This document shows positions 1 to 64,000 of a stretch of DNA of 64,000 nucleotides, one piece after another. Both the position numbers and the translations under genes were made by a program. This stretch comes from an uncultured Gammaproteobacteria bacterium (GTDB taxonomy: Bacteria > Patescibacteriota > Microgenomatia > UBA1406 > HO2-37-13b): NCBI GenBank assembly GCA_964612595.1, contig CAZTFB010000001.1, forward strand, positions 323,058 to 387,057. Direction: 5' to 3'. The stretch's first letter is position 1, and each line of letters begins with the position of its first letter. The notes under the pieces are model-generated. The model saw only the letters and a list, made by a program, of their open reading frames with translations, ran no database searches and was not told the origin of the DNA.

Positions 1-197
1 ATTTGTTTTTCTAAGAAAATTTTGTAACTTTTCACACGAATATCCGTCATCCATTGAGGTTCATTTTTAAGCACTGAAATCTGCCGAACAATATCTTCGT
101 TTATGCCTTTTGGTATGCGCACAACAGAAGTGTCAGGCATAGAAAAGCCATATTTGTAGTCAAAATCAATTGATGCAGGTTCAGTTTTTTTGCTCAT
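1..197 (-). CDS. sufB: Fe-S cluster assembly protein SufB, N-terminal fragment (gene runs off the left edge)
   Basis: Not in the ORF track (no stop in window). Minus-strand ATG at 195-197 gives MSKKTEPASIDFDYKYGFSMPDTSVVRIPKGINEDIVRQISVLKNEPQWMTDIRVKSYKIF, the YKYGF/EPQWM N-terminal pattern of SufB. Its start overlaps the sufC stop (ATGA). Confidence 0.75.
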   Translation of the reverse strand, partial: MSKKTEPASIDFDYKYGFSMPDTSVVRIPKGINEDIVRQISVLKNEPQWMTDIRVKSYKIFLEKQ

Positions 198-910
198 TGT
201 ATCCATCCATATCCCTCGGCTTCAATTTTTTGAGATAGTTCAGCAGAACCTTGGGTAGCAATTTGACCATTCATAACAATGAGTACCTCGTCAGGTTTAA
301 GGAATTTAAGAATGCGGTTATAATGCGTAATAATTACAATAGTACGATTCTTGCTTTTCATATCAGAAAGAAACTCCGCAATTGTTCTTAACGAATCAAT
401 ATCTACACCAGTATCAATCTCGTCAAGCATGAGGAATGTCGGTTCCATAACGGCGGCTTGCAAAACTTCCATTTTCTTTTTTTCACCCCCTGAAAATCCG
501 TCGTTCAATGACCGCGAAATCAGCTCCTCTTTTATTTTTAGCTTCTTCGCACGCTCTTTAAGTTTATTCTTAAGTGTCAGAGGATCGAGTTTTCCATCGA
601 GAGCAATACGCATAAGCTGAAATACATTTACGCCCGATAAGGTTAGTGGTGACTGAAAAGAAAGAAATATTCCGCGCTTGGCACGGAGGTGCGATTCCTC
701 TGTTTGAATTTCCTCATCATTAAAGATGATCTTTGAATTTTCTGACAACTCATATGAAGGATGTCCCATAATGGCTGAGGCGAGTGTTGACTTTCCTGAT
801 CCGTTGGGACCCATGATTGCGTAAACTTTCCCTTTTTTGAAATCAATGTTTATATTGTCTAGTATTGTTTTTTCGCCAATTGAGACAGTTAGATTTTTTA
901 TCTTTAACAT
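194..910 (-). CDS. sufC: Fe-S cluster assembly ATPase SufC
   Basis: 238-aa ORF with Walker A GPNGSGKST, ABC signature FSGGEKKK and Walker B LMLDEIDTGVD. Size and sufB adjacency are typical of SufC. Confidence 0.9.
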   Translation of the reverse strand: MLKIKNLTVSIGEKTILDNINIDFKKGKVYAIMGPNGSGKSTLASAIMGHPSYELSENSKIIFNDEEIQTEESHLRAKRGIFLSFQSPLTLSGVNVFQLMRIALDGKLDPLTLKNKLKERAKKLKIKEELISRSLNDGFSGGEKKKMEVLQAAVMEPTFLMLDEIDTGVDIDSLRTIAEFLSDMKSKNRTIVIITHYNRILKFLKPDEVLIVMNGQIATQGSAELSQKIEAEGYGWIQ

Positions 911-928
911 AGGGGCTATTATAACAGT

Positions 929-1204
929 TCAAATAACATATTCGAAGCGTCCTAGTTGATATTGTGCTGAAATACGCGATACTGTTGCTATACCTACGTC
1001 TAGCATGTGGGCTATGGTCCTATGATCCCAACCTTCAGATATTAGAACTGCAATTAAGTATCTATTGCTGATCATGCGTATCTCTCGAGCCGAAAAAAGT
1101 CCAGTGAGAAGATTTATACAGACATGACTATTGTCGATGTGGGTGAGATGCTCTGCAAGAGCTTCAAGAAATTCCTGGTTCACAACAGATGATTTTGCTT
1201 GCAT
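929..1204 (-). CDS. TrpR-like YerC/YecD-family helix-turn-helix protein, first gene of the suf unit
   Basis: 91-aa ORF. LFSAREIRMISNRYLIAVLISEGWDHRTIAHMLDVGIATVSRIS matches the YerC/YecD (Trp-repressor-like) HTH pattern. It ends 18 nt upstream of sufC. Confidence 0.7.
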   Translation of the reverse strand: MQAKSSVVNQEFLEALAEHLTHIDNSHVCINLLTGLFSAREIRMISNRYLIAVLISEGWDHRTIAHMLDVGIATVSRISAQYQLGRFEYVI

Positions 1205-1290
1205 ATTAGCCTAGTTTACATGGCGATTATTAAAAAAAGTTTAACAATATCGGTGAACCTCGGGAGGGGTGTTCCAGACTCCCTTATTTC

Positions 1291-1372
1291 CACGTACTAG
1301 TACACGAGCGGGATAATATTAAACTTCAGCTCGAGAAATATTAATAAGCTACACATGCACTAGTACACGTAA
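1291..1372. promoter_or_regulatory. Two ACTAGT-core operator-like sites (candidate TrpR-family operator)
   Basis: ACTAGTACACG occurs at 1296-1306 and 1359-1369 (63 bp apart). The first copy lies inside the perfect 10-bp palindrome GTACTAGTAC (1294-1303). The sites flank an AT-rich segment with AATATTAA twice and a central CTCGAG. Confidence 0.35.
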
Positions 1373-1529
1373 AAGAACCATAAAAAAACACGCGATACAT
1401 CACAGTATCCATAGTCTGTTTATTCTGACTCTCGTACACTCTCTAACAATGAGTGTGCTGGATCGAATAATACGATCAAGATCCCAACCTCCTGATGGCG
1501 CTGGTACAGTACGAGTGTCTTTGCACAAG

Positions 1530-1670
1530 TCAAACGCCTTCTCGGCGAGCTTGTTGAGTAGATAGTCGGATCGTGCCAGTCCAACCACCAATACCAAGTT
1601 TATTTGCAATGTCATGGTGTGGTATGCCTTCATGAAGTGCGTACAATCTGAAGCCTGTGTCAGTGAGTAT
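1530..1670 (-). pseudogene. Possible truncated remnant of a second YerC/TrpR-like gene (C-terminal HTH only, no start codon)
   Basis: Minus-strand frame open 1670-1533 reads ILTDTGFRLYALHEGIPHHDIANKLGIGGWTGTIRLSTQQARREGV*. This parallels NRYLIAVLISEGWDHRTIAHMLDVGIATVSRISAQ of the neighbouring gene. It is bounded upstream by TAA and has no ATG. It overlaps the 77-aa track ORF 1400-1633 in another frame. Confidence 0.25.
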
Positions 1671-1676
1671 TTAAAC

Positions 1677-1705
1677 TTGACAACGATTATAAAGTGGGCT
1701 ACATT
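1677..1705 (+). promoter_or_regulatory. Candidate sigma70-type promoter for fba
   Basis: TTGACA (1677-1682), 17-nt spacer, TACATT (1700-1705). The ATG at 1717 is only 11 nt after the -10 box, so the leader would be very short. Confidence 0.4.
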
Positions 1706-1716
1706 TTAGCCAGATC

Positions 1717-2970
1717 ATGAACGCAACTGCAAAAAACGATATCGATGAACTTGCCTACAACGCTGCGTTGTCAGATGACCAAAAAGTAAAAGCTGAAGCT
1801 CAACAGAAGATTCTTGCAATGGCAAAAGAGCATGGCATTTATTCGCAGTCTATGCATAAAGTTTACATGGCTTTTGGTCGAGGAGAGCTCACAGGATTTA
1901 CAGTTCCAGCGATGAATGTGCGCATGCTTACATATGATATTGCTTATACGGCTTTTAAAGCTGCAATGAAACATAACGTCGGCTGCATGGTATTTGAACT
2001 TGCAAATTCCGAGCAGCAATATACAGATCAACCGCCCTCACAATATTCAGTTTCAGTTATTGCGGGAGCAATAAAAGCAGGCTACAAAGGCCCAGTGTTC
2101 CTACAAGGTGATCACTACCAAATGAAAACTGATATCTTTCACCACAATCCAAATAAGGAGATTGAACGTGTAAAAAATCTCATAGATAGATCAATAGAAG
2201 GATTGTTCTATAACATTGATATCGATTGTTCGACGCTCGTCGATCTCAGTAAATCGACTATTAATGAACAACAAAAAAATAACTTTGAAATGACAGCACT
2301 TATGACAAAATATATCCGCTCTGTTCAACCAGAAGGTGTAGAAATTTCAATAGGAGGCGAGATTGGCCATATTGGAGGTAAAAATAGTACTGTTGAAGAT
2401 TTTGAGGCATTTATGCAGGGTTATAAAAACAATCTTGGAGATAATCAAATATCTGGCATTAGCAAAGTCGCAATTCAAACAGGCACAAGCCATGGTGGAG
2501 TGCCGCTACCAGATGGGACACTCGCGGACGTCACTATTGATTTTGACGCCATTAAAAGCATTGGTGACGTTGCACGAACACGCTATGGATTAGGTGGACC
2601 TGTACAACACGGGGCATCGACACTCCCAGAAGAACTATTTAACAAATTTCCGGAAAATAAGACGCTGGAAATTCATCTTGCGACTGAGTTTCAAAATATT
2701 GTGTATGCCCACATGAATGAGGAACTTAAACAAAAGATGTGGGCATGGCTGAGAGAAAATGCAAAGGAAGAAATGAAAGATGGTATGACTGATGAACAGT
2801 TTATTTACAAGTCTCGTAAGAAGGCCTGGGGAAACTTTAAGAAAGAAGTATGGAACTTACCAACAGAAGAAAAAAATACTATTATGACTGCAATAGAAAA
2901 AAAACTAGAATATCTCTTTACTGAATTACACGTTCTTAATACAAAAGATGCAATCAGTCGATTCGTCTAA
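1717..2970 (+). CDS. fba: Class II fructose-bisphosphate aldolase (long form)
   Basis: 417-aa ORF with FLQGDHYQ, GGEIGHIGG and QTGTSHGG metal/substrate motifs of class II aldolases. Followed by pgk. Confidence 0.75.
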   Translation: MNATAKNDIDELAYNAALSDDQKVKAEAQQKILAMAKEHGIYSQSMHKVYMAFGRGELTGFTVPAMNVRMLTYDIAYTAFKAAMKHNVGCMVFELANSEQQYTDQPPSQYSVSVIAGAIKAGYKGPVFLQGDHYQMKTDIFHHNPNKEIERVKNLIDRSIEGLFYNIDIDCSTLVDLSKSTINEQQKNNFEMTALMTKYIRSVQPEGVEISIGGEIGHIGGKNSTVEDFEAFMQGYKNNLGDNQISGISKVAIQTGTSHGGVPLPDGTLADVTIDFDAIKSIGDVARTRYGLGGPVQHGASTLPEELFNKFPENKTLEIHLATEFQNIVYAHMNEELKQKMWAWLRENAKEEMKDGMTDEQFIYKSRKKAWGNFKKEVWNLPTEEKNTIMTAIEKKLEYLFTELHVLNTKDAISRFV

Positions 2971-4078
2971 TCTCTCTCATAAAAGAGTAATTGTGCGCGT
3001 TGACTTTAATGTCCCCATAAAAAATGGAGTTGTTGAAGATGCTACGCGCATATATGCAGTCAAACCAACCCTAGATCATTTATTGCAGCAACATAATAGG
3101 CTCATTCTCATCTCCTATCTCGGGAGACCAGAAAAGTATGACCCTGCCTATTCACTGAAACCTATCGCACACTCATTGAAAGAGTTATTTCCAGATAAAG
3201 AAATTGTGTTTGTTGCAGATGTGTTAACTGACGACACTCAACTTATAGAACAATCTGAAGATCAGATAATATTGTTAGAGAATATTCGATTTTATCCTCA
3301 GGAAAAAAATAATGACGAAGCTTATGTGTCAAAACTTGCTGGGTATGCAGATTTCTTCGTCAATGACGCTTTCTCTGTTTCGCACAGAAGTGAATCAACA
3401 GTAACTGGTTTACCTAAGTTGTTACCCTCATATGCAGGTTTTCAACTTTTGAAAGAAGTTGATATGTTAAAAAAAGCATTGGGAGGCAAAGGCACACCAA
3501 GAGTAACCATTCTCGGTGGAGCAAAAGTCTCAACAAAGATTCAACTCATTGAAAAGTTTATTGATTCATCAGACCATATTCTTATTGGAGGCGCTCTCGC
3601 AAATACGTTTTTAGCCGCTCAAGGAATTGAAATGGGAGGCAGTTTGTTTGAAAGTACTTATATAGAAGAAGCTCATAAACTTATGAAGCTTGCTGAAAAG
3701 AAGGGATGCCACATGCTACTTCCGATTGATTATGTGCGCGATGATACGTCCATGGCAATTCTTGACATTGGCCCAGCTACGGCACATAAATACGCTGAGA
3801 TACTACATCAAGCACATACAATAATCTGGAATGGCCCGATGGGATTATATGAGGATCCGCGCTATCGAGCTGGGTCCGATACCATTTTTTCTGCAATCGC
3901 CGCTAACCAAAATGCCCTATCTATTATCGGTGGCGGTGATACACTCCTTATTCTAGAGAACAAAACTCCTGAAGAAAAATCGCGCATTTCTCACATATCA
4001 ACAGGGGGTGGAGCGATGCTGGAATATATTGAAAACGGAACACTTCCTGGAATCGAAGCATTGAATTCTTCGAAGTAA
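2948..4078 (+). CDS. pgk: Phosphoglycerate kinase
   Basis: 376-aa ORF with KRVIVRVDFNVP N-terminus and C-terminal STGGGAMLEY motif. Overlaps the fba end by 23 nt. Confidence 0.9.
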   Translation: MQSVDSSNLSHKRVIVRVDFNVPIKNGVVEDATRIYAVKPTLDHLLQQHNRLILISYLGRPEKYDPAYSLKPIAHSLKELFPDKEIVFVADVLTDDTQLIEQSEDQIILLENIRFYPQEKNNDEAYVSKLAGYADFFVNDAFSVSHRSESTVTGLPKLLPSYAGFQLLKEVDMLKKALGGKGTPRVTILGGAKVSTKIQLIEKFIDSSDHILIGGALANTFLAAQGIEMGGSLFESTYIEEAHKLMKLAEKKGCHMLLPIDYVRDDTSMAILDIGPATAHKYAEILHQAHTIIWNGPMGLYEDPRYRAGSDTIFSAIAANQNALSIIGGGDTLLILENKTPEEKSRISHISTGGGAMLEYIENGTLPGIEALNSSK

Positions 4079-4086
4079 AGTACTCA

Positions 4087-6414
4087 TCATTGCCTCACAA
4101 CAGCTCTTGTCGGTACAACAATACCATTTGGCGGCACAATAACCGTTGATCTAGGTTCTCCATCGTGATTACAGTCCAGACAGTATTTTGAAAGTCCATC
4201 CCATAAAACAGTATGCTCTCTCATCTCAACTGCTGGATTGCCTGGATCAGGTAGATATACATCGGTATCTCTGTTGACGGGAACTTGTTCCTTCTTAATT
4301 GATCCAGCACCAATACCCTCAGTACCTTTTATAAAATACTCAAACTGAGATTGGCATGTAGGCTGACCCTCAGGAGATGGTTGTCCCTCTGCCGCCTGTT
4401 GGAAAGAAGGATCCCTAATAATACATTCAGATTTTCCTACAACTCCTTCTGGAATGCGAGGAAGCAGATCTGATTGATTTTCAAGTACTCGCAACATCAC
4501 TTTATTCCAAATTGGCGCGGCGCCAGTAATTCCAGAAGCTAAACCTGACATAGGACTATTATCGTTATTACCTACCCAAACTGAAACAAGAAAGTTTGGT
4601 GTATAACCAATTGTCCAGTTATCTCGTAAATCGTTTGTTGTTCCCGTTTTGACAGATACCCCTTTTTTTCCCTTTACAACAAGACTGCTTGAGGGACCAA
4701 ACGCGGTAGAGCGCGCGGCATTATCTTGAAGTATATGGGAAATGATAAACGCCGTTTCTTTTGAAATTGCACGTTTTCCTTGTATCGCAAGAAAATTAGG
4801 AAAATCCAAGTCTTTGCTAACATCAGGAACAAGATTCGGATCTTTATATTCATACAGCGTTTTACCACTTTTGTCCTTAACTTCTAAAATACTTGTTAAC
4901 TTTCTTGGAACACCCTCATTTGCAAATGCAGAAAATGCTTGGGCCATTTCTATCATAGTTACTTCTCCACCTCCTAAGGTGAGCGATAATCCATATCGTT
5001 GGGGATCTTTAAGCGAATCGATTAAGAAGCCACTTGATGAGGCAACAAAATTTTCAACCCCATTCTTTGCAAGCATTTTCACAGCAGGAATATTAAGAGA
5101 GTTCGCGAGCGCAAATCTAAGTGTGACTGGACCTTTGTAGCTCCCGTCATAATTAACGGGACAGTACGCTTTAGGCTGACCAGGAGCTGAAAAACACGTT
5201 GGTGCATCATTAAACACACTTGCTCCTGTCACGATTCTCCTATCAATGCCAATCGCATAATTTATAGGTTTAATTGAAGATCCTGGCTGTCTATTAGCTG
5301 TAGTGACATTATACGTTCCTGATCCAGTTGCAAAGAAATCCGTCGAACCCACCATAGATAATATTTCTCCAGTTGATGGTCGCGTTACGAGAAGTGCACC
5401 GTTAGATACTCTCAACCTTTTTATTTTCTCAACTTCCTCGTTTAAAATAGCTTCAGCAGACGCTTGGATATCTTTATCCAGTGTTGTTTTAACCACAAGC
5501 CCACCTTCTTCGACCAGTTGTTTACCATACTGCTCTTCTAGCACTGAGCGCACGTAGAATACAAAATGAGGGGCTTTTATTGTGTTTCCTGGAGGGATAA
5601 GTTGCAGTTCAACTTTTTCTGCTTCAGCTCGTTGTTCTTTTGTAATGAATCCAACTTCCTCCATTCGCTTTAATACAGAAAGCTGTCTGCTTCTCGCTCT
5701 ATCAAAGTGAGTAAAGGGATTATAGGCACTCGGCGCAGCAGGTAAACCTGCTAAAAGTGCCGATTCAGCTAATGAGAGATCCTTAGCATCTTTATTAAAA
5801 TAAGATTGTGCAGCTTCTTGAATACCATATGAAACTCCGCCATAGGGTACTTGATTAAGATAGAGTTCAAGTATCTGATCTTTTGTAAGCAACTGCTCTA
5901 TTTGGATAGCTAAAACTGCTTCTTTCAATTTACGTTGTATAGTTCGTTCGGGTGTTAGTAGTGCAGATTTGACCAATTGCTGGGTGATGGTAGATCCTCC
6001 CTGCTTCGACTTTCCTTTTAAAACCATATCTTTTGCAGCTCGAAATATTCCACCAAACACTGAAATCCCTCCGTGCTTGTAAAAGTTTGCATCTTCAATC
6101 GCGAGTGTGGCTTGAGACGCATGCTTTGGAAGATCTTTTAATTTAATTGGGGTACGGTTTTCATCACGATAAATTTCATATAACAATTCTCCGCTTCTAT
6201 CATAAATGCGACTGGAAAGAGGAATGACTCCATAGTTTCTGAGCCCCCGTGGATCTGGCAAATCCTTGAAAATAAAAATATAGAAAAGTGCTCCTACGAC
6301 AATCCATCCGATAACCGTCACAGCAAGCGTATATTGAATGACAAGTTTTTTTATCCTACTTTTAGGATAGGGTCCTTTTATAGAAGACAGTATTTTTTTA
6401 ATACGATTTTGCAT
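4087..6414 (-). CDS. Class A penicillin-binding protein (glycosyltransferase + transpeptidase), copy 1
   Basis: Track ORF 4087-6537. The GT51 motifs (EDANFYKHGG, GGSTITQQL) and transpeptidase motifs (SSIKP, KTGTTND) are present. Start moved to the internal ATG at 6414 (MQNRIKK...) because the longer ORF overlaps alaS. Confidence 0.85.
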   Translation of the reverse strand: MQNRIKKILSSIKGPYPKSRIKKLVIQYTLAVTVIGWIVVGALFYIFIFKDLPDPRGLRNYGVIPLSSRIYDRSGELLYEIYRDENRTPIKLKDLPKHASQATLAIEDANFYKHGGISVFGGIFRAAKDMVLKGKSKQGGSTITQQLVKSALLTPERTIQRKLKEAVLAIQIEQLLTKDQILELYLNQVPYGGVSYGIQEAAQSYFNKDAKDLSLAESALLAGLPAAPSAYNPFTHFDRARSRQLSVLKRMEEVGFITKEQRAEAEKVELQLIPPGNTIKAPHFVFYVRSVLEEQYGKQLVEEGGLVVKTTLDKDIQASAEAILNEEVEKIKRLRVSNGALLVTRPSTGEILSMVGSTDFFATGSGTYNVTTANRQPGSSIKPINYAIGIDRRIVTGASVFNDAPTCFSAPGQPKAYCPVNYDGSYKGPVTLRFALANSLNIPAVKMLAKNGVENFVASSSGFLIDSLKDPQRYGLSLTLGGGEVTMIEMAQAFSAFANEGVPRKLTSILEVKDKSGKTLYEYKDPNLVPDVSKDLDFPNFLAIQGKRAISKETAFIISHILQDNAARSTAFGPSSSLVVKGKKGVSVKTGTTNDLRDNWTIGYTPNFLVSVWVGNNDNSPMSGLASGITGAAPIWNKVMLRVLENQSDLLPRIPEGVVGKSECIIRDPSFQQAAEGQPSPEGQPTCQSQFEYFIKGTEGIGAGSIKKEQVPVNRDTDVYLPDPGNPAVEMREHTVLWDGLSKYCLDCNHDGEPRSTVIVPPNGIVVPTRAVVRQ

Positions 6415-6434
6415 ATCTCTTATTGTATCAGAAG

Positions 6435-8201
6435 TCACTCTACGTAGAATCGTACAAGCTGAGTCCCAATTTTCTTTACTTTTGAAATCGAAATGTGTCC
6501 GATATCCGATGTATTTTTTACATGAGGACCACCGCACAATTCCTTAGAGTATGCCTCCTCCGGATGGTCGGGACTACCACCTATACAATAGACCTGAACA
6601 GTATCGCTATATTTTTCTTTAAAGAATGCTGAAGCACCTAAAGCTTCAGAATCTTCTTTAGACATAGTAAGTGCATAAACAGAAAGCCTCTCATCTATCT
6701 TTCCATTAATAATTCCTTCAAGTTGTTTAATCTCTTCATCTGTTGGTTTATGATCAAGTCGCGTATCAAAACGCATTCGCTCCTGCGTGATATTTGAGCC
6801 TTCTTGACGAATAATCTCGCCATAAACCTCTTGCAATGCTTTATGTAGAAGATGTGTCGCTGTATGATACTTTAGTACCTGATCTGATTGATCTGCGAGA
6901 CCTCCTTTAAACTTTCCTACAGACGTTGTTTTGGATAGTTGCTTATGGGTTTGAAATACACTGTCAAAATCCTCTCTTGATAATTCAATGCCTTTTTTAC
7001 GTGCAAGTTCTTGGGTTAATTCGAAGGGAAACCCAAAGCTCTGATACATATCAAATGCAGATTGAGCATCAAAAGTTTGATGTTTTTCAACAAGTACAAG
7101 ACCCTTTTCAAGTGTTGTGCTAAATTTTTTCATTTCATCATCAATAACGAGAATCACCTGTTCGTCATTAATAATGGTTTGTAATATTGAGCGGTAAGAA
7201 CCAGTAAATATTGAACCTGTTAGTTCGTACATTTTTACCGCAGATCTTCTCAACAATCTTCGCAATACATATCCATGCTCTTTGTTTCCAGGAATAACAC
7301 CATCCTTAGCTAAATAGGCCGCGGCACGGATATGATCGGCAATGACGCGCATTGCAGGCTTTTTCGCATCATCCTTATATGCTGAACCAGTAAGGTGTTC
7401 TATCTCCTCAATTATGGGAACAAAAATATCTGTAGCGAACATGTCGGGGTTATCATTCCACGCTGCAAGAATTCTCTCAAGGCCACCACCAAAATCAACA
7501 TTCTTTTGAGGAAGCTCTATTAGCTTTCCTTGTTGCTTTATATATTGGATGAAGACTGAATTACCTATTTCCATAAATCTTCCACAATCACAATTCGGAT
7601 GACATGATGTTCCAAACAAGGGATTGTGCGGTGTACCAAAGTCATAAAATACTTCCGAATCTGGTCCGCCTATCTCACCCTCCGGCATATGTTCCGGCGG
7701 GCCAGAACGCGACCACCAATTCTTTGATGGTCCATATAAATGAATATGCGACGTGTCTATACCTAGTTTTTTCCATATTTCAACAGATACATCATCGCGA
7801 GGCACATCTTCCGTTCCTTCAAAAACAGTTACGTGTAATTTTTCCGCAGGAAGTTCCAGTATTTTTGTGAAAAACTCCCACATCCACACAAGTTGTTCTT
7901 CTTTAAAATAGTCGCCGAGAGACCAGTTTCCCATCATATGAAAAAAAGTTGTATGACGATTATCACCGACTTCTTCGATATCTTGTGTACGGATGCTTGG
8001 TTGAATATCAAAAAGCCTTGTGCCGAGTGGGTGTTTTTGACCGACAAGATAAGGTACAAGGGGTTGCATGCCCGAACTTGTGAAAAGCGTTGTTGCATCA
8101 TTCGCCAAGACTAAAGGTGCCGCAGGAATTTCTATATGATTTCTTGGTGCTTCTTTCCAAAATGTTGAAAAGAGCTGTTGCAATTGGCTATTGGTCTTCA
8201 T
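6435..8201 (-). CDS. alaS: Alanine--tRNA ligase, short form (588 aa, no C-Ala domain)
   Basis: N-terminal class II AlaRS pattern (FTSSGMQP, NWSLGDYFK, DFGGGLERI). C-terminal editing-domain motifs HTATHLLH and CGGPHV are present. The ORF ends right after the editing domain. Confidence 0.85.
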   Translation of the reverse strand: MKTNSQLQQLFSTFWKEAPRNHIEIPAAPLVLANDATTLFTSSGMQPLVPYLVGQKHPLGTRLFDIQPSIRTQDIEEVGDNRHTTFFHMMGNWSLGDYFKEEQLVWMWEFFTKILELPAEKLHVTVFEGTEDVPRDDVSVEIWKKLGIDTSHIHLYGPSKNWWSRSGPPEHMPEGEIGGPDSEVFYDFGTPHNPLFGTSCHPNCDCGRFMEIGNSVFIQYIKQQGKLIELPQKNVDFGGGLERILAAWNDNPDMFATDIFVPIIEEIEHLTGSAYKDDAKKPAMRVIADHIRAAAYLAKDGVIPGNKEHGYVLRRLLRRSAVKMYELTGSIFTGSYRSILQTIINDEQVILVIDDEMKKFSTTLEKGLVLVEKHQTFDAQSAFDMYQSFGFPFELTQELARKKGIELSREDFDSVFQTHKQLSKTTSVGKFKGGLADQSDQVLKYHTATHLLHKALQEVYGEIIRQEGSNITQERMRFDTRLDHKPTDEEIKQLEGIINGKIDERLSVYALTMSKEDSEALGASAFFKEKYSDTVQVYCIGGSPDHPEEAYSKELCGGPHVKNTSDIGHISISKVKKIGTQLVRFYVE

Positions 8202-8243
8202 TTGTATTTATTGTATCACACAAAACTTATCTCAGATCTCGGG

Positions 8244-8249
8244 TATAAT
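8244..8249 (+). promoter_or_regulatory. -10 box TATAAT 7 nt upstream of the nnrD ATG (leaderless candidate)
   Basis: gggTATAATaagacctATG, with ATG at 8257. Confidence 0.4.
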
Positions 8250-8256
8250 AAGACCT

Positions 8257-9174
8257 ATGATATCTGTTGCGCCTGAAGATAGCCTTACTCAAGCACTCCA
8301 CCATCTCAAACTCCCAGGAAAAAATACTCACAAAGGTCAAAACGGTAAACTTTTGGTTATTGGTGGATCTTCAATATTTCACGCAGCATCAATATGGGCA
8401 GCTGAAGCAGCTTCCAAAGTAGTTGATATGGTCCACTACTCCTCAACAAAGGAAAATGGTGAGATTATGACGAATCTTAAATCACGCTTTGTCGATGGCA
8501 TCGTCATTCGCCAACAAGATCTCCTTAATTACGTCGAAGAAGATGATTGTATTCTTATTGGACCAGGCATGGAACGTGGCTCAGTCCGTGATGAAATTCG
8601 CGATTCAAGCTTAACATTCGAAAAAATATGCCAACTTGAAAACGAAGCTGAGTATACGTATGCACTCATTAGATTTCTCATTCAACAATATCCTGATAAA
8701 CGGTTCGTATTTGATGCAGCAGCACTTCAAATGATGGATGTTTCCTGGTTATCAGCATTAAACGTACAACCAATTGTGACTCCCCACTGTAAAGAATTTG
8801 AAGTACTTTTTGGGATCTCTGTATGCGACATTCCTTTAGAGGAAAAAAAAGAAATAATACGCACAACCGCTCGAAAGCATAATTGCATTATTCTCTTTAA
8901 ACAAATTACAGATATTATTACGAACGGAGACACTTTTACAACGGTTACTGGAGGTAACGCTGGCCTCACAAAGGGAGGCACTGGTGATGTACTTGCGGGT
9001 ATTACAGCGGCTTTTTTTACGAAAAATGAACCACAAATCTCTGCATTAGTCGCCTCCTATTTATTAAAGAAAACATCAGAAGATTTGTTTTTGACGTCTG
9101 GAACTTTATATAACACCTCGGATGTAATAGCTCAACTTCCTAAATCTGCTAAACCCGTATTATTTGACAATTGA
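8257..9174 (+). CDS. nnrD: ADP-dependent NAD(P)H-hydrate dehydratase (YjeF C-terminal / carbohydrate kinase family)
   Basis: Track ORF 8191-9174 with GKLLVIGGS and KGGTGDVLAG motifs. Start placed at the internal ATG 8257 (MISVAPED...), downstream of the -10 box. Confidence 0.7.
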   Translation: MISVAPEDSLTQALHHLKLPGKNTHKGQNGKLLVIGGSSIFHAASIWAAEAASKVVDMVHYSSTKENGEIMTNLKSRFVDGIVIRQQDLLNYVEEDDCILIGPGMERGSVRDEIRDSSLTFEKICQLENEAEYTYALIRFLIQQYPDKRFVFDAAALQMMDVSWLSALNVQPIVTPHCKEFEVLFGISVCDIPLEEKKEIIRTTARKHNCIILFKQITDIITNGDTFTTVTGGNAGLTKGGTGDVLAGITAAFFTKNEPQISALVASYLLKKTSEDLFLTSGTLYNTSDVIAQLPKSAKPVLFDN

Positions 9175-9190
9175 AGCCCTGTAGCTTATC

Positions 9191-9619
9191 ATGGTTGAAC
9201 TTATGAAGAAGGAGACCGTATTTGCAATTCTTCTTGGAATTGGGGCAGGTGTTCTGATTGCCCTTTGGGTGATTCGGGGATCTCAATCTTCTTCCAAAGG
9301 AGAGAATCTGGCATCAGATGAGAGCATAACTCCATCCATTTCTATTTCTACATCTCAAGAGGAACCGCTGCTTATTTCTAAACCGGACGATGGTTTTTTG
9401 TCTACATCTGATACAGTCGAGATTGTCGGTTCTTCTAAAAAAGGCTCACTAATCGTCGTTCAAAGCCCTGTACAAGAAGTTACTCAAACATCAAAAGCCG
9501 ATAACTTTAATATTAAAATCAAGTTAATGGAAGGTTCTAATAATATTGTTGTAACTTCATATAATGAGAAGAGCGTTGAAAACCAAAGTCTTACAATTTA
9601 TTACGTTCAAGAAGATTAA
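9191..9619 (+). CDS. Membrane-anchored extracytoplasmic protein, function unknown
   Basis: 142-aa ORF with an N-terminal hydrophobic anchor (FAILLGIGAGVLIALWVI) followed by a Ser-rich linker and a beta-rich domain. The start could be 9203 (MKKETV). Confidence 0.5.
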   Translation: MVELMKKETVFAILLGIGAGVLIALWVIRGSQSSSKGENLASDESITPSISISTSQEEPLLISKPDDGFLSTSDTVEIVGSSKKGSLIVVQSPVQEVTQTSKADNFNIKIKLMEGSNNIVVTSYNEKSVENQSLTIYYVQED

Positions 9620-9620
9620 T

Positions 9621-10355
9621 ATGAAACGACTTTCATTCACAACATTTATTATTTCGATATTCGCAGTATTTCTTTTAAATACACCTGTCGTATACGCCCA
9701 ATCTCCTTCTCCTACTACAGCCAAACCTATCGACGATACTCTCAAAATCATTAAAGAAAAAATCGAGGATAAGGTTGATGAAATTAATAAATCAAGTAAG
9801 AAAGTAATTTCAGGTGTGCTGAATAAAATTGAAGACGACACCTTGGAAATTCAACAAACTGACGGAAAGATTTTTAAAGTTAACATTGACGAAACAGTTT
9901 CAAAATTTTTTACCGCATCGACAAAAAGCCTAACTGATGCTGAGAAAACTGATCTCGAAAAAGGTGATATGCTCATCGTTCTGGGCCCATTAATCGAGGA
10001 CCAAATATCAGCAAATAAAATTATTAGCCAGCCAGACTATATGACAGTTCAAGGTGAAATTACCAATGTAGATGCAGATAATTTTATTGTTGATATCGTC
10101 ACAAGTAACAAAGATGAAGTAAGTCTGGATGTAGAAAAAGGTACTACGCAACAAATAATGGATACAAAAACACTTGAGTTATCAAAAGCTGGTTTTAGTA
10201 AGTACAAGATTGGAGACAAAATTCATGCAGTCTATATAAAACCTTCAAAAGAGGGTGAAAAAGCAACGACCATTCGTACTTTAATTATCCCTCAAGAATA
10301 TTTCGCTGAAGCAGCAACCCCAACAAAAGCTGCTACACCTACTCCAAAAGAATAA
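9621..10355 (+). CDS. Secreted protein with two repeated beta-barrel-like modules (DUF5666-like by eye)
   Basis: Track ORF 9564-10355. The internal ATG at 9621 gives the signal-peptide-like MKRLSFTTFIISIFAVFLLNTPVVYA. The pattern xGxIxxIxxDxxxV is repeated. C-terminal PT-rich tail. Confidence 0.55.
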   Translation: MKRLSFTTFIISIFAVFLLNTPVVYAQSPSPTTAKPIDDTLKIIKEKIEDKVDEINKSSKKVISGVLNKIEDDTLEIQQTDGKIFKVNIDETVSKFFTASTKSLTDAEKTDLEKGDMLIVLGPLIEDQISANKIISQPDYMTVQGEITNVDADNFIVDIVTSNKDEVSLDVEKGTTQQIMDTKTLELSKAGFSKYKIGDKIHAVYIKPSKEGEKATTIRTLIIPQEYFAEAATPTKAATPTPKE

Positions 10356-12605
10356 TCACTGAATATTTTGTAACGGATCGATTGTTGGACCAAGTAAGCC
10401 TTGTCTACAAACAGTATCAAGATTTGTTCCAAGCTTAAAGTACTCAACTCGGTTGAAATAGCAAGGTTTAGAGATAACGTTACTTGGTATAGAAAAACTC
10501 AAGGGTGGTTGTTCATCAGTTTTAAGTGCAATATTTTTTTCTAATACCATTGTCATAGTACGCTTCCAGATTGGCGATGCCCCCGTTACTCCCGATGTTA
10601 AACTCTGATTCATCGGCGTATTATCATTGTTGCCAACCCAAACAGCAGTCAGAAATTTTGGATTGTACCCTATAGTCCAATTATCTCTTTTACTATTTGT
10701 TGTGCCTGTTTTTACAGCAACGGTAAATCCAGGCAGATTAAGATCTGAGTTGAGACCAAACGCGGGTTGACGTGCTGTATTATCTGCAAGTATGTCAGAC
10801 AATATAAACGATGTTTCTTCAGAAAGAACCCTTTCAGCTGGCGAAGTCGCCAAATAGAGATTTTGACCGCGGTAATCTGTTATCGATACAATGGGATTAA
10901 GCGGGTGCTTAGTGCCATAGTTTGCAAACGTTCCGTACGCGACAGCCATATCAACCATTCGAACCTCAGCGCCTCCTAAAGCAAGCGACAATCCATATCG
11001 TTCTGGCGTATCCCAAGTTGTAATACCAAGCTTTTGTGCATGGTCAATGAAAGTTGCAACGCCTAATGAATTCAATGTTTTAACGGCTGGAATATTGTAT
11101 GAGTTCGCGAGTGCGGCACGCAACGGTACTTTTCCGTGGTATCTTCCATCATAATTTACAGGCCTATATACTTGGGTACCTGCGAGACTAAACTGTACCG
11201 GACTATCATCAATAATCGTCGCTGCGGTGTATTCCTTCTCAAGAGCAAGAGAATACAACAATGGTTTTATTGATGAACCGGGCTGTCGACGAGCAGTCGT
11301 TACATTAAACGCACCATATGGCTGTTCATAATAATTTCGTGACCCAACCATTGCTAACACTTCACCCGTTTTTGGAGCAGTAATCAACACACTTCCGTTC
11401 GATACATTAAGATTTTTAATTTTCTCGAGCTCCTCGACAAGAATTTTTTCTGTTTCCTGTTGAAGATTTATGTCAAGAGAGGTAATAACCCTCAAACCAC
11501 CTTCTTCAACACGTTGAATACCGAATTGCTCTTCAAGTAAGGCTTTTACATAAAAAACGAAATGTGGAGCTCGTACAAATACTTTAGGTGGTTGAATAGT
11601 AATGTTTGTTTCAAGTTCCTTCGCATATTGATCCCTGCTCAGATAACCCAAGTCGTACATAGCGCGCAAGACCTCATTCTTTCTATTAAATGCAAATTGA
11701 GGGTTGATAAATGGTGAATATTTTGATGGTGCACGAGTCAGACCTGCAAGCAAAGCCGCCTCACCCACAGACAAATCCTTTGCTGGCTTATTAAAATACG
11801 TTTTTGATGCTTCCTCAATTCCGTACGCTGATCCACCGTATGGAACTTGATTCAGATAAAGCTCAAGAATCTCTTTTTTAGAGTATATTTGTTCAGTCCA
11901 TAGTGCAAGAATTGCTTCTCGAATTTTTCTTTCAATAGTTCGTTCCGGATTTAATAAGGATGTTTTTACAAGCTGCTGTGTAATAGTTGATCCTCCTTGA
12001 AGCTCACCCTTAAGTATCATCTCCTTTACTGCTCGAAGAATGCCCCCAATTGGGGACACCCCATTATGTGAGTAAAAATCTTTATCCTCAATAGATATCG
12101 TTGCTTGTATGACATGATTCGGTAGCGTATCTATGTCAATGGGTGTACGGTTTTGTTCTCTGTAAAAATCATATAGCAATGTGCCATTTCTATCATAAAT
12201 CTGTGTCGACACAGGAAAATTTACATTACCAATGAGACGAGGATTCGGTAATGAAAGAATAAAGTTATAGCTTTGATACGTAAAAACTATGGCAAGTGCA
12301 GTTAATGCACCTATGAAAAAGTATCCCAATTTACCTTTAAGTGTGGAATGATGGTGAATAGTGGTTTTTTTAACTTTAGTCTTCTTTTTGGGAATATTTA
12401 TTGCACGGATAAACCTTAGAGGAAAAAATACTATTGCTTTGATAGTTTGCAAAATTGAAGTAAGAAGATGTACTATGGGACTAATAATCGAGACTACAAT
12501 ATCACCTACGAATATGAGAAACACAACGAAGTAAAAAAAGATACGAAAAACCGCTCTAATAACTATCCCATAGAATCCGGTTTGTTTTTTAATGTAGGCT
12601 GGCAT
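10356..12605 (-). CDS. Class A penicillin-binding protein, copy 2, with an extended multi-TM N-terminus
   Basis: 749-aa ORF with EDKDFYSHNG, GGSTITQQL, SSIKP and KTGTTNS motifs. About 110 aa containing 2-3 hydrophobic segments precede the GT51 domain. Confidence 0.85.
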   Translation of the reverse strand: MPAYIKKQTGFYGIVIRAVFRIFFYFVVFLIFVGDIVVSIISPIVHLLTSILQTIKAIVFFPLRFIRAINIPKKKTKVKKTTIHHHSTLKGKLGYFFIGALTALAIVFTYQSYNFILSLPNPRLIGNVNFPVSTQIYDRNGTLLYDFYREQNRTPIDIDTLPNHVIQATISIEDKDFYSHNGVSPIGGILRAVKEMILKGELQGGSTITQQLVKTSLLNPERTIERKIREAILALWTEQIYSKKEILELYLNQVPYGGSAYGIEEASKTYFNKPAKDLSVGEAALLAGLTRAPSKYSPFINPQFAFNRKNEVLRAMYDLGYLSRDQYAKELETNITIQPPKVFVRAPHFVFYVKALLEEQFGIQRVEEGGLRVITSLDINLQQETEKILVEELEKIKNLNVSNGSVLITAPKTGEVLAMVGSRNYYEQPYGAFNVTTARRQPGSSIKPLLYSLALEKEYTAATIIDDSPVQFSLAGTQVYRPVNYDGRYHGKVPLRAALANSYNIPAVKTLNSLGVATFIDHAQKLGITTWDTPERYGLSLALGGAEVRMVDMAVAYGTFANYGTKHPLNPIVSITDYRGQNLYLATSPAERVLSEETSFILSDILADNTARQPAFGLNSDLNLPGFTVAVKTGTTNSKRDNWTIGYNPKFLTAVWVGNNDNTPMNQSLTSGVTGASPIWKRTMTMVLEKNIALKTDEQPPLSFSIPSNVISKPCYFNRVEYFKLGTNLDTVCRQGLLGPTIDPLQNIQ

Positions 12606-12669
12606 TGCAAATGTTAGGTAGGAATTTTAACATATTTTATAGGATAAGACAAGCCTAGAGTATATTTCG

Positions 12670-13419
12670 TTAGGAAGATAGTTGCTTTAATTTTGCCTTG
12701 ATAACAGCTCTTTTCAGATAAGTGCCATGAGGTACGCATGTTATTAAGTCTAAATAAGTATCATCATACTGCTGGTCAAGAACTTCGACTTCCTCAGGTT
12801 TCACCACAACTTTATCATATACCTCATATGTATACCGTGCCCCCTGAACCGTTACGTATACAACATCCCCCTTTTCTAAAAAGGGTACATAGCTAAAGAT
12901 GTGTTCATAATTGTTTGGTTTGTATAGCTGTAGAAGCGAAGAGTGACCAAAAAGCGAAACCTTTCCCCGCTTTCCTGGCAAGGTGCGCGGGACATAGTGG
13001 ACAATAGAAGAAAATAAATCATCTCCGCCTACTGTCACGCGCGCACTCTCTATACCAATTTTTGGAATATCAAGGGTATATTCCTTAACATCCTCAAGGG
13101 CCTCAGGTCCAAATTCCTCGATATTATTAGGAGTTACGAACCAGTTTGATGCTTTCGAATAATCAACAAGATTTGTTGAAAACTTGTTGGTCGTACCCAA
13201 AACAAGATTTGCTTTTTCTAGAGAGGTAGTAGTATTGTTTGGAACTGCAGCTTTTATCGCATCATCTATAAATATGCGTGTATAAAACTCTGATGCCAAT
13301 ACTGGGTAAAATGACCAAAATAAAAATAATGATCCAAGCGTCATCGATACATATGATATTGCGACAAGCAATGTTTTTTTAGGGCCAAAAATCTGCTTTC
13401 GATAACTATAGAGAGCCAT
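12670..13419 (-). CDS. Sortase family transpeptidase
   Basis: 249-aa ORF with an N-terminal TM, catalytic His context LFGHSS, TLxTC-like DLITCVP, and a downstream Arg (KRAVIKAK). Confidence 0.75.
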   Translation of the reverse strand: MALYSYRKQIFGPKKTLLVAISYVSMTLGSLFLFWSFYPVLASEFYTRIFIDDAIKAAVPNNTTTSLEKANLVLGTTNKFSTNLVDYSKASNWFVTPNNIEEFGPEALEDVKEYTLDIPKIGIESARVTVGGDDLFSSIVHYVPRTLPGKRGKVSLFGHSSLLQLYKPNNYEHIFSYVPFLEKGDVVYVTVQGARYTYEVYDKVVVKPEEVEVLDQQYDDTYLDLITCVPHGTYLKRAVIKAKLKQLSS

Positions 13420-13421
13420 AA

Positions 13422-15560
13422 TTATTCGAGTGGTTTAGTGGTAACTTTATAGTTTTGTTTAAATAGTGGTGTAAAGAATTTAAAAAATGGAATCGGCGAC
13501 ACCACATCCATTTCGAATCCTTTCGTATCTGTGTTGTCTTTAAGAATATTTTCAATAGAACCTGTAGATTTGCCTTTAACGAGCGATATAATCTTTCCTT
13601 CATCTACTTTATACGATGGCTCTCCCTTTGCTTCAAGCGTTAAAGTAACGCCATCGTCACTTTTCTCTGAAGACGTAACTGAGAATGTTATCTGCTCAGG
13701 TTTAAGTTCGTAATTCTCAGGAACTTTATCAGCCAAGGCTGATACCAATGCTTCTTTCACGATTTTATCATCGTATAGAAAGTACGTAACTTCGGCAGTA
13801 ACCTTGGCATCGAGAGTCTTTGCTTCTTCAGCAACTTCTTTCGAGTACTCTTCTTCTACCAATTCTATCTCTGTAAGATCATCTAGTACTTTGTGTGTGT
13901 CCGCACTTGCACTGAGCGCATCAGCCTTTTTTTTATTAATCTGTTTTTGAATTTCAATTTCAATTTTCTTAAAATCCTCTTTTGAGGCAGTCTGAATTTC
14001 TTTTTCAGTACCCCCTGCGAGGGCATCGCTTGCTTTTGCAAAATATGTTGTCTCTGTACTTCCTTCAAACGCAAACTGAGTGTCTTTCGCCAAATTGTAT
14101 GAAGTCCCAATATTTTCTGCAGTAATACTCCCCTTTTCTTTCGACGTTGTAGTCAAAATATCTCCACCACTCGTTACTGTCTTTGTTGCAGCTTTAACCG
14201 TCACATCACTATCTAGTATGAAAACAAGCTTATTTGAAGCGACAAGTTTTGTTCCTTTTTTAAAAGTTTTATCCGATTCTGTAGCATTGAAAATTGTCAC
14301 ATTCCCTGTGGCTTTCTCACCAATATTTTTTGTGCCTGTAGTTTCTATACTTGCCTCTGTTTCAATTTTTTCTTTTTTCTCTTCAATAAAGTCGGGTTTG
14401 TCGAAATCAACTTCAGCAGATATCTCTGATTTCTCATAAAAAACAGTCAACGTAGCCGCATGAGCGTAAAACAGACTTGCAATGGTTCCAGATATCAAAA
14501 GAACGAGAACTATCAATCCAACTATAAGTGGTTTTTTTTGTGATATTTGAGGCAAAGATAGGTTGGGTTTTTGCATATACTGCCTAAGTCGTGTAATAAA
14601 TGGTAACGACATACTTTTCGGTTGCGACTGCATTGGGCTTTCATATACATCAGATCCCATCGGTTCCGGTAGGTGACTCTTTCTTACATCTGCTCCGACG
14701 ACGAACCCTAAATCTTCTGGAATCGTTGTTGTAACAGTATTTTCGATCACATCAGTAGCACTTACCACACTTTCAGGGGCTGTTGGTTTATCTATATAAG
14801 CCGCCTCACCTACGCTTTCTTGAATATTGGAAGAAAAAACATACTCCGGTGCTGCCTGCAATATAGCATTGGTAAAGTCAATTTCATTAATAATGTCTAC
14901 TTTTGGGACATGCATAAACACATCCTTTGACCACTTGTGGGAGATAACTTTTGAAGCCTCTTCTTCGAGACCTCCAGAATCATACATGATCAACCTGGAT
15001 GGAAGCGCCGTATCTTTTTGTGTATGTTGGAATAAATCAGTAAGATCCGAAACAATATTTTCAGATCGAGCAACAGATTCCGAAAATATGAGTTCGCCGG
15101 CTTGGTAAATAAATGCCGACACAGCAGGAGTATCTATTTCAACGAGTGTCGCAGAGAGTGGCGAACTTTCTTTATGGGCGATATATTTTGATATTATCTG
15201 ATCCATTTCTAAGTAGCCCAAAGCCTCAAGCTCATTGTCTTTAATAATTTTCTCAAGAAGTTCTTTATATTCGGAAGAAATTTCTCTTGTATGAAGGTCT
15301 ACAAGATGTGAGTAAATCATAAACGAAGCTTTTTTCAGCTCAATTTTATGGTCGTTTTCCAAATGGAACAGGAGCTCGTCAATATCATACGTAAGGTTCT
15401 CCCATCCGTTGGTAAAAGTAAATGCTCGTTGGTCGATTAGTTTAATTGCTCGAGTAGCATCAGATGTTTCCAATAGATAACCCTGACCATCTCCATGTCG
15501 CAATAAGATTGCTACGACAAATTCCTTTTTATTGTTTTTTCCGAAAAAATGTAGATTCAT
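13422..15560 (-). CDS. Large single-pass membrane protein: cytoplasmic N-domain, disordered linker, TM, extracellular beta-rich plus coiled-coil domain (baseplate-J-like by eye)
   Basis: Track ORF 13422-15641. Start placed at ATG 15560 (MNLHFFGKNNKK), which abuts the upstream stop. The TM is LIVGLIVLVLLISGTIASLFY. The extracellular part contains ATGNVTIFNATESDKTFKKGTKLV. Confidence 0.55.
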   Translation of the reverse strand: MNLHFFGKNNKKEFVVAILLRHGDGQGYLLETSDATRAIKLIDQRAFTFTNGWENLTYDIDELLFHLENDHKIELKKASFMIYSHLVDLHTREISSEYKELLEKIIKDNELEALGYLEMDQIISKYIAHKESSPLSATLVEIDTPAVSAFIYQAGELIFSESVARSENIVSDLTDLFQHTQKDTALPSRLIMYDSGGLEEEASKVISHKWSKDVFMHVPKVDIINEIDFTNAILQAAPEYVFSSNIQESVGEAAYIDKPTAPESVVSATDVIENTVTTTIPEDLGFVVGADVRKSHLPEPMGSDVYESPMQSQPKSMSLPFITRLRQYMQKPNLSLPQISQKKPLIVGLIVLVLLISGTIASLFYAHAATLTVFYEKSEISAEVDFDKPDFIEEKKEKIETEASIETTGTKNIGEKATGNVTIFNATESDKTFKKGTKLVASNKLVFILDSDVTVKAATKTVTSGGDILTTTSKEKGSITAENIGTSYNLAKDTQFAFEGSTETTYFAKASDALAGGTEKEIQTASKEDFKKIEIEIQKQINKKKADALSASADTHKVLDDLTEIELVEEEYSKEVAEEAKTLDAKVTAEVTYFLYDDKIVKEALVSALADKVPENYELKPEQITFSVTSSEKSDDGVTLTLEAKGEPSYKVDEGKIISLVKGKSTGSIENILKDNTDTKGFEMDVVSPIPFFKFFTPLFKQNYKVTTKPLE

Positions 15561-15561
15561 T

Positions 15562-17055
15562 TTATTTAATATTATACTTTGCGAAAACTTGCTCAACACC
15601 TTTACTCGCAGTTGCGAAGGCTTGGTTGTACGACACTCCATTCATAGTGGCATTTATCGCGTCCTCAACATAAGAGATAATCTCTTCGTTTATGCCCTTA
15701 TCAAACGTTCTTGAAATCATTGGTAGGCTCTGCATATAAAGTGCTTGCTCGACAACAGAACCAATGTACTCATTTTGAGTCAAACTATCACGCAAGTCAA
15801 CTCTCGAATATGGTTCGCCAAACAAGCGGGTTTGTGACTGAGTTTGATATAGTTTTGTCATGGTATCTTTTTGAACAAGGAAGTGAAGAAATTTCCAAGC
15901 CTCTAGTTGGTTCTTGCTTGCTTTAGATACTCCTTCTACCCAATAGGTAGCTAACGACAAGGGTTGATTGCCAGATAGTAAGGGAAGCGAAGTGGTTTTT
16001 ACTTCGAGCTCTGTATTTGCAGCTTTGATTTCAAGAATTCTCCATGATGGGGCTATAATCATCGCCACTTTTCCTTCTATAAAAGCTGATATGTTATTGG
16101 GCATTTTTTCATTCCAAAAATTAAGTGGCGGTTCAGCAAACTGCCTATAGTTCGCGAGAACCTCTATTGCCTCATTTGAATTAAGATTTTTGAGACTTGC
16201 ACCATTTTGTAGCAACATCCACCCTAAAATATCTGAAAAATGCTCGATGTTATTTGCGGTTCCTAGGGCGATACCTGAAGTGAGAATATTCCCATCTGCA
16301 TCTTGAACACGAAGTGTGTTTGCAACATTTAAAAGCTCTTCCCAAGTTTTTGGAGCCGTCGTTATGCCTGCCTTTCTAAAAAGCTCATTGTTGTAGATTA
16401 GTACAAGACCATCAATTTCGAGAGGTAATCCATAATATGCCTCACCAATTTTAAGATCGTTTTGTGCCACTTTATAGAAAGTGCTTTCAAACTCTTTGTT
16501 TGACATCAATTTAGAAGGTAGCGGAGAAACAATATCAGAAATTGAAGGCAACCACGTATTATGGTACCTGAATATATCAGGGCCGTTTCCCTCATTTATG
16601 CGTGCAACAAGTTTAAGACGATAGTCCTCAGGAGTTTGCTTAATATAAGTTATATTGACATGTGGATTTTGCTTTTCGTAGTCTTGAATTACTCCCTCGT
16701 AAATTTTCTCATCCTCCCATAAACCCCAATATTCAAGTTCAACTTTTCCTGATTTTTTACCCATTGATAGTATAAACGAGAAAACAAAGAAGAATATAAT
16801 GATGAAAACTACCACTCCTATTGCAATAAATATTAATTTCTTTTTGTTGTCGTCTTCTTCTTCCATCATAGGGGGCAGATTATCATCAAAGCCTGGTGGG
16901 ATACTTGATCCACCGCCTGGAGCAACTACGTCTGGCGTTAGTTCTTCTGGAATGACTTCAGGGATAATGGTATCCGAGGGAGGTGTGTCAACTGAGCGGT
17001 CCTCCTCAACGGGAATAGTCTCAAACACTGGAACGTTGGAGTTTTGGTCAGACAT
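15562..17055 (-). CDS. Membrane-anchored extracellular solute-binding-protein-like (SBP family 1) protein with an acidic/Pro-rich cytoplasmic tail
   Basis: 497-aa ORF. About 75 aa are Pro/Asp/Glu-rich, then a TM (LIFIAIGVVVFIIIFFFVF), then a sugar-type SBP fold pattern (LEYWGLWE..., GLPLEIDGLVLIYN). No ABC permease or ATPase is nearby. Confidence 0.65.
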   Translation of the reverse strand: MSDQNSNVPVFETIPVEEDRSVDTPPSDTIIPEVIPEELTPDVVAPGGGSSIPPGFDDNLPPMMEEEDDNKKKLIFIAIGVVVFIIIFFFVFSFILSMGKKSGKVELEYWGLWEDEKIYEGVIQDYEKQNPHVNITYIKQTPEDYRLKLVARINEGNGPDIFRYHNTWLPSISDIVSPLPSKLMSNKEFESTFYKVAQNDLKIGEAYYGLPLEIDGLVLIYNNELFRKAGITTAPKTWEELLNVANTLRVQDADGNILTSGIALGTANNIEHFSDILGWMLLQNGASLKNLNSNEAIEVLANYRQFAEPPLNFWNEKMPNNISAFIEGKVAMIIAPSWRILEIKAANTELEVKTTSLPLLSGNQPLSLATYWVEGVSKASKNQLEAWKFLHFLVQKDTMTKLYQTQSQTRLFGEPYSRVDLRDSLTQNEYIGSVVEQALYMQSLPMISRTFDKGINEEIISYVEDAINATMNGVSYNQAFATASKGVEQVFAKYNIK

Positions 17056-17109
17056 ATGTGTATAATTACTAATACATAGTAACGAATATCCACCTAGATT
17101 TCAAAAGCA

Positions 17110-18519
17110 ATGTCGATCAAACTTATTCAATTTGTAACAAAATCACTATTTTTCGCTTGTGTATTCACCACAATATATGTGGTGTTGCTAGCAGCGATCT
17201 TGGTTCAGCGTGATAAAGCACACCAAGATCGCATATATCCTCAGGTATATGCAAATGCAAATAATTTTGGCGGCAAAACAAAGGATGAAGTAGTAGCTCA
17301 TTACAACAACTTAAATAGTAAACTCTCGAAACTTGAGGTTGTGATTCAGTATAAAGATACAATTGCGACATTATCTGGTGAGACCATTGGTCTTCACTAT
17401 GATGCAAACACCATTGCTGATCAGCTCTATGACATTGGTCGCTCAAAAAATTGGCCCACAAGGCTATTGCAAAAATATACAACACTACTCCACCTGTCCG
17501 AATACACTTTTACCTATAAACCACAATACCTATCCGAATCTATAGAAGCGCATCTCACTGAATTAAGTGAGACCTACTCAAAAGAACCGAAAGACGCCCT
17601 TTTTGAACTTAACAATGGGCGTGTTTCTGCTTTTCGTATTGAAGAAGATGGTATTGGCATAGATGTAACAAAGAATATGAAAGAAGTTCAAAAAAACCTT
17701 GATACGGTATCAGAACGTAACATACCAAATAATTTTAGCATTGTTGTAGAAGACAGTATCCTAAAACCCAATATCACATTATCTGAAGCAAATAATTTTG
17801 GTATTCTGGAGAAAATCGGAGAGGGTGTATCTGATTATAGTGGCTCAGCTCCAGAACGTGTACACAACTTAACGCAAGCAATGACAAAAATTCATGGTGT
17901 CCTCATACCTCCAGGGGAAACTTTTTCCTACAATAAAACGGTGGGTGATATTTCTCTCGCAACAGGATATAAAACCGGCTACGTTATTAAAAATGGCCGC
18001 ACAGTCTTAGGCGACGGAGGTGGAGTATGCCAAGACTCAACCACACTCTTCAGAGCAGCGCTTAACACCGGATTACCAATTGTTGAACGTAAAGGCCATG
18101 CATACAGAGTGAAGTATTATGAAAACGATCGCAAACCAGGATTTGACGCCACAGTATATGCTCCAAGTGTTGATTTTAAATTTCAAAATGATACACCTGC
18201 ACACATTCTTATCCAAGGTGCGGTTGACAAGACAAAACGAACTCTCACCTTCACCTTTTATGGAAAGAAAGATGGTCGGCGCGTAGAACTATCGGATGCG
18301 AAGGTATACGACCATACACCGGCTCCGGCCCCACTTTATGAAGAAACGCCTACACTTCCACGAGGAGTAACAAAGCAGGTTGACTGGGCAGCCCCAGGTG
18401 CAAAATCACAGTTTACTTATAAGGTATATTCCGCTTCAGGTGAACTGATGCAAGATAAGGTCTTCTATACCGCATATAGACCATGGCAAGCAGTGTTTCT
18501 TGTGGGGACAGGAGAGTAA
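17110..18519 (+). CDS. VanW-family protein
   Basis: 469-aa ORF with an N-terminal TM. VanW core GGGVCQDSTTLFRAALNTGLPIVERKGHAYRVKYY. Confidence 0.75.
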   Translation: MSIKLIQFVTKSLFFACVFTTIYVVLLAAILVQRDKAHQDRIYPQVYANANNFGGKTKDEVVAHYNNLNSKLSKLEVVIQYKDTIATLSGETIGLHYDANTIADQLYDIGRSKNWPTRLLQKYTTLLHLSEYTFTYKPQYLSESIEAHLTELSETYSKEPKDALFELNNGRVSAFRIEEDGIGIDVTKNMKEVQKNLDTVSERNIPNNFSIVVEDSILKPNITLSEANNFGILEKIGEGVSDYSGSAPERVHNLTQAMTKIHGVLIPPGETFSYNKTVGDISLATGYKTGYVIKNGRTVLGDGGGVCQDSTTLFRAALNTGLPIVERKGHAYRVKYYENDRKPGFDATVYAPSVDFKFQNDTPAHILIQGAVDKTKRTLTFTFYGKKDGRRVELSDAKVYDHTPAPAPLYEETPTLPRGVTKQVDWAAPGAKSQFTYKVYSASGELMQDKVFYTAYRPWQAVFLVGTGE

Positions 18520-18523
18520 CGTA

Positions 18524-18976
18524 TTAACGTTTTGGTGATTGTTTCTGTCGTCGCGCCTTACCACCAGTGCCGACTTTTCTTCGCTCTCGAACTCGAGCAT
18601 CGCGTTTTAGCAATCCGGCTGGTTTAAGCTTTTTTCTATTTTCTTCTTCAACCATCTCAAGAGCACGTGAGACGCCTAGTTTTAGAGCATCGAGCTGGCC
18701 ATGAATTCCCCCGCCACGTACTAGCGTGGAAATAATGAATCTCCCCAGGCTATCAGTAAGCGTGAGTGGTAGCAGATATTCTTTTTTGTAAACTTCTCCA
18801 GGAAAATAATCCTCAATCAACATATCATTAACATATATTTGGCCTTTTTTTGCTTCGGCCATACTCTTTGGAAGTTTTGCTTTTGCAGATGACAGATAAA
18901 GTCTGACACGTGCAATTGCCGCTTTGCGTCGACCTATGCTTTCGTAGTATGTAAGATTTTTTTGTACTTTAGCCAT
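18524..18976 (-). CDS. rpsI: 30S ribosomal protein S9
   Basis: 150-aa ORF ending in GGKARRQKQSPKR, with GGGIHGQ motif. Follows rplM. Confidence 0.9.
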   Translation of the reverse strand: MAKVQKNLTYYESIGRRKAAIARVRLYLSSAKAKLPKSMAEAKKGQIYVNDMLIEDYFPGEVYKKEYLLPLTLTDSLGRFIISTLVRGGGIHGQLDALKLGVSRALEMVEEENRKKLKPAGLLKRDARVRERRKVGTGGKARRQKQSPKR

Positions 18977-18987
18977 GTGTAATGAAC

Positions 18988-19419
18988 TTAATTGTTAAAA
19001 TTTTCCTTGTAGGGATGTTCGTTTTCAGGGAACACGAATAACCTTCTCATTCTTCTATCGCGCATTGTATTCTTTGGCAACATACCGGAAACTGCATTTT
19101 GAATGACTTTGCGAGGGTCTTTTTCATGCAAGCGAAAATATGGTGTTTTTTTCAGTCCACCTGGATATCCAGAGTATCGCGTATAAATTTTCTCTAATTC
19201 TTTAGAGCCAGTCACTTTGATATGTTTTGCATTGATCACTACAACAAAGTCTCCTTCATCAATGTTTGGAGAAAACGAAGTCTTCCCCTTTCCTATTAAA
19301 AGCTCACTAATTTGAGTGGCACATCGTCCTAGAATCTGGTTATTAGCATCGATTATATGCCAATTTCTCTTAATATCTTTTTCTTTGGTTGTTTTTGTTG
19401 TGTGTGTAAGACCTGTCAT
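18988..19419 (-). CDS. rplM: 50S ribosomal protein L13
   Basis: 143-aa ORF with the WHIIDANNQILGR pattern. Confidence 0.9.
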   Translation of the reverse strand: MTGLTHTTKTTKEKDIKRNWHIIDANNQILGRCATQISELLIGKGKTSFSPNIDEGDFVVVINAKHIKVTGSKELEKIYTRYSGYPGGLKKTPYFRLHEKDPRKVIQNAVSGMLPKNTMRDRRMRRLFVFPENEHPYKENFNN

Positions 19420-19856
19420 TGTGCTTTTTTATTTTTTGTAACGGTTTTTTTTGATAGTTTTTTACCCTCTTTCTCAACACTCGTTGGAACCAGTTCAATA
19501 AGCGGCTTAATCCATTCCAGTCGTGCTACCTCAGCATTATCACCTTGGCGAGGTCCCATTCGAAACATACGTGTATAACCACTCTGTTGACCAACAAACG
19601 TAGGACCGACTATTGTCAACATGTGTTTTACCACGCTTCTATTTCCAAGCTCTCTTAGCAATACATTTCTATCAGATTCTCTGCCAAGCGAGGCTTTATA
19701 GACCAACTTGTCAATTTCTGATTTAAGTGCTTTTGCTTTGCTTAAGGTTGTGCTTAACTTTCCTGTTTGCACAAAACTTATGACAAGCTTGCGCATAAGT
19801 GCTTCGTTAGCATCTTGACCTCCGTTAAACTTTATTTTTTTGATTCCGTGTTTCAT
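19416..19856 (-). CDS. rplQ: 50S ribosomal protein L17 (Lys-rich C-terminal extension)
   Basis: 146-aa ORF with GYTRMFRMGPRQGDNAEVARLEW. Sits downstream of rpoA. Confidence 0.85.
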   Translation of the reverse strand: MKHGIKKIKFNGGQDANEALMRKLVISFVQTGKLSTTLSKAKALKSEIDKLVYKASLGRESDRNVLLRELGNRSVVKHMLTIVGPTFVGQQSGYTRMFRMGPRQGDNAEVARLEWIKPLIELVPTSVEKEGKKLSKKTVTKNKKAQ

Positions 19857-20794
19857 TTGAGTTCAATTTTGACGCCGAATTTTTCGACTTCTTTTTCAAT
19901 GAGGGTAATGGACTTTCTGCCAACACCCTTTAGGTTTGCAAGAGCCTCAGGACCTCGAGTAACGAGATCGCCGACCGTTTCAATCTTTTCTCTCAAGAGT
20001 GCATTAATAACTCTTGTTGGAAGATCGAGCTCATCAATGATAATCTCGTTTACCTTTTCATCAGTGATACGGGGTGTTGCTACACCGTCGCTTTCGACGA
20101 CTTTAGCACTTCCTGCTTTGTCGTCTGTATCATTGACAACATGACCAAAGAATGAAGTGATGATCTCAGCAGATTGCATTACAGCGTCTTCTGGCATGAT
20201 TGTACCATCAGTCCAGACTTCCAGGGTTAGTTTATCGTAGTTCGAAGTACGACCGACACGCTCATCCTCAACCTTATAGACAACCTTCGTAACTGGGGAG
20301 AAGACTGAGTCGATGGCCATAGTACCAAAAGTAGCTTCTTCTTTATCTTCTGCAGCGCTAAATCCAAGACCTTTTTCGATGGTAATCTCTATTTCAAGCT
20401 TAGCTTCACTCGTGGTAAGTTCTGCTATTGATTGATCTTTGTTAACGACTTCAACATCACCACCTTTAAAATCAGCTCCTGTTACTTGTCCTTTTCCCTT
20501 ATGAGAAAGTGTCATAGTAAAGGGGCCATTGCCTTTAAAGCTAAATCGCAAGGATTTAATATTTAAAATCATCTCGAGTGCAGACTCCTTAACGCCATCT
20601 ACTGACGAGAAAGGATGAACGGTATTATTGATCTTTACGTACGTGACTGCTACACCTTCAATAGACGAAAGAAGTACTCTTCGTAGTGCATTTCCCATAC
20701 TGTGACCGTATCCTGCTGGAAGTGGTGTCAATATAAACTTTCCATAGTTCTCTGAACTTTCAACTTTTTTTGTGGTGAATGAAGGTTTTATCAT
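19853..20794 (-). CDS. rpoA: DNA-directed RNA polymerase subunit alpha
   Basis: 313-aa ORF with GYGHSMGNALRRVLLSS in the N-domain and a C-terminal domain LDLPTRVINAL. Confidence 0.9.
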   Translation of the reverse strand: MIKPSFTTKKVESSENYGKFILTPLPAGYGHSMGNALRRVLLSSIEGVAVTYVKINNTVHPFSSVDGVKESALEMILNIKSLRFSFKGNGPFTMTLSHKGKGQVTGADFKGGDVEVVNKDQSIAELTTSEAKLEIEITIEKGLGFSAAEDKEEATFGTMAIDSVFSPVTKVVYKVEDERVGRTSNYDKLTLEVWTDGTIMPEDAVMQSAEIITSFFGHVVNDTDDKAGSAKVVESDGVATPRITDEKVNEIIIDELDLPTRVINALLREKIETVGDLVTRGPEALANLKGVGRKSITLIEKEVEKFGVKIELK

Positions 20795-20815
20795 AGTTTG
20801 TGTTAATTTTTAAAA

Positions 20816-21436
20816 TTATCTTGAGTAATACTCAATGACAGCTTGAAGGTCTACACCTTCTCTTAATGCATCAAGACTTGGTGTATCTTTAACTTTTCCT
20901 GATAGAGCTTTTTTTTCAAGCCATTCAGGTAACACCTGGTCTTTCAATGCAATAAGCTGTGCCACATATGGTATTTTTGATGTCTTCTCCTTCTTAAAGG
21001 TAATAACATCCCCAATCTTAACTTTATACGATGGAATAGAACTTTTCTTTGTATTTACTTGAAAGTGTCCGTGATTTACAAGTTGTCGGGCAGATGCGCG
21101 TGTAGGCGCAAATCCAAGACGATATACTGCATTATCTAGACGAGACTCAAGAAGTTGAACGAGCAAAAATGCAGTGTTACCAACCATGTGATTTGCTTGC
21201 GTAAAGTATCTTCTGAGTTGTTTTTCTGAGAGGCCGTAAATTCTTTGGAGTTTCTGTTTTTCTCGAAGTTGCTGTGCATATTCTGTTTGCTTACCCATTC
21301 GAGAATTAGGCTTTTGACCAGGCTTCACGCTAATTCTGCGCAGTAAGCTAGCCTGAGCTTTTGAACCAGTGGTTTTCAAACCAAGGTCAATACCCTCTCT
21401 TCGTGCCAATCTGTTTCGCGGTCCTGTATATCTCAT
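20816..21436 (-). CDS. rpsD: 30S ribosomal protein S4
   Basis: 206-aa ORF with the MRYTGPRNRLARREG start and an S4 RNA-binding domain. Confidence 0.9.
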   Translation of the reverse strand: MRYTGPRNRLARREGIDLGLKTTGSKAQASLLRRISVKPGQKPNSRMGKQTEYAQQLREKQKLQRIYGLSEKQLRRYFTQANHMVGNTAFLLVQLLESRLDNAVYRLGFAPTRASARQLVNHGHFQVNTKKSSIPSYKVKIGDVITFKKEKTSKIPYVAQLIALKDQVLPEWLEKKALSGKVKDTPSLDALREGVDLQAVIEYYSR

Positions 21437-21450
21437 ATAGTTGTAATAGA

Positions 21451-21825
21451 TTAACCTTTTCTTAATTTAGGTGGGCGCACACCATTGTGTGGCACCGGTG
21501 TAACGTCTAAAATGCGACTTATATCAATACCTGCTGCTTTTATTGCTTTTAGCGATGCGGTTCTTCCTGGACCAATACCTTTTACATATACCGACACCTC
21601 TCTTAGCTGGTGCATATCAACAGCCTTAGTAAGGGTCGTTTGTACTGTAACTGTAGCAGCATATGGTGTGGATTTTCGAGTTCCTGAAAATCCGAACATT
21701 CCACATGATCCTACAAGTACAGGCTTGCCAAGTTCATCGGTTATAGTAACCAATGTATTATTGTATGTGGCGGTAATATAGATACGTCCCTTTTCAATCA
21801 CTTTTTTCTGTACTTCTTTTTTCAT
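21451..21825 (-). CDS. rpsK: 30S ribosomal protein S11
   Basis: 124-aa ORF with TPVPHNGVRPPKLRK at the C-terminus. Confidence 0.9.
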   Translation of the reverse strand: MKKEVQKKVIEKGRIYITATYNNTLVTITDELGKPVLVGSCGMFGFSGTRKSTPYAATVTVQTTLTKAVDMHQLREVSVYVKGIGPGRTASLKAIKAAGIDISRILDVTPVPHNGVRPPKLRKG

Positions 21826-21838
21826 AGTAGTTAATTAG

Positions 21839-22243
21839 TTATTTTTTAGCTGCCGCTTGCTGAATTCTTGCTAAATCTTCCTTCTTTAGTGCACCAACAG
21901 TCTTTCTCTTACCACGTCGTGTACGTGCATTTGAGCGAGTTCTTTGTCCTCGTGCTGGCAAACCTCTGAGATGTCGAATGCCTCGATAAGCTCCGATTTC
22001 TCTCAATCTTTTAATATTCGAATTAATTTCTTCTTTAAGATCACCCTCAACTTTAATAGTACCAACTTCTGCCTGTATCTTTTGCACCTCATCCTCTGTG
22101 AGATCTTTTACTTTTTTATGCGTATCTATGCCGATTTTCGTTAAAATATCTGCTGATATTTTCCATCCGATACCATACACAATGGTCAATGCGTACTCAA
22201 TACGCTTGTCATCTGGTAGGTTTCTTCCTGAAATACGAATCAT
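21839..22243 (-). CDS. rpsM: 30S ribosomal protein S13
   Basis: 134-aa ORF with MIRISGRNLPDDKRIEYALT and YRGIRHLRGLPARGQRT. Confidence 0.9.
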   Translation of the reverse strand: MIRISGRNLPDDKRIEYALTIVYGIGWKISADILTKIGIDTHKKVKDLTEDEVQKIQAEVGTIKVEGDLKEEINSNIKRLREIGAYRGIRHLRGLPARGQRTRSNARTRRGKRKTVGALKKEDLARIQQAAAKK

Positions 22244-22269
22244 GTGTTTTTCTTTAAATTAAAAATAAC

Positions 22270-22383
22270 TTACCCTTGCTTTTGTTTGTGCTTGGGATTT
22301 TCACAAATAATATACTTTCGCCCTTTTCGTTCGACGACTTTACATTTCGGACACCTTCTTTTAACAGCAGCATGAACTTTCAT
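22270..22383 (-). CDS. rpmJ: 50S ribosomal protein L36
   Basis: Not in the ORF track (37 aa). Minus-strand translation is [37 protein letters not shown]. It lies between infA and rpsM as usual. Confidence 0.9.
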
Positions 22384-22385
22384 AA

Positions 22386-22610
22386 CTATAATCGATAGAT
22401 AATTCTCCCTCGTGAAGGGTCGTACTTTGTTACTTCAGCGCGGATACGGTCTCCCGGAAGAATTTTAATATAATGACGCCTCATTCTTCCCGAGAGGTAA
22501 CATATAATTACCCTATTTTCAAACTTCTCATCAAGTTGTACTTTAAATAAAGTATTTGGAAGGTTTTCTAATACCTCCCCTTCCACGACCAACACATCCG
22601 GACTCTTCAT
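22386..22610 (-). CDS. infA: Translation initiation factor IF-1
   Basis: Track ORF 22386-22634. The internal ATG at 22610 gives [26 protein letters not shown]...SRGRIIYRL, a typical IF-1 length. Confidence 0.9.
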
Positions 22611-22633
22611 AAAGACTATATTGTACCACAACA

Positions 22634-23380
22634 CTATGTCAAAATTAAAGCCCCATTTTCAGTTATTGCAACTGTGTGTTCAAAACAAGCAGCAAGCGAG
22701 TTATCTGCCGTTTTTATTGACCACTCATCAGGCTCATATTCCATTTCTCCAAGTCCCATAGCGTACATTACCTCAATCGCAATAACTAATCCAGGTTCAA
22801 GCAAGAGCGTCTTCTCGACTGGTCTATTAATGAAACACGGCACATACGGATCTTCGTGTAGTTCCTTACCAACACCATGTCCAGTTAACTCTCGTACTAT
22901 ACCATATCCTGCACCTTCTATGGTAGTTTGAAAGGCACGCGAGATATCACCAATTCTCTTTCCCTTTATGGTAACTTTGAGCGCATTGTTCAGAGCTTTT
23001 TTACCAGTTTCGAGAAATAGTGTTACATCTGGGGTTTGCTTACCAGCCTGAACCGTAAGAGCAGAATCTGTATGTAATCCACCATAATAAACTCCCGCAT
23101 CTATAGTAACCACATCACCATCTTTAATAATCTTATTTGAAGGGGGTGTGTGGACAATCTGCTCATTCACACATATACAGCTCGCCCATGAGTACCCTGT
23201 GACCCTCTTAAAGCCTGGTTCAGCCCCTCTTGCGACAATAGTGCTCTCTATATAGTTATTGATAGCCATTGTTGAAATCCCAGGTCGAACCATTGCAGCA
23301 GCATCTTTTAGCACATCATGCAAAATAGCACCGCCGTGTTGCATAGATTGAATATCGCTCTTAGACTTGTAGTGGATCAT
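22634..23380 (-). CDS. map: Methionine aminopeptidase type I
   Basis: 248-aa ORF with metal ligand contexts DGDVVTIDAG, GHGVGKELHE and EHTVAIT. Confidence 0.9.
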   Translation of the reverse strand: MIHYKSKSDIQSMQHGGAILHDVLKDAAAMVRPGISTMAINNYIESTIVARGAEPGFKRVTGYSWASCICVNEQIVHTPPSNKIIKDGDVVTIDAGVYYGGLHTDSALTVQAGKQTPDVTLFLETGKKALNNALKVTIKGKRIGDISRAFQTTIEGAGYGIVRELTGHGVGKELHEDPYVPCFINRPVEKTLLLEPGLVIAIEVMYAMGLGEMEYEPDEWSIKTADNSLAACFEHTVAITENGALILT

Positions 23381-23383
23381 AGC

Positions 23384-24517
23384 TCAATCAAGCGCGTAGT
23401 ACACATCACGGTAAACCTCTTCTAGTTTAACTTGAAGATCGGGAAGTGAGCCATCATTAATAATCATGTAATCAGCAAATGCGAGCGTTGGGCCTTTGTT
23501 CGCCTGGAGAATCTCATTTAAATCTCTTTCCTCATTAGCAAGACCCCTTCTGTCTTTTCTTTTTTGTACGCGCTCGTAGCGCAATTTTTTATCAGCCCAC
23601 AAAACGAGCAAAACTACTTTTACATCTGAAAATTCCTTTTTTAGGTACTGATATTCCTGGAAAGAGTAAAGACCATCAATAACCACTAAGGTTTCCTTTT
23701 CAAGTGCCTTTCTTATTTTCTCCTTACTTAATACTGCCATCGCCTCCATACCATATTTTTCTCGGACTTCCATGCGAACCAATTTATGCACATCTTCTGA
23801 ATGTGCAAGTTTTCTTTCTTCTACAAGCTCGTTAATAATATTACCAAAATGGACTACAGGCAATTTTTTACTTTTAAAATACGTGGTTGCCTCTGTTTTT
23901 CCAGAACCAGGCAATCCTGTTACTGCTAAGATTATTTTTTGCTTTTGACTCCACGCACGAACTTTATTTTTATAGTATTCCTTGCCGAGCAATTTCAAAA
24001 TCTCTTCATTCACATCGTCGATACTTTTTGTCCCATCTATTCGAATAAGCTTGCCTTTCTCTTCATAAAACGATATTACTGGCTTAGTAACCTCATTGAA
24101 AATTTCAATTCTTTTCATAACTGCAGTCACCGTTTGATCGTCACGCGCATCTTCGGTTCGATAAGCAATGCGCCAAAGTGCTTCTTTGTCTGGAAGATCC
24201 AGATAGATAATTTTATCTAGGTTGTTTTTGAATTTTTTTGCCTGAGGGAGTGTACGAGGAAAACCGTCGAGAATATAGCCTTTTTTATATTCTCTTCGAG
24301 ATAAATATGTTTCAACAATTGGAATAGTTTCCTCGTCGGGCATAAGAAGACCTGAGCTCATTGTTTCTTTTACGTAACGACCCATTGCAGTTTTTTCTTT
24401 TGCAATCATGCGGAAGATATGACCTGTGGAAAGATATGGTACACCAAGCTGTCGGGACAATAGATTTCCCTGGGTTGATTTGCCGGCGCCTGGTATTCCA
24501 ATAAGAACTAATTTCAT
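23384..24517 (-). CDS. adk: Adenylate kinase fused to a second P-loop nucleotide-kinase-like domain
   Basis: 377-aa ORF. Residues 1 to about 185 form a short-lid Adk (GIPGAGKST, DGFPRT). Residues from about 196 carry a second Walker A (TGLPGSGKTE) and a CoaE/UPF0200-like small kinase pattern (VIDGLYSFQEYQYLKKEF, ADYMIINDGSL). Confidence 0.8.
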   Translation of the reverse strand: MKLVLIGIPGAGKSTQGNLLSRQLGVPYLSTGHIFRMIAKEKTAMGRYVKETMSSGLLMPDEETIPIVETYLSRREYKKGYILDGFPRTLPQAKKFKNNLDKIIYLDLPDKEALWRIAYRTEDARDDQTVTAVMKRIEIFNEVTKPVISFYEEKGKLIRIDGTKSIDDVNEEILKLLGKEYYKNKVRAWSQKQKIILAVTGLPGSGKTEATTYFKSKKLPVVHFGNIINELVEERKLAHSEDVHKLVRMEVREKYGMEAMAVLSKEKIRKALEKETLVVIDGLYSFQEYQYLKKEFSDVKVVLLVLWADKKLRYERVQKRKDRRGLANEERDLNEILQANKGPTLAFADYMIINDGSLPDLQVKLEEVYRDVYYALD

Positions 24518-24521
24518 GGGT

Positions 24522-24695
24522 TTAATCGAGTTTCTTTCGTTCCTTGTGTTCCGTGTGTTTTCGGCAGTTTTGGCAATACTTCGTCAGCTTAAGAGCATCA
24601 GGTGTATTCTGCTTATTTCGTTCTGTGACATAGTTAACGCCACCACATACGGTACACTGCAGTCCGAATTGTAGTCTCTGTCCTTTTTTTGCCAT
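24522..24695 (-). CDS. rpmG: 50S ribosomal protein L33 (zinc-ribbon form)
   Basis: Not in the ORF track (57 aa). Minus-strand translation is MAKKGQRLQFGLQCTVCGGVNYVTERNKQNTPDALKLTKYCQNCRKHTEHKERKKLD*, with CxxC...CxxC. Confidence 0.85.
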   Translation of the reverse strand: MAKKGQRLQFGLQCTVCGGVNYVTERNKQNTPDALKLTKYCQNCRKHTEHKERKKLD

Positions 24696-24711
24696 AATTC
24701 AGAATAGATTA

Positions 24712-25998
24712 TTAACGGGTATATTTATCGTAATGTTTCATAGCTACCTGCGTTTCTAGATTCTTGAAAGTTTCTAAAACAACCGAAACAACGATTAACA
24801 CTCCTGTTCCTCCGATCACAAGATTACTTGTGCCGGTCAACCCTGCAATTATAGCAGGTAGTATGGCGATTGTGCCAAGGAAAAGTGCACCTACCGTTGT
24901 AATTCTAAAAAGTATGTTCTGAAGATATGTGCGCGTTGCTTGCCCAGGTCGTATTCCTGGGATAAAACCACCGTGTTTTTGAATTTCTTCTGAGATTTTA
25001 TCAGGGTTAAACACGATAATGGTATAAAAATAGGTAAATGCAACAACCAAGACAAAGTATAAAATATTATAGACAGGACCTTCAGGAGCGAATGTTTGTG
25101 TTAAAAATCGAGCAAATCCTGCAAGTGCAGGATTGTTGGTCCCTGTTAGAAAATTCCCTATCAACTGTGGAAAAAGGACAAATGAGATTGCGAATATTAT
25201 TGGAATGACACCTGCCTGATTTAATTTAAGTGGCAGAAAGTTACTTGCACCCTGATATACCCTATTCCCTTTAACCCTCTTTGCATAATAGATAGGAACC
25301 TTTCTAATAGCTTGGTTTACAAATACAACACCGCCAATGACTGCCAACATTAGGGCAACAACTATTCCCATCGCAACAAAGTTTTCAGAATTGGAGGTAA
25401 ATAATGCTTGGCTTGCGACTACTGGAATACGGGCAACAATTCCTGCGAAAATTAACATAGAAACACCATTGCCTATTCCGAACTCAGAAATAATTTCACC
25501 AAACCAAAGTAATATAAATGAACCTGCGGTTATCGTCACAAGAAACGCAATAAACTCGAGGAAGCCAAGGTTAGATATAACCTGTTGATTTCTTAGAACG
25601 ACATACATACCAATGCCTTGTACCAAGGTTATCGGTAGTGCAAGTAGGCGTGTGTATTGATTTATTTTTGCTCTGCCATATTCACCTTCTTTAGTTAGAG
25701 CTTCAAGCTGTGGTACGACGATTGTCATAAGTTGGATAATGATCGACGCGTTAATATAGGGACCTAGTCCCAAAGCCATCACGGAGAAGTTAATAAGTGT
25801 GCCACCTGAAAATATGTCGAGTAGTGCAAAGAATTGATTTGATGAAAAAAGTGTTGATAGAGCTGCACGATCAACAACAGGAACAGGTAAGAAAGCGAAA
25901 ACTCGAAATATGGCTATAATGCCAAGTGTTATAAAAATCTTTCTGCGTAATGCAGGGTCTTTAAGAAATATCTTTAATTTTTGAAGCGGGTTATTCAT
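24712..25998 (-). CDS. secY: Preprotein translocase subunit SecY
   Basis: 428-aa polytopic ORF at the canonical position after rplO, with GIRPG and other SecY patterns. Confidence 0.9.
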
Positions 25999-26441
25999 AG
26001 AACGACCACCGATCCTCCTGCATTCTCAATCTTCTCCTTAGCAACACGGGAAACAGGAAGCGCAACCTGTAACGGAACTGTAAGGTTCCCACTAGATACT
26101 ATCTTAACACCTTTTTTCATCGCTGACATATCAACTATGCGCTTTTCAACAAGTGCTTCAACAGTAATGGTTGCATTTGCCTCAAATTGGGACAAATCGT
26201 CAAGATTAAGAGTGAATGCTTTTGGTTGAACGGATCTGTTTTTACCTTTTCCTCTTAAGAGCGGGTATCTTTTTACAGACCTGTTTTGACCTCCTTCAAA
26301 GTGAATTGGAATGGCAGTTCTTGCAGATTGGTGTCGTGTTGTTCCGCGTCCTGATTTTGCTCCAGCACCACTACCTAGACCTCTTCCAAGTCTTTTCTTT
26401 TTGTTACTGACAATTTTTGTTAGTGTATGTAATTGTGTCAT
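25995..26441 (-). CDS. rplO: 50S ribosomal protein L15
   Basis: 148-aa ORF with [20 protein letters not shown]. Confidence 0.9.
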
Positions 26442-26450
26442 TTTGATTTA

Positions 26451-26933
26451 TTATGATCTAGTCTTTAAGCTTTCCAGAGCCTTCATAACTGCATAAACAT
26501 TTGATACCTGATTTCGTGAACCTAAAATCTTACCCGACGCATTCTTCACCCCTCCAAGCGACAAAATTGATCGCACAACGCTTCCAACTTTCAAACCCGC
26601 ACCCTTTGGGGCTGGTTTAAGAATAATATTCGATGCTTTGAATTTAACTTTAATATCATGAGGAAGTGTTTCTTCATAAACAGGAATCGTTATCATATGT
26701 TTTCGTGCATGCAGAATGGCTTTCTTAATTGCCTGAGGAACCTCAAGTCCACGACCAAGACCAACGCCTACCTTGCTGATATTATCTCCCACTACGACAA
26801 GTGCTGAGAAACTTATGTAGTTTCCACCTTTTGTTTTTTTTGACAATCGACGAATAAGTAATACTTTCTCTTCGATACCATCTTGTGGCTCTCGTCGTTG
26901 TCGCTGGTTATTATTGTGCATTCTTCCGTCCAT
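26451..26933 (-). CDS. rpsE: 30S ribosomal protein S5
   Basis: 160-aa ORF with VVVGDNISKVGVGLGRG. It ends 9 nt before the rplO start, so there is no room for L30. Confidence 0.9.
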   Translation of the reverse strand: MDGRMHNNNQRQRREPQDGIEEKVLLIRRLSKKTKGGNYISFSALVVVGDNISKVGVGLGRGLEVPQAIKKAILHARKHMITIPVYEETLPHDIKVKFKASNIILKPAPKGAGLKVGSVVRSILSLGGVKNASGKILGSRNQVSNVYAVMKALESLKTRS

Positions 26934-26938
26934 AATAG

Positions 26939-27292
26939 TTATATTGTAATGCCTCCCTCTCTTACTGCTTCTGCAAGAGCCTTAACTCTTCCCTTATAAG
27001 GGTATGAACCTCTATCAAAAACAACCTGATTAATCTTAGCCTTTTTCATCAGCTCTGCAATAGTTTTTCCCACAAACTGAGCTTTTTGAATAGAAGTCAT
27101 TTTATCATCAATTTTCACTGATACATCATTAGCGGAAACTAATGTGTGCATTTTGTGATCATCGATAACTTGTGCATAGATATGCTTATTGCTTCGATTC
27201 ACTGAAAGACGTGGGTAAGCAGACATGCGAATAATTTTTGATCGCACTCTCTTTTGCACCCGTTTTCTTCGTAATAAAACTTTATTTTTCAT
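26939..27292 (-). CDS. rplR: 50S ribosomal protein L18
   Basis: 117-aa ORF with RLSVNRSNKHIYAQVIDD and FDRGSYPYKGRVKALAEAVREGG. Confidence 0.9.
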   Translation of the reverse strand: MKNKVLLRRKRVQKRVRSKIIRMSAYPRLSVNRSNKHIYAQVIDDHKMHTLVSANDVSVKIDDKMTSIQKAQFVGKTIAELMKKAKINQVVFDRGSYPYKGRVKALAEAVREGGITI

Positions 27293-27296
27293 AGTA

Positions 27297-27836
27297 TTAT
27301 GCAGTCTTCGCCTTCTTTCCTGGCTTTAATTTAATAGATTCACCTTCATACCTAATACCTTTTCCCTTATATGGATCGGGCTTTCGAATTGACTTTATTC
27401 TATTAGCCACCTGACCTACTATTTGTTTGTCTGCTCCTGAAATGGTGACAATATTTCCTTGTACGGCAAACTGTATCCCCTCAACACTTTTATATGTGAC
27501 AGGGTGTGAGTAGCCAACATCAAAAACAAGATCTCTACCCTGAAGTTTAACTTTGTAACCAGTACCCTGAACCTCTAATTTCTTTTCCCACAACTTAGCT
27601 ACACCAACAACTGCATTTTGTACAAGTCGTTGGGCTAAGCCATGTACCGCTTTGGTGTCATTAATGTTATTAGATCTTTTAACTGAGAGTGTTCCTTCAC
27701 CCAATTCAATTGTTATGTTTTTTGGGATACCGACACTTAATTCTCCCTTGGGACCCTTTACATGCACAGTTTCATCCACTATATGGACTTGAACATCACT
27801 AGCAACTGTTATTGGTTGATTTCCTATACGTGACAT
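27297..27836 (-). CDS. rplF: 50S ribosomal protein L6
   Basis: 179-aa ORF with the MSRIGNQPI start and PDPYKGKGIRY. Confidence 0.9.
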   Translation of the reverse strand: MSRIGNQPITVASDVQVHIVDETVHVKGPKGELSVGIPKNITIELGEGTLSVKRSNNINDTKAVHGLAQRLVQNAVVGVAKLWEKKLEVQGTGYKVKLQGRDLVFDVGYSHPVTYKSVEGIQFAVQGNIVTISGADKQIVGQVANRIKSIRKPDPYKGKGIRYEGESIKLKPGKKAKTA

Positions 27837-27842
27837 AATGAT

Positions 27843-28232
27843 TTACCAAACTTGAAAAAGAATTTCTCCACCCATCTTTGATGCGCGGGCTTCCCTATCT
27901 GACATAATACCTTTTGAGGTTGACAGAACAGAAAGTCCTAGTCCACCAAGAACCGGCTTCATATCTTGTAATCTTTTATATGTTCTTCTTCCTGGTTTTG
28001 AAAGCAGTCGTACACCTGTAAGAGATGGTTTGTCATTTTTGTAAAGAAGCTCAATTGTTATGTCTTTCTTCGCACCGTTCTCTATAAGAGTAAAGTCTTT
28101 AATATACTGTTCTTTTTTAAGAAGCGTCAAAACATTCATGTTCATCTTCGAGTAGCGACAGGCTATTGTAGGCTTTTCAGCCATATAACCATTTTTAATT
28201 CTGATGATGAGATCAATAATTAAGCTTGTCAT
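27843..28232 (-). CDS. rpsH: 30S ribosomal protein S8
   Basis: 129-aa ORF with IIRIKNG and STSKGIMSDREARASKMGGEILFQVW. Confidence 0.9.
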   Translation of the reverse strand: MTSLIIDLIIRIKNGYMAEKPTIACRYSKMNMNVLTLLKKEQYIKDFTLIENGAKKDITIELLYKNDKPSLTGVRLLSKPGRRTYKRLQDMKPVLGGLGLSVLSTSKGIMSDREARASKMGGEILFQVW

Positions 28233-28239
28233 ATTATTA

Positions 28240-28524
28240 TTACGTCTTTTCTAAGACACGTTTAGTAACTTTTCCATGCGTTCTAAATGTTCGACTGAGT
28301 GCGAATTCTCCAAGTCTGTGACCAACCATGCCTTCTGAAACGAATACCTCGATAAATTTTCTACCGTCATGTACTGCAAGTTTATGTCCTACAAAATCAG
28401 GTGAAATTTGTGATCTTCGTGCCCATGTTTTAATAACAGAGCGATCTCCTGATTCTTTTTGTTTTGCAATTTTTAGTTGCAATTTTGCATCAATGTATGG
28501 TCCTTTTTTAGTTGATCGTGACAT
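28240..28524 (-). CDS. rpsS: 30S ribosomal protein S19, at a non-canonical position between rpsN and rpsH
   Basis: 94-aa [15 protein letters not shown]...[50 protein letters not shown], an unambiguous uS19 pattern. Confidence 0.9.
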
Positions 28525-28530
28525 ATTTTT

Positions 28531-28800
28531 TTACCAAGAAATTTTCTTAACGCCTGGAATTTCACCTCTTAGAGCTTTTTCTCTAAACACAATGCGTGAC
28601 ATACCAAAACGTCTAATATAACCTCTCCCTCTTCCTGTAATTTGACATCTATTTCTCAATCGAGTTGGACTTGCGTTTCTTGGCAATGCCGCAAGCGATA
28701 CGTAATCACCTTTGGACTTTAACTCCTCACGCAAGGCCGCGTACTTAGCTACCATCTTTTCTCTTCTTTTTTCTTTTTCAAGCATTCCTTTTTTTGCCAT
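28531..28800 (-). CDS. rpsN: 30S ribosomal protein S14 (long, non-zinc form)
   Basis: 89-aa ORF with [14 protein letters not shown] and [11 protein letters not shown]. Confidence 0.9.
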
Positions 28801-28806
28801 ATTTTT

Positions 28807-29343
28807 TTAGTCAACAAAAACTAACCCCATTTCTTCTAAAAGCTTTCGGGCATGATCATCTGAAGTAGCAGATGTCACAAGAGTGATCTCTAACCCTCTA
28901 ATCTTGTCTATTTTATCATAATCTATCTCAGGAAACAGGGTCTGATCAGATATACCAATATTTAGATTTCCCCTACCATCAAGACTCTTTGCAGGAATAC
29001 CTCTAAAGTCACGAATACGTGGTAAGACAATTTTCAGAAACTTCTCAAGGAAATCATACATACGATCGCCTCGGAGCGTTACTTTGGCGCCTATAGGCAT
29101 ACCCTTTCTAATTTTAAATGCGGCGACCGATTTACGTGCATGTGCGACAATTGGTTTTTGACCAGCAATCTGTCCAAGATCACTCAGAACATGCTCAACA
29201 GATGCTTTACTTGTAGATCCCTCACCGTTTCCGACATTCAACACAACTTTCTGAATTTTAGGAACAAGGTGTTTATTTTTAAGGCCCAACTCCTTGTACA
29301 GTTTATCGAAAACCTCTTTGTTGTAATATTCTTTTAGTTTCAT
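28807..29343 (-). CDS. rplE: 50S ribosomal protein L5
   Basis: 178-aa ORF with the MKLKEYY start and FRGIPAKSLDGRGNLNIGI. Confidence 0.9.
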   Translation of the reverse strand: MKLKEYYNKEVFDKLYKELGLKNKHLVPKIQKVVLNVGNGEGSTSKASVEHVLSDLGQIAGQKPIVAHARKSVAAFKIRKGMPIGAKVTLRGDRMYDFLEKFLKIVLPRIRDFRGIPAKSLDGRGNLNIGISDQTLFPEIDYDKIDKIRGLEITLVTSATSDDHARKLLEEMGLVFVD

Positions 29344-29349
29344 AATATG

Positions 29350-29658
29350 TTATTTAATTCTTTCGTTTGTCTTTCGTTCTACGCGGAATTTTTTATCTCC
29401 TTCGATAACAAATCCAACTCTTGTCACTTTCTTTGTGGATGAACTTACTAACATGACATTCGATACATCGAGTGCACGAGGCATTTCTATAATGCCACCT
29501 TCTGGAAATTGTTCACTTTTCTTTACATGTCGTTTGTAAATATTTAGACCGGGGATCAATACCTTATTTTTGTTTTCATACACTCGTTCTACAACTCCTT
29601 CTTTACCCTTATCTTTCCCGGTAATTATGCGAACTTTATCGCCTTTTCTAATTTTCAT
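29350..29658 (-). CDS. rplX: 50S ribosomal protein L24
   Basis: Track ORF 29350-29688. The internal ATG at 29658 gives MKIRKGDKVRIITGKDKGKEG, the canonical KOW start. Confidence 0.85.
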   Translation of the reverse strand: MKIRKGDKVRIITGKDKGKEGVVERVYENKNKVLIPGLNIYKRHVKKSEQFPEGGIIEMPRALDVSNVMLVSSSTKKVTRVGFVIEGDKKFRVERKTNERIK

Positions 29659-29659
29659 A

Positions 29660-30034
29660 TTAGTAAATTTCTGATGCCAAACTTGCAATCTTATTGAAAG
29701 CTCTTTCTTTTACTTCTCGTGCGAGCGGTCCGAAATAGCGCGTTCCCTTAGGATCCTTCGAATCTTTTGCCGTCAAGATTACACATGCATTGTCATCAAA
29801 GCGCACATAACTTCCATCTTTTCTTCGTGTTTCTTTTTTTGTGCGAACTACAACCGCATGTACAACCTCACCCTTCTTGACTTGACCATAAGGATCTGCT
29901 TTTTTTACAACCGCTGTCACAATGTCACCAATATGAGCAATTTTCATATTGCCACGACCAGGTATACCCACTATATAGGCTTGTTTTGCTCCACTGTTAT
30001 CCGCAACATTCATTACCGATCGTAACTGCAACAT
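29660..30034 (-). CDS. rplN: 50S ribosomal protein L14
   Basis: 124-aa ORF with MLQLRSVMNVADNSGAK. Confidence 0.9.
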   Translation of the reverse strand: MLQLRSVMNVADNSGAKQAYIVGIPGRGNMKIAHIGDIVTAVVKKADPYGQVKKGEVVHAVVVRTKKETRRKDGSYVRFDDNACVILTAKDSKDPKGTRYFGPLAREVKERAFNKIASLASEIY

Positions 30035-30040
30035 GTTCTT

Positions 30041-30274
30041 TTAGTGTTTTTTAATAACTTTAAACTGCTTATCTTTAGATATTGGTCGTGTTTCTTCGAT
30101 GTCTACAACATCACCATCTTGAACGGCTATCGTGCCATCCAAATGAGCTTTAAATTTTTTATGCTTTTTCAAAATCTTATGGTAAAGTCTGTGCTTGTAT
30201 GCTTTTTCTACTTCTACAACAGCAGTCTTCTCCATTTTTGTCGACACTACTTTTCCGGTTAATACTTTTGGCAT
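30041..30274 (-). CDS. rpsQ: 30S ribosomal protein S17
   Basis: 77-aa ORF with LTGKVVSTKMEKTAVVEVE. Confidence 0.9.
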   Translation of the reverse strand: MPKVLTGKVVSTKMEKTAVVEVEKAYKHRLYHKILKKHKKFKAHLDGTIAVQDGDVVDIEETRPISKDKQFKVIKKH

Positions 30275-30275
30275 G

Positions 30276-30473
30276 TTATTTCGATTTCTCGTTAATAATT
30301 GTTAACGTTACTGCAAGCTCTTGTTTTTTTAAACTAAGAGCATTGGTATTCTTAGGTTTATTTACAGATCCCTCAATACTCATATGGGCAATGTCTTCTC
30401 TCAGCTTTTGTGCAGTAAGCATTAGCTCCTGCGCGCTTTGATCTCTCAATTTTTGTACTGCCTTTGTTTTCAT
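30276..30473 (-). CDS. rpmC: 50S ribosomal protein L29
   Basis: 65-aa ORF at the canonical position between rplP and rpsQ. Helical, Lys/Glu-rich. Confidence 0.8.
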   Translation of the reverse strand: MKTKAVQKLRDQSAQELMLTAQKLREDIAHMSIEGSVNKPKNTNALSLKKQELAVTLTIINEKSK

Positions 30474-30880
30474 ATGTGTCGTTCTACCAATTTAGTTTTA
30501 ACCCCTAATTTCGACGTTAAGTTTTTATGCATTTTTTTTGCTGCTTCATCGTCGAGTCCTTCCAGCTCGAATAATATTCGTCCAGGTACAACGATTGCAA
30601 CATAATGTGAAACATCTCCTTTTCCAGCTCCCATCGTTACCTCTGGGGGTTTCTTTGTATAAGGTCTGTCTGGAAAAATTCTCATCCAAAATCTACCTGA
30701 TTTTCTTGTTGCTCTCGCCATAACAACACGACATGCTTCGATTTGGCGATCAGTTATCATCCCACTATCAAGCGTCTTGATACCGACGGTACCAAAATTT
30801 ACATGATTTCCCTTAATTGCGGTTCTTCTATAGATTCCGCGAAACTGTCTCCTATGTTTTAATCGTTTTGGTTGTAACAT
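30470..30880 (-). CDS. rplP: 50S ribosomal protein L16
   Basis: 136-aa ORF with MLQPKRLKHRRQFRG. Confidence 0.9.
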   Translation of the reverse strand: MLQPKRLKHRRQFRGIYRRTAIKGNHVNFGTVGIKTLDSGMITDRQIEACRVVMARATRKSGRFWMRIFPDRPYTKKPPEVTMGAGKGDVSHYVAIVVPGRILFELEGLDDEAAKKMHKNLTSKLGVKTKLVERHI

Positions 30881-30883
30881 ACG

Positions 30884-31540
30884 TTATTCTTCTTCTGGTT
30901 TTCTTGCGATCCAAACTTTTACTCCTACATAGCCTGATTTTGTTAATGCAGGGTAGGTTGCAAAATCAACATCTTCTCTTAAGGTAGAAACCGGAATCGT
31001 GCCTTCATGATATTTTTCTGATCGTGCGATTGTTGCTCCTCGAATTCTTCCACCGATCTGGATCTTAATTCCTTTCGCACCTGCTTCAATAACTTTCTCC
31101 ATAGTGTGATGAATTACCGCTCTATGAGGAAGATTTCTCTCAATCTTAGAACCCAAGTCGTATGCAATGTAATATGCGTTCAAATGTGGCTTTTTTACAG
31201 GTTCGATTCTTAATTCAATTTTCATTTTATCTTTTTCAACTTTGTCTTGACCAATACTGTCAACAATAAATTTCTTTACATCTTCCAAACCTTTTCCGCC
31301 GCGACCGATAATCATACCAGGCTTCACAGCATGAATAATCACAACGATTTTATTAATAGCTCTTTCTATTTCTACACGTGTAATAAGAGCGAAATTAAAC
31401 TTTTTAAAGATGCCTTTTCGAATCACAACATCGGAAATAAGGTTGTCTTTAAATGTTCTTTTATCAGGGAACATCCATCGGGAATCCCAGGTTCTTGTGA
31501 TCCCCATTCTGAAACCGATTGGATTAACTTTTTGTCCCAT
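30884..31540 (-). CDS. rpsC: 30S ribosomal protein S3
   Basis: Track ORF 30884-31591. The internal ATG at 31540 gives the canonical MGQKVNPIGFRMG start. Confidence 0.9.
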   Translation of the reverse strand: MGQKVNPIGFRMGITRTWDSRWMFPDKRTFKDNLISDVVIRKGIFKKFNFALITRVEIERAINKIVVIIHAVKPGMIIGRGGKGLEDVKKFIVDSIGQDKVEKDKMKIELRIEPVKKPHLNAYYIAYDLGSKIERNLPHRAVIHHTMEKVIEAGAKGIKIQIGGRIRGATIARSEKYHEGTIPVSTLREDVDFATYPALTKSGYVGVKVWIARKPEEE

Positions 31541-31541
31541 A

Positions 31542-31976
31542 TTATGATTTTTTTGTAACTTTTTTCTCTGTCTTTTTTTCTTCGTCAACAACGACAGCTT
31601 CTATAACCTCAGACTTAACTTCTGCGACTTTTGCTTTCTTTCCTTCTCTTTCAGTAATTACAACCGTAATATGTGATGTTTTTCTCTTATACGGTTTGCC
31701 TGTTCCACGTGAGCCGGCTCGATATCTCTTGAGGTAGATACCTTCATCGATTGAGAGTGTCTTAAACTCCATCTTCTCAGGAAGCATATTATAAACTGTT
31801 TTTCCATTATCTACAGCTGATTTTATTGCTTTCCAAAGAATCTTGGCTGATCGCTTCTGGCTAAGGCTCAAATAGTCAAGAGCAACGGCTGGTTTCATAG
31901 CTTTGACAGAACCAGTTAAAAATCGCAATTTTCTTGGTGAAATTTTATTATGTTTTATTGTTGCTTTAGCTTCCAT
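31542..31976 (-). CDS. rplV: 50S ribosomal protein L22 (charged C-terminal extension)
   Basis: 144-aa ORF with KISPRKLRFL and RAGSRGTGKPYKRKTSHITVV. It starts 8 nt after the rplB stop. Confidence 0.9.
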   Translation of the reverse strand: MEAKATIKHNKISPRKLRFLTGSVKAMKPAVALDYLSLSQKRSAKILWKAIKSAVDNGKTVYNMLPEKMEFKTLSIDEGIYLKRYRAGSRGTGKPYKRKTSHITVVITEREGKKAKVAEVKSEVIEAVVVDEEKKTEKKVTKKS

Positions 31977-31984
31977 AGGTTTAG

Positions 31985-32752
31985 TTACTTACTTCTCCTT
32001 TTAACAACTAATTTATCACTGTATTTTGGCTTTCTTGTACGCGTACCTCTTGCCGACTTACCCCATGGTGTTTTAGGATGCATACCTTGACCACTCTTAC
32101 CCTCACCACCACCATGTGGATGTGAACGAGGATTCTGAGCTACTCCACGAACGGTAGGTCGAATACCCATATGACGACTTCTTCCTGCTTTACCAATATT
32201 CTCTAGTTTATGTTCAATATTGCTGATGCGACCTATTGTCGCCATACTATTTATGAGAATTTTTCGTACTTCTTTTGATGGAAGCTTTACATCAGCATAT
32301 TTCTCATCTTTGGCAACAAGCACCGCGCTTGATCCAGCACTTTTTACGATTTTACCTCCCTTACCAGGGTACAGTTCAATATTGTGAATCTCAACACCAA
32401 GGGGAATGGAGCTAAGAGGTAGCGCACATCCAGGTCGCATGTTGTCTACAACACCAGATGTAACAATATCTCCTACTTGCATTCCTTCAGCATGCAACAC
32501 ATAGCGTCGCTCACCATCAGTATATTCGATCAAAGCAATGTTCGCCGTTCTGTTTGGATCATACTCAATTCGCAAAACAGTTCCTTCAACACCAGTCTTG
32601 TCACGTTTAAAATCAATCATGCGATAAAATCTCTTTTGTCGTCCACCTTGATGTCGCACAGAAACCTTTCCTGTATTATCTCTACCCGACTTTTTGGGGA
32701 GAATGTACGTCAAGTTTTTCTCTGGTTTTGTATTTGAAAATCGCATTTGCAT
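31985..32752 (-). CDS. rplB: 50S ribosomal protein L2
   Basis: 255-aa ORF with EYDPNRTANIALIEYTDGERRY and GGGEGKS. Confidence 0.9.
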   Translation of the reverse strand: MQMRFSNTKPEKNLTYILPKKSGRDNTGKVSVRHQGGRQKRFYRMIDFKRDKTGVEGTVLRIEYDPNRTANIALIEYTDGERRYVLHAEGMQVGDIVTSGVVDNMRPGCALPLSSIPLGVEIHNIELYPGKGGKIVKSAGSSAVLVAKDEKYADVKLPSKEVRKILINSMATIGRISNIEHKLENIGKAGRSRHMGIRPTVRGVAQNPRSHPHGGGEGKSGQGMHPKTPWGKSARGTRTRKPKYSDKLVVKRRSK

Positions 32753-32753
32753 A

Positions 32754-33047
32754 TTACTGTGTTGAACTTGGAACGATACTAATTGATCCTTTCTTCAAGG
32801 TTATGTACATTTTTTTAACGTCAGGTAGTTGTGTTGTTCTGAGTCTTCGTCCCACTCTTCGCGTTTTTCCTTTTTTTGTTGTCGAGGTGATGCGAGACAC
32901 TTCTACTTTAAATATCTTCTCAATAACTTCTTTAACTTGATGTTTTGTTGCTTCTTTTGCCACCTGGAACACATACACATTTTGTGCATTGCCCCCTAAG
33001 GCCTTTTCTGTAACAACTGGTTTAATTAACACATCTTGTATTCTCAT
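32754..33047 (-). CDS. rplW: 50S ribosomal protein L23
   Basis: 97-aa ORF with LIKPVVTEKA and the canonical position. Confidence 0.85.
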   Translation of the reverse strand: MRIQDVLIKPVVTEKALGGNAQNVYVFQVAKEATKHQVKEVIEKIFKVEVSRITSTTKKGKTRRVGRRLRTTQLPDVKKMYITLKKGSISIVPSSTQ

Positions 33048-33742
33048 TTTGCAAATCCTCTAAATTGTATGAACTCATTCAAACCGTCTTCAGTAAATAA
33101 TACTTTCTTTGCTTTTATAGTTTCGTACGCATTTAGAAGATGGCATTCAGTAGTTTCAACAGACTTTAGGTTTCTCAGACCTAGTATGAAACCAGCATCC
33201 TTATCTTTAGTACCATACACAAAGAGTACTCTTGTTTTTTCATCTGATCCCCACTTCTTAAGAGCTCCATTAAGCTCTTTAGTTTTACCGGAAAATGAGG
33301 ATGCGTCTTTTATGACCATAATGCCATTGTCTTTTCTTTTCAAAGTCAAACTCGTATAGAGAGCTTTCTGACGTTGTTTCTTATTAAGTTTAAGAGTGTA
33401 GGATTGTGGCACAATGCCGTGAGCAACACCTCCACCAACAAAAATTGGAGCAGATTTTGCTCCATGGCGAGCTCGTCCCGTACCCTTTTGCTTATATATT
33501 TTTTTTGTCGATGCATTCACTTCGGATCGTGTCTTTGTTTTGTGTGTCCCTTGGCGCTGATTAGCTAAATATACGCGCACATACTGTGCAAGAAGCCTAT
33601 CAGAACCATTCACATTGAAAATACCTTCGGGAACAGCTACTTTTCCTGCCTCAACACCATCCGATGTAAAGAGATTAAGATGTAATCCCTTATCGGATAC
33701 TGCTTTCTTTTCTATTTTTGATGTTTTAGTTTCAATTGCCAT
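33044..33742 (-). CDS. rplD: 50S ribosomal protein L4
   Basis: 232-aa ORF with KQKGTGRARHG. Confidence 0.9.
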   Translation of the reverse strand: MAIETKTSKIEKKAVSDKGLHLNLFTSDGVEAGKVAVPEGIFNVNGSDRLLAQYVRVYLANQRQGTHKTKTRSEVNASTKKIYKQKGTGRARHGAKSAPIFVGGGVAHGIVPQSYTLKLNKKQRQKALYTSLTLKRKDNGIMVIKDASSFSGKTKELNGALKKWGSDEKTRVLFVYGTKDKDAGFILGLRNLKSVETTECHLLNAYETIKAKKVLFTEDGLNEFIQFRGFAK

Positions 33743-33745
33743 GGA

Positions 33746-34561
33746 TTATTTTTCAACTTCTTCTGTAACTTTAGGCTCATCAGTTGTCACTTCTGGTTCA
33801 GCTACCATTTCTTTTTCAACTTGGACTTCAGGTTCAGCTTGAACTTCTTCTACCACCTCGACTTCTTCAATTGCAGGCATTGCAACGGCATTCGCTGATG
33901 CAATGGTAATAAGGGTATCTTTGGCTCCTGGGATAAGGCCTTTAATAAGCAAGCCATCCTCAAGGACATCGGTCACTAATAGGTTTTTTACCGTTGTCAT
34001 ATCAAATCCCATACGTCCTGCCATTCTTTTACCTTTATATACACGACCAGGAGTAGTACCTTGTCCAATGGATCCAGGTGCTCTCTCACGATCAGATTGG
34101 CCATGTGTTCGGGGGCCACCTGCAAACTTATGTCGTTTCACAACACCTTGGAATCCTTTACCTTTTGACTTTCCGGCCACTGTTACGAGGTCGCCTTTTG
34201 CAAAATGTGAAGATGGGACCTCGTCACCAACCATAAATGTTGTTTCGCCGACTTTCAGTCCTTTTTTCTTACCGTCCTCGACAAGCTCTGCTGTTGCAAT
34301 GCGAACTTCCTTTAAAAAACGAAGCGGGGCTTTTACCCCCGCTTTTTTTAATATTCCTTGTGTTGGCTTGGAAATATTTTTTATATTCTTAACCTTTCCA
34401 AATGCAAGCTGAATTCCCCAGTAACCATGTTTATCCATAGTTCTCACATTCACCACGTGACATGGACTTGTTTTCACAAACGTTACCGGCATGCGATCTC
34501 CTCCATCGGAAAATACCTGTGAAGTACTACCCTTTGTACCGAGAATGAACTTGGCGATCAT
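33746..34561 (-). CDS. rplC: 50S ribosomal protein L3 with an acidic C-terminal tail of about 60 aa
   Basis: 271-aa ORF with FKGKGFQGVVKRHKFAGGPRTHGQS. The tail is EEVEVVEEVQAEPEVQVEKEMVAEPEVTTDEPKVTEEVEK. Confidence 0.9.
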   Translation of the reverse strand: MIAKFILGTKGSTSQVFSDGGDRMPVTFVKTSPCHVVNVRTMDKHGYWGIQLAFGKVKNIKNISKPTQGILKKAGVKAPLRFLKEVRIATAELVEDGKKKGLKVGETTFMVGDEVPSSHFAKGDLVTVAGKSKGKGFQGVVKRHKFAGGPRTHGQSDRERAPGSIGQGTTPGRVYKGKRMAGRMGFDMTTVKNLLVTDVLEDGLLIKGLIPGAKDTLITIASANAVAMPAIEEVEVVEEVQAEPEVQVEKEMVAEPEVTTDEPKVTEEVEK

Positions 34562-34668
34562 AGACTTTTTTTAAAACAAAAAACCCCAGATTGGGGCTTT
34601 TAAGAAGCGTGTCCAATCTGTTGCTGCTATGTACAAAATGCTGAGTGTTGCATTAGGCAAAACATGCA
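34562..34668 (-). promoter_or_regulatory. rplC leader with an alternative (antiterminator) pairing and a 12-codon uORF
   Basis: CAGAUUGG (34620-34613) is the exact complement of CCAAUCUG (34594-34587) inside the terminator. The uORF ATG at 34665 to TAG at 34627 encodes MFCLMQHSAFCT. Confidence 0.45.
34573..34600 (-). terminator. Intrinsic terminator-like hairpin 20 nt upstream of the rplC ATG (candidate attenuator)
   Basis: Minus-strand RNA reads AAAAGCCCCA-AUC-UGGGGUUUUUUGUUUU. The core stem is 34596-34592 / 34588-34584, and A/U pairs can extend it. Confidence 0.6.
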
Positions 34669-34674
34669 AACTGC

Positions 34675-34703
34675 ATTATATAATAACTTGTAATACAAGT
34701 CAA
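34675..34703 (-). promoter_or_regulatory. Consensus-like sigma70 promoter for the rplC...rpsI unit, overlapping the ATPase stop codon
   Basis: Minus strand: TTGACT (34703-34698), 17-nt spacer, TATAAT (34680-34675). Confidence 0.6.
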
Positions 34704-37096
34704 CGCACATCTAACTTAAAGTAGCGCATTATCGCTTTCAATCCTTCCACTAGGAAACAAACCGCTATTACTCCTACAACGATGTATAACCACTCCGATA
34801 CTAGCAGAGGTACAGTGTTGATAATAAACTGCAATGATGTGAGTTGAATAACAAAAAGTTGGATTAATACACCCACGCTCACAGCCATCAGAAGAGGAAG
34901 GTTGTTGAACGGGGATACTTTCCATATTGGTAATAACAACGTCCTCACAGGAAAGATAATAAACATCGTTGAAAGGGCAATATAACTAAATACTGCGGTA
35001 CGAGCAACCTCAAGAGAAGAAACATCTAAGAAATGAGTATATATCAAGAGTCCAATACTGCCAATAATAATGCTTACACATAAGGTAAATGCCAAAATAG
35101 GAAGACTAAAAAGAGCACTTTGTGATCTTGGAAAGTTTCGCGCTCGAGAAACATCGTGAGGTTCAAATGTGAGAGCAAGAGCAGGAAGTCCATCGGTAAT
35201 TATATTGATCCATAAAATCTGAGCAGCAGTCAGTGCGACAGGTAACCCCATAAGAATGGTCCCTACTACAAGCATAATCTGACTCAAACTATCTGATAAC
35301 AAGTAAAGTATGACTTTTTGAATATTATCAAAGATTCCCCTGCCTTCTTGTACCGCCTGCACTATAGTTCTAAAATTTGAGTCAAGTAGGACCATGTCTG
35401 CTGTCTCTTTTGCCACATCAGATGCTTCACCAACCACTACCCCCAAATGCGAGGCTTTAAGGGCTAATGCATCGTTAACACCATCGCCAATGAGGGCAAC
35501 GATTTCACCTCGTTTTTGCAATGCTTCCACAAGCTGAAGTTTTTGTTGTGGAGATACTCTTGCACAGATATCTACAGTACTAATACGTTCTAATACTTCC
35601 TTATCCGTCATTTTATCTAATTCTTCACCAGTTACTGCAATTATTTCCCTATCATGTCCGTTTGTAACCTGTCGCCACACTGCTTCAGCAGTACCAATAT
35701 AGTCTCCAGTTATCATGACGACTCGAATACCGGCACGAAAACAATCTTCAAATACTTTTACCAAACCTTTTCTTACTGGATCTTCAATGGCAATAAGGCC
35801 AATCCATGTATATTTAGTGTGTTTTGGACTTTTTTTTGCAAAAGCTATAATGCGTAATCCTTTCTTTGACCATTCGGCGACTTGATCTAGAATTTTCTTC
35901 TTCTCTGAACCGGTAATTTTTGCGAATTTTAATACAACTTCGGGGGCACCTTTTAGATACGTCGTGTGGTCTATTGTCACACTCATATATTTGTTGATAC
36001 TATCGAAGGGGACCTCTTTTTGACGTAAAATGTGTTTGTTGCGCGCTTCAGGATCAACATTATTTTTCGATACCCAATCCCATAACGCAAACTCGATTGG
36101 ATCATCAAGGTTATTAGCATAACAGGCAACATCAAGTGCATCGTCTAAATTTTTGATCTGCGTTTCAGTGACACGCATGATACCTTCGGTCAATGTGCCT
36201 GTTTTGTCTGTGGCAATTACAGTAACAGATCCTAATGCTTCAGCTGCAACGAGTCTTCGAACTAATGCCTTTTTCTTTAAGATGCGTTGCATACCAAGGG
36301 ATAAGATAACCGTTAAAGAGATGGTGAGCCCTTCTGGAATTGCAGATACTGCCAGTGCAACTGATGTTACAAACATGTTACGAAATGGTTGACCTTGAAG
36401 TATGCCAATAATGAATACACAGAGTGAGATACCTAACACTGCAAAAGCTATGGCCTTACCTAACGAATGAATGCGTACCTGAAGTGGTGTGAGTGTTTCC
36501 TTTGTCTCAGATAACTGCTCAGCAATCGAACCCATTTTTGTTGATACGCCTGTTGCCGTTACCTTAAATAATGCCCTCCCTGTAACAACCGTCGTCCCCA
36601 TATACACCATATCCTTGTCTCTTTTACGCACTGCAACACTCTCTCCAGTTAGTATAGACTCATTAGTGGAAAGCTGCACTGATTCAATTAAGATACCATC
36701 AGCAGGTACTTTGTCGCCTTGGTGCAACACCACAATATCTTCTGGAACCACAAGTTGTACCGGAATTTTTAGAAGATCACCACTCCTATATACCTTTGCA
36801 ACTGGCTGGAGAATATTCTTCAATGCGTTGAGTGCATTCTCTGCTTTGGTCTCTTGGTAATAGCCAAGGAGCGTATTTATAAAGACCGCCATGAATATTA
36901 TCAAGGCGTCTGTATAGTCACTTAATAAATAGGTAATAACACCTGCTATAACAAGAATGTAAATGAGAGGAGAGGTGAATTGACGAGTAAAATGAGAAAG
37001 GGCAGACAATTTTTTCTTTGCGGGGAGTTTATTTTCACCAAATGCCTGAAGTTGTTTCTGTGCGTAGTCTCTTGTCAGTCCTCTATGCTCTATCAT
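34700..37096 (-). CDS. Cation-transporting P-type ATPase (P2/Ca2+-type motifs)
   Basis: 798-aa ORF with TGES, DKTGTLT, PEGL, MITGD and GDGVNDALALK motifs and about 10 TM segments. Confidence 0.85.
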   Translation of the reverse strand: MIEHRGLTRDYAQKQLQAFGENKLPAKKKLSALSHFTRQFTSPLIYILVIAGVITYLLSDYTDALIIFMAVFINTLLGYYQETKAENALNALKNILQPVAKVYRSGDLLKIPVQLVVPEDIVVLHQGDKVPADGILIESVQLSTNESILTGESVAVRKRDKDMVYMGTTVVTGRALFKVTATGVSTKMGSIAEQLSETKETLTPLQVRIHSLGKAIAFAVLGISLCVFIIGILQGQPFRNMFVTSVALAVSAIPEGLTISLTVILSLGMQRILKKKALVRRLVAAEALGSVTVIATDKTGTLTEGIMRVTETQIKNLDDALDVACYANNLDDPIEFALWDWVSKNNVDPEARNKHILRQKEVPFDSINKYMSVTIDHTTYLKGAPEVVLKFAKITGSEKKKILDQVAEWSKKGLRIIAFAKKSPKHTKYTWIGLIAIEDPVRKGLVKVFEDCFRAGIRVVMITGDYIGTAEAVWRQVTNGHDREIIAVTGEELDKMTDKEVLERISTVDICARVSPQQKLQLVEALQKRGEIVALIGDGVNDALALKASHLGVVVGEASDVAKETADMVLLDSNFRTIVQAVQEGRGIFDNIQKVILYLLSDSLSQIMLVVGTILMGLPVALTAAQILWINIITDGLPALALTFEPHDVSRARNFPRSQSALFSLPILAFTLCVSIIIGSIGLLIYTHFLDVSSLEVARTAVFSYIALSTMFIIFPVRTLLLPIWKVSPFNNLPLLMAVSVGVLIQLFVIQLTSLQFIINTVPLLVSEWLYIVVGVIAVCFLVEGLKAIMRYFKLDVR

Positions 37097-37102
37097 GATT
37101 TG

Positions 37103-37108
37103 ATTATA
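37103..37108 (-). promoter_or_regulatory. -10 box TATAAT 6 nt upstream of the ATPase ATG (leaderless candidate)
   Basis: Minus strand: tttggtTATAATcaaatcATG, with a possible -35 TAGACT 18 nt upstream. Confidence 0.4.
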
Positions 37109-37129
37109 ACCAAATCAGACAAAGTAAGT

Positions 37130-37423
37130 CTATGGCTTGAGGTTAAGTTTTTGAAACCAACCTTTTCGATAAAGAATGGCGATAATCGCATAAATCGCTA
37201 TATCAACCCACGTTTCTTCGATAGATTCGTTCTGGGGCTCTTTATTGTTCTGTTCGAGATTTTTGAGTCGATTAATTTTGTCGTTGATACGAAAAATTAT
37301 CCCCATTTCACCCGTATCGAGGATATTGTCTTTTCCGTAATCTTTATGCTTGCGAATGAATACGAGAAGAAGTTGCGAAGTAATATGTGAAAAAGCTTCG
37401 TCGAGAAACTGCGGTTGCTTCAT
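37130..37423 (-). CDS. DUF1599-like small all-alpha protein (MazG-like NTP-pyrophosphohydrolase-related fold family, by eye)
   Basis: 97-aa ORF with RKHKDYG, GIIFRINDKINRLKNL and EETWVDIAIYAIIA patterns. Its ATG lies 1 nt after the rpsJ stop. Confidence 0.5.
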   Translation of the reverse strand: MKQPQFLDEAFSHITSQLLLVFIRKHKDYGKDNILDTGEMGIIFRINDKINRLKNLEQNNKEPQNESIEETWVDIAIYAIIAILYRKGWFQKLNLKP

Positions 37424-37424
37424 A

Positions 37425-37736
37425 TTATCCCATCTTTACTTCCACACTGACGCCAGCAGGAAGATCAAGATGCATAAGTGAATCAATAGTTTGATTTGTG
37501 GGGTTTACTATGTCAAGTACGCGCTTATGCGTTTTGAGCCCGAAGTGCTCGCGCGCATCCTTATCAATAAATGCGGCTTTGTTAACCACATACTTTTCTA
37601 TTTTTGTTGGAAGTGGAATTGGACCTAAAAAGGAAGCTCCCGTTTTAGTGGCGGTATCAATAAGTTTTTGACATGTTTCGTCGATAAGACGATGGTCAAA
37701 AGACTTTAATCTGATTCTGATCTTTCCTTTAGGCAT
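37425..37736 (-). CDS. rpsJ: 30S ribosomal protein S10
   Basis: 103-aa ORF with [15 protein letters not shown] and [13 protein letters not shown]. Confidence 0.9.
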
Positions 37737-37770
37737 TGTATGTGTACGTGCTTATAAATTTATCATCCTT

Positions 37771-37798
37771 ATCAGCCCCGACGGTAGTCGGGGCTGAT
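37771..37798 (-). terminator. 12-bp GC-rich stem-loop between tuf and rpsJ (terminator/attenuator or processing/stability element)
   Basis: ATCAGCCCCGAC-GGTA-GTCGGGGCTGAT, a perfect inverted repeat. There is no clean U-tract on either strand. Confidence 0.4.
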
Positions 37799-37814
37799 GG
37801 ATGTAATGTAACAG

Positions 37815-39002
37815 TTACTTAATAACTTTGGTCATAACACCGGCTCCTACAGTTTTTCCACCCTCACGGATAGCAAAACGAAGACCTTCTTCTAGCGCAA
37901 CAGGGTAAATAAGTGCTGCGGTAATCTTTATGTTATCACCTGGCATAACCATTTCGACACCTTCTGGAAGTGTTACTTCACCAGTTACATCAGTTGTTCT
38001 GATGTAGAACTGTGGGCGGTAACCCTTAAAGAAGGGACTGTGTCGTCCACCCTCTTCCTTCTTCAAGACATAAATCTCTGCCTCGAATTCAGTATGTGGT
38101 GTGACGGTTCCTGACTTTGCAATAACCTGACCTCTCTCCACATCGGCTTTTTCAATACCTCTGAGAAGAAGACCTACGTTATCACCAGCTTCAGCTGTGT
38201 CTAGTGTTTTTCTAAACATTTCGACACCAGTGATGGTGGTTTTTTTACTATCATGACCAAGTCCAACGATTTCAATTTCATCGTTAGTTTTGATAGTTCC
38301 TCTCTCAACACGACCTGTTGCGACGGTTCCTCGACCTTGGATGGTAAAGACGTCCTCAACTGGCATAAGGAAAGGTTTCTCTGTGTCTCGCACTGGATCT
38401 GGAATATATTCATCAACAGCTTTCATCAAGTCAAGAATTGCTTGCTCTGCTGCTGCATCACCCTCAATAGCTTTAAGGGATGATCCTTTGATGACAGGAA
38501 CGTCGTCACCAGGATAGCCGTACTTGGTAAGAAGATCACGAACCTCCATTTCAACGAGTTCAAGAATTTCTGGATCTTGGACCATGTCTGTCTTGTTAAG
38601 ATAGACAACCATCGCTGGAACGTTAACTTGCTTAGCAAGAAGGACGTGCTCACGAGTTTGAGGCATTGGGCCGTCTGGAGCAGAAACAACAAGAATAGCG
38701 CCGTCCATTTGGGCAGCACCTGTAATCATGTTCTTGATGTAGTCAGCATGTCCTGGAGCATCTATGTGTGCATAGTGTCTCTTTTCAGTCTCATATTCAG
38801 AGTGATGGACATTAATTGTGACGCCTCTTTCACGCTCTTCTGGAGCTTTATCAATATCTTCGTATTTAAGTGCCTCAGCTAATCCTTTTTTTGCAAGGAC
38901 TGTATGAATTGCTGAAGTGGTGGTGGTCTTTCCATGATCAACGTGACCAATGGTACCTATGTTGACATGAGGCTTGTTTCTCGTAAATGTTCCCTTTGCC
39001 AT
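37815..39002 (-). CDS. tuf: Elongation factor Tu
   Basis: 395-aa ORF with [14 protein letters not shown] and NKTD motifs. Confidence 0.95.
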
Positions 39003-39082
39003 TTTATGTGATGAAAATGTAACTTTTAATTAACAACAAACGCCCTCACCAGACATTAACCTGATATGGGCTAGATTTCTGA

Positions 39083-39111
39083 ATTATACGAAAAGTAAAT
39101 TTAAATTGCAA
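39083..39111 (-). promoter_or_regulatory. Consensus-like promoter for tuf-rpsJ
   Basis: Minus strand: TTGCAA (39111-39106), 17-nt spacer, TATAAT (39088-39083). This gives a leader of about 75 nt. Confidence 0.55.
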
Positions 39112-39119
39112 GAAGCATG

Positions 39120-40397
39120 TCACATACGCTCCTCTTTATAAAGTAAGTAGAAAAATATTCCAATATGGCAGATGGAAAGGGTTAAGTATACTACCGGGCT
39201 GTGAAGCAATGCTATGAAATAATCTGAGCGTGGAACTGGCCAACTAAAATAAAGATTGAGGTAACTTAAAATTGAAAGTGCAACATACCATTTTAGATAC
39301 TTCTTATTTGCTACTGAAGCCAAAAGAAGGAATGGAAGTAAAAGCAACGTGTAGCGCTCGTGCATTTTCGTAGCGAAAAGAAAGAAAGCAAAAGCAGATA
39401 AGAACATGGCGTTAAGAAGATTATTCTTAACATAAAATAATTTCATTATTATAAACATAGCTATGCTTAAGAACGCATATCCCCAGGTTCTGTAAGTCAT
39501 ATTGAAAAGGAATATACTTGAATCCATTAGGCCATCAAACCGCGTAAATGCCCAGATATTAAATGCACTATTTGTCACAAAAGCGAGACTTTGTGCTTGC
39601 AAAATACTATGGAGATATATGCTGTAAGGCGCGACCACATCAAACGAACCGATCAAGGGTAAAAAGGATAGGATAAAGTAAATATTATTGAGTACAAACG
39701 ATTTTAAAGCGCTTAGAAGGCCGAATTTTTTTATGAATGCTGCCACAAATATCGGTAAAAAAACGATTGGCGTTGGTTTAACGAGGAGCGCGGTAGTAAA
39801 TAACAGCCCACTTAAGAGATATCTTGGCGAGTAGAGTAAAAGGTACGTAGCTGCAAGCACGAAGAAAATTGGAATCGCATCTATTTGTCCCCAATAAGCA
39901 CTGTTATAAAAGTAAGCCGGATTAAACAGAATGAGTACGGGTACAAGAAAGATCAAATTTTTTGTATGCTTATTTGATGGTACTAGTTTTTTCGCAAATA
40001 CATAACTTAACCATGCAATGCCAAGATCAGCCAAAATTGAAGGGATTTTCATAGTAGCAGCAACGAAATATCTCTCTTGAATAATGAAGATTAACTTTGA
40101 GGGAAAAATGGGCACTGTAAGATTTAGCCACCAAAGCACATCATAGATGAGCGAATGAAGTGGGTACATGGCATAAAAGATATACATGGCAAACGGTGGA
40201 TAGTTTGGGTATAGACTTGCATATACCTCGGTCGAAGGCGTAAGATAAAAATTCGCAAATCCAACTCCCCACAAATCTTTTGCCCATGCAATATGATTGT
40301 GTACATCAAAACTAAAATCAAGAAACATGAGGAACAATCTGAGAAGCATACCAATCAGAAATACAGAAAATAGCGGATGTTTTTTTAGGTATAACAT
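39120..40397 (-). CDS. Polytopic GT-C-type membrane glycosyltransferase-like protein (ArnT/PMT/DUF2029-like by eye)
   Basis: 425-aa ORF with about 11-12 hydrophobic segments and Tyr/Phe/Pro-rich loops (LYPNYPPFAMY). Confidence 0.5.
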   Translation of the reverse strand: MLYLKKHPLFSVFLIGMLLRLFLMFLDFSFDVHNHIAWAKDLWGVGFANFYLTPSTEVYASLYPNYPPFAMYIFYAMYPLHSLIYDVLWWLNLTVPIFPSKLIFIIQERYFVAATMKIPSILADLGIAWLSYVFAKKLVPSNKHTKNLIFLVPVLILFNPAYFYNSAYWGQIDAIPIFFVLAATYLLLYSPRYLLSGLLFTTALLVKPTPIVFLPIFVAAFIKKFGLLSALKSFVLNNIYFILSFLPLIGSFDVVAPYSIYLHSILQAQSLAFVTNSAFNIWAFTRFDGLMDSSIFLFNMTYRTWGYAFLSIAMFIIMKLFYVKNNLLNAMFLSAFAFFLFATKMHERYTLLLLPFLLLASVANKKYLKWYVALSILSYLNLYFSWPVPRSDYFIALLHSPVVYLTLSICHIGIFFYLLYKEERM

Positions 40398-40404
40398 GCG
40401 GCTT

Positions 40405-40410
40405 ATTATA
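40405..40410 (-). promoter_or_regulatory. -10 box TATAAT 7 nt upstream of the GT-C ATG (leaderless candidate)
   Basis: Minus strand: gtagttTATAATaagccgcATG. Confidence 0.4.
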
Positions 40411-40465
40411 AACTACATATGTTGCTTTTTTTCTAACCCTTCATTACACTGAATCATAGGAACCT

Positions 40466-41302
40466 ATGAAACGAAGACATTTCATCACGCTTAGTCATGT
40501 ACTGCGTCATTCCATAGTTCCGTATGATGATTATTATGGCAAAGTACTCCATGCAACAAAACTTAAATTCTCGCTGAAATATTTCTTTGCACTCTCAAGT
40601 CTACTCATTTTGATGGAGCTTTTAACAACGTTTGTAGGTTTTGGCAAAGCATATCCTTTTTTTCAACTGAATACGGGAATTCGATCAATAATTGAACAGG
40701 TTCCGCAGGATCTTGTCTTGAATATTCAAGGTGGTAATCTCACCACTAATTATGACCGACCTATAATAATATTCAATCCCGATATCACAAATGCGGGAAC
40801 ATTGCTTGTCATAGATCAGAATGCTAACAAAGAAAAAATTAATGAATACGAAAGTACATACCTTTTAACTGGGAAAGAGTTTGTGGGTTATCTTGATGGA
40901 AGACTTACGTCTTTTGAATACAGCAATAAGGATTTTAGCGCTCAACCACTTTCGATTGAACTTGGAAAAGTTGCTCGTAATGCAACAGCGTTTATTATTG
41001 CTGTGTATCTCGTTGCCATAATTTTATTACCCATTTTTGCGACAATAGCACGAATTGTACTTCTTTTCTGTATTAGCTTGATTGTCTATGTCCTCTGTAT
41101 GAGGATAGTACCGAGGTTAGAAGTAAGTAAGGTCTTTCAAATCTCGCTTCATGCGGTGACGGCACCAATTATTATCCAAACTGTACTTGCAATTCTTGGG
41201 CTTACTGTACCAATGTCATTCTGGTGGTTTAGTGCGATGACCATTATTTTCTTACTTGCAGCTTTGTATGAGGCGTATATTTTGTCTTCTAGAAGTCGTT
41301 AA
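40466..41302 (+). CDS. Multi-pass membrane protein, function unknown (DUF1189/YvdJ-like by eye)
   Basis: 278-aa ORF with an N-terminal TM, an extracytoplasmic domain of about 110 aa, then 3-4 TMs. It is preceded by TTGCTT-17-TACACT and an AGGA-like SD. Confidence 0.5.
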   Translation: MKRRHFITLSHVLRHSIVPYDDYYGKVLHATKLKFSLKYFFALSSLLILMELLTTFVGFGKAYPFFQLNTGIRSIIEQVPQDLVLNIQGGNLTTNYDRPIIIFNPDITNAGTLLVIDQNANKEKINEYESTYLLTGKEFVGYLDGRLTSFEYSNKDFSAQPLSIELGKVARNATAFIIAVYLVAIILLPIFATIARIVLLFCISLIVYVLCMRIVPRLEVSKVFQISLHAVTAPIIIQTVLAILGLTVPMSFWWFSAMTIIFLLAALYEAYILSSRSR

Positions 41303-41754
41303 TTTTGTATCTCATCTTCACATCCACAGGTTATAGCAGCGCCCTTTATCCATTCATCGATATACGCACAACCTTCTGGAGTTTCATTTTCTGAACAGGT
41401 AAATATTTGGTTTTGTGTGGTGCATGAGTAATGTGGAGAAGTAAAGTAATCGGCATCTATGGGATCAATGCACGAAAACTGAATAAAACAACTTTGAAGA
41501 CTTTTGTCTGCGATGGGTACGTATGAAAGTGCCGAAACACACAAAGGGAGTCCTTCATGCAATTGAACCGATGCAATGGAATGTTGTTGTTTCTCAATCG
41601 TATTAAATACTTCCTCATTAGCGCGTGATCTGTAAGTAAAAAGTATTGAAGAATTGAGCAGCACGAAACCAGCAATAACAAAAGCTAATCCGCCTAGTGG
41701 AAGACCGTATCTGAGTAGTTTATGGTCGTTTCGGCGCAAGAATGTATGTAACAT
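41299..41754 (-). CDS. Membrane-anchored Cys-rich extracytoplasmic protein, function unknown
   Basis: 151-aa ORF with one TM (LGGLAFVIAGFVLL) and nine Cys in the C-terminal 90 aa. Its ATG overlaps the radA TAA (TAATG). Confidence 0.5.
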   Translation of the reverse strand: MLHTFLRRNDHKLLRYGLPLGGLAFVIAGFVLLNSSILFTYRSRANEEVFNTIEKQQHSIASVQLHEGLPLCVSALSYVPIADKSLQSCFIQFSCIDPIDADYFTSPHYSCTTQNQIFTCSENETPEGCAYIDEWIKGAAITCGCEDEIQN

Positions 41755-43037
41755 TATAATATTGTACCCAATTCACTAATCATATGAAGTCGCTCTGCAC
41801 TTATGACTCTTTTTAAGCCCAGCCGCTTTGCGTCATACATAATTTTCTTTTCTCGCTGTGTAGATCGCACCTCACCAAGCAATCCGATTTCACCAACAAA
41901 CGCAGTATCAAGGGGGAGTTTAATATTTTTCACAGAAGAAATAATGCTTGCTGCTATGCCTAAATCTGCCGAGGGCGATTTTATAGTCAAACCCCCTGCA
42001 ACACTGACATAAATATCGTATTTATCTAGATTCATTTTTAAATTCTTTCTTATAACTGCGAGTAGAAGTTGGAGTCGATTGTAATCAATACCCGACGCTA
42101 TTCGACGAGGAATGGCAAGTTGCGTCGGGACAACAAGGCTTTGTACTTCATACAGCAATGATCTGCTTCCTTCTACTGTTATTATGACAGCGCGGCCTGC
42201 GGCCGCTTTAATAGATGAATCTATAAACATGGTGGGATTAGTAACTTGTCGAAGACCGCCATCGGTCATTTCGAATAATCCCACTTCATCAACCGAGCCA
42301 AACCTATTCTTTCTCGCTCGAAGCAAACGAAATGTCGATTCCTTTTCTCCCTCAAGCTGAATGACACAATCAACCAGATGCTCGAGCGTCTTTGGTCCAG
42401 CAATATCACCATCTTTCGTTACATGACCAATAAAGATAATGATCTTATTGTTGCGCTTTGCATAGTCTACCAATCGTGAAGCATTTTCTTTAATCTGCGA
42501 CACGCTTCCCATCGGAGATGGTATATCGGGCGTATATAGGGTTTGAATAGAATCTATAACAGCTACCTTATATTCATTTTCATATTTTTCCAGCGCGGCA
42601 ATTATTGAATCTACCTGGAGCTCATTTGAAAATAGAATATTTTCAGTAGAAACTCCTAATCTATCTGCGCGTTGTTTCACTTGTTGTCCCGACTCTTCGC
42701 CGGAAATATAAAAACAAGGAAGACTTCCCAAAACTGATAAAAGAAGAGTTGATTTACCTACACCTGGTTCACCCGCAAGCAACACAACTTCACCATCGAT
42801 AAAACCACCACCAAGTACTCTGTCAAATTCTTCGTTTAACGTAGCAACACGAGCATTCGACTGACTTGATAATGTGTGTAATTTTTCTGCTTTTGCCGGC
42901 GAAGCCTTACCCGCTTTTCCCCTTTTCGAAGAGCCATCAGAAGTCTTTTCAAAAGTATTCCATTCCTGGCACGACGGGCATTTCCCGTACCATGATGCTG
43001 AACCGTACCCGCATCCTGAGCATATATATTGAGCCAT
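41754..43037 (-). CDS. radA: DNA repair protein RadA/Sms
   Basis: Track ORF to 43052. The ATG at 43037 gives MAQYICSGCGYGSASWYGKCPSCQEWNTF (zinc finger). Walker A GEPGVGKST and a Lon-like C-domain follow. Confidence 0.9.
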   Translation of the reverse strand: MAQYICSGCGYGSASWYGKCPSCQEWNTFEKTSDGSSKRGKAGKASPAKAEKLHTLSSQSNARVATLNEEFDRVLGGGFIDGEVVLLAGEPGVGKSTLLLSVLGSLPCFYISGEESGQQVKQRADRLGVSTENILFSNELQVDSIIAALEKYENEYKVAVIDSIQTLYTPDIPSPMGSVSQIKENASRLVDYAKRNNKIIIFIGHVTKDGDIAGPKTLEHLVDCVIQLEGEKESTFRLLRARKNRFGSVDEVGLFEMTDGGLRQVTNPTMFIDSSIKAAAGRAVIITVEGSRSLLYEVQSLVVPTQLAIPRRIASGIDYNRLQLLLAVIRKNLKMNLDKYDIYVSVAGGLTIKSPSADLGIAASIISSVKNIKLPLDTAFVGEIGLLGEVRSTQREKKIMYDAKRLGLKRVISAERLHMISELGTIL

Positions 43038-43038
43038 A

Positions 43039-44004
43039 TTATGTAGTAACAATTGCCTTTTTCAAAGCCTCCAAAGATGCATCGTCGAGAATTGAACATA
43101 CAAGAATTTTTTTCTTAAACGCTTTGAGCTTGGCTTTTTTTTCTTTAACAGCTTCTGGTGATAGTAAATCTGATTTCGTAAGCACAATTATTTCTTCCTT
43201 TCCCATCATGGTTGGGTTGTATTCCTCAAGTTCTTTTCGTATAGTTTTATAGTCTTGGACGACATCTTCGCTACTCGCATCGATACAGTGGAGCAACAAT
43301 GAAGTCTTCTCTATATGCTTTAAAAATTTAACACCCAATCCCTTACCTTTATGAGCGCCCTCTATCAATCCTGGAATATCTGCCAATACTGTTCTCTGCA
43401 GCATGCCTAAATGTGGTTCAAGCGTAGTAAATGGATAATCTGCAACCTTAACCTCAGCATTCGTAAGTGCATTAAGTAGACTTGATTTGCCCGCACTTGG
43501 AAGGCCAATAAGACCGACATCAGCAATAAACTGGAGATTTATATGTATGGTACGAAATTTACCAGGTCTACCCTCTTCTGCAAAATCGGGTGTTTTATTT
43601 GTACTTGATTTAAATTCCCAGTTTCCGCGACCACCTTTTCCACCGCGAGCTATCTGATATTCATCACCAGGGTGTGTTATTTCCCACACATCGCCCGTAA
43701 GTGTGTCTGTAAGTATTGAACCAACAGGAATCTGTAGATTAATATCAGCACCTCTCGCACCATGTTGTTTCTTTCCTCTTCCCGCTTCTCCATTTTGTGC
43801 CTTGATTTCTTTCTTATAGCGAAATGTCCGTAGTGCAGAGATATCATCAACACCCACAACATTAATACTTCCACCCCATCCACCATTACCACCATCTGGT
43901 CCACCGCGAGGTATAAATTTTTCCTTCCTATAAGAAACTGCTCCATCGCCTCCCTTACCTGCCTGGACAGTTATAGTAATATCATCGATTAACATCTCGA
44001 GCAT
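43039..44004 (-). CDS. obg: GTPase Obg (short form, no C-terminal domain)
   Basis: 321-aa ORF with the Gly-rich Obg fold (AGKGGDGAVSYRKEKF, GGPDGGNGG) and G-domain GLPSAGKSS. Confidence 0.9.
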   Translation of the reverse strand: MLEMLIDDITITVQAGKGGDGAVSYRKEKFIPRGGPDGGNGGWGGSINVVGVDDISALRTFRYKKEIKAQNGEAGRGKKQHGARGADINLQIPVGSILTDTLTGDVWEITHPGDEYQIARGGKGGRGNWEFKSSTNKTPDFAEEGRPGKFRTIHINLQFIADVGLIGLPSAGKSSLLNALTNAEVKVADYPFTTLEPHLGMLQRTVLADIPGLIEGAHKGKGLGVKFLKHIEKTSLLLHCIDASSEDVVQDYKTIRKELEEYNPTMMGKEEIIVLTKSDLLSPEAVKEKKAKLKAFKKKILVCSILDDASLEALKKAIVTT

Positions 44005-44038
44005 TCTAACAAATCAACGTAGGTAGCACAAATCATGT

Positions 44039-44044
44039 TATAAT
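44039..44044 (+). promoter_or_regulatory. -10 box TATAAT abutting ATG 44045 and 9 nt upstream of ATG 44054
   Basis: gtTATAATATGagggcaATGaaacgg. Confidence 0.35.
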
Positions 44045-44053
44045 ATGAGGGCA

Positions 44054-44965
44054 ATGAAACGGAAACTTCTTTTTCTGCTCCTTATATTCACCATATTTGT
44101 TATTGTTGTAGGTGTAAGGTTTTTCTTTTTAAAAAACTCCGTTAAACAGGGTCAACTTAAAATAATCACCTCTCCCACAGCAAATGTCATCATCAACAAC
44201 CAATCAAAAGGAAAAACACCTTTTGAAATAACCCTTGATGAGGGGGAATATCTTATTAAACTTGTTCCCGAATCAACTGAAGCAAGCGAGTCGGCAAGTT
44301 GGAGTGGAAAGGTAAAGGTTTTCAGCAACACACTTACTTATATGAATCGTGAGCTTGGCGTTGATGATATTTCATCATCGGGAGTGATATTTAGTGTTAA
44401 AAAGATGGATAAAAAGCCAACGAAAAAACAAACAGGTGAGATCGAGATACTCACAGAACCTGACGGCGCAATTGTTTCTCTCGACAATGAAGAACAAGGA
44501 ATTGCGCCTGTGGTACTGTCTGAGATTCCAGCGGGAGATCATGAACTATCAACATTTAGCCCCGGATTTTTTAGACGAAGCCAAAAAATCCGTATCGAAG
44601 ATGGCTACAGAGTTATAGCTGAATTCAAACTTTCCATAGATCCAACGCATAAGAGAGTAGAGAAAAAAGACCCTGAGGAAATTAGGAATGAGGCTACAAA
44701 AAGTGCAGAGCTTACATCATCGTTTTCTGTGACGATTAATGATACTGAAACAGGGTGGCTAAGAGTTCGATTTGAACCAACACTTAATGCATCTGAAGCA
44801 GCTAAAGTTACACCGGGAACATCTTTTACCGTCATGGAGGAAAAGGAAGGGTGGTACAAAATCGAATATGAAAAAGGTAAAGTTGGATGGGTTTCTTCAA
44901 ACTACGTCACTAAGAGCACGGGAATATCTCCTACACCAACCACTACTCGTGGGAGCGCAACTTAA
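44054..44965 (+). CDS. PEGA-domain (x2) plus SH3b-domain envelope protein
   Basis: Track ORF from 44045. The N-terminal anchor is MKRKLLFLLLIFTIFVIVV. Two PEGA-like modules are present (LKIITSPTANVIINN, IEILTEPDGAIVSLDN). The C-terminal SH3b is GWYKIEYEKGKVGWVSSNYV. Confidence 0.7.
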   Translation: MKRKLLFLLLIFTIFVIVVGVRFFFLKNSVKQGQLKIITSPTANVIINNQSKGKTPFEITLDEGEYLIKLVPESTEASESASWSGKVKVFSNTLTYMNRELGVDDISSSGVIFSVKKMDKKPTKKQTGEIEILTEPDGAIVSLDNEEQGIAPVVLSEIPAGDHELSTFSPGFFRRSQKIRIEDGYRVIAEFKLSIDPTHKRVEKKDPEEIRNEATKSAELTSSFSVTINDTETGWLRVRFEPTLNASEAAKVTPGTSFTVMEEKEGWYKIEYEKGKVGWVSSNYVTKSTGISPTPTTTRGSAT

Positions 44966-46013
44966 TGCGATTTATAATCATAATAAAGAAGGCTAAAAAT
45001 ATCACCACAATAGAAAGCGCTAATATTTTTTGTTGTTGACGAAAGAACAGGGCGGAAGCTCCGAAGAGAAGAGATACAAACCAGTAAAAAACCGCAATGC
45101 GCCTTCGACCCCACCCAATCTCCATAAGTCGATGATGAAAGTGTCCAGCATCTCCTTTAAAAGGTGACTGCTTGTTTTTTAGACGTCTTAAGATCGTGTA
45201 CATAGCATCAACAAGAGGGACAGCAAGAACAAGAGCCATAGTACCAACTTTTCCCCAAGATAATATCGAGAGTACTCCGAGCATATACCCCGATAAAGCA
45301 CCGCCACTGTAACCGGGCATAATTTTTTGTGGGTAAAAATGCCAAGGTAGAAAACCTATATAGGCGCCACCCACAATAAATCCAAGCATAGCAACGCTTA
45401 TCGCACTTATATCGTGAGAAGAAAATCTCAACGCTACCAACCCAAGTACAATACTCGATATTGCTGTAAATCCTGAGAGCTGGCCATCCACACCACTGCT
45501 CCAGCTCACAAAATTCATTATTGCAACAATCCAAATGAGTGAGAAGATATTTGAGAGAATCAGAAATTCATGTGTACCAAAAAATTCGTAGGAAAACTTT
45601 ATGTGCTCAAGACTTATTACGCCTCCTAAAGGATTTGTAATATACGGCACTCCGAGCCCAAACAGGATGACTACCGATACAATAATGATATTCATAACTA
45701 GTCGTGAAATGGCTGAAAGATCAAAATAATCGTCAAGAATTCCCATCACGACTATAAGAAATCCTCCAAGCAATACACCGTTGAGAATATTGTTTGATGG
45801 GATAAGGAGGAGAGATGTTATGAGAATAGCAGAATATATACCCACACCTCCAGCCCTTGGAATAATTCCCATATGTGTATGGGCTGGATGTTTCCTTTTG
45901 CGAATGTCGTCAACAAGCTTTAGTCTGTGTGAAAGTTTTATGACTGAGGGGGATGCAACATATGAAATAATGGCTGAGAGCACTATAATGATCAGTATTT
46001 CAGCTAGTTCCAT
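44943..46013 (-). CDS. Polyprenyl-phosphate N-acetylhexosamine-1-phosphate transferase (WecA/TagO/MraY family, GT4)
   Basis: 356-aa polytopic ORF with ILDDYFDL, NFVSWSSGVDGQLSG and the KHPAHTH...IPRAGG pattern. Confidence 0.8.
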   Translation of the reverse strand: MELAEILIIIVLSAIISYVASPSVIKLSHRLKLVDDIRKRKHPAHTHMGIIPRAGGVGIYSAILITSLLLIPSNNILNGVLLGGFLIVVMGILDDYFDLSAISRLVMNIIIVSVVILFGLGVPYITNPLGGVISLEHIKFSYEFFGTHEFLILSNIFSLIWIVAIMNFVSWSSGVDGQLSGFTAISSIVLGLVALRFSSHDISAISVAMLGFIVGGAYIGFLPWHFYPQKIMPGYSGGALSGYMLGVLSILSWGKVGTMALVLAVPLVDAMYTILRRLKNKQSPFKGDAGHFHHRLMEIGWGRRRIAVFYWFVSLLFGASALFFRQQQKILALSIVVIFLAFFIMIINRIKLRSHE

Positions 46014-46348
46014 CAGAACGCAACAAGAACAATAATTTTAACAAAAATATAGGTGCTCATAGTAATAAGAACGACATTCGCGATGCGATTTACGTCAATG
46101 ATAAACATATTACCTCGCAATACTTTCTTAGCCATAAAAGTATTGAGCATACAACACATTAACGTCACTATCGGTACAATTGTTATGAGCCACGTATCAA
46201 CCACTTGATCCGTACCATTGGGTAGAGAGTAAAAGAGGGGTACTTGTGGAGGAAGCTGTAAAAATCCAAGCGCAAAGAAAATGAGCATTATGACAACTGA
46301 ACCAGTATACAGCAGCGGTACGGGGAGATTAATAACGGATTTATACAT
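46013..46348 (-). CDS. Small 3-4 TM membrane protein, function unknown, coupled to the WecA-like gene
   Basis: 111-aa hydrophobic ORF. Its stop overlaps the downstream start at 46013. Confidence 0.5.
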   Translation of the reverse strand: MYKSVINLPVPLLYTGSVVIMLIFFALGFLQLPPQVPLFYSLPNGTDQVVDTWLITIVPIVTLMCCMLNTFMAKKVLRGNMFIIDVNRIANVVLITMSTYIFVKIIVLVAF

Positions 46349-46354
46349 ATTCCC

Positions 46355-46363
46355 ATTATATCA
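46355..46363 (-). promoter_or_regulatory. Extended -10 (TGaTATAAT) 6 nt upstream of ATG 46348 (leaderless candidate)
   Basis: Minus strand: ctttGATATAATgggaatATG. Confidence 0.45.
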
Positions 46364-46374
46364 AAGCGCATAAT

Positions 46375-46404
46375 TTGACAGAGCACTACTATCTCGTGTA
46401 GAAT
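46375..46404 (+). promoter_or_regulatory. Promoter for sodA with the -10 box 6 nt from the ATG (leaderless candidate)
   Basis: TTGACA (46375-46380), 18-nt spacer, TAGAAT (46399-46404), gcaggt, ATG 46411. Confidence 0.55.
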
Positions 46405-46410
46405 GCAGGT

Positions 46411-47016
46411 ATGTTTGACCTTCCTGATCTACCATATGCTTATGACGCTCTTGAGCCACATATTGATGAAGAAACAATGCATCTTCACCACGACAAGCAC
46501 CATGCTACATATGTAACAAATGTAAATGCCGCATTAGAAAAGTACCCTGAACTTTCTGCAATGTCGATCGAAGATCTCATTAAAAATCTAGAGAAGGTTC
46601 CTGAAGAAATTCGAACAGTGGTGCGTAATAATGCGGGTGGTCATTACAATCATAGTATGTTTTGGCAGCTCATGTCACCAAATGGTGGAGGAGAGCCAGA
46701 TGGAGTACTAAAAACCGTCATCAACGAACGATTTGGGTCATTTAATGAATTTACAGAATCATTTAATAAGGCTGGGCTAGGCAGATTTGGAAGCGGCTGG
46801 GTGTGGCTAACAGTAAAGGTCGGCACACTTGACATTGTTTCTACACCAAATCAGGATTCACCCCTTATGGATGGCTCAACACCAATAATGGGTTGTGACG
46901 TCTGGGAGCATGCATACTATCTAAAATATCAAAATCGTCGAGCTGAATATCTCGCATCCTGGTGGAATGTTGTAGACTGGCACAGAGTTTCAGAACTTTA
47001 CCAGGCTGCTCTATGA
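46411..47016 (+). CDS. sodA: Fe/Mn superoxide dismutase
   Basis: 201-aa ORF with [22 protein letters not shown] and DVWEHAYYL motifs. Confidence 0.95.
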
Positions 47017-47693
47017 TAAGGAAATATTGGTACCTATTCTTCTTCTATATAGTTGTGCTCATTTCAATTATATATAAAGATGAGCTCTTCCAATCGTTTA
47101 TTGAGTATAGAAATAGCACCTTACATCCCGTCGCACTAAACAAATCAATCTACAGATCACCACCCACACCCCTACTTACAATGTCCCCTGTTCCATCTGA
47201 GCTGCCGAATAAAAGAGCTCCAGTTTATCCAACTAAAACTACCGAAGAATGGGGAGTTGCAAAAGAGATAGAGGAAGGCACCTATACTATTCGGGTAGGT
47301 AATGACGCAGCAATGGGTAATCCCCAAGAAGTATTTGCAGCACTCAATGCATATAGAAATACTAACGGTCGCTCATCACTCACATGGGATGATACCTTAG
47401 GAAGATATGCGCAGAGTCGAGCTGAATATATGGACAGTATTCAAACAACTGACAAGCATGCGGGTTTTAATACATTCCTCGAAAAGGAAGACGGCTTTAA
47501 CCAACTTGGTTTTTATCAACTAGGGGAAAACTCATATTACGGAGGTCCGCTAAACGGCACGCATGTCATAGAATGGGTTTTTGCAAAAAGCCCTGGTCAT
47601 GATGCAAATCAAAAAAATAGTGACTGGACACATGTGGGAATAGGAACTACCGATGCGACCGTTAATCTTATCTTTGGCGGAAGTAAAATGTAG
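47013..47693 (+). CDS. Membrane-anchored/secreted CAP (SCP/PR-1-like) domain protein
   Basis: Track ORF from 46962. The ATG at 47013 ([19 protein letters not shown]) overlaps the sodA stop (ATGA). The CAP-like pattern is [10 protein letters not shown]...GENSYYGG...GHDANQ...THVGIG. Confidence 0.65.
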
Positions 47694-49190
47694 CTAAACT
47701 TTCTCAGTAACTTTATACTCGATTTTCTTTCCAAGAAGCATGCGTGTGTGAGCTTCCAACGCAGGTAACGAAGAAAACAAAAATGAGATAATGGGGAGGA
47801 GATACCACTGAATAAACAACATAGGAACATTGCGCAATTCTGTTTTAATCTTTGCTTTCTCTCGAAGTTTGTAATCAAAGTAGAGAGACAGAATTAATAG
47901 TACTGATGAAAGTGTCAATATAAGTGATGATAGTTTTGGAAGTAAAAATCCAAAAACAGTTCTCCTAAATACAGGATTAACTAGTGGTGGGATGGATGCG
48001 CTAATAGTTAAGAGGAAAAATGAAGTAGGCCAAAGAAAATGAGTTTCAAAAACATGAAAAATTCTCTTAAATTTTAAAGAAAAACGAATATGCGGGCTAT
48101 GAAGTGATCGCACAATCGCATATGGAATATCCGTCACTCCCCATGCCCATCGCTTCTCCTGTTCATAGCGGGTTTTAAAAGTCTTCCACAAAGTATTTGA
48201 GAGCACACCATCTCTAATGACAGGCATATAGATGGGAACTGTCTTAACCTTTTCACCAAGTGAAAAAAAGGCCTGCATCCAAATATGCCAATCCTCTGGA
48301 ATGATATCGGTGTCCCAATATCCAACTTTTTCAAGCAGCCAAAGGTTGGTTGAATAGGTAGATATTTGTATTAAATCATCTTCTTGAGAAACATAAGCAA
48401 ATCGCACAACTGAAGAAAGTATTGTTTGAATTCGAATAGGTAAGGGCAGTTTCCAAAAATTGTTATATAAAAGCACTGGAGCCGCATAAAAATGATAGCA
48501 GCTATCTGGATTTTTTAGAAACTTGTAAGTAACGCACGGTACGTAATCTTTAGGCAAAAGACTATCTGCATCACATACGGTTACTACTGCGTTATCAGGT
48601 GCGATACCTAATTTTCGTACCATTTTAGACATATGTTTTGCCGCATATGTGGCATTACTTGCCTTTCCAACCTCCTCACCTGGTAATAGTTCATGATAGG
48701 TTGTTGAAATGCTTGCAAATACTGAACCATATTTTTCTTCTATTTGACGACTTCTTTCTTTAGCTGCTCCACCCTCTCGTTGTTCCATCCCTAGAACGAC
48801 GTGAATTCTTTTTTTGTCGTAGTTTTGTTCGATCATATGATTGAGAGTTACTGAAAGTTTTTCAACTGACTCTTTATAGTTAACGATAAGCATAAAATGG
48901 TGGATGTCCTTGTAGTTTGGAATCTGTTGTACCTCTGCGAGCCAGTCGATTTTTTCGACAACCTTCATAAGACGATAAGAGATAATCGAATAATAGGCAG
49001 TTTTCATTGTTTTGTAAAAAAAATAGAGAAGGTAAGCCAAAATTAAATATGCCGCAACGGCGGGATGAAAGATTGACATCCACACGGGCATAAAAATGGT
49101 TGCCCATACGAGAAGAGGAATGGATATTTCGATACCACGATACAGGGCACTACTTTTATCTACAATATACTGATTAATTTGGGTTGTCAT
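47694..49190 (-). CDS. Membrane-embedded family 2 glycosyltransferase (processive, cellulose/chitin-synthase-like motifs)
   Basis: 498-aa ORF with CDADSLLP (DxD), a QxxRW-like QEKRWAWG, and TM segments at both ends. Confidence 0.7.
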   Translation of the reverse strand: MTTQINQYIVDKSSALYRGIEISIPLLVWATIFMPVWMSIFHPAVAAYLILAYLLYFFYKTMKTAYYSIISYRLMKVVEKIDWLAEVQQIPNYKDIHHFMLIVNYKESVEKLSVTLNHMIEQNYDKKRIHVVLGMEQREGGAAKERSRQIEEKYGSVFASISTTYHELLPGEEVGKASNATYAAKHMSKMVRKLGIAPDNAVVTVCDADSLLPKDYVPCVTYKFLKNPDSCYHFYAAPVLLYNNFWKLPLPIRIQTILSSVVRFAYVSQEDDLIQISTYSTNLWLLEKVGYWDTDIIPEDWHIWMQAFFSLGEKVKTVPIYMPVIRDGVLSNTLWKTFKTRYEQEKRWAWGVTDIPYAIVRSLHSPHIRFSLKFKRIFHVFETHFLWPTSFFLLTISASIPPLVNPVFRRTVFGFLLPKLSSLILTLSSVLLILSLYFDYKLREKAKIKTELRNVPMLFIQWYLLPIISFLFSSLPALEAHTRMLLGKKIEYKVTEKV

Positions 49191-49224
49191 ACCAAGAATT
49201 TCTTAGATTTATTATAGCAGATAC

Positions 49225-49515
49225 TCATTTTGTATGCAGATACACAAAACCAACTAATAATATTGCTAACAAGAGGCATAGATTTAATAATGTGAGAAGC
49301 TTGAATACAAATAGCACTGATACAAGAAAAATGATACTTGATACAAACCCCGCCCTTTGTTTAGCAACTTTTAGTTCGATAAGTGACACAAAAACAAATA
49401 TTGTCCCGCATATATGTAGCAATATGGCAATAGGCAGACTTGGAGGGACCAGCATAATAATAAACCCCATAGATAAGACTATTAAGAGCAAAACAATAAG
49501 GTTTCTGTAGCGCAT
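49225..49515 (-). CDS. Small 3-TM membrane protein upstream of the GT2 gene
   Basis: Track ORF 49225-49545 begins at a non-ATG codon. The ATG at 49515 (MRYRNLIVLLLIV) lies 7 nt from a TATAAT box. Confidence 0.45.
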   Translation of the reverse strand: MRYRNLIVLLLIVLSMGFIIMLVPPSLPIAILLHICGTIFVFVSLIELKVAKQRAGFVSSIIFLVSVLFVFKLLTLLNLCLLLAILLVGFVYLHTK

Positions 49516-49522
49516 GTAATCT

Positions 49523-49530
49523 ATTATACT
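49523..49530. promoter_or_regulatory. Overlapping back-to-back -10 boxes serving divergent genes 21 bp apart
   Basis: Minus strand: TATAAT (49528-49523), 7 nt, ATG 49515. Plus strand: TATACT (49525-49530), 6 nt, ATG 49537. Confidence 0.4.
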
Positions 49531-49536
49531 TATCTC

Positions 49537-50343
49537 ATGCCACAAAAATTACAACAGGTACTAATTGGGTGTATTCTTATTGGAACTTTTGTATACTTTG
49601 CGACTGAAGTCTTTACTACGTCATACAGTACGCCTTCAAAGAAAAAGGCTGAAGTCAACTCGCCCACCCCTGAACCTACTGAATCGTCCTCAGAGTGCCT
49701 TGGTCCATATCTCAATGTAAATGAGGGTGCCACATGGAACTACACTATAACTAGCTCTGAAGCATCATCAGATAAAAAAATCCCTACGCCAAAATCTGAT
49801 ACGGCAAAAATAGCTGTATCGCTGACAAAAAAAGAGCCTGGTAGATTAACATTTACTACTACCGATGCTGCGACTACTCAAACATCATCAACACATGTTA
49901 CTTGTAGAATGTCTGGTTTGTACGGTTTACCAATATTCTCCCCAATAGAATCTATTGATTTGATTCCTCAGGGGCTTGTTGAAGAGATTTTTAGCCAGGT
50001 ACTGTTTATACCAAATCGAAGAGTGTATAAGGGGACTGCATGGACATCGACAATAAACATTGCATCTTTCCTACCTATTAAGATGGATTCAACACCACTC
50101 GGTTTAGCCTTTAACGTACAAGCGGAGGAAGTAAGGAATATCCAGGGGAAGAAATACGGAGCTGTGCAGATTCAAAGTTCTACAGATTCAAAAAGTCCTA
50201 TTGATCTTGGCTCATTATTTGATGCAACCTATACGCTTGGTGAGAATGTTGGACTAATTGAAGCACATATTCGCATCAAAGTACCAACGAAAGGAAGTTA
50301 TGCTGTTAAAATATCGTTACAGAAATTCTCAAACCCTCTTTGA
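49537..50343 (+). CDS. Membrane-anchored/secreted protein, function unknown
   Basis: 268-aa ORF with an N-terminal hydrophobic segment ([19 protein letters not shown]), then a Ser/Thr-rich, beta-rich region. Confidence 0.5.
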
Positions 50344-52428
50344 TTTCATGAGCTCGATGATGCTTTGTGGCACTTCCTCGTAGTGTGATGGTTCCATATA
50401 GAAGAAACCTCTTCCTTGGGTAAGTGATCTAATAGTTGTGGCGTAACCTGATAATTCGGCAAGCGGTGCGTTTGCTTTAACAATGGTTGAGTTGCCTCTT
50501 TTTTCAGTACCAAGAATCTTTCCTCTTCGACTTGAGAGATCGCCGATTACTGTTCCCATATATTCATCAGGAACAGTTGTTTCCATTTTCATAATAGGTT
50601 CAAGAAGCGAAAGTCCTGCTTTTTTTGCTCCCTCTTGGAGTCCAATTGAACCAGCAATCTTAAAGGCCATATCTGAAGAGTCAACATCATGGAATGTTCC
50701 ATCGTATAATGTGACCTGAAGATCAGTTACTGGGTAGCCTAACAAGACACCCTTCTCCATTGCTTCTACAACACCTTTTTCTACTGATGGAATAAATTCC
50801 TGTGGAATGGCTCCTCCTTTAATAGCATTTACATATTTGTATCCTTCACCACGACCTAGTGGCGTAAGTCGTAAGAAACAGTGCCCATACTGTCCACGAC
50901 CTCCACTTTGACGAATATACTTTCCTTCGACCTCAACTTCTTTACTTATTGTCTCTCGATACGCAACTTGAGGTTTACCAACATCTACATTTAAGCCCAT
51001 TTCTCTTTGCATGCGATCGACAAGAATCTCAAGATGCAACTCGCCCATACCTGATATAATCGTCTGGCCGGTTTCATGGTCAACTTTAACTCTGAATGTT
51101 GGATCTTCTTCGGAAAGTCTTTGTAATACATAAGAGAGTTTTTCCTGATCTGATTTTGTTTTTGGTTCAATGGCCAGCGAAATAACTGGTTCAGGAAAGG
51201 TTATCTGCTCAAGGATGATTGGATTTTTTTCATCCGAAAGACTGTCTCCAGTTCCCGTATCTTTTGGACCGATAAGACCAACAATTTCTCCTGCATAAGC
51301 TTTATCAATTTCCTCACGGTTGTTTGCATGCATAATCATGATGCGACTTACGCGCTCTCTTTTTCCATTAGTCACGTTATACACATATGATCCAGTCTCG
51401 AGAACCCCGGAGTAAATTCTTGCATAGGTAAGTTTTCCGACGTGAGGATCCAGTTGAATTTTAAAAGCAATAGCCGCTAAATCTTCATCAATGCTCAGTT
51501 TTCTCGTTATCTCTTCTTCAGTACCAGGCTTTAGTCCTTTAATTATCTTTAGATCTGCTGGAGATGGTAAGAAGTCAACAACTCCATCAAGTAATGGTTG
51601 TACACCTTTATTTCTCAAGGAAGTTCCTGCATAGATAGGAACGATTTTATAGGCAATTGTTGCTTTGCGTATTCCCCTCATAAGTTCTTCATTCGAAATT
51701 TCTTCGCCTGCAAAAAACTTTTCTAGGAGATCATCGTTAAACTCACACACCGCCTCAATCATTTCTTGCCTTTTCGCTTTTGCAAGCTCCAACATATCAG
51801 CTGGAATTTCTTCAATATCGTAGTCTGTGCCTTTTGCATCTTTACCCCAGATATATGCCTCCATCGTTACGAGATTAACCACACCGACAAATTCAGACTC
51901 TTGTCCAATCGGGTATGCAATTGGTACAGGTTTCGCCTGAAGTCTTTCACGGATGTCTGTAAGCGTATTTTCAAAATTAGCTCCAATCTTATCCATTTTA
52001 TTAATAAAACAGATACGTGGAACATTGTATTTGTCTGCCTGTCGCCATACTGTTTCAGATTGTGACTGAACACCTTCTTCTGCATCAAAGACCATAACGG
52101 CGCCATCAAGCACGCGAAGTGATCGCTCTACTTCTGCAGTAAAATCGACGTGGCCAGGAGTATCGATAATATTAATACGGATATCTTTCCAGAAAGCAGT
52201 TGTTGCGGCTGAAACGATAGTAATACCTCTTTCTCTTTCTTGATCCATCCAGTCCATCTGTGTATCACCATCATCAATATCACCAATTTTGTAGGTACGA
52301 CCTGTATAAAAAAGTATGCGTTCTGTTGTAGTCGTTTTTCCTGCATCAATGTGAGCAATAATACCGATATTACGGATCTTTTCAGGATCAATAGTCCTAT
52401 TCTTAGTAATGATATTCTGTTGCGCCAT
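50329..52428 (-). CDS. fusA: Elongation factor G
   Basis: Track ORF to 52443. [17 protein letters not shown] and NKMD motifs are present. The start is either 52443 or, avoiding overlap with rpsG, 52428 ([10 protein letters not shown]). Confidence 0.95.
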
Positions 52429-52436
52429 GTAGTATT

Positions 52437-52910
52437 TTACCAATTAAAGTGGGCAAATGCCTTATTAGCCTGTGCCACTTTTTCGACTTGGAGTCTCTTA
52501 TTAACAGCTTCACCTTGATTCTGGTAAGCATCCATTATCTCTGCAAAAAGTTTATTTTCAAATGATTTGTACTGTTTGTTTGAGCGAGAATTTGCGCCGT
52601 TCACAATCCAGTTCAATGCTAAATAGAGTCTTCTTTGTGGTCGTGTATCCATAGGTACAAGATATGAGGCGCCTCCAACGCGACGTGGCTTTACTTCTTT
52701 TGTTGGAGCAACATTATCTATAGCACGAACCAATACCTCAATTGGGTCAAGGTTCTTCTCTTTGATTTGGTTCAGGGCACCGTATACAACCTTTTCTGCA
52801 ACTGTTTTCTTTCCATCGACCATTACATAGTTGATGAGCTTAGCTATCTCATAGCTCTCATGCATTATGTCGTTCGATGCGGTATTTTTTTTATATGATC
52901 TTCTTGGCAT
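52437..52910 (-). CDS. rpsG: 30S ribosomal protein S7
   Basis: 157-aa ORF with [14 protein letters not shown], ending in KAFAHFNW. Confidence 0.9.
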
Positions 52911-52921
52911 GTTTAATTATG

Positions 52922-53338
52922 TTAATTTTTTTTAGGTTTGCGTGTTCCATATTTAGATCGTGATGACGCTCTATTTTCTGTACCTGTAGAGTCGTACACG
53001 CCACGAACAATATGATATTTTACACCAGGTAAATCTTTTACTCTTCCTCCTCGCACTAATACAACTGAGTGCTCTGCAAGTTGATGACCAATACCTGGGA
53101 TGTATGCGGTAATTTCGGAACCGTTTGAAAGCTTAACACGAGCCACTTTTCGAAGTGCTGAGTTAGGTTTTTTTGGTGTCATTGTTCTCACCACAGTACA
53201 AACACCACGCTTAAAAGGACTCTTATGAGGCACTTTTTTGCGCTTTATATTATTTACCGAATGTTTGAGACCCACAGCATTTGCCTTTTGGGGTTTCATT
53301 GTTCGTCTATGTTTTATGAGCTGATTTATTGTTGGCAT
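52922..53338 (-). CDS. rpsL: 30S ribosomal protein S12 (about 13-aa N-terminal-region insertion relative to E. coli, from memory)
   Basis: 138-aa ORF with the MPTINQLI start, [11 protein letters not shown] and [13 protein letters not shown]. Confidence 0.9.
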
Positions 53339-53341
53339 ATG

Positions 53342-56300
53342 TTATTCTTCAACTGCTTCCACTACTGCTTGTTCGTCATCGGAAACTTCTTCATTACCTG
53401 CTTCGTCCTCTTCAGCCTCTTCTGAAGCTTCATCAGCAATAGGTCCTTCCTCCATAGCTTCGACTACTTCTTCTTCGAAAGTAGCTGGTGTGGCTGCTAT
53501 TCCTTCTGCGGAAATAGTTTCACTTGCTGCTTCGAGGTTTTCTCCGTAATACTTATCAAGGAGATCTGCGGTAACAGGTATGAGCCTTCCAATTATAACA
53601 TTTTCTTTTAGACCTACAAGGTTATCTATTTGACCCTTCAAAGAAGCTTGTGTTAAGACGCTGGTTGTGCCTTGGAACGAAGCTGCTGAGAGCCAAGAAT
53701 CAGAGTACGTCGCTGCCTGGGTTATACCAAGAATTGAAATACGTCCGATTGCTGGTCGACCACCCTGTACAAGGATCTTGCGATTTTCGCGGTCGAACTG
53801 GTAGCGGGATACAACCTCTCCAGCGATGAACTTGGTATCACCCTCACTATCGATGATAACTTTATCACTCATCTTGCGAATAATGACCTCGAAATGTTTG
53901 TCATGAATAGCGATACCTTGTGACTCATACACCTTTTGAATCTCATTCAAAAGATAAATCTGAGCTTCATCAAGACCTTTGATAGAAAGCACGTCTTTAA
54001 TGTTAAGATATCCCTCACATATTGAGTGACCAGCTGGAATAAGCTGACCGTCTTTTACCTTTAATTTTCTGTTTGTTGGTAATAAGAATTCTCGTACTTC
54101 CTTTGTTTTGTCGGTTGAGGTTACTTTAATGACGAATACGTCTTTATCGAGGTCTTCTTGGATAGAAACTTTACCTGCAATGTCAGAGATTGGTGAAAGT
54201 ACCTTAGGCGTTCGTACTTCGAACAATTCTTCAACACGTGGAAGGCCTTGTGTCACGTCGGCAATAATAATACCTCCAAAGTGGCGCACACGCATCGTTA
54301 ACTGTGTACCAGGCTCACCAATAGATTGTGCTGCTAATACGCCAACTGGTGTACCGATGTTTACGATTTGATTAGTTGCCCAGTCAATACCGTAACATTT
54401 CTGGCAACATCCATATTCAGTTGTACAGTAAAGCGCTGATCTGACAACAATTTTATCAACACCATGCTTTTCCAAAAGCTGAATTGCTGCTTCGTCAATA
54501 AGATCGTTCTTCTTTAGAATAGTTTTCTTATCTTTGCCTTGGACCGCCTTAAAAACATATTTACCTCGAATACGATCGTTGAATTTCTCACCTCGTTCAC
54601 CTTCTTTGCGAACAGTAAGTCCTTCAGCAGTGTCGCACTCCTCTTCGCGAATAATCATGTCGTGCGATACGTCTACAAGTCGACGCGTAAGATATCCTGC
54701 ATCAGCGGTTTTGAGCGCCGAATCGATAAGACCTTTGCGTGCTCCGCGTGCATTTGTAATATATTCGAAGACTGAAAGTCCTTCACGATAGTTTGATTTT
54801 GTAGGAACCTCAATAATCTTTCCGAGTGGATCGATAACAAGTCCTTTCATTGCTGAAAGCTGTTTAAGTTGTTCTCGTGATGCACGAGCTCCTCCCGACT
54901 TAATAATAATCTTGACTGGATTTTCTTCATCAATCTGATCCCATGTCTTGTCAGCCATATGTTCAGTTGTTTCAATCCAAATATTGTTGGAAAGACGTTT
55001 TTTCTCTTCCTCTGTAATCAGTCCTTTGAAGTAGTTTTTTTCGATTTCACGGACTTTTACATCAGCTGCTGCTATTAATTCATTCTTTTCCTTAATAATT
55101 TCACAGTCAAATACCGAAACCGATACACCTCCAGAAACAGTTGCTCCCCAGAAGCCAAGCTGTTTAAGATTATCTACAAGGTCTGCAGTTTTTTGGTCAT
55201 CATTTTCAAAGAGCTTAATAGCATCAACAACAATCTTTTTTAAATCCACAAGTCCGACAGGTTCATTACGGAATCGCATTTCCTCTGGAAGCTGTTGATT
55301 AAACAGAATGCGTCCAATAGTTGTACGAACCATCTCACCCTTAATACGAACAAGTATTGGCTCTCTTATGCGTAAGTTTCGCAAGGTGAAAGAAAGAAGG
55401 GCTTCTTCCTCATTTCTATAGTATTTAAGCTCGTTTTCCTTTTGCGCGTCAAGATGCGAATCCACTGTAGTGATGTAATAACAACCAAGTGCCATCTCTT
55501 TGTTTGGCACAAGGATTGGACTTCCATCTGATGGTTTAAGGAAGTTGTGCTGTGGTAGCATTCGCTGCTCAATTTCTTCAGTGGAATTTTTTGAGAGCGG
55601 CACATACACACCCATTTGGTCGCCATCGAAGTCTGCATTATATCCCTGACATACAACTGGATGAAGACGAATCGCATAATCATCAGTCAATACTGGATAG
55701 AATCCAAGGATAGAAAGCTTGTGCAGCGTTGGTGCACGGTTTAACATAACAGGGTGATTCTTTGTAATCTCCTCAAGAATATCGTAAATGACGGGATCTT
55801 TTGTTTCCAAGAAATTCTTTGCACTCTTTATGTTTTGTGCAAGTCCTCGAATAATAATCTCACGAAGCAAGAAAGGCTTAAAGAGCTCTATAGCCATTTC
55901 TTTTGGCAAACCACATTGATTAAGCTTAAGCTCTGGACCAACGATAATAACTGATCGACCTGAATAGTCGACACGTTTACCAAGAAGGTTTTGTCTAAAT
56001 CGTCCTTGCTTTCCCTTAAGTATATCAGAAAGTGACTTAAGAGCTTTTGCACGGACTACTCTTCGCTGTGAACCTCTTGATTTTGAAAGATCTATGAGTG
56101 AATCAACAGCCTCCTGAAGCATTCTCTTTTCGTTGCGAAGAATAATCTCAGGCGCACCTAACTCAATAAGATGCTTTAAGCGATTATTTCTATTAATGAC
56201 TCTTCTGTAAAAATCATTAAGATCTGATGTTGCAAACTTTCCACCTGCAAGCTGGACCACTGGTCGAAGATCTGGTGGAATAACAGGTAGCACAACCATA

Positions 56301-57280
56301 ACCATCCATTTAGGTGAGATACCTGACTTCATAAAGGCTTCGATAAGTCGAGCCTTCTTAAGCATTTTTGTACGCTTATCACCTTTCTGCTTTGTTAATT
56401 TCTTAATTACATCACCGTATTCTTTTTTCAGATCGAATGAAGAAAGCACCTCTAAGAGCACTTCCGATCCCATTCCAACAACTAAGAAGTCGTCAGCACC
56501 AATCTCACGAAGGTACATATAGTCTTCCTCTTCAATGATGGACATTGGTGTTGTTGATTTAATCAACTTTTCCATTCTTTCATAGAAGATATCCTTTTCT
56601 GTTTTCTTTTCGTTGAACTGCTGTGTAAGACCAGCATATCTTTCTCTAAACTTAAACTCGATTTCATGAGCAATAAGTTCGAATTGATCTTTATTTTTTA
56701 CTTTCTTTTCTGACTCTTTTATAGTTTTTTCTTGATCAGCAACAACCTTTGCTTTTTCCATTTCATGCCACTTTTGCAGATCATCCATTTCTTTTTCGAA
56801 CGCCTCATGTACGATTTTGAGCGCCTTCTCTCGGCCTTCTTCACTCACATCTTTAATGAGGTAGAGAGCGTAATAGATTATTCTTTCCAAATTTGCTGCT
56901 GTAATACCCAGAAGAATACTGAGTGGTGAGGAAGCGCCTTTAAAATACCAAATATGTGCAATTGGCGTAGCAAGCTTAATGTGACCCATACGCTCGCGTC
57001 GTACAGCACTTGTTGTTATTTCAACACCACAACGATCACACACAATACCCTTGTAACGAATTCTTTTGTATTTACCACAATAACATTCATAATCCTTTGT
57101 TGGTCCAAAAATTCTTTCGTCAAAAAGACCGTCTTTCTCAGGTTTAAACGTTCTATAGTTAATAGTTTCTGGCTTTAATACTTCGCCAAATGACCAATCA
57201 ATAATGGTTTCAGGAGAAGCTAATGTTAACTTTAGTCCTGAAAAGTCGCCGATTGTAAAGTCTTGTGATGTTGTACTCAT
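53342..57280 (-). CDS. rpoC: DNA-directed RNA polymerase subunit beta-prime (acidic C-terminal tail)
   Basis: 1312-aa ORF with the catalytic NADFDGD and the zinc motif CYCGKYKRIRYKGIVCDRCG. Confidence 0.95.
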   Translation of the reverse strand: MSTTSQDFTIGDFSGLKLTLASPETIIDWSFGEVLKPETINYRTFKPEKDGLFDERIFGPTKDYECYCGKYKRIRYKGIVCDRCGVEITTSAVRRERMGHIKLATPIAHIWYFKGASSPLSILLGITAANLERIIYYALYLIKDVSEEGREKALKIVHEAFEKEMDDLQKWHEMEKAKVVADQEKTIKESEKKVKNKDQFELIAHEIEFKFRERYAGLTQQFNEKKTEKDIFYERMEKLIKSTTPMSIIEEEDYMYLREIGADDFLVVGMGSEVLLEVLSSFDLKKEYGDVIKKLTKQKGDKRTKMLKKARLIEAFMKSGISPKWMVMVVLPVIPPDLRPVVQLAGGKFATSDLNDFYRRVINRNNRLKHLIELGAPEIILRNEKRMLQEAVDSLIDLSKSRGSQRRVVRAKALKSLSDILKGKQGRFRQNLLGKRVDYSGRSVIIVGPELKLNQCGLPKEMAIELFKPFLLREIIIRGLAQNIKSAKNFLETKDPVIYDILEEITKNHPVMLNRAPTLHKLSILGFYPVLTDDYAIRLHPVVCQGYNADFDGDQMGVYVPLSKNSTEEIEQRMLPQHNFLKPSDGSPILVPNKEMALGCYYITTVDSHLDAQKENELKYYRNEEEALLSFTLRNLRIREPILVRIKGEMVRTTIGRILFNQQLPEEMRFRNEPVGLVDLKKIVVDAIKLFENDDQKTADLVDNLKQLGFWGATVSGGVSVSVFDCEIIKEKNELIAAADVKVREIEKNYFKGLITEEEKKRLSNNIWIETTEHMADKTWDQIDEENPVKIIIKSGGARASREQLKQLSAMKGLVIDPLGKIIEVPTKSNYREGLSVFEYITNARGARKGLIDSALKTADAGYLTRRLVDVSHDMIIREEECDTAEGLTVRKEGERGEKFNDRIRGKYVFKAVQGKDKKTILKKNDLIDEAAIQLLEKHGVDKIVVRSALYCTTEYGCCQKCYGIDWATNQIVNIGTPVGVLAAQSIGEPGTQLTMRVRHFGGIIIADVTQGLPRVEELFEVRTPKVLSPISDIAGKVSIQEDLDKDVFVIKVTSTDKTKEVREFLLPTNRKLKVKDGQLIPAGHSICEGYLNIKDVLSIKGLDEAQIYLLNEIQKVYESQGIAIHDKHFEVIIRKMSDKVIIDSEGDTKFIAGEVVSRYQFDRENRKILVQGGRPAIGRISILGITQAATYSDSWLSAASFQGTTSVLTQASLKGQIDNLVGLKENVIIGRLIPVTADLLDKYYGENLEAASETISAEGIAATPATFEEEVVEAMEEGPIADEASEEAEEDEAGNEEVSDDEQAVVEAVEE

Positions 57281-57282
57281 AA

Positions 57283-60200
57283 TTATTTGACTGGCTTAAC
57301 GTCTAATCCAAGTGCGTTCAATTCTTTAACAAGAACGTTAAATGACTCTGGAACTGCTGACTGTGGAATATCAACACCTTTAATAATGGCTTCGAATGCT
57401 TTGCGACGACCTTGTACGTCATCACTTTTAACAGTTAACATTTCTTGTAATGTGTATGGCATCTGATGACTCTCTAGTGCCCATACCTCCATCTCTCCAA
57501 ATCTTTGTCCACCCATTTGTGACTTACCACCAAGTGGCTGTTGTGTTACTAACGAGTATGGTCCTGTTGATCGTGCATGGAATTTATCCTCAATCATATG
57601 GACAAGCTTAAGAATATAACCAACGCCTACTAAGACTGGCTTCTCGTATACTAATCCTGTTCTACCATCGGTAAGTTTTACTTTGCCACTAATATCTAAG
57701 CCTGCTTTCTTAAGCTCTTGTTGTACGAACTGTTCGCTTAGTCTTTCGAACACTGGCATTGCATAAGCACCGCCATGTTTGTATGCTGCCCATGCAAGCA
57801 TAGTTTCATACAACTGACCAAGATTCATACGTGAAAGTACCGAGAGAGGTGAAAGCACAATATCTACGGGAGTGCCATCTTCCATATAGGGCATATCCTG
57901 CACAGGTAGAATCTTTGAAATAACACCTTTGTTTCCGTGTCTTCCAGCAAGCTTATCACCAACCTTGATTTTTCTGATTTGGGCAACTGTTACAATAATT
58001 CTTTTCAAAATACCAGGATCGAGTTCGTTAGGTTCATTTTTCGTGTCAATAATCTTTACATCGACAACAACACCTTTCTTACCATATGGCATGCGGAGTG
58101 AAGTATCTTTTACATCTTTTGCCTTTTCACCAAAGATTGCTCTTAGTAATCGCTCTTCAGCACTTAACTCTTTTTCGCCTTTTGGTGCAACCTTACCGAC
58201 CAAAATATCGCCCGCCTCGACTGAGGCACCAACAACAACCAGGCCAGTATCGTCAAGGTTTGCTAATATTTCTTCGCGAACGTTTGGAATATCGCGGGTT
58301 AGCTCTTCAGGACCAAGCTTTGTGTCGACGACATCGGCAATAAATTCTTCCATAACAGCTGAGGTTAAAAGATCCTCTTTTACAATGCGGTCTGAGATAA
58401 CAAATCCGTCTTCATATCCCAAACCATCAAGAGATGCATATGCGACAACAAGGTTTTGACCGACAGCAAGCTCTCCGTTGTTGGTTGATGGACCATCAAT
58501 CAACACATCGCCCTTTACGACTTTTTGACCAAGATTAACAAGTGGCTTTTGGTCGAAGACAACATCTTTATTTGTCCTCATATAGCGTTCAAGTTTATAT
58601 TCTTTCTTTTTTGATCCAGATTTAACGACAATTTTCTTTCCATCAACGTAATCAATCGTTCCATCCTCTTCTGCAACAACGGTTCTACCGAGAACACGTG
58701 CTACCGTCGACTCCATACCTGTTCCAACAAGTGGTGCTGCTGGACGTATAAGAGGTACTGCTTGGCACATCATATGACTTCCCATCAAAGCACGACTTGC
58801 ATCATCGTGTTGAAGAAATGGTATGAGCGCGGCAGCAAGTCCAAAGACTTGGCGTGGTGAAACATCAATATAGTCAACTTTGTCTGTACTTATCTCGGTC
58901 ATATCACCTAGATAGCGTGCAGTAATGCGCTCATCAGTGAAGTAACCACTCTCATCTATAGTGACGCCGTTGTGGGTAATATAGTATCTTTCTTCGTCAT
59001 CTGCCTGGAGATACACAACTTCATCAGTTACTTTTGCTCGTGTTTTGCTTCCCTTTTTTTCCTGTACAACTTTGCGATATGGCGTTTCGATAAAGCCAAA
59101 TCTGTTCACGCGCGCATACATAGCGAGATATGTGACGACACCAATGTTTGGACCTTCTGGAGACCTTACGGGACAAATACGACCATATTGGGATGATGAA
59201 ATATCACGAATTGAGAACGATGCGCGCTCTTTTGTAATACCTCCCGGGCCACCAACCGTTAGTCTCCTAAGATTATCTGCCTCTGAGAGTGGGTTTGTTT
59301 GGTCAACGATGGTCGAGAGCTGACTTGTTCTAAAGAATGAATTTGTTGCTGCGATGAGTGATTTACTATTGATGACTTGTGATGGCATAACTTCGCCATC
59401 AGCTGGCGTCATACTCATGCGTGATTTTATATCGCGCTCTGTGCGTACCATACCAACGCGCACTCCATACATACCGACCAATTCGCCAACAGTGCGCAGT
59501 CGTCGATTTGCAAGGTGATCAATGTCGTCAAACTCACCCTCACCATTCGTAAGCTTGACCAAATAGCTAATGATTTTTACTATATCTTCGAGATCCAATA
59601 CGAAGTTTTCCTCATACAAAGGCTTCTCCATATTAAATTTTTTATTCATCTTATAGCGACCGATGTCAGAAAGTGTATATCTACGATGGTTAAAGAAAAG
59701 ATTCTTGAATGTTTCGTATGCCGTTGATAATACCAAAGGCTCACCTGGACGAAGTTTCTTATATATTTCAAGCACCGCATCATCCTTACTCTTTGGACCA
59801 TCTTTCTCGAGAGTTGGCATAATGAATTTATTAACTAATTCTTTATCGGTACCTTTGAATAGTGAGAGGAGATCGTTATCATTAAGATCTTGGAGAGATC
59901 GAAGCAGTGAGGTTGCAAAGAATTTTCGCTTTTTGTTAATCTTTGCCTCAATAAGGTTATGCTTCGAAATTGTGAAGTCGAGCCAAGCACCAATATATGG
60001 TCGTACTTCAGCATTATATACGGTTGCGCCGGTAGTTTTATCAACTTCTGCTGTAAAGTAGACACCCGGAGCACGCACGATTTGACTAATCACGCCTCTT
60101 TGAATACCATTGATAATAAAGGTACCCATATCGGTCATCTTCGGAAGGTTAAAGAAATATACGTCTTGTGTTGTTTCTGTACCCTGCTTTTTATTTATGA

Positions 60201-60474
60201 GCTTTACCTTAACGTAGACAGGAAATTGGTAGGTGAGTTTCTTATCTATACACTCTTCTTCGGTAAAGCGAGGTTCACCATGCGAAACGCTAATAAGTTC
60301 AAGGCTAAAATTCTTTTTTGTGTAGTCTTCAATAGGAAAGAATTCGTGAAGTATTGATTCTAATTCATTATCTAGGAAATGCTTCCAGGAATTTTTTTGG
60401 ATCTCTATTAAGTCAAAATGACTTAAATCGTCTAACTTACCAACTGAAGTTCTTAATCTTTGAGATCCTTTCAT
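57283..60474 (-). CDS. rpoB: DNA-directed RNA polymerase subunit beta (compact, 1063 aa)
   Basis: 1063-aa ORF with GRHGNKGV, MNLGQ and GGQRFGEMEVWALE motifs. Confidence 0.95.
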   Translation of the reverse strand: MKGSQRLRTSVGKLDDLSHFDLIEIQKNSWKHFLDNELESILHEFFPIEDYTKKNFSLELISVSHGEPRFTEEECIDKKLTYQFPVYVKVKLINKKQGTETTQDVYFFNLPKMTDMGTFIINGIQRGVISQIVRAPGVYFTAEVDKTTGATVYNAEVRPYIGAWLDFTISKHNLIEAKINKKRKFFATSLLRSLQDLNDNDLLSLFKGTDKELVNKFIMPTLEKDGPKSKDDAVLEIYKKLRPGEPLVLSTAYETFKNLFFNHRRYTLSDIGRYKMNKKFNMEKPLYEENFVLDLEDIVKIISYLVKLTNGEGEFDDIDHLANRRLRTVGELVGMYGVRVGMVRTERDIKSRMSMTPADGEVMPSQVINSKSLIAATNSFFRTSQLSTIVDQTNPLSEADNLRRLTVGGPGGITKERASFSIRDISSSQYGRICPVRSPEGPNIGVVTYLAMYARVNRFGFIETPYRKVVQEKKGSKTRAKVTDEVVYLQADDEERYYITHNGVTIDESGYFTDERITARYLGDMTEISTDKVDYIDVSPRQVFGLAAALIPFLQHDDASRALMGSHMMCQAVPLIRPAAPLVGTGMESTVARVLGRTVVAEEDGTIDYVDGKKIVVKSGSKKKEYKLERYMRTNKDVVFDQKPLVNLGQKVVKGDVLIDGPSTNNGELAVGQNLVVAYASLDGLGYEDGFVISDRIVKEDLLTSAVMEEFIADVVDTKLGPEELTRDIPNVREEILANLDDTGLVVVGASVEAGDILVGKVAPKGEKELSAEERLLRAIFGEKAKDVKDTSLRMPYGKKGVVVDVKIIDTKNEPNELDPGILKRIIVTVAQIRKIKVGDKLAGRHGNKGVISKILPVQDMPYMEDGTPVDIVLSPLSVLSRMNLGQLYETMLAWAAYKHGGAYAMPVFERLSEQFVQQELKKAGLDISGKVKLTDGRTGLVYEKPVLVGVGYILKLVHMIEDKFHARSTGPYSLVTQQPLGGKSQMGGQRFGEMEVWALESHQMPYTLQEMLTVKSDDVQGRRKAFEAIIKGVDIPQSAVPESFNVLVKELNALGLDVKPVK

Positions 60475-60518
60475 TAGAAGTTTTATTCCAACAAATTTTA
60501 ACTATATATAACAAATAA

Positions 60519-60540
60519 CAAGGCCGCCACAACGGCCTTG
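60519..60540 (-). terminator. Terminator-like hairpin in the rpoB leader (ytxH terminator and/or rpoB attenuator)
   Basis: Minus-strand RNA reads CAAGGCCG-UUGUGG-CGGCCUUG followed by UUAUUUGUUAU. It lies 45 nt upstream of the rpoB ATG. Confidence 0.55.
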
Positions 60541-60592
60541 GTTTAATTATCCTCGGGCTTTTTAGAGATCAACTATCATTCGATGTAGTGGT

Positions 60593-60621
60593 ACTATACT
60601 AAACTACGTTCAGAAAGTCAA
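60593..60621 (-). promoter_or_regulatory. Consensus-like promoter for rpoB-rpoC-rpsL-rpsG-fusA
   Basis: Minus strand: TTGACT (60621-60616), 17-nt spacer, TATAGT (60598-60593). It lies immediately after the ytxH-like stop. Confidence 0.55.
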
Positions 60622-60624
60622 GCA

Positions 60625-60966
60625 TTACTTGAGCATTTTACCATCTTTTGCAAAATACTTTTCTACCTGCTTTTTAATCGGTAGTGTTGACTGAATTTTA
60701 TCTAGCACTTGTGTGATATCTGTTGCAATGCTTTTTACCTGTTTTACGGCAGTACCATCATCGTCTTTCAACATATTCTCGAGCTCGTGGATAAGATCGT
60801 TATCCATATTTTCGAGCGCATCTAAGATGCCTCTAAGTTTTTTTCTTCCTTCCCTAGTTCCCAGCATATAAAGAGCCGATGAACCAACGACTCCGCCCAT
60901 GACAAGGCCGAACATAAAACCTGTTTGATCGTTATGTTTTTTTGCGTTTATCATTTTTTTCTGCAA
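60625..60966 (-). CDS. YtxH-domain membrane-associated stress-type protein
   Basis: 113-aa ORF with a Gly-rich TM (GFMFGLVMGGVVGSSALYML) followed by GTREGRKKL and a helical tail. The start may be 60954. Confidence 0.65.
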   Translation of the reverse strand: MQKKMINAKKHNDQTGFMFGLVMGGVVGSSALYMLGTREGRKKLRGILDALENMDNDLIHELENMLKDDDGTAVKQVKSIATDITQVLDKIQSTLPIKKQVEKYFAKDGKMLK

Positions 60967-61201
60967 CTAACTCAAGTGCACGAAATATCTTCTTAAAACC
61001 TACCAGAAATCCAATTGCCTCGGAATACCCAGAGGTCATATTCATACCAAAGCTTTCGAGGTGTGACGTAAGTTGTGTCATTTTTTTGACTATAACGCGC
61101 ACATCTCTTAGAATAAGGATGAGCTGAATTCCTACAACGGTAAATATTACTGTTGTAACAGTAACCGCAGCCACGATAGCGATCTCGTTAATATCAAACA
61201 T
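60932..61201 (-). CDS. Small N-terminally anchored coiled-coil protein (DUF948-like by eye)
   Basis: The track ORF extends to 61474 but overlaps rmlD in antisense. The ATG at 61201 (MFDINEIAIVAAVTVTTVIFTVVGIQLILIL) lies 7 nt from a TACAAT box. Confidence 0.5.
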   Translation of the reverse strand: MFDINEIAIVAAVTVTTVIFTVVGIQLILILRDVRVIVKKMTQLTSHLESFGMNMTSGYSEAIGFLVGFKKIFRALELVAEKNDKRKKT

Positions 61202-61208
61202 ATCAAAG

Positions 61209-61218
61209 ATTGTACAAT
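61209..61218. promoter_or_regulatory. Perfect palindrome ATTGTACAAT containing overlapping divergent TACAAT -10 boxes
   Basis: Minus strand: TACAAT (61214-61209), 7 nt, ATG 61201. Plus strand: TACAAT (61213-61218), 8 nt, ATG 61227. Confidence 0.45.
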
Positions 61219-61226
61219 AAATGGAA

Positions 61227-62057
61227 ATGAAAATTGCGACAACAGGGATGTCAGGATTGGTGGGTACTCGTGTTAAAGAGCTACTTGATAATGAATTTGA
61301 TTTCATAGGAATTTCGCAAACTGAGATAGATATCACTATCAAATCTGATGTAGAGGCATATATGAGGACTATGGATGCAGACATATTGCTCCACCTTGCC
61401 GCATACACTAATGTAGATGCGTGTGAGGTAGAGCGAAAAACTGCCTGGGACGTAAATGTTGAAGGTACTCGCAACCTATTTGAGGCTGCAATGGCTAAGA
61501 ATATGAAGTTTATCTATATGTCCACAGGATTTGTATTTGATGGCGAATCCCCTCCTTTCTTCGAAAACTCCACACCTCGACCAATCTCTTATTATGGACT
61601 TACAAAGTATGAAGGTGAAAAAATTGTCGGAGAAAATGGCATGATTGTCCGCATAGACTACCCATATGGTAGCACTGTTGAACATAAAAAAGATGTCGTC
61701 TCATCACTTTTAGACGGTCTTCGAGAAAAAAAGCCTATTAAGGGAATAACTGATCAGTTTTTTACGCCAACATATATAGATGATATAGCTGAAGGTTTAA
61801 AACATCTTTTCAATCATTTTTCTCCTCAAATTATCCATCTAGTTGGTGCTGACAGCCTAAGTGGATACGATGTCATTAAAACCATCGGAAAGGTGTACGA
61901 TCTTGACACTGAATGGGTTGAGCAGACTACATACGATGCATTTTATAAAAATAAAGCGCGACGACCAAAAAACAATACAATAAAGTCATCTAACAACACA
62001 TTCCACCCAATGAGAACATTTAGAGAAGGGCTTGAGGATCTTAAATTGCGTTCATAA
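61227..62057 (+). CDS. rmlD: dTDP-4-dehydrorhamnose reductase (RmlD-type SDR)
   Basis: Track ORF from 61221 (MEMKIA...). It has a Rossmann TGMSGLVG and the YGLTKYEGE catalytic Y/K context. The start is probably 61227 (MKIATTG), because 61221 is only 2 nt from the -10 box. Confidence 0.75.
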   Translation: MKIATTGMSGLVGTRVKELLDNEFDFIGISQTEIDITIKSDVEAYMRTMDADILLHLAAYTNVDACEVERKTAWDVNVEGTRNLFEAAMAKNMKFIYMSTGFVFDGESPPFFENSTPRPISYYGLTKYEGEKIVGENGMIVRIDYPYGSTVEHKKDVVSSLLDGLREKKPIKGITDQFFTPTYIDDIAEGLKHLFNHFSPQIIHLVGADSLSGYDVIKTIGKVYDLDTEWVEQTTYDAFYKNKARRPKNNTIKSSNNTFHPMRTFREGLEDLKLRS

Positions 62058-62108
62058 ATTACTAGTACGCGTTGTTTTTTTACAAGCGATAGATTATCAT
62101 TTCAAACT

Positions 62109-63401
62109 ATGACAATCACTCTTGTTGGACATGGCTATGTTGGGTTGGTTTCTGCATGTGTGTTTGCCGATCTTGGAAACACGGTATTCGTCATCGGGAG
62201 AAACCAATCAAAGCTAGACAGGCTTCAATCGGGAGATCCCATCATATATGAGCCAGGACTGGAGGAACTTCTCAAAAAAAATCTTGCAGCACATCGATTA
62301 ATTTTTACCACCTCATATAACGAAGCTATTCCAAGCTCTGAAATAGTGATGATCGGCGTTGGAACGCCACCCACAGAAACAGGTGAAGCAGATCTGACAT
62401 CTGTGTTGGCCGTAGCCGAAGGTATTGGAAAAAATCTTGGTAGTCATTACACTGTAGTCTCATGCAAAAGCACAGTACCTGTCGGAACAAACAGAAAGAT
62501 TCAAGATGTCATCAATAAAGTGAAACCGGCTGGATCGTCTTTCGAAGTCGCATCCTGTCCTGAGTTTCTACGAGAGGGTTCTGCGCTCGCCGATACGTTT
62601 AGCCCAGATCGCATTATTATCGGCTCAGATTCACAGAAAGCCATTGATCTGCTACTCAAACTTCATGAACCCCTAGAAGGCGAGCGTGTTGTAGTAGGAC
62701 TCGAATCTGCGGAGATAATTAAGTATGCCTCAAACTCTATGCTCTCAACAAAAATATCCTTTGCAAATCTCATATCTTTTATATGTGATAAAACAGGGGC
62801 TGATGTTGAAGAAGTACTTCAAGGAGTAGGACTTGATAAAAGAATTGGTCGTATGTTTTTATATCCCGGTACAGGATATGGCGGAAGTTGTTTCCCGAAG
62901 GACGTACTTGCACTTATTAATACTGGTGAAGGTTTGGGTGTTGACATGTCGTTGCTCAAAGCTGTCGACGACATTAATAAAAAAGCACAGAAACAGTTTG
63001 CTCAGAAAATAATTAATAATGCGCCCGGAAAGAATGTTGGTGTCTGGGGACTTGCCTTTAAGCCCAATACCGATGATGTGCGCTTTGCTCCTGCAGTTAA
63101 TGTGTGTAAACTTCTTATCGAAAATGACTTTTCCATTACTGCCTATGATCCTGAAGGAATGGAGAATGCAAAAGAGATCCTTGGTAATACCATTGCCTAC
63201 GCCCAAAACCCTTTCGATGCAGCAAAAGATATGGATGCCCTTATTGTTTTTACGGAGTGGAATGAATTTAAACAAATAGATTTAAAGAGAGTCAAAGGAC
63301 TACTTAAAACCCCCTGTGTCTTTGACGGCAGAAACATGTATGATCCTGCACAAATGAAGGAGCTTGGTTATGACTATTATTCAATTGGAAGAAAGAAATA
63401 A
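62109..63401 (+). CDS. ugd: UDP-glucose 6-dehydrogenase
   Basis: 430-aa ORF with the N-terminal GHGYVGL Rossmann motif, the catalytic GYGGSCFPKD, and GLAFKPNTDD. Confidence 0.9.
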   Translation: MTITLVGHGYVGLVSACVFADLGNTVFVIGRNQSKLDRLQSGDPIIYEPGLEELLKKNLAAHRLIFTTSYNEAIPSSEIVMIGVGTPPTETGEADLTSVLAVAEGIGKNLGSHYTVVSCKSTVPVGTNRKIQDVINKVKPAGSSFEVASCPEFLREGSALADTFSPDRIIIGSDSQKAIDLLLKLHEPLEGERVVVGLESAEIIKYASNSMLSTKISFANLISFICDKTGADVEEVLQGVGLDKRIGRMFLYPGTGYGGSCFPKDVLALINTGEGLGVDMSLLKAVDDINKKAQKQFAQKIINNAPGKNVGVWGLAFKPNTDDVRFAPAVNVCKLLIENDFSITAYDPEGMENAKEILGNTIAYAQNPFDAAKDMDALIVFTEWNEFKQIDLKRVKGLLKTPCVFDGRNMYDPAQMKELGYDYYSIGRKK

Positions 63402-63406
63402 GGGGT

Positions 63407-64000
63407 ATGAAAACAGTTGTAGTGACCGGCGGTGCAGGGCTCATCGGCTCAGAGCTCACTGCACTATTACTTGAAAAAGGACACCGCGTTATTTGCCTCG
63501 ACAACTTTCTTACAGGCTCACACGATGCAGTTTCATCTTTTCAATCTTCGGATCGCTATACCCTTATTGAGCATGATGTCATCAAAACATTACCCCAACT
63601 CCCAGATCACATAGATTGGATCTTTCACCTTGCATCTCCTGCCTCACCAAATAGTCATAGCCCCATAAGTTATCATGCACTACCAATGGAAACTATGATG
63701 GTCAACACTGTTGGCACACATAATATGTTGAGGCTAGCCCACAGTCGTAACGCTCGATTCCTTTTTGCTTCAACTTCAGAAATTTATGGTGATCCTTTGG
63801 AGCATCCTCAAAATGAGTCCTATAATGGAAATGTGTCTACGACAGGGCCTCGCTCCATATATGATGAAGCGAAACGATTTGGTGAAACGCTCACTGCATA
63901 CTATACACGTGAGAAGAATCTCGATGGGAGAATTGTACGCATATTTAATACATATGGTCCAAATATGCGTTCTGACGATCAACGCATGCTCGTAAATTTC
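63407..64000 (+). CDS. UDP-glucuronate decarboxylase / NAD-dependent epimerase-dehydratase, N-terminal 198 codons (runs off the right edge)
   Basis: Not in the ORF track (no stop in window). The ATG at 63407 gives MKTVVVTGGAGLIGSELTALLLEKGHRVICLDNFLTGS...FASTSEIYGDP...YDEAKRFGE, an UXS-type extended SDR. Preceded by an AAGGGG SD-like element. Confidence 0.8.
   Translation, partial: MKTVVVTGGAGLIGSELTALLLEKGHRVICLDNFLTGSHDAVSSFQSSDRYTLIEHDVIKTLPQLPDHIDWIFHLASPASPNSHSPISYHALPMETMMVNTVGTHNMLRLAHSRNARFLFASTSEIYGDPLEHPQNESYNGNVSTTGPRSIYDEAKRFGETLTAYYTREKNLDGRIVRIFNTYGPNMRSDDQRMLVNF

Follow-up and report, generated by a model that had tools for sequence, protein, structure and literature searches.

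A putative transcription attenuator in front of rplC in Microgenomates, with a short leader reading frame as its possible sensor

We describe a leader element that lies between a promoter and a row of roughly 35 ribosomal-protein genes, running from rplC to rpsI, in a genome of the Microgenomates. We consider it very probable that this element is a regulated transcription attenuator, in which a terminator directly before rplC (T1) competes with an alternative antiterminator helix. On balance we lean, with limited confidence, toward an account in which the attenuator gates the genes from rplC to rpsI and its OFF signal is a ribosome on a short open reading frame (ORF) in the upstream part of the leader. 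The evidence comes from the leader itself, from its counterparts in related genomes and from a second terminator-like element (T2) inside rplC.

The rplC leader in its genomic setting

The relatives of its L3 protein place the window, by which we mean the whole stretch of 64,000 nucleotides that was analysed, in the Microgenomates (CPR), near Roizmanbacteria. On the minus strand the genes follow one another in the order tuf (39002-37815), rpsJ (37736-37425), a DUF1599 gene, an ATPase gene, rplC, rplD, rplW, rplB and onward to rplM and rpsI (18976-18524). The rplC ATG lies at 34561, and the product begins with MIAKFILGTKGSTSQVF, a normal L3 N-terminus. The features discussed below are the following.

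34700-37096, minus strand: gene for a P-type cation ATPase of 798 amino acids (Pfam), inserted between rpsJ and the rplC control region
34698-34703, minus strand: -35 hexamer TTGACT, overlapping the ATPase TGA stop codon (34700-34702)
34675-34680, minus strand: -10 hexamer TATAAT, separated from the -35 hexamer by a 17-nt spacer
34622-34668, minus strand: 5' hairpin domain, overlapping the upstream ORF and pairing the AUG region with ACAU-GCA
34627-34665, minus strand: upstream ORF of 12 codons, MFCLMQHSAFCT, with its ATG at 34665-34663 and its UAG stop at 34629-34627
34613-34620, minus strand: antiterminator 5' arm CAGAUUGG, the exact reverse complement of CCAAUCUG
34587-34594, minus strand: antiterminator target CCAAUCUG, comprising 3 nt at the end of the T1 left arm, the whole loop and 2 nt at the start of the right arm
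34573-34601, minus strand: intrinsic terminator T1, with a 10-bp stem, a 3-nt loop and a U-rich tail, ending 12 nt before the rplC ATG
33746-34561, minus strand: rplC (L3, 271 amino acids), the first gene of the long ribosomal-protein row to rpsI
34314-34344, minus strand: terminator-like element T2, with the stem AAGCGGGG/CCCCGCUU (34344-34322) followed by CGUUUUUU

An initial annotation of this DNA had proposed a promoter of the form TTGACT-17-TATAAT overlapping the ATPase stop codon, which we confirmed to the base on the minus strand. With 11 of 12 positions, it is the best sigma-70 match in 20 kb, and transcription is predicted to start near 34668-34667. Promoter-like sites as a class showed no enrichment in the 20-kb scan (36 observed vs 48.6 expected). 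The same annotation saw no other promoter for the gene row, and on this point it has to be corrected. A strong promoter-like site, TTGACA-16-TATAGT, lies inside the row at 22642-22615. Nor need the rplC promoter be the only source of transcripts: the ATPase gene has a promoter-like site of its own (37132-37103, 6 nt 5' of its ATG), and no terminator stands between it and the leader, so transcripts can read in from upstream.

T1 follows the promoter and the leader in the order first described, and it is real. It consists of the 5' arm AAAAGCCCCA (34601-34592), the loop AUC (34591-34589) and the 3' arm UGGGGUUUUU (34588-34579), which are followed by U-rich sequence to 34573 (tail UUUUUUGUUUU). 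The stem holds four G-C pairs among its 10 bp, and the hairpin has a computed energy of -11.4 kcal/mol; on the transcribed strand, it has the composition of an intrinsic (Rho-independent) terminator, a G+C-rich hairpin and then a U-tract. Terminator-like matches across the window were near the level of shuffled sequence (18 vs 13.9, 14 vs 13.4 and 18 vs 12.6 expected), and T1 is the sole convincing intergenic terminator within the 64 kb. The two top minus-strand matches in the 20-kb scan were T1 and the hairpin inside rplC.

The complementarity between the arm at 34620-34613 and the target at 34594-34587 is exact, the target extends as far as had been claimed, and the contention that the two helices are mutually exclusive is supported. 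In the antiterminator fold, an inner helix that pairs GCUU (34608-34605) with AAGC (34599-34596) occupies still more of the T1 left arm. For 34668-34562, the antiterminator is the fold of lowest energy, at -27.9 kcal/mol (z = -2.1), compared with -25.7 kcal/mol when the terminator is forced, so the conformers lie within about 2 kcal/mol of each other and are nearly balanced. The 5' hairpin is self-contained, and the antiterminator arm stays free in a transcript truncated before the terminator. The element thus has the arrangement of a terminator/antiterminator attenuator: it lies between a promoter and the first gene, and it has an alternative helix that uses part of the terminator. In the window by itself, the 8-nt complement is weak evidence for a switch, as a complement of this length to the terminator arises in 4% of shuffles of the window sequence alone (p = 0.04). 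The view that the switch is more than a product of chance is based on the comparative evidence given below. For a test of the pairing, we propose CAGAAAGG as the mutant form of the arm CAGAUUGG.

Two other hairpin regions were considered and set aside. The hairpins in the tuf-rpsJ spacer are species-specific and without conservation. The rpoB leader, which has a promoter, a 5-codon ORF and a hairpin, was rejected as a similar case with a z of -0.76 against shuffles and a weak U-tract.

Recurrence of the leader and its reading frame in related genomes

L3 genes on genome and metagenome contigs of Microgenomates led us to 160 loci, with 144 distinct leaders among them. Promoters, terminators and arms were detected in them with simple purpose-written scripts. 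A hairpin and U-run stand directly before the rplC ATG in 140 of the 144 leaders, and a promoter scoring at least 9/12 is found at the same relative position in 115, usually as TTGAC-17-TATAAT. To judge from these sequences, the layout of promoter, leader and terminator is kept in more than 100 related species. The gap between rpsJ and rplC is at least 72 nt in 122 of 123 related loci (median 198 nt), and in 51 loci it exceeds 300 nt, which indicates inserted genes.

The initial annotation was right that rpsJ has been split off from rplC: the two belong to different transcription units, and in the window two genes lie between them. As a peculiarity of this genome, the split does not hold up. 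Because the related loci keep the gap, the promoter and the terminator, the separation of rpsJ from rplC and the control region before rplC are traits of the whole group. The ATPase insertion itself is shared with L001 and L081, the only two close relatives found in the L3 scan of genome and metagenome contigs (83-84% L3 identity). Two such relatives offer no more than a few substitutions for fine-scale covariation within the lineage of the window. The leader is identical to that of L001 at 127 of 141 positions (90%), compared with 36-55% at the fourfold degenerate sites of the flanking genes, a contrast which indicates that the whole leader is under strong purifying selection. The 5' hairpin carries three substitutions relative to L001, all of them at unpaired positions.

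In most leaders, the transcript has, at 40-50 nt from its start, an arm that is complementary to the loop and 3' arm of the terminator. The complementarity was significant (p ≤ 0.05 vs shuffles) in 57% of 65 leaders, and the sequences involved are unrelated between clades:

Roizmanbacteria-type leaders (the window's clade): C[A/G]GAUUGG with CCAAUCUG
Gottesmanbacteria-type leaders: CGGAUU with AAUCCG
Levybacteria-type leaders: UGGCUACAUAG with CUAUGUGGUCG
Further clades: still other arm/terminator pairs

An alignment of 51 leaders (A1) bears out the 8-bp helix that had been put forward from the window. Pairing in the 6-bp core of the antiterminator reaches 98%, and one core pair runs through A-U (22 leaders), G-U (16) and G-C (11). 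The covariation score of the alignment was reached by no shuffle, although shared ancestry among related sequences means that shuffle controls of this kind overstate significance. In the terminator stem, five pairs have changed on both sides. A covariance model built from the same 51 leaders, whose E-values are rough, gave one match per locus, always 5' of rplC (34575-34624 in the window). Across 43 leaders, the core C[A/G]GAUUGG / CCCCAAUCUGGGG hardly varies, even at loop positions with a single pairing partner, and this hints at an additional sequence-specific factor. At equilibrium, the free RNA folds to the terminator in about half of the leaders. With a terminator, a promoter and a recurring arm in the relatives, the suggestion that read-through into rplC is regulated is well supported by the comparative data.

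The upstream ORF is a feature that the initial annotation had missed. Its ATG lies 9 nt after the -10 hexamer, so close that the ORF appears to be leaderless or nearly so. Elsewhere in this genome, -10-like hexamers stand 5-9 nt before the ATG at 12 of the 66 gene starts in the window, and on this basis mRNAs that start at the start codon appear to be common in this organism. Shine-Dalgarno motifs were found 5' of none of its genes, rplC included. In the related loci, an ATG follows the -10 hexamer by 5-19 nt in 98 of 112 leaders (mean of 30 and maximum of 41 in shuffles), and ATG is the commonest 3-mer of the segment after the -10 hexamer, being present in 102 of 112 leaders vs 12 of 112 in a control segment. 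Only a few leaders have no ATG (L018, L097 and L059). The ORF is 10-13 codons long in 66% of leaders vs 14% in shuffles, with a sharp peak at 11. It always stops before the terminator, at a median of 29 nt upstream of it, and usually ends shortly before or within the antiterminator arm. These regularities point to the ribosome as the sensor, with translation of the upstream ORF as a prediction.

The encoded peptides are not conserved between leaders (that of L001, for example, is MFCLMPHSAFST), so translation itself rather than its product would matter. No run of regulatory codons is shared across the leaders compared, and on this ground amino-acid sensing by the ORF was rejected; in one clade the ORFs have Phe-rich starts, and these fall on the U-rich arm of the hairpin. 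The ORF region forms this hairpin with variable sequence and conserved structure (mean z = -1.41 in Roizmanbacteria-type leaders), and part of the constraint on the ORF sequence is therefore RNA structure.

The position of the stop codon relative to the arm differs by clade. Levybacteria-type leaders have the stop within the arm itself, and nine of 10 distinct cases keep it in frame with the ATG (p = 3.6e-4) despite 3-nt length differences. In the window's clade, the distance from the first base of the stop codon to the start of the core arm has a median of 10 nt and is 9 nt in the window; it is at most 12 nt in 70% of cases and 16-23 nt in some, and it was 9-17 nt in the three Gottesmanbacteria-type leaders measured. 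With the usual footprint, a ribosome that holds the stop codon in its A site would enclose about half of the window arm, and we estimate that about four of the eight arm nucleotides would be inside its mRNA channel. Given the long distances in some leaders, direct occlusion of the arm cannot be general. We also considered a consistent anti-antiterminator, in which the arm would pair with a segment inside the ORF. Such pairing was seen in only about one third of leaders when the transcript was truncated before the terminator (e.g. L010) and was absent in the window, and the idea was dropped.

A second terminator-like element inside rplC

T2 begins 218 nt into rplC, and its hairpin, AAGCGGGG-GUAAAAG-CCCCGCUU, spans codons 73-83, which encode K-A-G-V-K-A-P-L-R-F-L. 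It had been overlooked in the initial annotation. T2 is found in 36 of the 39 loci of the window's clade. More widely, a hairpin and U-run starting at nt 200-240 occurs in 50 of 143 rplC genes, and any other 40-nt bin holds between 0 and 4. The codons of T2 are nearly fixed and are rare elsewhere in rplC: GCG in 35 of 36 sequences (background 15%), GGG in 30 of 36 (8%), CCG in 35 of 35 (20%) and CGT in 30 of 32 (13%). The helix is 98% paired, and three of its pairs show compensatory changes, some of which alter the amino acid (P to Q, T to I and T to N). This pattern indicates that T2 is kept by forced codon choice. A hairpin and U-run in rplD (33464-33446), which is not conserved, served as a negative control.

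Closely following ribosomes reportedly suppress intrinsic terminators located inside genes (PMC4824070). Like the intragenic terminators described there, T2 is a hairpin and U-run within a translated region, so translation should suppress it. Building on that work, we infer that T2 would form only if the polymerase is not closely followed by a ribosome, and that transcription would then probably terminate there. T2 differs from those terminators (PMC4824070) in that it is naturally conserved at one fixed place in the first gene of the operon, where forced codon choice maintains it together with compensatory changes, even at the cost of a different amino acid.

Possible modes of control

In the account that we prefer, RNA polymerase would initiate at the promoter overlapping the ATPase stop codon and transcribe a leader of roughly 105 nt that has two alternative folds. 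Pairing of CAGAUUGG with CCAAUCUG would form the antiterminator and let the polymerase proceed into rplC; formation of the hairpin at 34601-34579, with its U-tract, would end transcription 12-17 nt before rplC. The default state would be ON, because the antiterminator is slightly more stable in naked RNA and is transcribed earlier as well. A ribosome translating the ORF to the UAG at 34629-34627 would cover the mRNA to about 34617 and thus half of the antiterminator arm, so that T1 would form instead; in folding calculations, masking the ribosome footprint leads to the terminator fold in part because of how the calculation is set up. The ribosomal-protein genes would then be transcribed less when translation capacity is high and more when the ORF is translated slowly or not at all, although the sign of this response is uncertain. 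Polymerases that get past T1 would meet T2, which would stop the transcription of an untranslated rplC. We favour the ribosome as the sensor because the ORF geometry is the only leader feature common to clades whose sequences are unrelated, and we favour it over an rRNA mimic because a conserved mimic should look alike in all clades.

T1 and T2 would respond to translation with opposite signs, as less translation would give more read-through at T1 and less at T2, and the two are compatible only with extra assumptions. A more ambitious version of the ribosome-sensing account, which we put forward tentatively, makes the ribosome itself the regulator through two successive checkpoints, the leaderless ORF of 10-13 codons with T1 and then T2, with no repressor protein needed. 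The leaderless ORF would gauge the ease of initiation and translation at a 5'-terminal AUG, with T1 turned on when the ORF is translated, and T2 would abort any polymerase that has no ribosome translating rplC behind it.

The most serious rival is autoregulation by a ribosomal protein, which we regard as rather unlikely. Free L4, L3 or another protein of the operon would bind the leader at the 5' hairpin, the antiterminator arm or the terminator hairpin and block the antiterminator, leading to termination at T1. The same protein may also block rplC translation, in which case T2 would turn that block into termination of the whole operon, and it could act together with the upstream ORF. A balanced switch that is ON by default is reportedly the design of protein-controlled leaders such as B. 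subtilis rplJL (PMC4538822). The near-invariance of the switch core in 43 leaders, even at single-partner positions, also suits a bound protein. The role of T2 is easiest to understand if a translational repressor acts upstream of it and T2 confers the polarity. E. coli 16S rRNA 1303-1310(11), in h42 of the head domain, moreover has the same sequence as the G-variant of the arm, CGGAUUGG(A). S19, S3 and S14, all three encoded in the rplC operon, bind this domain. The identity is a weak lead: it covers only 8-10 nt and was found after several patterns had been tried with E. coli rRNA as the reference, the matching motif is absent from the other leader types, and no match to the arm was found in 23S rRNA. 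Ribosomal proteins bind conserved sites on rRNA, and a mimic of such a site ought to be common to the clades, yet the leader and switch sequences are unrelated between clades and what all of them have in common is the ORF geometry. No Rfam ribosomal leader matches the window or the 15 related loci that were scanned. The analogy with L4-dependent attenuation drawn in the initial annotation is accordingly without evidence, given this Rfam result and leader sequences that differ completely between clades.

The remaining two alternatives question the sign of the response or the existence of a sensor. If translation of the ORF melted a 5' structure that sequesters the antiterminator arm, it would promote read-through, and high translation would turn the operon ON, as in the stalled-ribosome state of the trp attenuator. 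This would give T1 and T2 the same sign, and the arm does pair inside the ORF in the third of leaders noted above. We nevertheless consider it improbable, since the truncated transcript shows no pairing of the arm with the ORF region in the window or in about two thirds of leaders. The 5' hairpin of the window is self-contained, with the arm free and the antiterminator as the fold of the free RNA, and a stop codon next to or inside the arm fits occlusion instead. Least probable in our judgment is a constitutive, partly efficient terminator without a sensor, which would end read-in from the tuf-rpsJ unit (here from the ATPase gene) and fix a damped output of the rplC promoter, the 8-mer and the short ORF having no regulatory role. 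It is true that read-in transcripts, in the window and in typical relatives, leave the upstream gene and reach the rplC promoter without passing a terminator, which makes T1 the first one that they meet; that the complement in the window reaches only p = 0.04; and that about half of the leaders fold to the terminator as free RNA. A plain insulator, however, would place the terminator first, and 115 of 144 leaders have the promoter before the terminator. The complementary arm has been kept through sequence turnover and compensatory change; conservation of the ATG, of the ORF length and of where the stop lies is far above chance; and strong purifying selection acts on the whole leader.

The initial annotation had pointed to the Rfam ribosomal-protein leader families, and no family reaches its gathering score in the whole window or in the 15 related loci; an E-value scan of 34400-34900 gave weak terminator-type matches only, to the rimP (E = 0.64) and rnk (E = 3.6) leaders. 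Our literature search found no description of the element. Eckert and Weinberg listed 20 ribosomal leader candidates, of which only an archaeal L4 candidate lies before rplC, and the present element is not among the 20 (PMC7247131).

The E. coli S10 leader, through which L4 mediates transcription attenuation and translational repression, likewise has an intrinsic terminator a short way upstream of the operon's first gene. The two operons are homologous, and in the present one, too, control would be by premature termination, with a second level at translation possible. The S10 leader precedes rpsJ, whereas here the element precedes rplC and rpsJ belongs to another unit. To our knowledge, the S10 leader has neither an antiterminator alternative nor a leader ORF; the place in the operon is alike, and none of the testable defining features of the S10 leader are present here. 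The element would work much as the classical ribosome-mediated attenuators of the trpL, hisL, leuL and pheL type do, which also have a short leader ORF containing a hairpin, mutually exclusive antiterminator and terminator helices, and a stop codon at which a ribosome ending translation would sit over the antiterminator arm. Unlike them, the leaders studied here have no regulatory codon runs, no conserved peptide and no consistent 1:2 anti-antiterminator; the ORF is at or near the 5' end without a Shine-Dalgarno motif, and the genes encode ribosomal proteins rather than amino-acid biosynthesis.

Among the ribosomal-protein leaders of Firmicutes with a terminator/antiterminator switch is that of infC, which responds to L20. 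Another, the L10(L12)4 leader of B. subtilis rplJL, resembles the present one in its default antiterminator, in an effector that leads to the terminator and in its ribosomal-protein genes, and differs by its reported protein binding through an rRNA-like site, with no leader ORF known (PMC4538822). In mycobacteria, leaderless short ORFs with polycysteine reportedly act in attenuation and sense cysteine through runs of Cys codons (bioRxiv 10.1101/834739). These too are leaderless first-cistron ORFs whose translation controls the downstream operon; in contrast to them, the leaders here have no codon run, a terminator/antiterminator pair and a ribosomal-protein operon of the CPR (10.1101/834739).

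The element described here bears on how CPR/Patescibacteria, with tiny genomes and few regulators, match ribosomal-protein synthesis to need. It is conserved in more than 100 species, stands before a row of roughly 35 genes, lies outside Rfam and has a simple anatomy that is open to testing; through it, ribosome production is probably adjusted to translation in a way that is new. The set of leaders is a ready seed alignment for a new RNA family, and the separate transcription units of rpsJ and rplC across the group matter for operon annotation. In T2, RNA structure overrides the choice of codons, and even of amino acids, for a ribosomal protein that is universal. Should the upstream ORF be the sensor, the rplC operon would be, to the extent of our search, the first ribosomal-protein operon under ribosome-mediated attenuation, and leaderless initiation would be linked to ribosome homeostasis. 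If the two-checkpoint reading is true, these minimal-genome bacteria would have a direct ribosome-sensing circuit for ribosome synthesis.

The T2 hairpin and the L3 tail within rplC

The reading frame of rplC contains a second terminator-like element, T2, downstream of the leader terminator, and ends in the region encoding an acidic L3 tail:

34314-34344, minus strand: T2, hairpin and U-run inside rplC, over codons K-A-G-V-K-A-P-L-R-F-L
33746-33900, minus strand: rplC 3' end, encoding the acidic L3 C-terminal tail

When rplC was compared across relatives, T2 was kept in 36 of the 39 loci of the window's Roizmanbacteria-type clade and was position-specific. In this comparison, codon choice at T2 is forced, and part of the compensatory changes swap amino acids. 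Terminator-like matches elsewhere in the whole window, outside the rplC leader and T2, were indistinguishable from the yield of shuffled sequence. L3 itself has 271 aa, about 50 of them in the acidic, Glu/Val/Pro-rich tail (…EEVEVVEEVQAEPEVQVEKEM…); the close relatives L001 and L081 carry comparable tails of differing sequence.

Leader motifs in relatives and in 16S rRNA

A different set of arm sequences characterizes the Levybacteria-type leaders, of which two examples are:

L037, about 690-806: Levybacteria-type leader
L053, about 3300-3417: Levybacteria-type leader

The upstream ORF of these leaders has the consensus M-I-x-R-L-E-V-x-L-T-T and contains a conserved GGAGG, located 5-7 nt 5' of an in-frame UUG. 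In two cases the frame of the GGAGG relative to the ATG is shifted, and the element therefore behaves as a nucleotide motif. Some Levybacteria-type leaders also have a conserved GUCCAUUCGGCAGGCUCAGGAU segment separating the terminator from the rplC ATG.

In the window's clade, the antiterminator arm with G at its second position, extended by the following A, is identical to CGGAUUGGA at positions 1303-1311 (helix 42) of the E. coli rrsH 16S rRNA (L161). This identity may be due to chance.

Candidate signals upstream of rpoB and rpsJ

Two further elements were noted:

60475-60620, minus strand: rpoB upstream element, with promoter-like site, 5-codon ORF and hairpin
37773-37796, minus strand: tuf-rpsJ spacer hairpin, perfect 10-bp, G+C-rich

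Upstream of rpoB, TTGACT-17-TATAGT is followed 13 nt on by the ATG of a 5-codon ORF (MIVDL*), 3' of which lies the hairpin CAAGGCCGU-UGUG-GCGGCCUUG; the U-rich tail of this hairpin is weak. The fold of this region was no better than that of shuffled sequence. The element could be a second attenuator in the style of the rplC leader.

The tuf-rpsJ spacer hairpin, CAGCCCCGAC-UACC-GUCGGGGCUG, has no U-tract. Spacers of relatives frequently contain strong hairpins that are unrelated, and in many of them GCAC(N)UUUAAA stands immediately 5' of the rpsJ ATG. Across the whole window, no Shine-Dalgarno motifs were found upstream of genes, and a -10-like hexamer lies 5-9 nt 5' of the ATG at 12 of 66 gene starts (e.g. 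37096, 40397, 41754, 46348, 8201, 910, and 46411).

Organization of the ribosomal-protein gene row

Two features bear on the layout of the row:

28240-28524, minus strand: rpsS (S19), between the L5 gene and rpsH (S8)
22615-22642, minus strand: second promoter-like site TTGACA-16-TATAGT, score 11/12

rpsS occupies the L5 gene/rpsH interval in place of the rplB/rplV interval, and L22 (31976-31542) directly follows L2 (32752-31985) on the minus strand. We read the gap at 28807-28524, beside the L5 gene, as holding rpsN (S14).

At the rpsJ-rplC boundary, a P-type ATPase gene is inserted beside the rplC control region in several lineages (L001, L002, L026, L081, and L082), in one case on the opposite strand. 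The rpsJ-rplC gap exceeds 300 nt in 51 of 123 loci, which marks this boundary as an insertion hotspot.

The promoter-like site at 22615-22642 lies where the methionine aminopeptidase gene ends, upstream of short ORFs preceding rpsM that we read as infA-rpmJ. Given this site, the ribosomal-protein gene row is probably not one single transcription unit.
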